A DNA stretch of 32,478 nucleotides from an uncultured Streptococcus sp. GTDB lineage: Bacteria > Bacillota > Bacilli > Lactobacillales > Streptococcaceae. The notes under the pieces are model-generated. The model was not told the DNA's origin. It saw nothing but the letters and a program-made list of their open reading frames with translations, and did not search any database. The position numbers and the translations under genes are program-made. Below are positions 1 through 32,478 of this stretch, in pieces. The stretch's first letter is position 1; each line of letters opens with the position of its first letter. The stretch covers positions 1 through 32,478 of the forward strand of contig CAUVQK010000001.1 of assembly GCA_963553705.1 (NCBI GenBank). The letters are read 5' to 3'.

Positions 1-44
1 ATGCCTTTTGCGAAGTTTTTTGATTTTCTACAGGTTTTTTATAT

Positions 45-71
45 AAAAAAGCCACCTTGTATCGGTGGCTT
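45..71 (-). terminator. Rho-independent terminator
   Basis: Minus strand AAGCCACC-GATACAA-GGTGGCTT followed by a T run. Confidence 0.8.
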
Positions 72-226
72 GTAAAAACACGCGGGCTATATGTGACTGC
101 TCGGCCATTACCTTACCCCGTTCTGGGACACAAAAGCCCAACTAGCGCGCTAAAACGTGTTTGTCCAATATCCGCAACCGCCGTCGCGATTGGTTGGCAG
201 AACCTCTGCCCTTCCTTCGGATTACC
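45..226 (-). ncRNA. Candidate structured small RNA (~180 nt) downstream of the lysin
   Basis: Has its own extended -10 promoter and terminator, no ORF with a convincing RBS, and several nested helices (ATCCG/CGGAT, GGCAGA/TCTGCC, CAACC/GGTTG, AAACACG/CGTGTTT, GGGCT/AGCCC). Confidence 0.65.
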
Positions 227-229
227 TAT

Positions 230-238
230 ATTATACCA
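230..238 (-). promoter_or_regulatory. Extended -10 sigmaA promoter (TGgTATAAT)
   Basis: Perfect TGnTATAAT just downstream of the lysin terminator; no clear -35. Confidence 0.65.
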
Positions 239-251
239 TGTATTAGCAAAT

Positions 252-287
252 AAAAAAAGCCTCCCCAGGCCGAAGCCCAGGGAGGTG
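252..287 (-). terminator. Rho-independent terminator of the late/lysis operon
   Basis: CCTCCCTGGGC-TTCG-GCCTGGGGAGGC followed by 7 T, downstream of the lysin stop. Confidence 0.85.
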
Positions 288-342
288 TCATAAAAAGAGT
301 CCGAAATACCAGACTTATTCTGGTTAGTCTATTTTAATGGAC

Positions 343-1839
343 CTACATTGTGCCGATTGGCTTGCCGGTCGCAGACTCGATAAGCGAACCGTCCGCAGAC
401 ACTTTGATTTCGGTATCAGACAACATAGAACCGTCCTCGGTTAAGTAGTAAAGACGCCCGTCCTTGCCCTCAACCATAGTCTTGGTTTCCATGTAACCGT
501 CGCGCTTGTTGAAGTGGTAATACTTACCGTCCTTTTCAACCCAACCAGTTGACATTACGCAGTTAGGTTTGAAGTGGTATTTCTTACCGTTGATTTCCTT
601 AATACCGTCTTGAGCGGCCCAACCTTCCTCGTCAAAGTAATAGTCGTTGCCATATTCGTTGTACCACTCTGACTTTTTGTAGCTACCGTCCTCGTTGCGG
701 AACCACCAACGCTTAACGCCATTCTCGATTTTACTGATCCAACCAGTAGGTTGCTTCTCTGCAGTCCCGCCGGTCGTGCCGAGCAAGTGTTTAATGATAG
801 CCGTGGCCAACTCGTCTGCATGGTTGAGCAGGTAGTCCGCGTCGGTTGGGTTAGTACCAAAGCCCAACTCGATTAGTCGCCAGTTAGTGCCTGCATTAGC
901 AGTACGGTTAGCATTGGCGAGGTCGTCGCGCCCAGAAATACCTTTGTAACCTTTGTGGCTATAAGGAAACACGCCGATAGTTTCGGCCAAGGCGTCGCGC
1001 AGTTTTAAGTCATACTCGTCCGGTTCAAAGCCTTTATAGACAATGACATGGCCGCCTGTCGCGCTAGAGCTGTTAGACGCGTCGAAGTGGCATTCAACGA
1101 CGATTGTATCAGAGCCATATTTAGCCGCTTGTGCTGCAATGTCGCCATAATCGTAGCAGTCGTGCTCTGAAAAGAACGCTACATTGGCGCCGCTAGGCAG
1201 ATTTTGTTTTAAGGCAGGGAAGAAGATTTCTTCCATATAGCGGTGCTCGCCTCGTGCAATATAACCAGTTGCACCTGGGTCAAAACCACCGTTCCGTTGT
1301 TCGCCATGTCCGGCTACGAATAAAATAGTTGGCATATTTGATTTCACTCCTTCTGATGATAACGGCGCTGGTGCGTCGTATTGGGTAAGGTTATATTCGG
1401 CTATACGTTTTAGCAACTTGCTAGCGTATCGCGTGTCTGTAGCATATGTACCTTGCAATCCTTGAGCTTGCTCCTCTACAGTTTTTCCAGACAGTACCTT
1501 TGCGTAAATCTCACGTCTGCGAGTGGTGTTCTGGCAGAAATTTGTGTGGTACTTTACGCATTCATAAACAGTAGGAAACTTAGCAAAAGATGACCTTTGC
1601 TTAGCAACGTTTCCTTTTCCGTCGTCCTCCGGACTTTCTTTACTGTAGGTATCTCCGTCAAACGGTGGAGTTGCTTTGATGCCGGCGAAGTTATTTGCTA
1701 ATCGCGCTAGATCGGACTGACCAAAGTCTGACTCGAGAATTGCTTGTGCTAATAAAATCGAGACCAGCAATGGACTGCCGGTCTCGATTTTGGCCCTTTG
1801 ATATAGTGGGGCCATTTTTTCGATAAATGAGTTACTCAT
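343..1839 (-). CDS. Endolysin: N-terminal GH73 glucosaminidase, Amidase_3 domain, C-terminal choline-binding-like cell-wall repeats
   Basis: AQAILES/NNFAGIKA/YATD (GH73); AGHG...E...ECHFDA...LIELGF (zinc amidase_3); aromatic GW/YYF repeats; lies after the holin. Confidence 0.9.
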   Translation of the reverse strand: MSNSFIEKMAPLYQRAKIETGSPLLVSILLAQAILESDFGQSDLARLANNFAGIKATPPFDGDTYSKESPEDDGKGNVAKQRSSFAKFPTVYECVKYHTNFCQNTTRRREIYAKVLSGKTVEEQAQGLQGTYATDTRYASKLLKRIAEYNLTQYDAPAPLSSEGVKSNMPTILFVAGHGEQRNGGFDPGATGYIARGEHRYMEEIFFPALKQNLPSGANVAFFSEHDCYDYGDIAAQAAKYGSDTIVVECHFDASNSSSATGGHVIVYKGFEPDEYDLKLRDALAETIGVFPYSHKGYKGISGRDDLANANRTANAGTNWRLIELGFGTNPTDADYLLNHADELATAIIKHLLGTTGGTAEKQPTGWISKIENGVKRWWFRNEDGSYKKSEWYNEYGNDYYFDEEGWAAQDGIKEINGKKYHFKPNCVMSTGWVEKDGKYYHFNKRDGYMETKTMVEGKDGRLYYLTEDGSMLSDTEIKVSADGSLIESATGKPIGTM

Positions 1840-2230
1840 CTAGCTCTCCTGCCTTTGTAGGTAAGATTTTCTTGACGAAATTCTTTAATGGCTCGATATT
1901 TACGCCCATCTTCTCAAGATTCTCGAACACAGATTTAAGTTCGAATCCTAGATATCCGATATATAGAGCTTGAAGTGCAATAATTCCGGTATCCATAGGT
2001 ACAAGCACCATCAATGGAATGGCCAAAATAAGCATTACAAGGCTAGCTACCTTCCGTAAGATTCCGTCAATACCTTTCTTGCTTTCGAATTTAATGTCTG
2101 GATTGCGATATGCAGCCCATGTGCCGGTGGTAAAGTCAATAATCATGAGGATTGAGATAATCGACAGGATATACAAGATTTTCCCGTCCTGAGTTTCAAT
2201 AATGTGTCGTAACCAATCAATCATAGTCAT
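1832..2230 (-). CDS. Holin (Cph1/Phage_holin_4_1-like)
   Basis: Hydrophobic helices; IDFTTG...SKKGIDGILRK...ELKSVFENLEKMG motifs; overlaps the lysin start. Confidence 0.85.
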   Translation of the reverse strand: MTMIDWLRHIIETQDGKILYILSIISILMIIDFTTGTWAAYRNPDIKFESKKGIDGILRKVASLVMLILAIPLMVLVPMDTGIIALQALYIGYLGFELKSVFENLEKMGVNIEPLKNFVKKILPTKAGELDE

Positions 2231-2247
2231 TTAAATCTCCTCGTTTC

Positions 2248-2640
2248 TTATTTTTGTTTTGTTGTTCGTTTTTTGGAGTATCCGTCCAGGATGGACAGGA
2301 ACTCCTCTCTTTGGCCGTCTAAGGCCTCTTTAATACGAGCCTCTACCTCTTCCTCGGTTACGCCATTGGCTCCGTTATAGCCGATTTGGCTAGGCGTGGC
2401 TACCAATAGCCCGTCAACAAAGGTAAGTCGATGAGTCCGGAGCTCAAAGAACTCTCTCCAGTAGTCTAGGTCGTAATCTTCTGGTACATCTTGGTAAAGA
2501 TGGCCGGTGTTCTCGAATGAGACATCGGTTACTTGCTCGCCATCCATGACGAAATAAAGAGGCCTCATCTGAATCTTTTGCGCTTCTGTGTCATCTTGAA
2601 CATCCAAGGTGGGAAATGGATTTAATTCTTCTGTTGTCAT
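2248..2640 (-). CDS. Hypothetical protein between tail-tip genes and holin (possible fibre chaperone)
   Basis: 130-aa ORF with GGAGG RBS; position only. Confidence 0.65.
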   Translation of the reverse strand: MTTEELNPFPTLDVQDDTEAQKIQMRPLYFVMDGEQVTDVSFENTGHLYQDVPEDYDLDYWREFFELRTHRLTFVDGLLVATPSQIGYNGANGVTEEEVEARIKEALDGQREEFLSILDGYSKKRTTKQK

Positions 2641-2653
2641 TCGTTACATCCTC

Positions 2654-4537
2654 CTAAATCAATTTGTGCCATGGCTTCCATGTGTGAGATTGCTTAATTC
2701 GCCAGTGCAATGCGTTGGAATCCTTAACTGGCATCCAGGCAAATTGAAACCCCTCAGACCCTCCGTTAATTAGGATGGTATGAGATACAGACCACTTGTC
2801 CTCGTGTCTTGAGGATGCGTCTTGTATTCTGTGGTATCCGTTTGGTAGGTCGTCGAGTGTTTTGGTCGTCTTTCCGAGGTCAACAACATCCGCGTAAGCT
2901 ATTCTCCGATTATCGTAATAAGGATAGTCTCTTAGAGTTAACCATTTGCCAATGGCGTCATTGACTATTAAAAATTCCTTATTGTTTAGATGCCGTTCGT
3001 TAGGGAATCCTAGCCTAGAAAGGAGCCTATTACCTTTCCTTAGTGTTAGGAATGGCGCAATAGAGCCATCAAGAGACATTAACTCTAGATCTCCGGCTAT
3101 CTGGACTTGCGCCCCATTCTTATCGACAAGCTTGTTGATACCAACCTTGTTATTGGCTGATACGGAAACAGGGAAGCCCTCCGTTGGGATGTTAAACGGA
3201 CCGGCCTCAACAACGGCTAGCTTATCCTCAAGGCGAACCTTAAATTCAAAATAGCTGTTACCTGGTAAGGTTCCATCTAAGGCCGCCTCGCTATCTTTAC
3301 CGGATAAGGCGGTAGCATTAGCCCCCGTGTTCTCGGTCCATTCGCCACCTTGTGGCCGGACAAAGAACGACAGCTTAGCTGTGTTCTTTTCACTATCTGG
3401 ACCATCCAAGGCAATGGAAGATACCGACCAGTTGCGCTTGATAACTACCCTCTCGCCAGTACGGATTGGGGTCATGGCACCGATTGATGGAGCCTGGTAG
3501 TACATCACATTGATAGTCCGCTCAACCCATTCAGATTGGCGGCCACGAGTGTCGATAGCAGCCACTTGGATAGTTACCTGTTGGTTGCCTTTGTCCGGGA
3601 AGTTGAAAGCCGGGAAATTAAGGTTGCCATCGGTACTTGTTACAGATATTTCTGGCTTTTCCTTGATTCTAGCAACAAAGCTAACGACGCCGGCTCCTGG
3701 AGCCAACATAATACCAAGAGGAAACGCTCTGATAAGCGACAAACCTCTTAGATAGCCTTTGCTATTTAATAGGTTTTTGACTTTTTCATTCGTCTCCATA
3801 ACCGAAACGCCCTGGACAACCGGTTTGTAGGTTTCCGGGATATTCACCTTTACAGTGATGTTCTTGCTAAAAATGACCTTGCCATCCTTCTTTGCGTCAA
3901 CCTTGATAGTTAGGTTAAAGAATGTAGTGGTAGGAGCTTGAAGGACTTCATCCTCCGGAACCGTCCACTGGACTCTGTCAGTCACGCCTTTCTGGATATC
4001 TGTCTGAGTCTTGCCTTGGCTTAGGTAGCTGATGTCATGCGTATACTCAGCGCTTGGAGCGTTAGTTGTGATGACTACCGGCTCGCCTAGCGTGTACTCA
4101 GCTTTGTCTGTGGTAGGCGTGTAGTCCACCGTGAGCTCTGGCAACTGGAAATTACCAGATATGATAGTCGGCTGCTTGATTTGGTCCCAGTACGCTCGCC
4201 CATCAAAGGTCCACGAAAAGGTAATACTACCGTTTGGAGCCTCTGAGTAGTTGACGGTATGGCTACCCTCGGCTATCTTTTGCTCGCTCTTACCGCCTCT
4301 TAGGTCAAACACTGTCCGCTTGTTATAGACTTGATTTTGTCCTAGAAACAAGTCGCACGGAGTACCCTCAGCAGCGTCAAAATAACCGGCGGCCGGATTG
4401 GCTGTCAGCCATGCCTCCCAGTATATTTTGACCGTCTTAGCCGTTGAGTCTGGCTCATCGGCCTTTATCTTAAAACGTGAGCCAAGGGAGCCTGTACCGA
4501 CTACCTTGGCGTCATATTGTGTCCATTCTGTTACCAA
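2654..4537 (-). CDS. Minor tail/baseplate structural protein, DUF859-like, probable receptor-binding protein
   Basis: 627 aa, TTG start with GGAGGAG RBS. Beta-rich Ig-like segments, AIDTRGRQS...Y.AP motif and a W.PW C-terminal fibre-type motif. Confidence 0.75.
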   Translation of the reverse strand: MVTEWTQYDAKVVGTGSLGSRFKIKADEPDSTAKTVKIYWEAWLTANPAAGYFDAAEGTPCDLFLGQNQVYNKRTVFDLRGGKSEQKIAEGSHTVNYSEAPNGSITFSWTFDGRAYWDQIKQPTIISGNFQLPELTVDYTPTTDKAEYTLGEPVVITTNAPSAEYTHDISYLSQGKTQTDIQKGVTDRVQWTVPEDEVLQAPTTTFFNLTIKVDAKKDGKVIFSKNITVKVNIPETYKPVVQGVSVMETNEKVKNLLNSKGYLRGLSLIRAFPLGIMLAPGAGVVSFVARIKEKPEISVTSTDGNLNFPAFNFPDKGNQQVTIQVAAIDTRGRQSEWVERTINVMYYQAPSIGAMTPIRTGERVVIKRNWSVSSIALDGPDSEKNTAKLSFFVRPQGGEWTENTGANATALSGKDSEAALDGTLPGNSYFEFKVRLEDKLAVVEAGPFNIPTEGFPVSVSANNKVGINKLVDKNGAQVQIAGDLELMSLDGSIAPFLTLRKGNRLLSRLGFPNERHLNNKEFLIVNDAIGKWLTLRDYPYYDNRRIAYADVVDLGKTTKTLDDLPNGYHRIQDASSRHEDKWSVSHTILINGGSEGFQFAWMPVKDSNALHWRIKQSHTWKPWHKLI

Positions 4538-4539
4538 AT

Positions 4540-7437
4540 TTATCTCCTCCCAACATGGCGAATTACAAAGATTTGTGGATCGTGCTCATAACCACTCAAC
4601 AACCACTCACCGACCTGTATCCGCTCGGTGAAGATTGCTTGGGTGAACTGGAGCATGTTCCCACTGATAAAGGCTACCTCAGAGCCGTTATTAACAAAGC
4701 TAATACGGTCATCAGCAACCCTCAGATAGGTCCCGGCGCCTTTGTTACCAACGATAAGCCCCTCATCGGCCAATGTTATGGAGCGATCCAAAAAGCTATA
4801 TTTAACGGCCATATCCTGGAGCTCGTTATGAGTCAAAGCGACTCGATTAAGAGCATTGGCAACAGCCGCCTCACTTGCTTTCTTGTCATCCGCCACTGCT
4901 GACTGGAGAACTCTTATCTCTTTTATCAGAGCGTCCACCGCTTGGCGAGCAGCCTTAGCTTCTAACTCTTGGCGCTGCTTCTGTGCCTCTCCTCGGATGG
5001 CGTTGATAGCCTCCTCGGTCTGCTTGTTGGTGTCCGCTTGGTCTCGCTCGATGGCTTCTGGCTTCTTGGTCCAAGTGTATCGGCTCCAATCGGTCGAGGA
5101 AGCATCTTCTGTATCGAAATAGGAACCGATGTAATCCAGTCCGGCTTGGTCTGTGAGGCTAAATCCGGTCCCTTTGGCGTCTTTAGCGAAAGCTTGATGG
5201 TGCTTGGTCTCCTTACCAGGGTCACCTTTTGGACCTTGGGTCTTGGTCCATTTATACTTGCTCCATTCGGTAGAGTCAGATTCCTGGTCATCGACATAGG
5301 TCCCAATGTAGGCTCTATTTGGGTCGGTGGTCGAGAAGTTAAGGCCTTGAGTGTTATCAGCATACCCCACATGGATATACTGTATTTTCCCATCACTACC
5401 TGGAGGGCCAGGAATGCCTTTCGGGCCAGGTTCCCCTTTGAGCGACTTGAGCCACTCTGTCTCTGTTCCTCTAAATCCATTGTCCACAGCTATTTCGTAG
5501 GCAGACTTCGATTTAGTTGGTTCAGTGACATGGATGTTCTGACTGGCGATTAATTTGCCTTTTGAGTCATAGGCTCTGACAACGAAAGTGGCAGCCTTGT
5601 TGACCAAGTCTCCTGTTGTGACTGTCAGTGCGCCTGATTGGACACTGTTTGAGAGGCCTTTGTTGAAGGTATCATCTGATTCCTTATTGTCGGATAGGCG
5701 TTCCCAACGATACGCGACATCATCTACAATCCAACTACCTTGTTTTGCGACAACGAATATCCGCGTTTCCTTGTTCGTTGCGCTCAATTCGAGTCCGTTG
5801 GTTGAATCAACTTCAATGGTAACTGGCTCGCCTTTGCGATATTCCTTTATCGTTTCCTCTCGTAAGCCTTGAAGTTGGCGCTTGAGCTCAATGACGTCTT
5901 GATTCTCAGTTGGATAAAGCTCAGTGACATTACCTAATGTGACCGTATTGGACGATGGATCAGTGTCGCTCGTCACGATTTCAATAATAGTGGCTTGGAT
6001 AGCCAACGGCGGATTGAAGTAGTGGTCTACGAATATGCCTTTGTCACCGATAGAGACGGATTGTGGCATTTCCGATAGATGTACCGTATACTGAACCGCA
6101 GGCACGCTGTGCTCTTTCATGTACTTGAGCGCAGCGTTCATCAACATGCCTCGGTTTTGTTCGTTCGAAACTTCAACTAGTCCGTCAATCCAGTGTGTCT
6201 TGCCATCTGAGCGGAAACCCCATAATTCGTTGGCCTCTGGGTTGTAAAGTACTGATTGGCCCTTAGGTGAATAAAATCCGTCTTGATTATATTCAACCTG
6301 CTCGATTCCGTAGTATGCTTTATTCGTCCATTGAGCTGTTCGCCCTTCGAACGTTCCTGAGGTAGCTTCATAACATGCCTGAGCGATGTAGTCGGCTAGT
6401 GCAGCTGACCCATTTTTATTTTGAGTTATGCCATCGTCATAGAAATAGGTGATATATGGTGTCGCGTACTTTCTCCAGTTAACGTGATAAGCTGAGTTGT
6501 GGCGGTTTGATACTGCTGTATATTCCTGCGTCATGGCCCCTTTGTTTGGCGTATTTGCGGGTGTGTCAACAAACAGAATCTTATGCCCTTCTCCTACTGC
6601 ATCCACAATAGCATCTACCGAATCTTTGGTGACAGATCCGTATCTCCCTGCCATGATAACAACGTAGGTTTGCAATTGCTTGGCAGATTTTAGTGCCTTG
6701 ATGTCAGCTACAATCGCTTCAAGCGTCTTATTTGCATTAAAGGTGCCGTTGACTGTCTGGACTCTTTTTCTTAAGTACGGAACAGCTTCCACTGCTGACT
6801 CATCGCCTAGTACGGTTATCTTGATTTTAGATGCTTCTTCTCGGCCTGCGGTAGTTAACTCTCCGCCTACAGATTTAGTGTTGTGGCGTTGGATTGATAC
6901 AGTACTTGGTTTGAGTGGTTCAGGCTTTTCTCCTGGTGATGGGGTGCCGGAACCACCACCAGAACTTGCTCTAGCAAATGCTTCTTTATCCCATTCGTAG
7001 AGTTTGTTCTGCTCTATCACTCGGATGATTGATGTGCCATAGTTTCCTGCAGTTGCATATCCTGAAGCTTGCAATGCTTGTGCTGCCTTGATGTAATCTG
7101 TTTCTCCGATTACATGGCGATAGTTGTTTTTACGCCACTCGTTATTAGAGAAAAACGCTGCGTGGTCCTTGAACGAATCAATCATAGAATCATACGCTCT
7201 AAAATCAGCGTTGATCCAATATGAACCGTTAGGGCCGTACTCTTGTGTCCTCATGTTGACAGTACGGCCTTTCCAGTCTGAACTAGCTTTGATACCAAAA
7301 TGGTTGTTGTAAGGTGGGCGCGCTAATCCTGAAGTGCCATAAGCACCTTCGATTGCCCATTGCGCAGCTGTAATAGACGGTAAGATTTTAAGGTCCCAGG
7401 AGGCTAATGCTGCCTCTTTAATCTCGCTGAATTGCAA
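4540..7437 (-). CDS. Tal C-terminal half/tail spike: GH73 glucosaminidase, inactive SGNH-like domain, C-terminal part of the Tal hub, collagen-like repeats, coiled coil, gp58-like end
   Basis: TTG start with GAGGGGG RBS; AAQWAIE/NNHFGIKA/YAT; FYSPKG...SIGD...VTLGN Tal segment; KSAYEIAV..GF.GTE.EWL.SLKG; G-x-y repeats. Confidence 0.85.
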   Translation of the reverse strand: MQFSEIKEAALASWDLKILPSITAAQWAIEGAYGTSGLARPPYNNHFGIKASSDWKGRTVNMRTQEYGPNGSYWINADFRAYDSMIDSFKDHAAFFSNNEWRKNNYRHVIGETDYIKAAQALQASGYATAGNYGTSIIRVIEQNKLYEWDKEAFARASSGGGSGTPSPGEKPEPLKPSTVSIQRHNTKSVGGELTTAGREEASKIKITVLGDESAVEAVPYLRKRVQTVNGTFNANKTLEAIVADIKALKSAKQLQTYVVIMAGRYGSVTKDSVDAIVDAVGEGHKILFVDTPANTPNKGAMTQEYTAVSNRHNSAYHVNWRKYATPYITYFYDDGITQNKNGSAALADYIAQACYEATSGTFEGRTAQWTNKAYYGIEQVEYNQDGFYSPKGQSVLYNPEANELWGFRSDGKTHWIDGLVEVSNEQNRGMLMNAALKYMKEHSVPAVQYTVHLSEMPQSVSIGDKGIFVDHYFNPPLAIQATIIEIVTSDTDPSSNTVTLGNVTELYPTENQDVIELKRQLQGLREETIKEYRKGEPVTIEVDSTNGLELSATNKETRIFVVAKQGSWIVDDVAYRWERLSDNKESDDTFNKGLSNSVQSGALTVTTGDLVNKAATFVVRAYDSKGKLIASQNIHVTEPTKSKSAYEIAVDNGFRGTETEWLKSLKGEPGPKGIPGPPGSDGKIQYIHVGYADNTQGLNFSTTDPNRAYIGTYVDDQESDSTEWSKYKWTKTQGPKGDPGKETKHHQAFAKDAKGTGFSLTDQAGLDYIGSYFDTEDASSTDWSRYTWTKKPEAIERDQADTNKQTEEAINAIRGEAQKQRQELEAKAARQAVDALIKEIRVLQSAVADDKKASEAAVANALNRVALTHNELQDMAVKYSFLDRSITLADEGLIVGNKGAGTYLRVADDRISFVNNGSEVAFISGNMLQFTQAIFTERIQVGEWLLSGYEHDPQIFVIRHVGRR

Positions 7438-7639
7438 TGTGTACGACCCCCTCGCTGATTACATATTTGATGTTGTGTGGGAAGATGAAATGTTCTTTCT
7501 CATCACAATCTCTAACAACGACTTTATCACCTGCATATTTAATGATGGTGCACACCAGTAAGGTATTGTTTTGTTTGACTAATCCAACTTCTGAACCTGA
7601 TGGCCACATTGCTATCATATCTTCCATTTTGAATGTCAT
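7418..7639 (-). CDS. Small hypothetical protein (73 aa, beta-rich, SH3/Sm-like pattern) between the two Tal halves
   Basis: ATG at 7639 with GAAGGGG RBS, 2 nt after the upstream stop; overlaps the start of the next gene. Confidence 0.7.
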   Translation of the reverse strand: MTFKMEDMIAMWPSGSEVGLVKQNNTLLVCTIIKYAGDKVVVRDCDEKEHFIFPHNIKYVISEGVVHIAIQRD

Positions 7640-7641
7640 AA

Positions 7642-8769
7642 TCACAACCCCTTCACGCGCAAATAGCCGACTTTGTTATATCTCGACAGATTGCCTATTT
7701 GAACTGGGTCACCTGCATGGATAATCTTACCGTCGCCCATATAGATACCAACGTGGTTTGCGTCTCCTGGATAAGTGTATCCTGTATCCATCATGACTAT
7801 GTCTCCTCTGCGGATTTCGCTTGCAGTAATCCTATTGAAATAGCTAGTATGCTCTCCGCCTCTATCCCACATAGAGTTGGTGGTTGGGCGCCCTGTTCTT
7901 GGATACCCTGGGACATTCGCTTGTCGGAAACAGTAAGTTACGAATCCAGAGCAATCAAACGTGTTAGGGCCATTTGCACCCCAAACGTACCGTTTTCCTA
8001 GTTGGTCGGTCGCTATCTTCATCACTTTTTCGATTAGGTCGCTATTGTCTGGTTTCTTTTCCTCTTGTGGAGCTGGTTGGGCGTTGGTGGCATCTTTTTT
8101 CTCTGCTCCACGAACAATACATCTTGTCACTATATGGTCGATGTTTACCTTTCGGTCAATGTGGTTGACGAAATTGTCTGATGTCACATAGAATCCTGGC
8201 TCTCCTTCCATCCGGTTCTTGACAATGTTGATGAAAAACTTAGGCCCTTTAGCTGTTAGTTCAACGGAAAAATAAAACTGGCACAGGAACTTTGAAATGA
8301 TTTCTCTGACTCGTTCTAAAATGGTTTGCTGAGTCGTGAATTCATAAAAGGCCTTCATATCACATTCGTTTTTCCCAATGTAAAACCCAGTATCCTTGAG
8401 TACGAAATTCAGATAATAATCAATCGCTTGTCCAGCCTTCGGCTTCTCTTGAATCTCTGCAAAAGAGTTTACCAAGATGATAGCTGCGTCCTCACAGTAC
8501 ACTGTCTTCTCAATACCACCATTGTCCTCAACGTTTCGGATGTTCATAAATACCCTGACACCTTGATTGTTAAGAAAAGTGATATAGTTTCCTTCTCTTA
8601 AGAACTGGTGCTTATATGTTGTCTTAGGTGATTTGAATTCAAGTGTATACACGCCGTTAGCAATGGATGTAGAAAGACGGTCTGCATAATAATGCAAACC
8701 GTCATCTACTGAGTTGTCCATGAGGCATAGGCGCTCGAACTTGTTATTGAGTATTTCAATATTCTTCAT
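7642..8769 (-). CDS. Tal N-terminal half (phage tail hub/endopeptidase family) with C-terminal NlpC/P60 peptidase
   Basis: Follows Dit. Tal-like N-terminus ending RKVNIDHIVTRCIVRG, then YVWGA.GP..FDCSG...GD...HVGIY.G....IHA with an intact Cys-His-His triad. Confidence 0.88.
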   Translation of the reverse strand: MKNIEILNNKFERLCLMDNSVDDGLHYYADRLSTSIANGVYTLEFKSPKTTYKHQFLREGNYITFLNNQGVRVFMNIRNVEDNGGIEKTVYCEDAAIILVNSFAEIQEKPKAGQAIDYYLNFVLKDTGFYIGKNECDMKAFYEFTTQQTILERVREIISKFLCQFYFSVELTAKGPKFFINIVKNRMEGEPGFYVTSDNFVNHIDRKVNIDHIVTRCIVRGAEKKDATNAQPAPQEEKKPDNSDLIEKVMKIATDQLGKRYVWGANGPNTFDCSGFVTYCFRQANVPGYPRTGRPTTNSMWDRGGEHTSYFNRITASEIRRGDIVMMDTGYTYPGDANHVGIYMGDGKIIHAGDPVQIGNLSRYNKVGYLRVKGL

Positions 8770-10508
8770 TAGCCATACCTCTCTTCAAAGATCATATGGG
8801 CTTCAGGTATTTTTGCCCATGCGGATGTGTGTAGTCTCAATTCGCTCTTGCCGTAATCCAGCTTGAAGAATTGAGAGTCGCTGTCGATGTTTCCTTGGAA
8901 TGTATCACCATTCAACAAGATATCTCCTGTTTGATTATCAATTGTCAGAGTGTCACCAGGTCTGAATACATTTTCTACCTCCAATGCATCGACTGTGTAA
9001 ATTCGATTGGCGTAGATTGACTGTAATGCGAATTTGGAATATGGAGTTGAGTCGCCCCAAGACGCCATCCAAATTGCAACTCTTGTTGGCTTAAACTGAG
9101 CTAAGCTGTCATTGATTACTTCATGAGATACTACACGAGGCCCTGTGTTTACGGTGCGAGGTGTTCTATCGCCGTAAATAGCGTCATGGTAAACCCAATA
9201 TGTTTTCACGCCGTTATAGGCGATGTTATACTGCCACCATCCGCCTCTTAATCGTTTCTCTACAATTTCATACTGGCGCCCTCGCGTCCAATCTTTGATT
9301 GAGTGGGCATTATTGGCTTCATCGTAGCCGTATTTAGCTTCTGGACGAATGGTCACGATGTCTCCAACGGAGTAATAACTATCGGTGTCGCGTTTATAGG
9401 TGATTGTTTCGCCCATATCACGGATTTGGAAGATGAATTTATTTCCTATCTTCTTCATCTCAACCTGGCCATTTAGACTAGGTAAACTACCTTTATGGAT
9501 GATGGTTGAATGGTATTTATCACTTGTTAGAGAGTTTGTCTTGAACGATGTGTTGAGTTTGTTCTGGTCGCTCGATACATCGTATATAGACGTTGTCATA
9601 ATTGGTCTTCGTGATTCATCCTCGATGACAATCAATAGGGCGCAGGTCCTGTTCTTTTTGCCAGAAAAATCTTGCATCTGAACTCTAGCAGTCAATGAAA
9701 AGTTGTTGGCTTCCTGTTCGACTGAACCTTCTGTGAACATCTTGGTCGCAGCGAATCCTTGCCATGAATCGTTTTGGCCAGTGTAAGTGGTCTTATCTAC
9801 TGTTAATGCCAAGGTTTCGGTTTTCTTTGCCTTGCCTTTCGAAGTCATCTTTTTGTAGTCAGTAGTGTATGCTTCGAAGTTTGGGACATAACTCCATCCG
9901 TTGTTGATATCGACAGGTCGCTCGTTCATCATATTTTCAGTAGGTGGTACCGGAATCTTATCGAGTTCCTTGGCGTTACCTAATCCTATATGTCCGTACG
10001 GAGAAACAAGTGAGACGTAGCCACATTCATTGTTGAATGTGATGTCGAATCTAGGGGCTGTCCGATAGGTCCCTTTATTATCCACGGTGACCTTGCCTTC
10101 TGCATCGAATGCAATAGGGACTGGTCGCTCCGTTGAGATCCAGTAAGGATATGGACTTGAGAATCTTAATTTCAATCCAGCGTGTCTTACTCGACTTGTT
10201 AGGTCCAAATTGCCAGTGAAGATACACATGAGTTTACGATTAGGCTGGTCGCTAATAATCAGTTCCTTTGGCTCCTGCGCTGAATATAAAATTCTAACGA
10301 GTTCATCACGAGCATTAAGGACATCTTCACGAATAACTGCCTCAATCTCAATATCAAGGCCGGCATCCTGGACATTTCTGAATCGCCGGCCTGAATTGTA
10401 TTCATGAGCCGTAAAAGAGGCTGTTCGATTGGCCGTAATTGGCTTAATCCGTTTGATGTAGATGTACTTTGACAAATCAAAGCCATCATATAAGACTTTA
10501 TAGTACAC
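8769..10508 (-). CDS. Distal tail protein (evolved Dit with inserted carbohydrate-binding-type and SH3-like domains)
   Basis: Follows the tape measure gene; ELIISDQP, F..PYPYW, N.GT...P, FF.L..G motifs; enlarged to 579 aa. Confidence 0.85.
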   Translation of the reverse strand: MYYKVLYDGFDLSKYIYIKRIKPITANRTASFTAHEYNSGRRFRNVQDAGLDIEIEAVIREDVLNARDELVRILYSAQEPKELIISDQPNRKLMCIFTGNLDLTSRVRHAGLKLRFSSPYPYWISTERPVPIAFDAEGKVTVDNKGTYRTAPRFDITFNNECGYVSLVSPYGHIGLGNAKELDKIPVPPTENMMNERPVDINNGWSYVPNFEAYTTDYKKMTSKGKAKKTETLALTVDKTTYTGQNDSWQGFAATKMFTEGSVEQEANNFSLTARVQMQDFSGKKNRTCALLIVIEDESRRPIMTTSIYDVSSDQNKLNTSFKTNSLTSDKYHSTIIHKGSLPSLNGQVEMKKIGNKFIFQIRDMGETITYKRDTDSYYSVGDIVTIRPEAKYGYDEANNAHSIKDWTRGRQYEIVEKRLRGGWWQYNIAYNGVKTYWVYHDAIYGDRTPRTVNTGPRVVSHEVINDSLAQFKPTRVAIWMASWGDSTPYSKFALQSIYANRIYTVDALEVENVFRPGDTLTIDNQTGDILLNGDTFQGNIDSDSQFFKLDYGKSELRLHTSAWAKIPEAHMIFEERYG

Positions 10509-13076
10509 CTATATTTTCCCCCCTTTGATTCGCTGATTTCGCGTTGTGTTCATCGTGTTGATTGAATTGAGATATGGCGATACGACTCTGGCTACGTTTT
10601 GGCCATCCATGTAGAAACTTGTATCCTTATCTAGCAAGGCTAGAATGCCGTCTAGGATTTGGAATAGAATCTCATCTGTCCGACCTGTATTCATAGTTGC
10701 AGCAATACCTCGACCAATCCCACCAAGTGTTTCAGCGTTGAGTGGTAGCACTGCCTCTGAGCCAGCTTCACCGCCGACCATTAGATTATTACCATTCATA
10801 CCAAAGACCGTTGGAGCATTTAGGATACCACCCTTGGCATACCATTCAACGCCAACGTTAGGTCGTTTGCTGGCATCGCCCCAGTCCAACGGATTGAGAG
10901 ACCCACTAAAGGTGAAGTGTGGTAAAGGTATCTTTGGCCACTTCCATTCGAATTTAAGGAAGCCTTTGATTGCCTCGATTGCACTCCCCACCTCGTCCTT
11001 AGCTCCGTTGATAGTATTGGATATGGTGCTTGTGATGCCATTCCAAATGTTAGAGGTAGTAGTGGAAATCTCGTTCCATACACCAGAAATGAAGCTTCCT
11101 ATGCCACCAAGGGCGTCACTTGCTCCTTGCACGAAGCCGGATATGACTTCTACCAGGCTAGACCACACAGCAGAGCCGGTGGCAACTAGAGCATCCCACG
11201 TTGCGGATAGGACCTGGCAAATGGTGTCCCAGTTGGCTATAATGGCGATTACTGTGGCGATAGCAGCTACAATGGCACCTATAGGCAACAATGCAGCGCC
11301 AATCGACGCGCCAAATACACCAAACACGGTTGCTATGGCTGTGATTACAGGCGCTAAGGCACTAAGTCCAGCCAATAGTCCGCCTATGACAAGTATGCCT
11401 TGTTGTACTGGTGCAGGTAGGTCTCTAAACCATTGGACCACGTCTTTGATAACTGGCACGATATCTTTGATTAATGGAGCAACCGCAGATGCGATTGTAC
11501 CGCCAACTTCGGCCATGACAGCTTGAAACTGTTGCATAGCTATTTGTTGCTGGTCGATATCGTCCAATGTGGCATCAAATGTGGCACTTACAGAGCCTTG
11601 GCTATCTTTCGCTGCCTTAGTCAATTGGCTGAAGCTAAAGGCGCCACGCTTAATGGCGTCAACCATCTTAGCTGCACCTTTTGTGCCGAATGTGGCGCTT
11701 GCTGTGGCCAATGCTTCTGTCTCGCTCTTAGCGTTCTTAATCTTGTCGATTGTCTGCGCTAGCCCATCTTTAAGGCTGATGCCTTGCTTGGCATACACAA
11801 CACTAGCCTTGGACAATAGTCCAAGTGCGTTAGATCCGTCGATACCTAGCTTGTTGAACTGCCCCATCAGTTCGACGCCTTCGCCGAATGACAAGCCTAA
11901 TGACTTAATCTGCGGTGCGCCTGCAACTGCTGACTGGAACAATGCATCGACTGAGACGCCAGTTCGTTGAGCTGTGCCTGTCACGCTATCCAATACGCTC
12001 TCAAATTGCTCATTAGATAGGCCATAGGCTTCTAAAGCTTGTTTGGCGCTGATGATGGAGTTTGATACATCGGTGCCGTTGATATTGGCAAACTTGATTG
12101 CGCTAAGCGATGCTGCTTCTAGTCGTTCGCCTGTGAAGTCTAGTTGGGTGTTTACTTCACCTAGTGCGGCACCAACAATAGCCGGACTATCGACTGGAAT
12201 GCTAGATAAGATACGCTCATAGCTTGCCTTAATGGCATCTGAACTCTGACCGGTCTTCGTTGTATAGATATCTAGGCCTTCGTCCATCTGGCGGAATGCG
12301 TCCTGTGACTGTTTGGCAAAGCCAATGACCGCATCCCCTGCTTGTTTTGCAGCGCTAGCTGCTTGCATCAAAGCTGTGCCAGAAGTTGCCTTGGATATCT
12401 TTTCTAACTCCTTATTGGACTCGCTTGTCTTGTTTTTAAGTTTGTCCATTTCGCTAGCGACATTGTCCAACGAATTCCCGTCATCGACAGTATCCAATGT
12501 CTTTTTGAGCTTATCGATGTCGTGTTCTGTTATGCCACTGGCCTTACCGATTAGCTTGATTGCCTTATCGAGGTCAGCAGAGCTAGCTGATCCGGTCTTG
12601 ATGGAGTTAACTAGCTTTGTTCCTAGGACGTTGGAATAGTCGTCTAGGCTTGTCTTGGTTGCTTTAAGCAAGGTCTGTAACTGATTAGAGCTCTGTTGCC
12701 AGTTCTTCTGCTCCTGGCCAACGCTAGCCATCTCAGTTCTGTACTTGCGGAGTTTGCTCTCCGTCTCGACTAATTCGCGTTGGAAGGCTCGGTATTTGTC
12801 CTCGCCAATCTCGCCATTAGCCAATGATTGTTTGACTTGAGAATCAGCATTCTTCAAGGCGTTTAGTTTTTCGCTAGTGACCTCAATTTGCTTGGCTAAC
12901 ACCTGTTGCTTTTGAGCCACTAGATCAGAGTTACCAGGATTGAACTTCAATCCGTTGTTAATCTTGCTTAACTCGGCATTGGCCTTGGCTGATTCCTTGT
13001 TGACTGAGGCAAGCGACTTTTCTAAGCCAGTCGTCTTACCATCGATTTCGATTGTAATACCTTTGATGTTAGACAC
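10509..13076 (-). CDS. Tail tape measure protein
   Basis: IKGITIEIDG.TTGL N-terminus, Ala-rich helical core, hydrophobic segment, W-spaced repeats, WYAKGG/GEAG.EAVLPL. Confidence 0.93.
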   Translation of the reverse strand: MSNIKGITIEIDGKTTGLEKSLASVNKESAKANAELSKINNGLKFNPGNSDLVAQKQQVLAKQIEVTSEKLNALKNADSQVKQSLANGEIGEDKYRAFQRELVETESKLRKYRTEMASVGQEQKNWQQSSNQLQTLLKATKTSLDDYSNVLGTKLVNSIKTGSASSADLDKAIKLIGKASGITEHDIDKLKKTLDTVDDGNSLDNVASEMDKLKNKTSESNKELEKISKATSGTALMQAASAAKQAGDAVIGFAKQSQDAFRQMDEGLDIYTTKTGQSSDAIKASYERILSSIPVDSPAIVGAALGEVNTQLDFTGERLEAASLSAIKFANINGTDVSNSIISAKQALEAYGLSNEQFESVLDSVTGTAQRTGVSVDALFQSAVAGAPQIKSLGLSFGEGVELMGQFNKLGIDGSNALGLLSKASVVYAKQGISLKDGLAQTIDKIKNAKSETEALATASATFGTKGAAKMVDAIKRGAFSFSQLTKAAKDSQGSVSATFDATLDDIDQQQIAMQQFQAVMAEVGGTIASAVAPLIKDIVPVIKDVVQWFRDLPAPVQQGILVIGGLLAGLSALAPVITAIATVFGVFGASIGAALLPIGAIVAAIATVIAIIANWDTICQVLSATWDALVATGSAVWSSLVEVISGFVQGASDALGGIGSFISGVWNEISTTTSNIWNGITSTISNTINGAKDEVGSAIEAIKGFLKFEWKWPKIPLPHFTFSGSLNPLDWGDASKRPNVGVEWYAKGGILNAPTVFGMNGNNLMVGGEAGSEAVLPLNAETLGGIGRGIAATMNTGRTDEILFQILDGILALLDKDTSFYMDGQNVARVVSPYLNSINTMNTTRNQRIKGGKI

Positions 13077-13087
13077 TGCCTCACCTC

Positions 13088-13668
13088 CTAGAAGGCGTCA
13101 AAGTCATCTTGAGTCGCCTTTCGTGTCTTTGGTTCGTCCTGCTTCTCTTTCATCTCAACTTCTGTAAGCATAAAGTCCATAAGCAGGCCGACCGTCATGC
13201 TGCCTAAATCATCAATAGAAAGTCCTAGTAACTTCATCGCTACTAGGACCATTTCTGTTGTGATTATCTTTTCTTCTTCTTGCCCTTCCCACGGCTTATC
13301 TGGGTCGGGGTCTTCTGCTTTTTTGATTGCATCAACTTGTTGATGAGTGGCGAAATCGCTTTAGCACAGTCTGTAAACGGAAGAACGTCGAAGCTTTCTA
13401 GCCACTCCATAAACGGCAGAATGTCTTTATCTGCTTCCTTGGCGAAGGCCCAAAGCAAGCGATATACACAATCTAGTTCAATGGCATTCAACTCTTCGTC
13501 GGTTACTGCCTTACCACTGTCGCTTTTGGCAATGGTATTGCCTGATACACCAAAACGGTATACATCCTTGAAAAAATCGACGCCAAATTCCGAACGATAT
13601 CGGATTGGCGTCGCAGCGGTTGCTTTTAGTCGAATTTCACGACCATCGATTCTTAGCATTCCTTCCAT
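13088..13668 (-). CDS. Tail assembly chaperone, long (GT-type) product via programmed -1 frameshift
   Basis: In-frame A_AAA_AAG heptamer at 13318-13324. The -1 frame stays open to TAG at 13088 and encodes ...LGLSIDDLGSMTVGLLMDF...RKATQDDFDAF. Confidence 0.85.
13264..13668 (-). CDS. Tail assembly chaperone, short (G-type) product
   Basis: Between major tail and tape measure genes; IDGREIRLKATAATPIRY...FG.DFFKD motif. Confidence 0.85.
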   Translation of the reverse strand: MEGMLRIDGREIRLKATAATPIRYRSEFGVDFFKDVYRFGVSGNTIAKSDSGKAVTDEELNAIELDCVYRLLWAFAKEADKDILPFMEWLESFDVLPFTDCAKAISPLINKLMQSKKQKTPTQISRGKGKKKKR

Positions 13669-14234
13669 TATGCTTGCTCCTCAAATGGCTTAGTGAACCA
13701 GTTCTTGTATGTTTCTTCTGGTGTTTCTTCAGTGGTGCTCTTCTTGACTAGGTTGTCATGTAAGCGTGGCTTGGCAACGAAGGTTAGCTTTTGAGTGTTT
13801 GGCTCGCCGTTACCTTTTGTCTTCCCACCGACAGTTGGACGGTTAGCCGTACAGTTGTACAATGTGTGACGGCGGTTTTTCTTGTCGCCACGGAATTGAT
13901 ACATCAAAGCAAAACCTTTAGAAGTCGCATTTGCAAATTCGCTCATGGTCTTAGATGTTGCATCTTTCTTCTCGCCAAGGCATGATTCTTTGAAGTGATC
14001 AGGAATTAAAGCAATGGTTAATTCGCCTTCGTAACCGTTGTTGTTCGCAGCAGCGTAATAAGTTACGTTATCAGCTTCAAATTCAACAAGTTCACCTTTT
14101 GGGTTGATGCTTAATTCAACTGCACCAGGTAATGGAGCAGGTGAACCGTAAGTGATACCCGTAGGTGTCATTGAGGTGATAGGTACATAGTGTACATTCT
14201 CAAGCCCAAATTCAACAATGTTAGTTTCAGTCAT
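13668..14234 (-). CDS. Major tail protein (phi13 family)
   Basis: VEFGLENVHY, PGAV.LS, F.ADN..YY...NNGYEGEL, LYNC.A.RP motifs. Confidence 0.92.
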   Translation of the reverse strand: MTETNIVEFGLENVHYVPITSMTPTGITYGSPAPLPGAVELSINPKGELVEFEADNVTYYAAANNNGYEGELTIALIPDHFKESCLGEKKDATSKTMSEFANATSKGFALMYQFRGDKKNRRHTLYNCTANRPTVGGKTKGNGEPNTQKLTFVAKPRLHDNLVKKSTTEETPEETYKNWFTKPFEEQA

Positions 14235-14557
14235 TATAGACCCTCCAATTCGTATTTGATTAGAATGAGCTGTTCAGATTCGACGAATAGTTCCGTCTTT
14301 ACGAAAGCCCATTGGTGCTGCCTAAAGACAGCCTCTAGTTTTTCCTCTTCTACTGGCATTTTCTTGTCAGTATAGAGTTCAACGGTTATGCCAGCATAGG
14401 CGAAATAGCAAGTGTTGTCTGCGTATATAGCCTGCGTTTCGTCTTCGTAATAGACAACAAACGGTGTTGGCACTCGTTTACCAGGCAAAAATCGGCGATA
14501 CGCCAAATTATTAAAGCCTGCTTCTTTGATGGCCGAAGCCAATTCAGTTAACATCAT
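14234..14557 (-). CDS. Tail terminator/completion protein
   Basis: P.PFVVY, ADN, VELYTDKK, E.F.ESE motifs; position before the major tail gene. Confidence 0.8.
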   Translation of the reverse strand: MMLTELASAIKEAGFNNLAYRRFLPGKRVPTPFVVYYEDETQAIYADNTCYFAYAGITVELYTDKKMPVEEEKLEAVFRQHQWAFVKTELFVESEQLILIKYELEGL

Positions 14558-14910
14558 CAGCTTTTCGCCAACCTTTCCTCGACTCTCTTAACCACCTGCT
14601 CCTTGACGAACTCCTCTGCCTTCTTTATGTGAGGATAGGCTTTAGATCGTCCACCGTTTACGAGGGCATGACCCTTTTCTAAGAGGTGTGTGCGTCGCCA
14701 GTCGGTAGCGTTGTGGATGATTCGCTTGTTTTTTTCCTTTTTGAGCTTCCAGCCCTTCTTGTACTTACCGTACCTAACCGGACTGGCTTCCGTTACCATT
14801 TCGACTCCCTCACGACCTACCTCGTCGAATACCTTGTTGAGGTCTTGTTCTACTTCGTCAGTGTATGCGCGTAGTAGTCTGGCTACCTCATTGGCTAGAT
14901 CATTGGCCAT
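14557..14910 (-). CDS. HK97 gp10-like neck protein
   Basis: SPV..GKY.KGW, THLLEKGH....GGR.KA.PHI..AEE. Confidence 0.88.
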   Translation of the reverse strand: MANDLANEVARLLRAYTDEVEQDLNKVFDEVGREGVEMVTEASPVRYGKYKKGWKLKKEKNKRIIHNATDWRRTHLLEKGHALVNGGRSKAYPHIKKAEEFVKEQVVKRVEERLAKS

Positions 14911-15223
14911 TTAAATCACCAACTTTAACGGAGCATTGAAGTTCCAATTCTTCGTTGCTGATTTGGTAGGTTCGAACAATGGTGTAATATAGGCCCTCGA
15001 ACTCAAGGTGAGTCTGCTTGCTATACTCATATGGATGGATAACAAACGTCTCGTCGATAGAGATGCCGTTCTGACCGGCTAGATAGAACTCGCGTCGGTT
15101 AGTCGGCTTTCGCTTAGCGAATATTGTGAGTTTGCTTGTAACACCTTCAATCGGATTGCCGATATCATCATAGCCATCACCGACAGATAGCAACGTAACA
15201 GTGTGGTCCCAAGTGCTAATCAT
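14900..15223 (-). CDS. Head closure/head-tail adaptor protein
   Basis: EFY.AGQ.G, F.IH.YEY, Y.IVRTY, ELEL; ATG at 15223 follows GGAGGT RBS. Confidence 0.85.
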   Translation of the reverse strand: MISTWDHTVTLLSVGDGYDDIGNPIEGVTSKLTIFAKRKPTNRREFYLAGQNGISIDETFVIHPYEYSKQTHLEFEGLYYTIVRTYQISNEELELQCSVKVGDLNGQ

Positions 15224-15515
15224 TTGAGCCACCTCCTAAGCTGCTAAACATTAAGTTATTTAATCGCCAACGGATGTGGCGTGGCATTGATGGATTATCT
15301 CGGCTTGAGTACCGATATTCAGCGTAGTCAGCGACGAAGAGCTGATGACTAATCTTAGATACATCTAGTTTAATTCCTTGCTGTTCTTTCAGCTCCTCGA
15401 TGATACCTGAGATGATATGCTTTAATAGCTTATCTCTAACGTCAGTCGAGATGCTAAGCCTAGCCTTTAGAATTTCCAAGATGACTTCTTCGTTAGTCAG
15501 TTGTTCCTCCGACAT
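15216..15515 (-). CDS. Head-tail connector protein (gp6-like)
   Basis: LK.RL.I....RD.LL, FVADYA.YRY, MPRH..WRL.NL; start moved to the ATG at 15515 based on the RBS. Confidence 0.85.
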   Translation of the reverse strand: MSEEQLTNEEVILEILKARLSISTDVRDKLLKHIISGIIEELKEQQGIKLDVSKISHQLFVADYAEYRYSSRDNPSMPRHIRWRLNNLMFSSLGGGSND

Positions 15516-15720
15516 TGTCATCACCCACTTCATCGTCACTATCTTCAGCAATGAAAATCGCTCCTGCTGAATTGGCTCTAGTGGCCAATTCTAAAATTCG
15601 TTTGTTAGTTACCTTACCTTTCGCTGGATAATAATCACCGACCTCATAGAGGCGACCGTTCGGAAATTCCTCCGAACGGTCATTTACATCAGCAAAGGCT
15701 CTAACTACCTTATACGGCAT
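15493..15720 (-). CDS. Small conserved head-region phage protein
   Basis: YKV..AF.D......Y.VGD.YP......RI.EL....N..G motif, commonly seen after capsid genes. Confidence 0.75.
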   Translation of the reverse strand: MPYKVVRAFADVNDRSEEFPNGRLYEVGDYYPAKGKVTNKRILELATRANSAGAIFIAEDSDDEVGDDNVGGTTD

Positions 15721-15741
15721 TTAGATCACCCTTTCGTTAGG

Positions 15742-16896
15742 TTAAACAGCGTCAGTGTAGGTTACGAAGAAGCCAGCATCTTCATCTACCTTCTTCGTGT
15801 CAAATCGTACTGCTGAACCTAATAGTTGACCATACACATTGTTGTTGGTCCATTGGACAGTCACTTGGCTCCGGTCAAACAGTGTCACGAATTCTTCGGC
15901 ATCGCCAATAAAGCCTTTCATTTCGCCTTCGCTAGCAATTAAAGTATCGTCGACCGTGTAGATAGGGTGGTTGCTGAATGAATGTCCGCTTGGAGAAGTG
16001 ATGTCTGGTTGCAACATATATCGGCCATCCTTGTCCTTTACCTTATCTAGTGCGTTATACATTGATTGACTGACAATCAAAATAGGTGCATATGCAGTCT
16101 TAATTTTTACGTTCAAGATATCCTTGATTCCGTCTAAACCTTGCGCGTTAGCGGCCGTAGCGGTTTTTAGAATCTTACAGATTTCATCGTTTTTAGTGTT
16201 AAGTTCTTGGTCGTTGACATCTTCTCCAACCTTGCCCACGATGTCGAATGTAGCGTCATCAATCATTTCTTGAGAGATAGCAACATGGCCACGGAAGGTC
16301 TTGACAGAGTAGTCAACTTCTCCAAACGCTGGTTTTCCTAATTCTGGGTTGGCAGCAAGTTCTTCTACACTAACCATCTTCTTTTTGGATTTTTTAATAA
16401 TTGGATATTTACCAGACGCTGAATTTACCTTAACCACATTGATAAGTTTGGTTAGGTCAACTGTGCTTGTTTTCTTGTCATGAGGTTGCAGGACTTCCAC
16501 AGGAATCAACGCGCCACCATCGACTTTTGTAACACCTGATTCATATTCTGCTTTGCGGATGTATCCAGCTAGTGCTTCGCGTTTTTCATTGTTATTCATT
16601 TTTTCACGTTTCCCTTCTGGTTTTGGTTGTTTGTCATTGATTGAACGGATTTCAGCCTCGATTTGTTCCATCTCTTCTTTGATGTTTCGAACCTCTAATT
16701 GCTTAGCTTCTAACTCACGTTGCGCTGCTTCGATTGACTCGTCTAGTTTGTTGAGTTCTTCGTCAGTCTCAACTGAATCAACTTGAGATAAAAGCTCTGC
16801 TGATCGTGCTGTTAATTTTTGTTCAGCCTCTTCAGCAGTAACTAATGATTTGGCTTTCATCCGTAATTTGGCATCTAAAATTAATTGTTTATTCAT
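15742..16896 (-). CDS. Major capsid protein, HK97 fold with N-terminal delta domain
   Basis: Coiled-coil N-terminus, DGGALIP, ISQEMIDD, KDKDGRY.LQPD. Confidence 0.95.
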   Translation of the reverse strand: MNKQLILDAKLRMKAKSLVTAEEAEQKLTARSAELLSQVDSVETDEELNKLDESIEAAQRELEAKQLEVRNIKEEMEQIEAEIRSINDKQPKPEGKREKMNNNEKREALAGYIRKAEYESGVTKVDGGALIPVEVLQPHDKKTSTVDLTKLINVVKVNSASGKYPIIKKSKKKMVSVEELAANPELGKPAFGEVDYSVKTFRGHVAISQEMIDDATFDIVGKVGEDVNDQELNTKNDEICKILKTATAANAQGLDGIKDILNVKIKTAYAPILIVSQSMYNALDKVKDKDGRYMLQPDITSPSGHSFSNHPIYTVDDTLIASEGEMKGFIGDAEEFVTLFDRSQVTVQWTNNNVYGQLLGSAVRFDTKKVDEDAGFFVTYTDAV

Positions 16897-17461
16897 GCGA
16901 ATATTTCTCCTTTACCTTTTGTTTTTTTAGCTCTAAGGCTCTTTTCTTTGACTGCTCCCAGTCTTGTTTTCTTGCTGCAATCTCTGTTTGTGGATATGCA
17001 GGGAATGTACAAGGACTAACCTCGTACAATTCGATGTCTGTTAAGGTCTCTAATGTTGCGCCGTGAGCCAGTTCTTTAAATTCAGAATCGCGTAAGAAGA
17101 AGCCAAAGCTACATCCTACAACGTCCCCACGCTTAACTCTCGCATAAGCGCCCATTGCTTGAGGGTCATCTTTATTAATTCGGATATCACCTCTTAGACC
17201 TTTGGCATCCACGGTCAGAGTCAATGTGCTGTTACCTGTCCGACCTAACACAAGTGATGTGTCATGATTAAACAATGCTCTAACATCTTGTGTGTTTAGG
17301 TTGGCTAGCGCACGAGGACTAACCTGTTCCAGATACCCTGGCCACAGTTCAGTTGGAGAATCGAAGATAATAAAATAGCCAGATAAGATAAGCTCATCTG
17401 ACTCTTGCGATTCTCTTGTTTCAAATTGCGTCGTAATAAATGACTGCCGTTGTTGTTCCAT
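16889..17461 (-). CDS. HK97-family prohead protease
   Basis: ALFNHD...VLGRT, CSFGF, LYEVSPCTFPAYPQT. Confidence 0.95.
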   Translation of the reverse strand: MEQQRQSFITTQFETRESQESDELILSGYFIIFDSPTELWPGYLEQVSPRALANLNTQDVRALFNHDTSLVLGRTGNSTLTLTVDAKGLRGDIRINKDDPQAMGAYARVKRGDVVGCSFGFFLRDSEFKELAHGATLETLTDIELYEVSPCTFPAYPQTEIAARKQDWEQSKKRALELKKQKVKEKYSHE

Positions 17462-18646
17462 TTAGTCACCCCCTTCCAATTTTTTCTGGTCTCCCAATTT
17501 GTCCTGTGGTAGGTAGTTTTCAAGGATAATCAACTCATCCATCTCCTCATCAGGTGGCAGACCGACCCAATCACGCAACTCGTTTCTTCTCATAGCATTT
17601 AGTTGGACCATTTGGCCACCTGCTGTGACCAGGTCGTTAATGCTATAAGCGTAGAGCGAGCGTGGATTGAGTTTGAAGTAACGCGACTCACTGACAAGGA
17701 TATCTCGTGTCAGTGTCTGCGCGATTGTATTGGCCATGGACATGACCTTGGTGTTGACCCAGTTGTTAAACTCCTCTTTGTTGAACTCGCCAACGCCGAG
17801 GAAGAAGGCCGGAACACCCAAGACTCCTGCGAGAGTCTTCTTGTCAATCTCGACCGACTCATTGATGGCAATGTCCTTGAGGGTCAATGGCTTGACCTGT
17901 TCAACAGATAGTGTGTTGCCAGGAATAACCATCGGGTCCCCAGCATTGCGGTTGGTCATGTACTTCTTGATGATTCGCTCTCGGCCTTGCTCGCTTGCGA
18001 GCTCCTCTACATCTGCATCAACCGCAATGATAAGGCTAGGCATGTTGCGCTCTTTCATAAAGCCGCGCTTGGTGCGAGTGGCTTGCTGTAGATTCTGAAC
18101 GATGTCACGAAGTTGGATGCGGTACCCTGTCCCCCAGAATAAGTAGTCTGGGTCCGGATTTATTACGAAGTGAATGACCTCATCTGGATTGTAGGTTTTA
18201 CCACCGTAGTGAATTAAATAGCTATCGTCAGTTAACGAATAGCTGACGCCTGCCATAGGGAATGGCATCAAATCTTTGATTAATCCGGTCTCTAAATCAA
18301 ATGACATATGGACAACAGAGTTACCTTTACCATCTAGCATTAAGTCTCGGACAATCTTATAAAGCCAGCTCTTTCTCGTCATGTTCCGGCATGGCTCGAT
18401 ATCTAGCTTGCGAGATAAGCCATCTCTTACTCTGACATCACCTTTCTCGGTATTTTCCCATAACTGAATAGTCATGTTAGATACCATATCGGCAACGCGG
18501 TCGACGGCCGTAATGACGTCTGGGTGTTTATTTAGTGGGATATAGTCGTCACTTTCAAGCTGAGCTAGCATGTCTTGCGTTGACATTAATCTAACGCTTG
18601 GCTTGCCGTCTGGCTTAGAGCGTCTGAATAAATCTAATAGTCCCAT
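17462..18646 (-). CDS. Portal protein (HK97 family)
   Basis: Follows the terminase; DEVIHF, LGVPAFFLG, MRRNELRDWVGLPP. Confidence 0.93.
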   Translation of the reverse strand: MGLLDLFRRSKPDGKPSVRLMSTQDMLAQLESDDYIPLNKHPDVITAVDRVADMVSNMTIQLWENTEKGDVRVRDGLSRKLDIEPCRNMTRKSWLYKIVRDLMLDGKGNSVVHMSFDLETGLIKDLMPFPMAGVSYSLTDDSYLIHYGGKTYNPDEVIHFVINPDPDYLFWGTGYRIQLRDIVQNLQQATRTKRGFMKERNMPSLIIAVDADVEELASEQGRERIIKKYMTNRNAGDPMVIPGNTLSVEQVKPLTLKDIAINESVEIDKKTLAGVLGVPAFFLGVGEFNKEEFNNWVNTKVMSMANTIAQTLTRDILVSESRYFKLNPRSLYAYSINDLVTAGGQMVQLNAMRRNELRDWVGLPPDEEMDELIILENYLPQDKLGDQKKLEGGD

Positions 18647-18660
18647 TCATTTCCTCCTTC

Positions 18661-20388
18661 CTATTTGAAGAACGACATAGCGTTCTGTGCTTTGTCACCG
18701 TCCTCCAGCATCTGCACGGTAGCGAATACGGATGCATCGAAAAGGTCGATACGCATATTCTGCTCTACCTTTTCGTACTGGATCATGTCATCGGTCTTCT
18801 CGATGGCACGGACGTTTTGGACACAATATTCATAGGCTTCTGAATGGCAGTAGTACAACTGCTTGTTCTTAGCCTGCATTTCGATACGGCGGAAGCCTTC
18901 GGACTTTTTGTAAAAGTATTGCGGTTGGTCAATCATCTTAAAGCCGGCCTTCTTCATCTTCTTGAAGAACTCACGACCGAACTTGCGGTCGAACCCGACT
19001 TGCTTAATCTTGAAGCCTTTCTTCTTCATGGTTAGGAACCAGTTGACGATATCATCATGGAGTACCGTCTTGGTATTACTCATCGTCAGCCAACCGTCTT
19101 CCTTCCACCCGAATAATGGAATACCGTCATCATTAGCTTTCTTATGCGCTGCCGCCAACGGGAAGAATGCATGAGTGATGATAATGTCAACGCCTTGGTA
19201 ATTACCTACCAAAGCACCTGCCGTTAAGTCGTGGAGCTTAGATAGGTCAGCGCCGCCATACCAGTTGATTGGTAACTTGGCCAACTCTTCCATGGTCCAG
19301 TTGTAGGACTCGTCGGATGTTGTAAAGTCGTTAATGTCGAAGTAGGCCTTCATTGAGTTCGTGAACAAGTTCAATGACTTGTTGAGAAACTCATTCCGTG
19401 TCTGTGGATCATTGAGAGCCAACTGAGCATCTCGCATCAAATCAGCAAGGTCCACGGTCACATCGATTGAGGGATTAGCTTGAGTGATAGCTTTCTCACT
19501 AGTGTAATCAACATCGCCGTTGTCATCTGTGTCTGCATCGCAGATGAAGATGAAATAGCCATCGTCCTCGATGGTGCCGTTAAGCACCTTATCGCAATAC
19601 TTGACACGGTTAGCTAGGAAGCCGTTTGGCAGGTCGCCGGCTGTGGTAATAGCCATCAGCAACTTGTTACGGAATGCCTTCTGCGCGTTCTTCATCAAGG
19701 TGTAGCGCTTGGCGTTCTTGAAGCCATGGACTTCGTCCAAGATGAGGATGTTGCCGTTGAATGAGTCAAGGTTATCCTCTTTGGCAGCTAAGGCATGCAC
19801 TTCCATACTCCCATTTGAGAACTTACGCGTAATGCTTCGCTCGTTGTTGTTGTCTCGTATTCGAATGGCAGGGTCGTTGTAGCGCTCGTAGTTAAACTTG
19901 AGAAACTCAAAGCTTTCCTTAGTCTGCTTGAGGCTGTTTGCGATGATGTAGCATGTGGCGCCACTTCTGTTTTCCAGTAGAGCCATGGCATGGGCCAAGG
20001 CACAGGCGAATGGCGTCTTTCCGTTCTTCCGAGGGAGCATCAAGAGCATCTCAGTAAACCGCCGCAATCGAGTACCAGGGTGGAAGAAGCCAAACAGATT
20101 GACGATGACAAATTTCTGCCATCGTTGACACTTAAAGGCTGTGCCAGCTAATGGGACACCTTCCAATGATTCGCCCTTCTTGTGGACCACGGTCCCCTCG
20201 ATAATGTCGATGATAAAGTTGAACTGCTCATGTCTGAATTCCCACTTACCTGAATCTAGGTCGTCCAAGAAACGTTGACATGCTTGTTTTCGCCGTTTGC
20301 CTGCATAGGTCTTGCCGCTAACGACATCCTTTGCATACTCTAACGCTACTGTGAAATGTTGTGAGTCAGTCTTAGCCACTGCCATCAC
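18661..20388 (-). CDS. terL: Terminase large subunit
   Basis: PRKNGKT Walker A, ILDEVH Walker B, ITTAG, GADLS..HDLTA nuclease, RIDLFDA. Confidence 0.95.
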
Positions 20389-20755
20389 CTAGCGCTTGAG
20401 ATACAAAGGCATCAAGTCCAACTGGCTTAGCCTTATTGGTCTTAAGCTTGTCATCTGTTAATGCTTTAGGATTCAGGCACAAACGATCAGAGTAGGATAG
20501 GATATCCTTTCGCAACGTTTCTAGTGTCTGCACTAGCGGAGATTTCTTCTCACTTACGACTCCTTTGCTGTTGGTCGTAACTTCTGTTGCGTTGAACTCC
20601 TCATCTGCGTGCATCTTGGCATAAGCCTTGTACTGGACCATCATGCTGGCATAGATTTCAATCAATGGGTCGAATTCCTTACGGTAGACGCCAAGCGACT
20701 CCATATTCTTCTTCGTTTTATTAAAGATTGACTTCTCAGTTTCTGGTCGTGCCAA
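20372..20755 (-). CDS. terS: Terminase small subunit (P27 family)
   Basis: TTG at 20755 after AAAGGAG; M.SLG.Y..EFD..I.IY, KKSPL...LE.LRKDIL.YSDRL.LNPKA. Confidence 0.88.
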
Positions 20756-20804
20756 AAGCACCACTCCTTTCCAATCGGTCCGACTTTTCGGAAGTTTCCA
20801 GCTC

Positions 20805-20890
20805 AGGCCCCTTCCGAGGGGGAAAAAGCTCCCCCTCCCCGGTGCCCCAAACACCGTTTTAATTTTGCTTAGGTGGGGGGGCTCCGAAAA
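20805..20890 (-). other. Putative cos (cohesive-end) region
   Basis: C-run CCCCCCCACC and GC-rich GGGGCACCGGGGAGGGGGAGCTTTTTCC between the HNH and terS genes, the usual position for HNH-associated cos phages. Exact cut site not determinable. Confidence 0.55.
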
Positions 20891-21185
20891 ATTTTTCGAA
20901 CTCGCTTCTAAATTTTTTTTGCCAATACAATCCACGACCGATTATCTTATTTGAGTTACGATCGTGGAATGTGTTGTGCACATTGTTAGCTAGGCTGATT
21001 AGGTTCCAATCCTCAAGCGCTAGCTCAGGATACTCTTCGAGTGGATAGATGTGATGAATCATTTCTGCAGGTTTAGTCCGGCCGAACCGTCTCGACTCTT
21101 GGCACATGTAACCATCACGCCTTAATATCCTCTCTCGTTTCCTTAGCCAGGCTTTGGACTTATAGAATGGCTTTGAGGTCTTCAT
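20859..21185 (-). CDS. Terminase-associated HNH endonuclease
   Basis: FYKSKAW...R..ILRRD.Y.CQ, HHI.P...YPELAL...NL.SL....HN..H. Confidence 0.9.
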   Translation of the reverse strand: MKTSKPFYKSKAWLRKRERILRRDGYMCQESRRFGRTKPAEMIHHIYPLEEYPELALEDWNLISLANNVHNTFHDRNSNKIIGRGLYWQKKFRSEFEKFFGAPPPKQN

Positions 21186-21379
21186 ACTTCAAACAAGGCG
21201 AAGACTTCGTTCTTCTGCACGTCTATCTGTCCGCCGCCATAACTCTCTTCCAGTTCGACCAGCATCGAGGTCTTATCTTCGTTCGTGTACCGAATGAATC
21301 GACCGACTCGTCTTTCGTTGTTGACGAAGCTAATCCAAATCAGTTCGCCGCCATTGAGTTTCATTTCATCCCATGTCAT
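21182..21379 (-). CDS. Small hypothetical protein
   Basis: AGGAG RBS upstream of the ATG at 21379; ATGA overlap with the HNH start; start uncertain. Confidence 0.6.
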   Translation of the reverse strand: MTWDEMKLNGGELIWISFVNNERRVGRFIRYTNEDKTSMLVELEESYGGGQIDVQKNEVFALFEV

Positions 21380-21607
21380 CTTATTCATCTCCTGTCGCTT
21401 AAATAACTCACGTATGAGACGCTTTGACTCATACCCTAATAACATATCGACCAACGCTCTATCTCTTCTCCTGTGGCAATTCTGTTAGGATATTGACCAC
21501 GTCATGACATTGACCACCCCTCTGAATTATCCTCAACGTATATTGTATATAATTGGCTCATCTCTCAGACTCTGCATCAGAATCGGCTTTCTAAGCATTC
21601 CAAAAAA

Positions 21608-21640
21608 TGAATTTACAACTCACTCAATATATCGAACTCA
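21608..21640. other. Putative tyrosine-recombinase target (dif/Xer-like site)
   Basis: Minus strand AGTTCGATATA-TTGAGTG-AGTTGTAAATT, an imperfect inverted repeat starting at the recombinase stop codon. Confidence 0.35.
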
Positions 21641-22189
21641 TAAGATACCAAGAGAGAAGTTGGCCAAGGTTTGGTCTTTTCGGTCCTGGTTCAGACCAAT
21701 GTATCTCTTGGTAATTGCCACGCTTGCGTGGTTGAATTGGTCCATCAATAGCGCTAAGTCCTTGTGCTTGCGGTAGTGATGATAGCCGAATGTCTTGCGC
21801 ATGCTGTGACTGCCAACGTTCTCGATGCCGCAATCTTCAGCAGCAGTCTTCACGATCAGATAGCCCATCTGAGTTGTGATGTGCTTGTTCTTTCCGTTGC
21901 GACTCTTGAACAGATAGTCGTTTGGCTTCATGTCTTTGACATAGTCCATGAGCTCTTTCTTGAACTTAACGTTCATCCGAATCTTCTGGACCTTCTTCGT
22001 CTTGCGCTCGCGCTTGACGATATACCATCCACGGATGTCATGGACTCTCAACTCTACGATGTCGGATATTCGGAGGCCTGTGTTAATTCCGACGATGAAC
22101 AGGATGTAGTTCCGCTTGTTCCAGTCCTTTAGGTATGACGACATTAACTCAATATCGTCCAGGCTTCTAATCGGCTCGACGTAATTCAT
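21638..22189 (-). CDS. Small tyrosine recombinase (catalytic domain only)
   Basis: GLRISD (R), KT.K (K), HSMRK (HxxR), FNH (H), RYIG (Y); start at the ATG at 22189 with GAGGAG RBS; 183 aa. Confidence 0.9.
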   Translation of the reverse strand: MNYVEPIRSLDDIELMSSYLKDWNKRNYILFIVGINTGLRISDIVELRVHDIRGWYIVKRERKTKKVQKIRMNVKFKKELMDYVKDMKPNDYLFKSRNGKNKHITTQMGYLIVKTAAEDCGIENVGSHSMRKTFGYHHYRKHKDLALLMDQFNHASVAITKRYIGLNQDRKDQTLANFSLGIL

Positions 22190-22210
22190 TTGGCTCTCCT
22201 CTCTCAGCAC

Positions 22211-22237
22211 AAAAAGAGCCACCGTTTCCGGTGACTC
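22211..22237 (-). terminator. Terminator-like hairpin between the late activator and the recombinase
   Basis: GAGTCACCG-GAAA-CGGTGGCTC followed by TTTTT. Confidence 0.65.
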
Positions 22238-22259
22238 AATGTATGCAATCTTTGATGCT

Positions 22260-22348
22260 ATTATCATATCATGGATAATCAATGGAGTCTGTACCACCTA
22301 TGTGATAACATAAATGTTACATTCCTTGATTTCATATCACGTTACACG
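22260..22348 (-). promoter_or_regulatory. Probable late promoter region
   Basis: Directly downstream of the ArpU-like gene; GATAAT -10 candidate; upstream TGTAAC/TAACAT repeats and the palindrome TAACATAAATGTTA. Confidence 0.45.
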
Positions 22349-22747
22349 TTAAATTAACGAATCGATGAAGCGAATGGTCCGCATTGTGTTGGCGTGTAAT
22401 CGACGAATATGTCCGTGCGAATATCCTAGCTCCTCTGCTATTGATTCTAGCGTCATGCCATCGATGTACTTCATCTTTAGCAGCCTGCTCTCTACATCGT
22501 CGAACTGCTCAATCAACTCAATGAGTTTCTCCATTTTGGATTTCATATAGTCCAACTCGGTTTTGATTTCTTCAATTCGTCGCTCTAACCCACAGGCTAT
22601 AGAGCCTTTGGTCAGCCTTACGTTTACCAGGTCTCCGGATACCCAGCGGTCCAACTCTGCTTCGCTTTGTTCCAGGTCGAACTCAAGGTAGCCTATTCGC
22701 TTCTTCATCAGCGTGTAGGTATTCAACCATTCGTACAATTCACTCAC
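22349..22747 (-). CDS. Late transcriptional activator (ArpU/RinA-like, sigma region-4-type HTH)
   Basis: Coiled coil then LLKMKYIDGMTLESIAEELGYS..HIRRLH; last early gene before the packaging module. Confidence 0.8.
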   Translation of the reverse strand: MSELYEWLNTYTLMKKRIGYLEFDLEQSEAELDRWVSGDLVNVRLTKGSIACGLERRIEEIKTELDYMKSKMEKLIELIEQFDDVESRLLKMKYIDGMTLESIAEELGYSHGHIRRLHANTMRTIRFIDSLI

Positions 22748-22755
22748 CCCTTTGT

Positions 22756-23244
22756 TTAGAACGGCAAGTCATCTTCTGAAATATCGATTGGATGACCTTC
22801 ATTCATGAATGACGTGCCGGCTCCAAAACTCGCCTGTGCGTTGTTTTGCACTTGAGTGTTGTAATTCGATTGAGCCCGTCCTTGACCTTGCTGGCTATAT
22901 TGTTGTGCTGCTCTATTGTTTGTTGTCTCCTTAGACTCTAGCAATTCGAAGTTGTTGACGACTACTTCTGTGACGTAGACTTTCTGTCCGTGCTTGTTAT
23001 CGTATGATCTGGTCTGTAGTCTTCCGTCGATTGCGATGAGTGACCCCTTGCGAGTCCAGTTGGCTAGATTCTCCGCTGCCTTTCGCCAAATGACGCAGTT
23101 GATAAAGTCTGCTTCTCGTTCACCTTGTTGGTTAGTGAAGTTGCGATTGACTGCTAAGTTAAACGAGCCGGTAGCTGTTCCTGATGCAGTGAATTTCAAT
23201 TCAACATCTCTCGTCAGCCTGCCGACTAATTGGACTGTGTTCAT
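22756..23244 (-). CDS. ssb: Single-stranded DNA-binding protein
   Basis: LVGRLTRD, LAVNRNF, ADFINCVIWRKAAEN, GRLQTRSY, C-terminal DDLPF. Confidence 0.97.
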   Translation of the reverse strand: MNTVQLVGRLTRDVELKFTASGTATGSFNLAVNRNFTNQQGEREADFINCVIWRKAAENLANWTRKGSLIAIDGRLQTRSYDNKHGQKVYVTEVVVNNFELLESKETTNNRAAQQYSQQGQGRAQSNYNTQVQNNAQASFGAGTSFMNEGHPIDISEDDLPF

Positions 23245-23250
23245 TTTCCA

Positions 23251-23469
23251 TCACTCCTCGCTGTAAATTAAATTGGCACATAAGTCTAGCTGTCTTGCTT
23301 CATAAACCAGTTCGTTGTAGCGCCTTGGATTATCGTATGCGTGCTTCATTGCTTTTCGGCGATAGTGCATTGCCTTTTGTTTTAGGAAGGCACTATGCTC
23401 TTTACGCACCTTGGTTTCCAACTTATCGTACACCTGATTCACGCTCCTCGTACTCTTTGAGTCTATCAA
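23251..23469 (-). CDS. Hypothetical protein
   Basis: Fills the gap to ssb; start uncertain (may be a downstream GTG). Confidence 0.6.
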   Translation of the reverse strand: MIDSKSTRSVNQVYDKLETKVRKEHSAFLKQKAMHYRRKAMKHAYDNPRRYNELVYEARQLDLCANLIYSEE

Positions 23470-23947
23470 TACAATAGCTAGCCTTGTCCAAATCTTCAGT
23501 GCCGTTCTTGTCTTGGTACCTGTGCAGGTATTTGTAGATGTGAGATTTCATAATGGCTCTGAATTCGTCGAATGGAAACTCATGATACCAACCTTCGAAT
23601 AGATCATGTGCACCTTGGCGATAATGTGCAGGTCTAATAGCATCTGTCGTTGGAACAATCGTGGCTACAACCTCTTCTGTGTATAGCGCAGGTGACTCCT
23701 GTTCTTCCGTCGGTTCCTCGATTGGCTCGAATACCAACTTACCTTTCTTGTTGCAGTCCTTGCATGTCTTGCGATAGTTTCCACCTCTGACACGTTGGAA
23801 CTTGTTGACTGACAACTCTTTGCCGCAGCATTTGCATGTTTTAGTTTGATTGCTTTCTTCTGGTTCTTTGATTTCTTCGATGCCGTCATTTGGATTGGCA
23901 TAGACTAGCTTTCCTTTATCTTCCAGGACAGCAATCTTACCTTGCAT
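23423..23947 (-). CDS. Zinc-finger plus DUF3310-like protein (5' end apparently frameshifted)
   Basis: CKCC...CKDC zinc motif; PAHY..G...KYL.RY..KNG.EDL.KA..CI.RL is DUF3310-like. The good RBS/ATG at 24008 is out of frame. Confidence 0.75.
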   Translation of the reverse strand: MQGKIAVLEDKGKLVYANPNDGIEEIKEPEESNQTKTCKCCGKELSVNKFQRVRGGNYRKTCKDCNKKGKLVFEPIEEPTEEQESPALYTEEVVATIVPTTDAIRPAHYRQGAHDLFEGWYHEFPFDEFRAIMKSHIYKYLHRYQDKNGTEDLDKASYCIDRLKEYEERESGVR

Positions 23948-24007
23948 GCGGAGGAACTTGCCTTGTTTATATCCAATCTTGTAGGTCCGTTACCTTTAGC
24001 TTTCTCA

Positions 24008-24244
24008 TTACAAGCCCTCCTTCAACTCTTCCATTAGATCAGGTCGGAAGCCGAACCAATGTCTTTTCTTATCAACATAGACAACTGGTAGATTTTGATA
24101 TCCTAGTTGAATTACCCTGTTGACATAACGTTCATTCTTTGTGACGTCATAGGCGTTGTAGGGAATGCCATTTTCATGCAACCAACGCTTGGTGAATTCA
24201 CACTGCATGCAGTTTGGTTTAGAGTATACAATTACCTCATTCAT
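24008..24244 (-). CDS. nrdH: Glutaredoxin-like NrdH-redoxin
   Basis: VIVYSKPNCMQC..TK, LGY..LPVV, W.GFRPD. Confidence 0.88.
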   Translation of the reverse strand: MNEVIVYSKPNCMQCEFTKRWLHENGIPYNAYDVTKNERYVNRVIQLGYQNLPVVYVDKKRHWFGFRPDLMEELKEGL

Positions 24245-24536
24245 TTTTAACGAACACTCCATTCTGAACGTGACCTGTTCTGTCTTTAATTTCTTCGTAG
24301 GCAGATTCTAAGCACTGCACTAGGTCTAAACCTCGCTGGAGGCAGTATCCGATTAAGACCACTGTGATGTCGCCAACTGCGTCAACTTCTTCCTTGAAGT
24401 CATTAGCTGCGTGTGCAGCTTCTAACTCATCGACTTCTTCCTTCAACTTTTTGATTTGTCCAAGTCCATCTCCTACTGCGATGTCTCGATTCTCAAACCA
24501 TTTATTTACTTTGTTGATTAGTTTTTCCATTTCCAT
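24237..24536 (-). CDS. MazG-like nucleotide pyrophosphohydrolase
   Basis: Q..KL.EEV.EL, DAVGDI.VVL, CL..AYEEIKDRTG...NGVFVK. Confidence 0.85.
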   Translation of the reverse strand: MEMEKLINKVNKWFENRDIAVGDGLGQIKKLKEEVDELEAAHAANDFKEEVDAVGDITVVLIGYCLQRGLDLVQCLESAYEEIKDRTGHVQNGVFVKNE

Positions 24537-24541
24537 TATTC

Positions 24542-24715
24542 TTAACGCCCTTTCTTAATTTTTTCATGAATTTCATCCAATGACTCTTTTACCCATATCG
24601 AATCGCAAGCGAATGTGATTTTAGTTTTCCCATTTCCTAGATCTTCCATATACATAACCGAGTTCAAATTGATAGCTACCTCGATTTCATTTGTTCTTGT
24701 TAAGTAAATAATCAT
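24542..24715 (-). CDS. 57-aa protein resembling the FlbD/SwrD family (not in ORF track)
   Basis: MIIYLTRTNEIEVAINLNSVMYMEDLGNGKTKITFACDSIWVKESLDEIHEKIKKGR; ATGA overlap with the YopX stop and an RBS upstream. Confidence 0.7.
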   Translation of the reverse strand: MIIYLTRTNEIEVAINLNSVMYMEDLGNGKTKITFACDSIWVKESLDEIHEKIKKGR

Positions 24716-25200
24716 TTTCCTGCACCTTCCAATAGGTTTTTGTTCTGATAGATATTCCCAACAATTTTGAAGTTACTAGGTCTCGAAAGGAATTTACTCA
24801 ATTCATTGCCATTTTCGTCTAAACACTCTCTTATTAGAGACACATATTCCTCGGACTCCTGGCCACCGTGTTTGTAATCTTCCAAGCTCCACTCTAGGTT
24901 CCTTCTGTGGAGCACTGCTAAGTTTTTGATGCTGGTTTCTCCACCGGTTACTTCATTGGTTTCTCCGAATGACTCATCTTCATACATGATTGTGTCATCG
25001 AACTCGATGATGTCGCCCTCAAATACCTCTGTACCGGTCATGTCCTTATATCCTGTGCCATGAATAATCTCAACCTCACTGAGTGGACAAGGTACCAAGA
25101 ACCCAGTACCAAGGAAAATCATTTCCCTGGTGTAGTCAATTGATTTCACATCGTGTATCCATTTCTTTTGAATGTGCCACGCTCTGAATTTTTGTATCAT
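24712..25200 (-). CDS. YopX-family protein
   Basis: MIQKFRAW, TG.KD..G.EVFEGDI, IVGNIYQN..LL; start at 25200 with GGAGG RBS. Confidence 0.88.
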   Translation of the reverse strand: MIQKFRAWHIQKKWIHDVKSIDYTREMIFLGTGFLVPCPLSEVEIIHGTGYKDMTGTEVFEGDIIEFDDTIMYEDESFGETNEVTGGETSIKNLAVLHRRNLEWSLEDYKHGGQESEEYVSLIRECLDENGNELSKFLSRPSNFKIVGNIYQNKNLLEGAGK

Positions 25201-25433
25201 TCCACTACCTCCATTTCCATGATCGCTGCCATTGTGAACGATCTGTCTCCATACTTGCAATACTCATACTCATTATGACTTGTAGCTTCCCTTTCTTTCG
25301 AGAACCCTTCAGATAACAACCATTTATGCGCCGATTCGCGAGTATTGAATACCTTGCAGTATACATCGTAATCGGAATCATCTTGACCTTCGGTGCTATA
25401 CCATTTGATAGCGTACATAGATTGTTTCATCAC
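25197..25433 (-). CDS. Hypothetical protein
   Basis: 78-aa ORF translationally coupled to YopX. Confidence 0.7.
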   Translation of the reverse strand: MMKQSMYAIKWYSTEGQDDSDYDVYCKVFNTRESAHKWLLSEGFSKEREATSHNEYEYCKYGDRSFTMAAIMEMEVVE

Positions 25434-25442
25434 TCATCGCCC

Positions 25443-25781
25443 TCACTTAACCATTTTCAGCAGTGCCATCACCGCGCCATATTCTGGTGACATAACTCTA
25501 GTGATACCGTCGTACATGGCAAATAGTCCGAGTACGATTGGTATAATCAATGGAACTAAAAACAAAACCCATTCAGAATACAAGTCATCTTTCATATTGG
25601 TCCATAGGACGATAGCAACGATAGCAGAAAACACGAGCGATATAACAGCTAATACGATTTCCGCAACACCATTGATAAAATTGCCACGCACCATAATTTG
25701 AAACGCTTGGCTGGCAATATCCGGAACGCCTTCCATGCCTTTTGTTAACAGGTCTAAAATTTTACTTACTTGAGTATCCAT
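25443..25781 (-). CDS. Hypothetical membrane protein (two transmembrane helices)
   Basis: Two long hydrophobic segments followed by SPEYGA; GGAGG RBS. Confidence 0.75.
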   Translation of the reverse strand: MDTQVSKILDLLTKGMEGVPDIASQAFQIMVRGNFINGVAEIVLAVISLVFSAIVAIVLWTNMKDDLYSEWVLFLVPLIIPIVLGLFAMYDGITRVMSPEYGAVMALLKMVK

Positions 25782-25783
25782 TA

Positions 25784-26281
25784 CTATTCACCCTCCACAA
25801 TATAAAGTTCCCAATTGACTTTTAAATGTCTCATGACTCTTATAGCCTTCGACTCTGAAAACCGTGTTGCTTTATCGAAATCGGTTGTAAATTGGTATGC
25901 GTATCCGTCGTTTCCCTGTGTTTGGAGCACGAAATACTTTTGGCCTCTACCAAGAGGTGTTACAGAGCCTATCACATATTGCTTTTCTCTCAAGACTCTG
26001 TACCCAAATCGAATTATGTCGGTCATTACTAGATTTTTAGCTGGTCCAAGTCGACTGAACCAACACCAAACGTCATTTGGCATTTTCGTTTCGGTATGAA
26101 GACTCATTAAGTTGTATATTTCCAATTCATTCAACTTTTCAAACCAATCTGATACATAACTTGGTACTGAAGGCTTGAGTGACTCCAAGTAAGTTATGGC
26201 TTGTTGCGTATCTTCGATTTCTATGTCGCTTTCTGGGACAATGTCATTTAAGACCTCGATTACTTTGTCTAATTCTCTCAT
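25784..26281 (-). CDS. DUF1642-like phage protein
   Basis: P.VP.YV.DW.E, GY.V..EK.Y, ATRF.E motifs. Confidence 0.7.
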   Translation of the reverse strand: MRELDKVIEVLNDIVPESDIEIEDTQQAITYLESLKPSVPSYVSDWFEKLNELEIYNLMSLHTETKMPNDVWCWFSRLGPAKNLVMTDIIRFGYRVLREKQYVIGSVTPLGRGQKYFVLQTQGNDGYAYQFTTDFDKATRFSESKAIRVMRHLKVNWELYIVEGE

Positions 26282-26287
26282 CGATTG

Positions 26288-26410
26288 TCATCCTCTCTTC
26301 TCGTTGTCGTTGTAGTCCGACTCTTCATTGTCTCGTCTATCGATTCGATAGTCTGTCAGTAGTAATGCCAGGGCTATCAAGCCTGCGGTTAAAGCTAGCG
26401 TGATGATCAT
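26288..26410 (-). CDS. 40-aa single-pass membrane peptide (not in ORF track)
   Basis: GGAGGT RBS; MIITLALTAGLIALALLLTDYRIDRRDNEESDYNDNEKRG; fills the intergenic gap. Confidence 0.65.
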   Translation of the reverse strand: MIITLALTAGLIALALLLTDYRIDRRDNEESDYNDNEKRG

Positions 26411-26411
26411 G

Positions 26412-26708
26412 TTAATGACCTCCTTCGTTGACTGTGATGTAACATTCCATCTTGCCATCTTCGTTCTCGTAGCAATAGCGCCGATGGACTTCTGGATACT
26501 TATCGTCTCCTACCTTCCAAGTGTTGATAAGGACCGGCTTACCTTTGGCGGACTTGACCTTCTCGCGTTGAATTTTGGCCATGGACATACTCTCATTGGC
26601 AGGAGGTTGGCCACTCGGTCTCGGATTAATGAATGCTAGTGGAATCCACCAAAATGAGCAAATGAGTATTGCTAGAATCATCGATAGCTTCTTGAGTTGC
26701 GTTCTCAT
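26412..26708 (-). CDS. Hypothetical protein with N-terminal membrane anchor/signal peptide
   Basis: Basic N-terminus, hydrophobic stretch, then soluble domain. Confidence 0.7.
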   Translation of the reverse strand: MRTQLKKLSMILAILICSFWWIPLAFINPRPSGQPPANESMSMAKIQREKVKSAKGKPVLINTWKVGDDKYPEVHRRYCYENEDGKMECYITVNEGGH

Positions 26709-26710
26709 AT

Positions 26711-27109
26711 CTACACCCCCAAAGCTGACATCTTGAGATTACGAATTACTGCCTGACTGCGTCTGATTTGCGCTTCGTAGGCAGCAATAGTGGCTTGGCG
26801 CTCTGCCTCTGATACGATGACAAAATATCCACCTGACTGATTCCGTATGGCGCCGATTGGATACTTCTTTGCTCTTAGCGACTCGACTAGCTCGCAGAAA
26901 TCTCTTCGATTTAAGCCGGTTTCTGCTTTGAGTTGAGCGTGAGTCTTCGCATTCTCTGCGCCAATTGGCAAATGGTTCAGTAGGTGTGCCTCTCTGTCGG
27001 TCAGTGGCTCTCGCTTAGACATCCAACTTGGCACGACTTCTGATACTCGTTCGCCTGGTTGAGATAGGCCCCACAAATCCTCGGTAGTGTAATCTGACAT
27101 GTTAATCAT
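26711..27109 (-). CDS. Winged-HTH phage protein
   Basis: LPIG.ENA.T...L....GL..R....LVE.LR...YPIGA.R...GGYF. Confidence 0.75.
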   Translation of the reverse strand: MINMSDYTTEDLWGLSQPGERVSEVVPSWMSKREPLTDREAHLLNHLPIGAENAKTHAQLKAETGLNRRDFCELVESLRAKKYPIGAIRNQSGGYFVIVSEAERQATIAAYEAQIRRSQAVIRNLKMSALGV

Positions 27110-28007
27110 CCTTTCGTCTGTTGTTTCCGCCCATTTGGACTTCTGTCATTAGCTTTGTCAGGCGCTCCTCTAATCGAGTTGCGTCCATCGGAATGACGTC
27201 CTTGCCTTGGCGTACTTGGTTGATGTAGTCCATGATGGTTAGGTTGCTGGTAACAAAAGTCGGTAGCTTGTTGTTCATCCGGTAGTCAAAGATGTCGTAG
27301 ATGACCGTCTTGAGCGACCAGTTTGTGATGGTCTCGGTTCCTAGATCATCGAAAATGAGGACCTCACTATTGGTCTTAATGTTCCGTAGGAAGCTATCCA
27401 GGTCTGCACTGTTGTACTTGATTTTCTCGTGGCAGTCCTTGATGAGTTGATTCATGCTCAGGAAGCGGACCGAAATATTTTTAGCAACTAGGCGGTTGGT
27501 GAAGGCGCCCATCAGGTGAGTCTTCCCGATACCCATGGCGCCTACCAACCACATGCCTTTGCTGTACTGGCCTTGGCTATATGCATCGATGAATCGTTTG
27601 ATGTAGGCGTAGGCCTTAGCGTTGTATAAATCCTGGTCTTCCTTGCCGACTGTGGCATCTCTGAATGACTCGGTCGTGGCATCGTAATGTGCCTTAGCAA
27701 CCATGCTATGTCCAGACATCAGTCGGAATGCCAATCGCTCGTTTCGTGGGATGTACTCGACCATGATGTTGTGATCATAAATCTTAAGATTAGCTGAATA
27801 CCATTCGTCCGTGTCGCGGACCTTGATATACTCACGAAATCTTGGCAGATTTCGTTGAATAAAGTCTGCGTCCTCAGCTAAATCGTACTGCTCTAGGAAC
27901 ATCCGAACATCAATGTCCTCTAGCGTGCGCTTGGCTGCTTCCTTGGCTTTCTCGATAATGTGAGGAGGCATCTTGGCGAATAGGCCGCTAAAATCTAGCT
28001 CATTCAA
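27102..28007 (-). CDS. Helicase loader ATPase (DnaI/DnaC/IstB-like)
   Basis: GAMGIGKT Walker A, VLIFDDLGTE Walker B, YRMNNKLPTFVTSN, RL.ERL, G.NRR. Confidence 0.9.
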   Translation of the reverse strand: MNELDFSGLFAKMPPHIIEKAKEAAKRTLEDIDVRMFLEQYDLAEDADFIQRNLPRFREYIKVRDTDEWYSANLKIYDHNIMVEYIPRNERLAFRLMSGHSMVAKAHYDATTESFRDATVGKEDQDLYNAKAYAYIKRFIDAYSQGQYSKGMWLVGAMGIGKTHLMGAFTNRLVAKNISVRFLSMNQLIKDCHEKIKYNSADLDSFLRNIKTNSEVLIFDDLGTETITNWSLKTVIYDIFDYRMNNKLPTFVTSNLTIMDYINQVRQGKDVIPMDATRLEERLTKLMTEVQMGGNNRRKDD

Positions 28008-28780
28008 AATGGCTCACCTCCGCTGGCTTTCAATTCTTCAAGCGCAGCTAAGTCATCAGCTGATGGCTGATACTCAACCGGCTTAATTGGTCCTTGGCCT
28101 TTGGGCTCTGGTAGTTCATCGTTCCACCTTTCTTGATTGAACCAGGTACTGCCATGTGCGATGTACTTAGCTTCTGTCTTGTTGGCTTGGATGTGTCGCT
28201 TGTATCTGTACACTCCCTCCAGAATTTTGCTTGGGTCAGTACCATTAGCTATAGCCTTATTGTATGCAGCTAACGCTTTGGTTTTCCCTTGCTTATTCGG
28301 GTACTCATTCCAGATGGTCTCGAACATGTCGTTTTGGTACGAAATCGACATATTATTATTCTTAATTGTATTTCTATATATTGTATTTCTCTCTTGGTCG
28401 TTTTCGACCATAGGGGGGTAGTCGTTTTCGACCATACCCTCTGGTCGTTTTCGACCATAGGTATAGTCGTTTTCGACCATAGGGTAATTGAACTTTTTAA
28501 CTAGCTTGATTGAACGTTTTTCAATCTTCTTTTGCTCGTTCCTAAAAATCTTTACTTGGATGTACCCTTTGATTACCAGGCTAGAGATTATCTTCGAGAT
28601 TCTCCCTTTGCTTAAGCCAAACAGGTCTGCAAAATGTTGGTTCCCTGCATAGCAACCTTGCTCGTTATCAAGACTGTCAATCTCGACTAACATAACGCGC
28701 TCGATTAGGCTTAGGTTACGGTCAAACCAAATTTCTTTAGGTATCCAAATACCTTTAAAGCTTCTTTGTTCCATGTTCAT
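28004..28780 (-). CDS. Phage replication initiator (N-terminal wHTH)
   Basis: FKGIWIPKEIW, IDSLD...GCYA.N..FA..FG.S, FE.IW..YP.K.GK..A, STWFNQERW.DE; contains iterons. Confidence 0.9.
   Translation of the reverse strand: MNMEQRSFKGIWIPKEIWFDRNLSLIERVMLVEIDSLDNEQGCYAGNQHFADLFGLSKGRISKIISSLVIKGYIQVKIFRNEQKKIEKRSIKLVKKFNYPMVENDYTYGRKRPEGMVENDYPPMVENDQERNTIYRNTIKNNNMSISYQNDMFETIWNEYPNKQGKTKALAAYNKAIANGTDPSKILEGVYRYKRHIQANKTEAKYIAHGSTWFNQERWNDELPEPKGQGPIKPVEYQPSADDLAALEELKASGGEPF
28397..28481. repeat. Four iterons (GTCGTTTTCGACCATA), probable replication origin
   Basis: Exact 16-mers at 28397, 28421, 28444 and 28466 inside the initiator gene, next to an AT-rich tract (~28350-28392). Confidence 0.88.
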
Positions 28781-28784
28781 TCAC

Positions 28785-28982
28785 CTACTTAACCGCTATC
28801 CAATCATCTGCCAGAATGTCATCCTTGGATGGATTCCAAGAGTTCATCCGGCTAGCTGGCATGATAACTACAAAGCCTTGTACTTCGTCAGTTGGGAGTA
28901 GCTTTACTGGTTGGTCCCACGACGCTCGCTTGATGTAGCTATGGTCATCGGTGATGCTTCGTATTGCTTCAATAATCGTCAT
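28785..28982 (-). CDS. DUF2829 / Thoeris anti-defence Tad2-like protein
   Basis: M.I.EAI.......I.R.SW...WNPS.DDILADDW; ATG at 28982 after AGGAG. Confidence 0.75.
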   Translation of the reverse strand: MTIIEAIRSITDDHSYIKRASWDQPVKLLPTDEVQGFVVIMPASRMNSWNPSKDDILADDWIAVK

Positions 28983-29016
28983 TTTTAACACTCCTATGTA
29001 CAAAATTAGTTATGTG

Positions 29017-29079
29017 TGCTAAAATAGACACATATAAGTTTTGTGAGTCGATTTGAGTTGCCGCTCTATCGACTTTTTT
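29017..29079 (+). ncRNA. Candidate small antisense transcription unit (extended -10 plus terminator)
   Basis: TGcTAAAAT at 29017-29025; hairpin AGTCGAT..GAG-TTGCCG-CTC.ATCGACT plus T run ending at 29079. Confidence 0.5.
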
Positions 29080-29263
29080 GTTTGTCCCAAACTGCTTTTG
29101 TGCATACATACATGCCACTTTCTGTGTAATAAGCATCTCTTGCTGCCTGCATAGTCAGTTCTTCGGTTGGGTCAAACCCCTCTGCATATAATGCGTGGCG
29201 AACTGTTGCCACGGCCCTTGCTTGGGCTTCGTCACTTAATTGGTCAAATTCATACATTTCCAT
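29066..29263 (-). CDS. Hypothetical protein
   Basis: 65-aa ORF with GGAGG RBS. Confidence 0.7.
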   Translation of the reverse strand: MEMYEFDQLSDEAQARAVATVRHALYAEGFDPTEELTMQAARDAYYTESGMYVCTKAVWDKQKSR

Positions 29264-29273
29264 TTCCTGCCTC

Positions 29274-29471
29274 CTAATAAAATTTGATGATGTCTCTGAT
29301 AATGGCCATCGCCTTCTCGCTTCTGTCTCTGCCTGCTAGAATCTCGTCTAGCTGATTGACAGTAAGTCCAAATTGTTCGGCAACCATGGCCGTTGTTAGG
29401 CCGAGTTTGTACATGGCAAAGTGCACATTAGCGGTGAAGCTTGCCATTGATGTATTAGCGCTTATCTTCAT
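29274..29471 (-). CDS. Small XRE/Cro-like HTH protein
   Basis: GLT...VAEQFGLT.NQL.EIL.GR. Confidence 0.65.
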   Translation of the reverse strand: MKISANTSMASFTANVHFAMYKLGLTTAMVAEQFGLTVNQLDEILAGRDRSEKAMAIIRDIIKFY

Positions 29472-29649
29472 TTTTCAGCCAATCTTCCTCTAGACCACAA
29501 ATGACCATGGATGCAAGCATTAACGCGATTGCGATAGCATTGACATCACCGTCACCGCCTGGTTTGCCGATTAGCATAGCTGCCAACAGCATCCATACAA
29601 AACAAGCAATCATGATGGCAATCATCAGCCAAATATGTAAATGTCTCAT
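29455..29649 (-). CDS. Small membrane protein (two transmembrane helices)
   Basis: GGAGGAG RBS; two hydrophobic segments. Confidence 0.65.
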   Translation of the reverse strand: MRHLHIWLMIAIMIACFVWMLLAAMLIGKPGGDGDVNAIAIALMLASMVICGLEEDWLKNEDKR

Positions 29650-29659
29650 GATACTCCTC

Positions 29660-29938
29660 CTAGATCTGCACGAGTGTTTTGGCAGGGTTGTTGGCCCACC
29701 AATCTCTAAATCGACGCTTAAAGATTCGGTAGCGACCGCCCTGACTTGTCGGATAGATGCACCAACCAGTTGACGGGTTTCTAACTACCTCAATCTCACG
29801 ACGGTTCTGTGCCAAAATCTTGATTAGTGTAGATCGTCCAACCGAAACCAGTTTAAGTGCCTGGTCGATGGTGAGTTCTTCTGTGTCTTCGTCTTCTAAT
29901 CGTCGCTCTAACAACGATAGACGCTCTTCAATCGTCAT
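29660..29938 (-). CDS. Excisionase-like/DUF771-like DNA-binding protein
   Basis: LTI.QA....SVGRSTL HTH; GW..YP...G.RY.......F..W. Confidence 0.65.
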   Translation of the reverse strand: MTIEERLSLLERRLEDEDTEELTIDQALKLVSVGRSTLIKILAQNRREIEVVRNPSTGWCIYPTSQGGRYRIFKRRFRDWWANNPAKTLVQI

Positions 29939-29940
29939 AG

Positions 29941-30123
29941 CTATTCATCCTCCAGTACATCTTTTAGGATTTCTTCGATTTGGTTGATACGCTCTGGTGT
30001 TTGGCGTCGGCCTTTTAGGAGGTCTCCCACATAGACGCGTGATACACCCATTTGTCGGGCCAACCATGCGGCCGACTTTCCTTTTTTGACTAGTGCGATT
30101 CGTACTCGCTTTTCAAATAACAT
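29941..30123 (-). CDS. Cro-like XRE HTH protein
   Basis: LARQMGVSRVYVGDLLKGRR. Confidence 0.85.
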   Translation of the reverse strand: MLFEKRVRIALVKKGKSAAWLARQMGVSRVYVGDLLKGRRQTPERINQIEEILKDVLEDE

Positions 30124-30124
30124 G

Positions 30125-30337
30125 CTAACTCTCCTCCCTGAAATAGTTGATATCCACGTTAAAAGCGTCAGATAATTTGCATATTAGTTCAAAACTAGGT
30201 TTTTTTACTTTGCCATTCCGTATTGCTGGCAATAATGAAGTGCTGATATTTGCTCTTCTTGCCACTTCTGCCTTGGTTAGCTCAGTTTTGTCCAATAACT
30301 CGCTTATTTTGTTCCACAATATATTGTGTTTACACAT
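30125..30337 (-). CDS. XRE-family HTH protein
   Basis: EVARRANIS.S.L..IRNGK.KKPSFE.I.KLSDAFNV.I.YF; ATG at 30337 after AAGGAG. Confidence 0.88.
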   Translation of the reverse strand: MCKHNILWNKISELLDKTELTKAEVARRANISTSLLPAIRNGKVKKPSFELICKLSDAFNVDINYFREES

Positions 30338-30403
30338 TGTTTTCAACTCCTTACGCACAACATGTAGGGTTGTAATGTTGACTCACAACTCAATATGTTA
30401 TAC
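30314..30403. promoter_or_regulatory. Tandem NrdR-box-like palindromes
   Basis: cCACAATATATTGTGt (30314-30329), gCACAACATGTAGGGt (30355-30370) and weaker aCTCAATATGTTATAc (30388-30403), compared with consensus acaCwAtATaTwGtgt. Confidence 0.6.
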
Positions 30404-30406
30404 ACT
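30378..30406 (+). promoter_or_regulatory. sigmaA promoter for the 103-aa + strand gene
   Basis: TTGACT-17 bp-TACACT. Confidence 0.6.
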
Positions 30407-30478
30407 TAATATGTCTTCATCATCATTACCTTCTACTTCGATGTTTAGACACACTCTTAAAAGAAACGAGGTGATATT

Positions 30479-30790
30479 ATGTTTAAGATTACTGGCTTAG
30501 AAGAGCTTGAAAAGCAACTTTCTCAGTTAGAACGGAATGCTAATCGTTTTGATGGCGAGCACACGGTTTCTTTCGATGACCTGTTCACACCGTCATTTAT
30601 GATTAAATACACGAGTTTTGACTCTATTGATGAATTCGTTGAATCTAGCGGTTTTGATTTCCAAAACCAGGAAGAAAATGACGAAAGCTCATTGGATGAA
30701 TTTGTTCGCGAAAATACATCCTTTGATGATTGGCATTCAATGCAAGAGAAAGCTGCTGAACTCTGGGCTCTTAAACGGCTTGGACTCTAG
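30479..30790 (+). CDS. Acidic hypothetical protein, moron-like (opposite strand to the early operon)
   Basis: GAGGTGA RBS and own promoter; LF...FM...T.F.SIDEF...SGF...LDEFV..NT.F..W..M. Confidence 0.8.
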   Translation: MFKITGLEELEKQLSQLERNANRFDGEHTVSFDDLFTPSFMIKYTSFDSIDEFVESSGFDFQNQEENDESSLDEFVRENTSFDDWHSMQEKAAELWALKRLGL

Positions 30791-30911
30791 GCTTAAATGA
30801 TTGAATTTCTTCAATCGTCTCTGTTAACTGTTCGCATTGCTCTTTTGCAGTGTCGAGCAGTTTTTTTAGGTCGTCGATATTTTCAATTTTGATCGTCGTT
30901 GTCAGTTCCAT
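30771..30911 (-). CDS. 46-aa coiled-coil protein (not in ORF track)
   Basis: AAGGAGGTGA RBS; MELTTTIKIENIDDLKKLLDTAKEQCEQLTETIEEIQSFKPRVQAV. Confidence 0.7.
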   Translation of the reverse strand: MELTTTIKIENIDDLKKLLDTAKEQCEQLTETIEEIQSFKPRVQAV

Positions 30912-31074
30912 GCTCTCACCTCCTTCGGATGGTATGTCACTTTATCTTGTAAATTCTTGCTGAATGTTTTAGGTTTCTTGCTGATTTTGTTCCCACCTCT
31001 TCTCCTAACCTCAAGCAGTAGGTATTATGAATCTAGCTGCCTGCTTGCTTGAGGTTGTTGAGGAGGTGAAAAAT

Positions 31075-31263
31075 ATGGAAAAAGAGAACAAGCCTTTTCC
31101 GTCTGATAAGTTAGAAGCTTTGGCGTTGCTTTATGTTGAAAAATCATCTGACTTAAAGAATCTTTCTCCTGAGTCTTTATTAAGTCTGTACAATCTTGCT
31201 TACGATAAACTTCGCAAGGCTGATGCTGAAGAAAAACCAAATCCAATGGGGTACTTTCAGTAG
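31075..31263 (+). CDS. 62-aa hypothetical protein, moron-like
   Basis: GAGGAGGTGA RBS before the ATG at 31075. Confidence 0.7.
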   Translation: MEKENKPFPSDKLEALALLYVEKSSDLKNLSPESLLSLYNLAYDKLRKADAEEKPNPMGYFQ

Positions 31264-31415
31264 AAAATTAGCGTTTTAGCGGTGCTAATCAAATTTGCCA
31301 TTGAGTTTGTTAGATTCGCTAACTTATCAGGGTCTGATGTTTCCTTGGACACATTTTTGAGTAATTCGAGTTGCTCCTTGATGGTGTCCAGGGCTTTTTG
31401 TGTTTCCTTAGTCAT
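31257..31415 (-). CDS. 52-aa helical protein, first gene of the early lytic operon
   Basis: GGAGGGGGTGA RBS before the ATG at 31415. Confidence 0.65.
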   Translation of the reverse strand: MTKETQKALDTIKEQLELLKNVSKETSDPDKLANLTNSMANLISTAKTLIFY

Positions 31416-31467
31416 GCTCTCACCCCCTCCCGGTGGAAAATAATCCATTGAATCAGTTACATTTTTG

Positions 31468-31496
31468 TTGACATCCAATGGAATATCTTACATAAT
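31468..31496 (+). promoter_or_regulatory. Lysogenic (repressor) promoter
   Basis: TTGACA-17 bp-CATAAT, pointing toward the repressor gene. Confidence 0.75.
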
Positions 31497-31609
31497 GTAA
31501 GCATAAGAAATAAGCGCACGTTCTGAAAGCTACCTATCACTGTCTTGGCGGACTCGTTTTCTGGGGCTTCATTTGTGCTGATTTGCTTATCAATTTAGCT
31601 TACAAGGTT

Positions 31610-31638
31610 AGTATAATGGAAATTTTTACATTAGTCAA
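31610..31638 (-). promoter_or_regulatory. Early lytic promoter
   Basis: TTGACT-17 bp-TATACT, pointing toward the early genes. Confidence 0.8.
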
Positions 31639-31693
31639 TAGGTAAATGTAATTTTTTGCATTTTTCTTCCTTGTGTTTAGGGAGATGATTATA

Positions 31694-32104
31694 ATGTCGC
31701 TGTTGCAGAGGGTTAAAGATTTAGTTAACCTGAAGAAAATTACCATTGCGGAATTAGAAAGAGTTACTGGTCTTAGCCAGGGCAGCATACGAAATTGGGA
31801 TAAAACTAGTCCGGGTGTAGATAAGGTGCAGAAGGTTGCTGAGTATTTTAATGTCTCAACGGACTACCTAACCGGACGAACCGAACAACCTTATTATGCC
31901 CTTACCGAAAAAGAAAAGTTGGACATTGGACAGGAGGTAGATCGCCTGCTAGACGGTATGGCTACCAATGCAGAGGTCAACTTTTACGGTGAACCAATGA
32001 CTGACGAAGGTAAGGCTGCGCTTAAGGCGGCTATCCAAATGGCCATGGAGCTTAACAAGCAAAAGGCCAAGCAACACTTCACGCCTAAAAAATACAGAAA
32101 CTGA
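31694..32104 (+). CDS. Prophage repressor (XRE HTH, ImmR-like, no S24 peptidase domain)
   Basis: ITIAELER..GLSQGSI.NW....P..DKVQKVAEYFNVSTDYL.GRT; GGGAG RBS before the ATG at 31694. Confidence 0.9.
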   Translation: MSLLQRVKDLVNLKKITIAELERVTGLSQGSIRNWDKTSPGVDKVQKVAEYFNVSTDYLTGRTEQPYYALTEKEKLDIGQEVDRLLDGMATNAEVNFYGEPMTDEGKAALKAAIQMAMELNKQKAKQHFTPKKYRN

Positions 32105-32118
32105 TTTGAGGTGACGCC

Positions 32119-32478
32119 ATGACAATCGGTGATGAGGTCGACAAGCTATATCGTGCGCATGCAACGTACGATGCGCGTCGCATTGCCAAGGATAAGAAGA
32201 TTGACATACTGGTCATGCCGTTGGACTCCGATACCTGCGGTCTGACGGTCAGAAACAGTCGTTTTAACACTATCATCCTCAATGAGCTGATTGAGGAGAA
32301 TTTACAAGAGTATACACTCTGCCATGAGCTGGGCCACTGCGTCTTGCATAAGCAGGCTAGCACTCCATTCATGCGATCAGTCTCTGTATCGTCATCCATC
32401 ATGCGCATGGAGGCGGAGGCGCATCGCTTTGCCTTTGAGTTGCTCAATAGGCAGTATGCAGAGTTGTCGCTCATGTCT
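32119..32478 (+). CDS. ImmA/IrrE-family metallopeptidase (anti-repressor), truncated by the window end
   Basis: GAGGTGA RBS; MTIGDEVDKLYRAHATYD...CHELGHCVLH...EAEAHRFA (HExxH); absent from the ORF track because it has no stop codon in the window. Confidence 0.9.
   Translation, partial: MTIGDEVDKLYRAHATYDARRIAKDKKIDILVMPLDSDTCGLTVRNSRFNTIILNELIEENLQEYTLCHELGHCVLHKQASTPFMRSVSVSSSIMRMEAEAHRFAFELLNRQYAELSLMS

Follow-up and report, generated by a model that had tools for sequence, protein, structure and literature searches.

Palindromic repeats around the start codon of a prophage regulator gene

Which protein reads the palindromic repeats that surround the start of a small regulator gene in a prophage early region: the regulator itself, or host NrdR, a repressor generally held to serve ribonucleotide reductase genes alone? 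The question arises from a stretch of 32,478 nucleotides (the window), a prophage of a low-GC Gram-positive host with 41–47% G+C. Structural and lysis genes, as well as nearly all of the early genes, lie on its minus strand. The features of the early region that enter the argument are these:

30125–30337, minus strand: XRE-family helix-turn-helix (HTH) gene, 70 amino acids from its ATG (Pfam HTH_26, 4.4e-9; HTH_3, 7.6e-8), the first gene downstream of the boxes
22300–30123, minus strand: same-strand early array below the XRE gene, with a second HTH gene, a Tad2-like gene, a replication initiator (phrog_270), a DnaC-like loader, MazG, nrdH and others
24237–24536, minus strand: MazG-like pyrophosphatase, a member of this array
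24011–24241, minus strand: nrdH (TIGR02194, 92.7 bits against a cut-off of 85.75)
30479–30790, plus strand: divergent gene of 103 amino acids, function unassigned (phrog_2211, 1.2e-17), in a variable "moron" slot
30378–30406, plus strand: promoter-like TTGACT-17-TACACT facing the 103-amino-acid gene (9 of 12 consensus bases, a match only)
31673–32104, plus strand: cI-like repressor of the lysogeny switch, 1.3 kb from the boxes
from 32119, plus strand, cut by the window end at 32478: ImmA-type metalloprotease, partner in the lysogeny switch

The sequence-only reading of this DNA had proposed that NrdR boxes might control an early transcript carrying nrdH and the replication genes, next to a divergent gene. 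The divergent gene is present on the plus strand, and nrdH is real, its TIGR02194 match being above the cut-off. The genes in question are on the same strand and downstream of the boxes, and a simple scan of 22300–30420 gave five terminator-like sites, none of them on the minus strand; a single long leftward transcript from the XRE gene through nrdH is thus possible. A promoter scan upstream of the boxes turned up no consensus match good enough to serve the XRE gene. Nearby on the minus strand, the highest-ranking candidate, TTGAAA-17-TATATT at 30346–30318, would begin transcription inside the XRE gene. The 103-amino-acid protein has no Pfam match, and in other loci its slot is filled by different reverse-oriented genes. 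Near the cI-like gene there is a separate set of repeats of the AATGGAA...TTACAT type, at 31434–31667.

The two strong boxes have the sequence properties of NrdR operators

Two strong boxes and one weak site make up the repeat region:

30314–30329: box 1, the proximal NrdR-type box, plus strand CCACAATATATTGTGT, gene strand ACACAATATATTGTGG, over codons 3–8 of the XRE gene
30330–30354, minus strand: 25-bp spacer between boxes 1 and 2, including the ribosome binding site (RBS) AAGGAG (30352–30347) and the ATG (30337–30335) of the XRE gene
30355–30370: box 2, the distal NrdR-type box, GCACAACATGTAGGGT, 2 nt upstream of the AAGGAG RBS
30388–30403: weak third box, ACTCAATATGTTATAC, separated from box 2 by a 17-bp spacer and carrying A instead of G13

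All three sites are where the sequence-only reading had placed them: a palindrome in the first XRE codons (CACAATATATTGTG, the core of box 1, at 30315–30328), a second site beside the RBS, 41 bp away centre to centre, and a weaker one 33 bp further over the divergent promoter-like site (TTGACT-17-TACACT). The strong boxes therefore flank the RBS and start codon of the XRE gene on either side.

Box 1 departs from the consensus acaCwAtATaTwGtgt at one position and is the sole match with three or fewer mismatches in the window, although matches at this level are common by chance (at least one in 35 of 100 shuffles). Box 2 has four mismatches and still carries C4, A6, A8, T9, T11 and G13, the six bases reported as highly conserved in NrdR boxes (PMC13584703). 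All six are present in box 1 as well; read by eye, the third site has five. According to the same source, NrdR boxes are recognised by C4 and G13 lying 8 bp apart, A6 and T11, at least 63% A/T in between, and the presence of two boxes; this mutational study calls G13 critical, and positions 3, 5, 7, 10 and 14 are described as tolerant of change (PMC13584703). In both strong boxes C4 and G13 are 8 bp apart and A6, T11 and the central A8-T9 are in place, with A/T at eight of the eight intervening positions in box 1 and at six of eight in box 2; the third site has A13.

The arrangement of the pair agrees with published NrdR operators too. NrdR is reported to need two boxes and to bind best when the spacer is 15–17 bp, with a second affinity optimum at about 24–27 bp, that is, one extra helical turn (PMC12051234). 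The 25 bp between boxes 1 and 2 fall into the long class, and a spacer of 25–26 bp is reported for most Streptococcus nrd promoters (PMC12051234). NrdR of one phylum binds the boxes of another (PMC13584703 Table 1). Some synthetic boxes were bound by NrdR of S. coelicolor and of E. coli at 33–95 nM (PMC13584703 Table 6), and in our own comparison these differ from the window boxes at few positions, all of them outside the six key ones.

Scoring with an NrdR matrix was among the checks put forward by the sequence-only reading, as was conservation in homologous cassettes. Our weight matrix was made only from the ten NrdR-bound E. coli and S. coelicolor boxes of PMC13584703 Table 1, with zero phage input. 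Over all 16-mers of the window, box 2 ranks first with 18.2 bits and box 1 second with 16.4 bits. Both score as high as the ten training boxes under their own matrix (11.0–17.7 bits); the third site, at 5.75 bits, ranks 35th. When 193,683 16-mers were pooled from the window and 14 loci, box 2 was again first and box 1 was within the top five. The published NrdR regular expression finds a pair near the XRE start in 11 of 13 loci, yet also some 15 pairs elsewhere in 194 kb, and we preferred the matrix because the expression is lax. Judged by each of the published sequence features, the two strong boxes pass as NrdR boxes. Their place differs from that of the known ones: the next gene is the XRE regulator, nrdH follows 6 kb downstream, and the promoter that the pair adjoins is not one of a ribonucleotide reductase operon.

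Could such a pair be due to chance, or be a structural promoter element, an AT-rich palindrome resembling a -10 hexamer and served by no dedicated binding protein? The box centres, TATATT and TATATA, do look like -10 hexamers, some boxes overlap promoter-like sites, and at a lenient threshold of 7 bits, 29 out of 300 sequences simulated from the window with a Markov model contain a pair. At the observed strength the picture is different: exact tail probabilities are 6e-8 for box 2 and 7.4e-7 for box 1, and only about 1.4e-7 pairs as strong as these are expected per window at allowed spacers. Moreover, the C4/G13 flanks and a phased second box are conserved in the 25 loci described below, and a bare -10 element needs neither. 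We consider an origin by chance or promoter structure highly improbable; judged by score and spacing, the sites are genuine, exceed chance by a wide margin and are of NrdR type. A search of Rfam gave no match for the region, nor for a hairpin that is conserved in its relatives.

The box pair recurs at XRE gene starts

Close relatives of the window were scarce. Megablast of 29600–32478 against a phage collection gave no match, and megablast of 1–25000 only a terminase (72%); tblastn with lysin and capsid gave matches of 30–52% only, mostly to Streptococcus phages. A protein search returned five relatives of the XRE protein, four of them at least 96% identical and given as proteins without DNA context. 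Scanning genome contigs with the XRE protein yielded relatives of 33–38% identity only, at four Lactobacillaceae prophage loci (36–38%) and two Bacillus loci. The Bacillus loci encode another, longer type of protein without boxes at the gene start and were excluded from the sample. With tblastn against phages, the window XRE protein matched 12 records and its Brochothrix phage NF5 homologue 85, of which 72 were Streptococcus phages. We sampled 20 phage records, eight of the 12 found with the window query and 12 of the 85 found with the NF5 query, these twelve being picked with host diversity in mind.

Together with the window and the four prophage loci this makes 25 XRE-family loci, including some near-duplicates (the region is identical in L011 and L012 and close in L016 and L019, and one box is common to L008 and L009). 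They come from prophages and phages of Lactobacillaceae, Lactococcus, Streptococcus, Enterococcus and Brochothrix, and every one of them was chosen through its XRE gene. The XRE relatives are 31–46% identical to the window protein.

In 24 of the 25 loci no 16-mer anywhere in the locus scores higher with the matrix than one positioned at the XRE start or shortly before it (13 of 13 plus 11 of 12, the exception being L024). We then scanned 270,089 bases for pairs in which both boxes reach at least 7 bits at a spacer of 5–40 bp. There were 24 such pairs and none beyond these: 22 at XRE starts (in 22 of 25 loci), one additional pair in L015 with a spacer of 36 bp, and one in front of the nrd operon of the Lactococcus lactis plasmid pGdh442 (NC_009435, 45594–45641 of locus L027). 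The last of these serves as a positive control. Its boxes score 11.2 and 18.3 bits, are separated by 16 bp and form the only pair that the same matrix finds in 50 kb. The remaining three loci have one strong box with a weaker partner, at 15 bp (L002), 16 bp (L004) and 26 bp (L026). Among relatives at this level of XRE identity, conservation in homologous cassettes is borne out, as a pair at the XRE start in 22 of 25 loci and as a strong plus a weaker box in three.

The spacers are as regular as the boxes. Of the 24 pairs, 23 have spacers of 14–17 or 25–27 bp, and across the 25 loci the lengths are 14 bp (three loci), 15 (seven), 16 (six), 17 (one), 25 (two), 26 (four) and 27 (two); lengths of 18–24 bp do not occur, with the partner in L010 being ambiguous. 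A hand count of 44 boxes gave all six core bases in 39 and five of six in the other five. The phage boxes keep the bases that are critical for NrdR and vary where NrdR sites vary. We also considered whether the spacer class follows the host and rejected the idea: streptococcal prophages mostly have 15–17 bp, as against the 25–26 bp of most streptococcal nrd promoters.

Relative to the XRE start, the boxes are located anywhere between -99 and +8. L002 carries the same DNA, ACACAATATGTTGTGG, across its start codon, which leaves the first bases of the box outside the reading frame. Because the box crosses the start codon there and its position varies over this range, it is not a coding constraint. 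Promoters lie close by in two of the relatives. The record of phage EJ-1 annotates a rightward extended -10 promoter over and between the boxes, and both EJ-1 and an S. pyogenes prophage have a leftward TG-TATAAT promoter for a reverse-oriented gene, whose -35 element is overlapped by the distal box. In these phages one box pair lies over two divergent promoters, which is the classic layout of a repressor operator. In EJ-1, iLp84 and NF5 the XRE module comes after some of the replication genes; as it does not always head them, the most fitting name for it is an internal early promoter module.

Listeria phage A118 (40.8 kb), which is not among the matches listed, has no pair at an allowed spacer, and in this one phage scanned for the purpose we did not find a box pair without an XRE gene. 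A literature search, which was not exhaustive, returned no paper on NrdR boxes in phage early regions. The boxes belong to a conserved, apparently undescribed class of paired sites carried by temperate phages that infect Lactobacillales and Brochothrix.

NrdR or the XRE protein as the binding protein

We interpret 30314–30403 as a probable tandem operator for the host repressor NrdR that has been taken over by the prophage, and put the probability of this reading at roughly 60%. That the boxes are of NrdR type rather than a private operator of the XRE protein is strongly supported at the level of DNA sequence, because they are recovered with an independent matrix, carry the six key bases in both copies, fall into an NrdR spacer class and recur in 25 loci whose XRE proteins are less conserved. 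In this respect host-NrdR control of the early cassette, as first proposed, is partly supported; binding, repression and the physiological trigger are what we infer from the match, spacing, position and recurrence of the boxes.

The same reading had offered operators of the adjacent XRE protein as its alternative. The XRE protein would then repress its own promoter and the divergent one, and the likeness to NrdR boxes would be coincidental and inherited, coming from an AT-centred CACAA/TTGTG palindrome. Small HTH proteins often bind palindromes over their own promoter, and the operators of phage 434 type have ACAA/TTGT half-sites. The repeated palindromes are indeed found at the regulator's own start, and each of the 25 loci has boxes alongside its XRE gene, just as would be expected of an autoregulator. 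This co-occurrence cannot separate the two proteins, however, because all loci were picked through the XRE gene; A118, the phage from outside the matches listed, has no pair and would suit an XRE operator too.

The predicted recognition helices of the XRE proteins diverge (STSLLPAI, RNMTIYAL, SNSVLYSF, RSGDVTDL and STQSLSAI are examples) while the box core stays constant, so that helix and box do not co-vary, and for this reason we favour NrdR over the XRE protein as the binder. It is possible that a stretch following the predicted recognition helix, G-K-[IV]-K-K-P-S-F-E-L, which is strongly conserved in the XRE family, contacts DNA; a search of solved structures gave just a weak match, to an unnamed HTH protein. 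Against an XRE operator, a matrix free of phage sites picks these boxes along with the Lactococcus nrd operator, and the conserved C and G, 8 bp apart, appear to be set closer than the half-sites of HTH dimers, at about 10 bp. The two spacer classes one helical turn apart point the same way, being those of NrdR, even if any cooperative binder could phase its sites like this. Operators private to the XRE protein are weakened by these observations and seem to us unlikely, though they deserve to be kept in mind.

The NrdR reading has its own difficulties. NrdR is reported to occur throughout Streptococcaceae, whereas its distribution among Lactobacillaceae is described as mosaic (PMC3616900 Table 2), and the host of the window may be one without it. 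The target is no ribonucleotide reductase operon, with nrdH 6 kb away, and upstream of the boxes our scan gave the XRE gene no convincing consensus promoter. The streptococcal prophages, as noted, differ in spacer class from streptococcal nrd promoters. Finally, the 25-bp spacer is the less favourable one: it was bound more weakly than 15–16 bp by all four NrdR proteins measured, with values of 25 versus 1 nM for L. monocytogenes, 326 versus 82–91 nM for E. coli, 4371 versus 41–55 nM for S. pneumoniae and 4051 versus 28–45 nM for S. coelicolor (PMC12051234).

A further scenario has both proteins bind. The small XRE proteins would themselves recognise NrdR boxes, competing with or replacing NrdR at the promoter of their own gene and possibly at nrd promoters of the host. 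To the matrix, the phage boxes are indistinguishable from the native Lactococcus nrd operator, and genes of the NrdR regulon are reported to show much the strongest induction of any host genes in the early phase of a pneumococcal phage infection (PMC6755750). NrdR also co-precipitates with a streptococcal phage protein, in a study whose authors warn that many of the matches may be indirect (PMC11754733). The induction is more simply explained by consumption of dATP, however, and the variable recognition helices argue against a specificity common to the XRE proteins. Both dual binding in general and the occupation of host NrdR operators by XRE proteins in particular are, in our estimate, improbable. 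Were an XRE protein to bind NrdR boxes after all, the phage would capture the control of ribonucleotide reductase during infection, with NrdR and the XRE protein competing for the same pairs.

A possible link between early expression and dNTP supply

On the NrdR reading, the two strong boxes, 25 bp apart and bracketing the RBS and start of the XRE gene, would be the operator proper, with the degenerate third box lying over the divergent promoter-like site. NrdR on the boxes would block transcription into the XRE-headed array, which includes the replication initiator, the helicase loader, MazG and nrdH, and would perhaps repress the divergent 103-amino-acid gene too. For the site in the window, occlusion of a promoter and a block to elongation are both conceivable. 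As the dATP/ATP ratio falls, NrdR would turn into oligomers loaded with ATP alone, a form that does not bind DNA, so that the module would be released together with the ribonucleotide reductase genes of the host.

Control of an early phage module by dNTP sensing is, we believe, a well-founded interpretation of the conserved pairs, which characterise an internal early promoter in numerous temperate phages infecting streptococci, lactococci, enterococci and lactobacilli. It suggests that these phages tie part of their early expression to the dNTP supply of the host. If NrdR binds, they read the host's dATP/ATP ratio directly and switch on part of the early programme alongside host dNTP supply; in the window, the part concerned comprises the replication genes, the MazG pyrophosphatase, nrdH and the Tad2-like gene. 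Prophage development would then have a second host-sensed input beside DNA damage sensed through RecA, and there would be a testable handle on the behaviour of prophages in dairy and commensal bacteria.

Comparison with known systems

The closest parallels are the NrdR operators of nrd operons. Those of E. coli nrdAB, nrdHIEF and nrdDG, of S. coelicolor nrdAB and nrdRJ, of S. pneumoniae nrdDG and nrdHEF and of L. monocytogenes nrdAB and nrdDG are described with the same two partly palindromic 16-bp boxes, core bases, AT-rich centre and spacer classes of 14–17 or 24–27 bp (PMC13584703, PMC12051234). Like the window pair, the known operators lie over or next to promoter and start signals, and S. 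pneumoniae nrdHEF has a third, weaker box as well. The candidate operator in the window differs in that the first gene is a phage XRE regulator, in the prophage location, and in the 6 kb that separate the boxes from nrdH.

By eye, the boxes of the Lactococcus plasmid pGdh442 look much like the ones in the Lactococcus phage loci L007 and L009. The pGdh442 site is directly upstream of an nrd operon (nrdE and nrdF, the one gene listed between the site and nrdE being a DUF1971 gene), and its spacer is 16 bp, compared with 25 bp in the window.

Operators of the Cro/cI type, as in lambda, 434 and TP901-1, are repeated palindromes between divergent promoters beside a small HTH gene, a description that suits the window in outline. 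The boxes are, however, 1.3 kb from the cI-like gene, which has its own, different repeats, and box sequence remains constant while the recognition helix changes. LexA boxes that precede antirepressor or regulator genes of phages follow the logic proposed here, in which a prophage borrows a stress-sensing repressor of its host for the timing of its genes. The sensor proposed here would differ in reporting the dATP/ATP ratio and not RecA-activated DNA damage.

A further parallel is an operon of S. pneumoniae. When this bacterium is infected with phage SpSL1, the induced genes include three transcripts described with a preceding NrdR site, nrdDG, nrdHEF and SPD_1594-1595, the last being induced together with the other two from 10 min after infection (PMC6755750). 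SPD_1594-1595 is ripBA, which encodes the antitoxin RipB, an XRE-ImmA protein, and the toxin RipA (PMC12795458; PMC12211083). The two loci, compared by description, are not alike throughout: ripBA is a Rosmer-type toxin-antitoxin operon with an XRE-ImmA fusion in place of a stand-alone protein of 70 amino acids, and it is chromosomal, not part of a prophage early region. What it shares with the window is an XRE-headed operon of mobile-element type, outside the reductase genes, with an upstream site reported as an NrdR site in its case (PMC6755750; PMC12795458) and of NrdR type in the window. If phages do use NrdR in the way proposed, this would explain why an XRE-headed pneumococcal operon follows the NrdR regulon. 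Headed by an XRE gene and lying outside the reductase genes, ripBA offers a precedent for NrdR-type control of such an operon.

Genes on either side of the box pair

The XRE protein of the window and its closest relatives carry an N-terminal extension, MCKHN[IM]LW (window 30314-30337, minus strand), the codons of which are the proximal NrdR-type box itself. In related loci from other prophages and phages (L002, at 9998-10018, L008 and L009) the same DNA overlays the start codon, and the protein starts at MLW. Divergent from the XRE gene the window encodes:

30479-30790, plus strand: acidic 103-aa protein (phrog_2211)

The content of this slot varies among phages, with DUF2188, DUF3892, a ribbon-helix-helix protein or small unnamed proteins found in other loci, and the divergent position has the appearance of a moron slot placed under one and the same box pair. 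In a Lapidilactobacillus prophage (L004), one gene (8686-9249, minus strand) of the operon that diverges from XRE has a weak nucleoside 2-deoxyribosyltransferase-like match (PF05014, 2.9e-6, slightly below the cut-off). On this weak match, it is a further nucleotide-related gene adjoining the box pair.

Downstream of the boxes, the same-strand array of early genes holds a Tad2-like gene, its 72-aa product matching the Thoeris anti-defence Tad2-like domain, and nucleotide-related genes are clustered at window 23423-24536 on the minus strand:

28785-29003, minus strand: Tad2-like early gene, 72 aa (PF11195, 2.3e-8; phrog_643)
24237-24536, minus strand: MazG-like pyrophosphatase
24011-24241, minus strand: NrdH redoxin
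23423-23947, minus strand: DUF3310 'nucleotide kinase'-type protein

Directly in front of the MazG/NrdH/DUF3310 cluster there is no NrdR-type pair.

Other repeats near the boxes

A hairpin, GAATAAAG-loop-CTTTATTC, is conserved in L007-L009, L011, L013, L015-L018, L021, L022, L025 and L026 (alignment A2), all loci encoding relatives of the XRE protein. It lies on the upstream side of the distal box, approximately 40-110 nt away, where it comes right after the TG-TATAAT promoter of the reverse-oriented gene and is part of that gene's 5' leader; four of the hairpin's eight predicted pairs show compensatory changes in the same alignment. An Rfam search with the hairpin of these relatives gave no match, and no obvious equivalent was seen in the window.

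In the window, two 12-bp arms, CTGATAAGTTAG / CTAACTTATCAG, at 31103-31114 and 31319-31330 form a perfect inverted repeat; they are separated by 204 nt and situated in and slightly past a 78-aa plus-strand ORF (31027-31263). Separate direct and inverted repeats of the AATGGAATATCTTACAT type (window 31434-31667) adjoin the cI-like gene and are accompanied by two facing promoter-like sites:

31468-31496, plus strand: promoter-like site beside the cI-like gene (match 11/12)
31638-31610, minus strand: promoter-like site beside the cI-like gene (match 10/12)

The AATGGAATATCTTACAT-type repeats, together with the facing promoter-like sites, look like the real operators of the switch. They bear no sequence relation to the NrdR-type boxes.

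Follow-up and report, generated by a model that had tools for sequence, protein, structure and literature searches.

Why should the immunity switch of a temperate phage keep one and the same hexanucleotide in the loop of a hairpin that is transcribed from both sides? This question is raised by a stretch of 32,478 nucleotides from an uncultured Streptococcus sp., referred to below as the window. Here, we show that the module in question is the control region of a temperate-phage immunity switch of a type that is widespread in phages of Lactobacillales. It points to a layer of RNA control so far unrecognised, for which mutual antisense action of the two mRNA leaders is a plausible interpretation that we infer from the conserved anatomy.

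The window represents a prophage with the lytic genes running leftwards on the minus strand and the lysogeny module located at the right end on the plus strand. This module contains the gene of a repressor of 139 aa with an XRE-type HTH domain (31685..32104, plus strand; Pfam HTH_3, E 1.9e-7; PHROG 8, E 8e-22), relatives of which are present in 387 phage records. It is followed in the same direction by the gene of an ImmA/IrrE-like metalloprotease (32119..32478, plus strand, running off the window end) that shows the HELGH motif of the HEXXH type (Peptidase_M78, E 1e-8; PHROG 87, metallo-protease, E 1e-17). An HTH repressor with an adjacent, co-directional Peptidase_M78 gene is expected of an ImmR/ImmA-type module, whose protease would cleave the repressor on induction, and the assignment of the pair to this type in a preliminary description of this DNA is supported by Pfam.

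On the lytic side the arrangement is less simple. The first open reading frame downstream of the leftward promoter (31257..31415, minus strand) encodes 52 aa behind the strong ribosome binding site GGAGGGGGTGAG and has no family match. It is followed by an ORF on the plus strand, one on the minus strand (PHROG 3882) and another one on the plus strand (PHROG 2211), and then by two small Cro-like HTH genes on the minus strand, the first of them (30337..30125) recognised by ORF and family search and the second (30123..29941) having a homologue that directly follows the switch in a related genome (G039). Small ORFs on alternating strands thus fill about 1.1 kb (30360-31440), namely 31415..31257 (minus), 31075..31263 (plus), 30911..30771 (minus) and 30479..30790 (plus), and the convergent pairs among them overlap at their 3' ends. 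The two small minus-strand ORFs between the switch and the Cro-like genes have a common LDT[IA]KEQ.E.L stretch and may be paralogues. Of the lytic promoter as described at first the promoter itself holds, but a Cro-like gene does not lie directly next to it here as it does in all 11 relatives examined. Weak terminator-like sites are located at 31376-31393 (plus) and 31100-31077 (minus), their number corresponding to chance expectation, and the leftward transcript could end at the latter before it reaches the Cro-like genes.

Between the two gene sets two predicted promoters are directed at each other. P+ (TTGACA-17-CATAAT, 31468..31496, plus strand) agrees with the consensus at 11 of 12 positions and is directed at the repressor gene, and P- (TTGACT-17-TATACT, 31638..31610, minus strand) agrees at 10 of 12 and is directed leftwards at the early genes. 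Both the repressor-side and the lytic-side promoter, claimed before to stand face to face, were found by a consensus scan, which in the region 30300-32478 returned 7 promoter-like sites compared with 4.1 +/- 2.3 in shuffled sequences. With starts placed at the usual distance of 7 nt from the -10 box, and thus predicted, transcription would begin at about 31503 from P+ and at about 31603 from P-, the latter being the G of GUAAGC. Since P+ and P- converge with predicted starts about 100 bp apart, the first 100 nt or so of both mRNAs would be complementary, and the mutual complementarity of the two 5' ends would extend over about 101 nt. By sequence prediction this is a face-to-face switch, i.e., convergent lysogenic and lytic promoters with overlapping transcripts. 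A perfect TATAAT on the plus strand (31612-31617), overlapping the -10 box of P- and lacking a recognisable -35 box, might serve the repressor gene as a weak second start. Four of 15 sequencing runs, all with small shares and available as contigs, were compared with the window. A contig of 167 nt from an RNA library of a relative covers 31369-31535, and the further contigs cover only 32001-32330; neither carries information on strand, start or level.

The promoters of the preliminary switch description thus stand, but four operator-like sites on and beside both of them had been overlooked. They are near-palindromes of 16 bp with the form ATGKAA-N4-TTRCAT: O1 (ATTGAATCAGTTACAT, 31447..31462) just outside the -35 box of P+, belonging to the repeat family D1/D3; O2 (ATGGAATATCTTACAT, 31478..31493) within the P+ spacer; O3 (ATGGAAATTTTTACAT, 31616..31631) within the P- spacer; and O4 (ATGTAATTTTTTGCAT, 31646..31661) outside the -35 box of P- and inside the repressor leader. 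Each promoter has one site in its spacer and one outside its -35 box, and the members of the two pairs are 31 and 30 bp apart. If up to one mismatch is allowed and both strands of the window are searched, this pattern gives 7 matches compared with 0.77 expected, a number reached in none of 100 shuffles. The matches correspond to the 4 sites between 31447 and 31661, and there is none anywhere else in the 32 kb. We read O1 to O4 as putative repressor operators, and predicted operators at the lytic promoter, here with one site per promoter spacer, are typical of a convergent phage switch. An inverted repeat of 20 nt (31434-31453/31473-31492, 80% complementary) spans O1 and O2 and appears in the modelled lytic leader as a second hairpin downstream of the main one.

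The main hairpin occupies the region transcribed from both sides (31497..31603, inverted repeat I3), which on each strand is predicted to fold into a long imperfect hairpin with the basal helix GTAAGC/GCTTAC (31497-31502 with 31598-31603). Its apex GTC-TTGGCG-GAC is found at 31542..31553 exactly as had been claimed, and the arm pairs GTAAGC/GCTTAC, ATAAGC/GCTTAT and GCAC/GTGC are present as well. The hexaloop (31545-31550) reads UUGGCG in the plus RNA and CGCCAA in the minus RNA and is closed by U-A and C-G pairs; together with these it forms the 10-mer TCTTGGCGGA (31543-31552) whose conservation is described below. The minimum free energy (MFE) folds of both strands put the GUC/GAC hairpin on top, which bears out the capped hairpin of the preliminary description. 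In these predicted folds the UUGGCG hexanucleotide and its complement are displayed in hairpin loops, as in kissing-loop antisense control. In the window the loop-closing pair has a probability of 0.98 on both strands, compared with 0.24 (plus) and 0.67 (minus) if the flanks are shuffled. Within a modelled lytic leader of 204 nt the hairpin takes up nt 1-107, its loop having a probability of 0.99-1.0 of being unpaired, and within a modelled repressor leader of 198 nt the apex hairpin competes with other folds and its closing pair has a probability of 0.55.

What did not hold is that the hairpin exceeds chance when judged from this single sequence. The segment 31503-31603 folds with -20.0 kcal/mol on the plus strand (z -0.21; 86 of 200 shuffles as good) and with -17.9 kcal/mol on the minus strand (z -0.87; 43 of 200), i.e., it is no more stable than shuffled sequences. 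Nor is the hexanucleotide itself rare, as TTGGCG and CGCCAA occur 41 times on the two strands of the whole window (14.4 expected from dinucleotide shuffles, of which the largest count was 26) with no strand bias, an excess that is probably an effect of codon usage. That the hairpin is more than chance follows from comparison, because diverged phages have the 10-mer, the hairpin and both promoters in common.

A DNA search in 61 genomes, comprising 60 relatives and the genome of the window itself (G000), gave matches in three including G000, and the two relatives concerned (G039 and G054) belong to other families of the same order. Both have the identical 10-mer. G039 shows the same layout with its own operators (ATGGAA-N4-TTCCAT) and an identical CTGTCTTGGCGGACT, and its -10 boxes lie 45 and 54 nt from the motif, compared with 44 and 53 nt in the window. 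Starting from the repressor protein instead, a search unbiased by the motif led to 31 viral loci, of which 17 have the face-to-face layout and 14 the ordinary back-to-back one. Among the 17, TCTTGGCGGA is found in 7, its reverse complement in 3, the variant TTTGGTCGG with one extra base in the loop (L010-type loci) in 6 and none of them in one (L008), which has a large apical loop. The preliminary description had named lack of loop conservation in related phages as an outcome that would speak against it; the loop is conserved, exactly in 10 of 17 loci and as the one-base variant in 6 of 17. Because of L008 and the six variant loci, the exact loop must be regarded as dispensable. Two named phages with the layout were found by tblastn, Streptococcus phage IPP53 with the forward and Enterococcus phage VEsP-1 with the flipped motif. 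The IPP53 region occurs in 14 records of the phage collection and is unannotated in all of them; they include pneumococcal phages IPP14, IPP48, IPP54 and SpGS-1, Javan355 and Javan363 of S. oralis and Javan207 of S. equinus. A blastn search of this collection with the switch gave no match for the queries from the window or from L013, and longer queries from other loci did find matches.

More relatives were collected by pattern scans, which demand the 10-mer and CTTAYR-N5-9-TATA and thus yield sets biased by construction. The forward scan of viral contigs gave 80 loci (62 distinct), of which 43 show both promoters and 2 a single one, the other 17 being chance matches in coding DNA, and the flipped scan gave 74 loci (63 distinct), about half of them genuine switches. 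When promoters were scored on both sides, 108 loci with 67 distinct inner regions were kept. Their spacer measures 17 bp in nearly all cases, the -10 box of P- is almost always TATACT, and 96-124 bp separate the two -10 boxes across related regions. One of the flipped groups matches Leuconostoc phage phiMH1. Among the forward groups, one is found in identical form in a Ligilactobacillus genome and others in Enterococcus genomes. Three of the genome-contig records listed are clearly genuine, namely Enterococcus sp. AZ126, an Enterococcaceae bacterium and Ligilactobacillus sp. WC1T17; most of the other matches listed fall by chance in unrelated phyla. The order was also sampled with 401 species genomes (400 drawn and G000), of which 9 including G000 match the forward pattern, 7 of these looking genuine, and none matches the reversed control pattern. 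To judge by these sequences, carriers of the motif are phages of pneumococci, oral streptococci, enterococci and lactobacilli.

Some of these loci have peculiarities of their own. The phages of the Ligilactobacillus type (L004-L027, about 1220-1440 in each) encode a Cro-like protein of 63 aa (MPETLNGR...) that is well conserved despite differing operators. A box GTAAGT-N6-TGATAGAAA is located upstream of their P+ and an inverted copy of it at the start of the minus transcript; in L023 (1201-1250) tandem copies of CTATTAAGTAAG are found just upstream of the plus promoter, and related loci have a single GTAAG box. The box that begins with GTAAGT may be the site of the 63-aa protein and, if so, part of the basal arm of the hairpin doubles as a DNA site. 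Another arrangement is present in L051 (270-400) and L113, with a long nearly perfect hairpin with the apex TTATC-TTGGCG-GATAA just after the end of an ORF of 57 aa, which read by eye is possibly ribbon-helix-helix-like, and a minus-strand promoter (TTGATA-17-TATAAT) about 50 nt away that is directed into the hairpin. The same loop in a different antisense context is reminiscent of plasmid copy control.

At 75% identity the 67 regions fall into 14 clusters, between which the arms cannot be aligned. Nevertheless, all 14 cluster representatives yield, as the MFE fold of the plus strand, a long imperfect hairpin that carries the hexaloop at its tip. When the 10-mer was kept and both flanks were dinucleotide-shuffled (30 shuffles each), the mean probability of the loop-closing C:G pair dropped from 0.87 to 0.17 on the plus strand and from 0.79 to 0.21 on the minus strand, and the native value exceeded the shuffle mean in 14 of 14 representatives (plus) and in 12 of 14 (minus). 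The mean MFE z across representatives is -1.49 (plus) and -1.44 (minus). The share of G-U pairs is 10% on each strand, which favours neither of them.

Formal support by covariation is weak. RNAalifold gave no consensus structure for a MAFFT alignment of 37 sequences, and for the 11 sequences closest to the window it gave the basal and apical helices only. The basal helix GUAAGC:GCUUAC is present in all 11 members of this group, with a double change from G-C to A-U in G039. The third apex pair can be followed in 40 distinct contexts and is G-C, A-T or T-A in 27 and G-T in one of them, C standing opposite G in 17 of 18 cases, T opposite A in 6 of 8 and A opposite T in 4 of 4. If the contexts are lined up on the core without gaps, this pair forms in 28 of 40 of them compared with 23-25 of 40 for slid partners, figures that are counts over sequences related to each other and not probabilities. 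Within clusters the exchanges A-T/G-C, C-G/T-A and T-A/A-T are found, and variable columns are less frequent among paired than among unpaired ones (7/36 vs 38/72, 8/42 vs 44/83 and 6/38 vs 28/68). A scan that did not require the core detected the variant GGT-CGCCAA-ACT (L326/L328), in which the same loop is closed by GGT/ACT instead of TC/GA.

The apex occurs in both orientations. L004 and L005, both oriented by their repressor genes, have a co-linear frame with common ends in the same order (5' TARAGCRTAGTWAATAAGC, 3' TTTTTTCTATCAA..TAACTTACA) and an opposite apex, and VEsP-1, judged by its repressor, also has a flipped apex. Of the clusters, eight are forward and six flipped, the loci derived from patterns having been oriented by the position of the CTTAYR/-10 element and a weak check of ORF length; a right-hand ORF of at least 60 aa is open in 33 of the 35 forward loci and in 21 of the 28 flipped ones, with flanks too short to decide the orientation. 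An apex that is found both ways round, with neither strand favoured, fits a sense/antisense pair and not a signal of one RNA. Such a flip would be survived by a complementary loop pair or by a DNA site and should not be survived by a signal that is read on one mRNA. The strand symmetry predicted by mutual antisense action is thus present. The surroundings of the core differ from group to group. Operators read ATGGAA-N4-TTACAT here, ATAGAAAAT in IPP53-like phages and CCCATAATAATGT in the Ligilactobacillus type; the small HTH protein encoded after P- in all 11 relatives examined belongs to at least three unrelated sequence types; and the host genera comprise Streptococcus, Enterococcus and Ligilactobacillus. 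As operators, Cro-type genes and hosts all vary, the reader of the core cannot be a phage-specific DNA-binding protein.

What function could then maintain the hexamer? The reading that we put forward, and to which we give about an even chance, is that the lytic and repressor leaders are mutual cis-encoded antisense RNAs whose loops make the first contact, in addition to polymerase collisions. Each leader would fold into a long imperfect 5' hairpin with the hexaloop at its apex, contact between the loops would start pairing that then spreads into a duplex, and this duplex would inactivate or destabilise the rarer transcript. Its effect would add to the collisions of the converging polymerases, and the more active promoter would silence the other one at the RNA level, resulting in a sharper and locked choice between lysogeny and lytic growth. 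The activity of the promoters, the pairing of the RNAs and its consequences are what we infer beyond the anatomy described above. If both predicted promoters fire, a complementary loop on a cis-encoded partner RNA follows. Converging transcripts are always complementary, and complementarity alone cannot account for the retention of this hexamer. Its retention would require something further, be it a kinetic advantage of the loop, a host factor or cross-talk between phages. As first formulated, the proposal of mutual antisense leaders has kept its layout, its capped hairpin, the conservation of the loop and the symmetry of the strands; the fold of the single sequence is not significant.

A host factor could also act on hairpins that work separately within each mRNA, protecting its leader from 5' exonucleases or guiding its processing, with the loop bound by this conserved factor. 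This would explain an invariant hexamer across phages with different repressors, and it agrees with the first nucleotides of the minus RNA (GUAAGC) being paired at the base of the hairpin and with the conserved start sequences of both RNAs. We know of no candidate for such a factor, and the occurrence of both apex orientations in homologous frames means that a strand-specific site would move from the repressor mRNA to the lytic mRNA with its effect reversed, so that we regard this explanation as unlikely. The flip would be tolerated if a conserved host protein recognised the core of 10 bp as double-stranded DNA, e.g., as a roadblock between the two promoters, or if the inverted repeat formed a cruciform, the RNA structure being incidental. 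The invariance of the sequence in either orientation, the equal symmetry on both strands and the position of the core near the midpoint between the promoters speak for this. The part that is conserved is the non-palindromic loop, whereas the adjoining stem varies with pairing kept (GTC/GAC, ATC/GAT, TTC/GAA, GGT/ACT), which is the reverse of what a dimeric binder gives and argues against a dimeric DNA-binding site. Moreover, the long complementarity of the arms is kept with unrelated sequences in 14 clusters and is unneeded by a site of 10 bp, and the same loop on a long stem returns in the different antisense context of L051. A DNA site is, in our opinion, distinctly improbable. Among specific identities of the core, CtsR, CcpA, LexA-type and CIRCE boxes were considered and rejected by their consensus sites, and pairing with the 3' end of 16S rRNA was rejected as well.

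Two further explanations dispense with pairing of the leaders. Transcriptional interference alone might matter, as in coliphage 186, with hairpin and loop as inherited baggage of a recombining module. Convergent promoters by themselves can give interference (PMC5001618, PMC6593788), and one face-to-face relative does without the motif. Neutral baggage is not expected to keep fold and loop while the arms diverge beyond alignment, and with shuffled flanks the loop is presented far less often than with the native flanks; we consider interference as the sole function improbable, at a level only slightly below that of the DNA site. As an alternative, the preliminary description itself had suggested that an antiterminator binds the loop, to which other RNA-binding proteins of the phage may be added. 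A conserved hairpin near the beginning of the lytic transcript would suit such a protein, but the motif is independent of the early gene set of the phage, it is flipped in many phages, and family searches identified no antiterminator gene beside it, which makes this the least credible suggestion and a very improbable one. Mutual antisense leaders remain our preferred reading after this comparison. It can be extended to an RNA "handshake" among heteroimmune phages of Lactobacillales, in which the common UUGGCG/CGCCAA loop would allow the leader of a resident prophage to form a kissing contact with the opposing leader of another phage, either incoming or resident in the same cell. We consider this speculative extension rather unlikely; if true, it would mean cross-talk, incompatibility or cross-immunity at the RNA level, as between plasmids, across phages unrelated by protein immunity.

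Descriptions of Gram-positive phage switches present them as circuits of proteins (CI/Cro, CI/MOR, ImmR/ImmA) whose promoters diverge, and new here is the combination of convergent promoters with a conserved structured overlap and a defined loop. The statement that an RNA layer is undescribed for such prophages agrees with our search, as neither an Rfam family nor a paper was found in the searchable full texts (queried for convergent Gram-positive switches, for kissing together with lysogeny and for the motif as DNA or RNA); an older description in subscription journals is possible. If the leaders pair, the stability and induction of prophages in these bacteria would have an RNA component. For the annotation of switch regions the motif would serve as a simple marker.

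Among known phage switches, coliphages 186 and P2 share with the module the face-to-face promoters and a repressor that acts at the lytic promoter. The overlap in coliphage 186 is not known to us to contain a hairpin or loop that is conserved. Neither are the proteins related, and 186 and P2 do not use an ImmA-type protease for induction. For their converging lytic and lysogenic promoters, transcriptional interference is the accepted mechanism (PMC5001618, PMC7708051). The Lactobacillales phages mv4, A2 and TP901-1 have the same gene pair, a CI-like repressor and a small Cro/MOR-like HTH protein, with operators within the promoter spacers (PMC10848424), and differ in their divergent back-to-back promoters. 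Phage mv4 was considered and rejected as a published precedent, its promoters being arranged back to back in an intergenic region of 158 bp with no overlap and no hairpin.

The nearest parallels are found in plasmids. In R1 (IncFII) the loops of CopA and CopT are CGCCAA and UUGGCG, and UUGG forms a YUNR U-turn. The term plasmid-type loop, used at first for the apex, is justified as far as the hexanucleotide is concerned, which is identical to the recognition loop of ColIb-P9 (IncI-alpha), where the title of one paper names the 5'-rUUGGCG-3' loop motif of the Inc RNA (Asano et al. 1998). It does not extend to homology with the plasmid RNAs, as Rfam searches of the window region (E up to 10) and of 16 related loci (E up to 1) gave no match to any family. 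ColIb-P9 and R1 use short dedicated antisense RNAs on the leader of a replication initiator in plasmids of Gram-negative bacteria, whereas in Gram-positive phages two mRNA leaders would act mutually, and the genes flanking the overlap are a repressor gene and early phage genes instead of a replication initiator. The likeness of the loops is thus probably convergent.

Closer in architecture and host group is the prgQ/prgX system of plasmid pCF10 from Enterococcus faecalis, likewise of Lactobacillales, in which convergent promoters have overlapping 5' regions. Neither sequence nor Rfam similarity connects it with the phage module. It is a pheromone-driven switch of plasmid conjugation and not an immunity switch with an ImmA-type protease, and the overlap in the phage module differs in being one symmetric hairpin with a conserved hexaloop. 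Nevertheless, its two operons repress each other via RNAs, one arm being a cleavage of the repressor mRNA that depends on RNase III and is guided by the opposing RNA (PMC3181467). By analogy, this reciprocal RNA regulation of two operons makes pCF10 the closest tested counterpart of the phage module.
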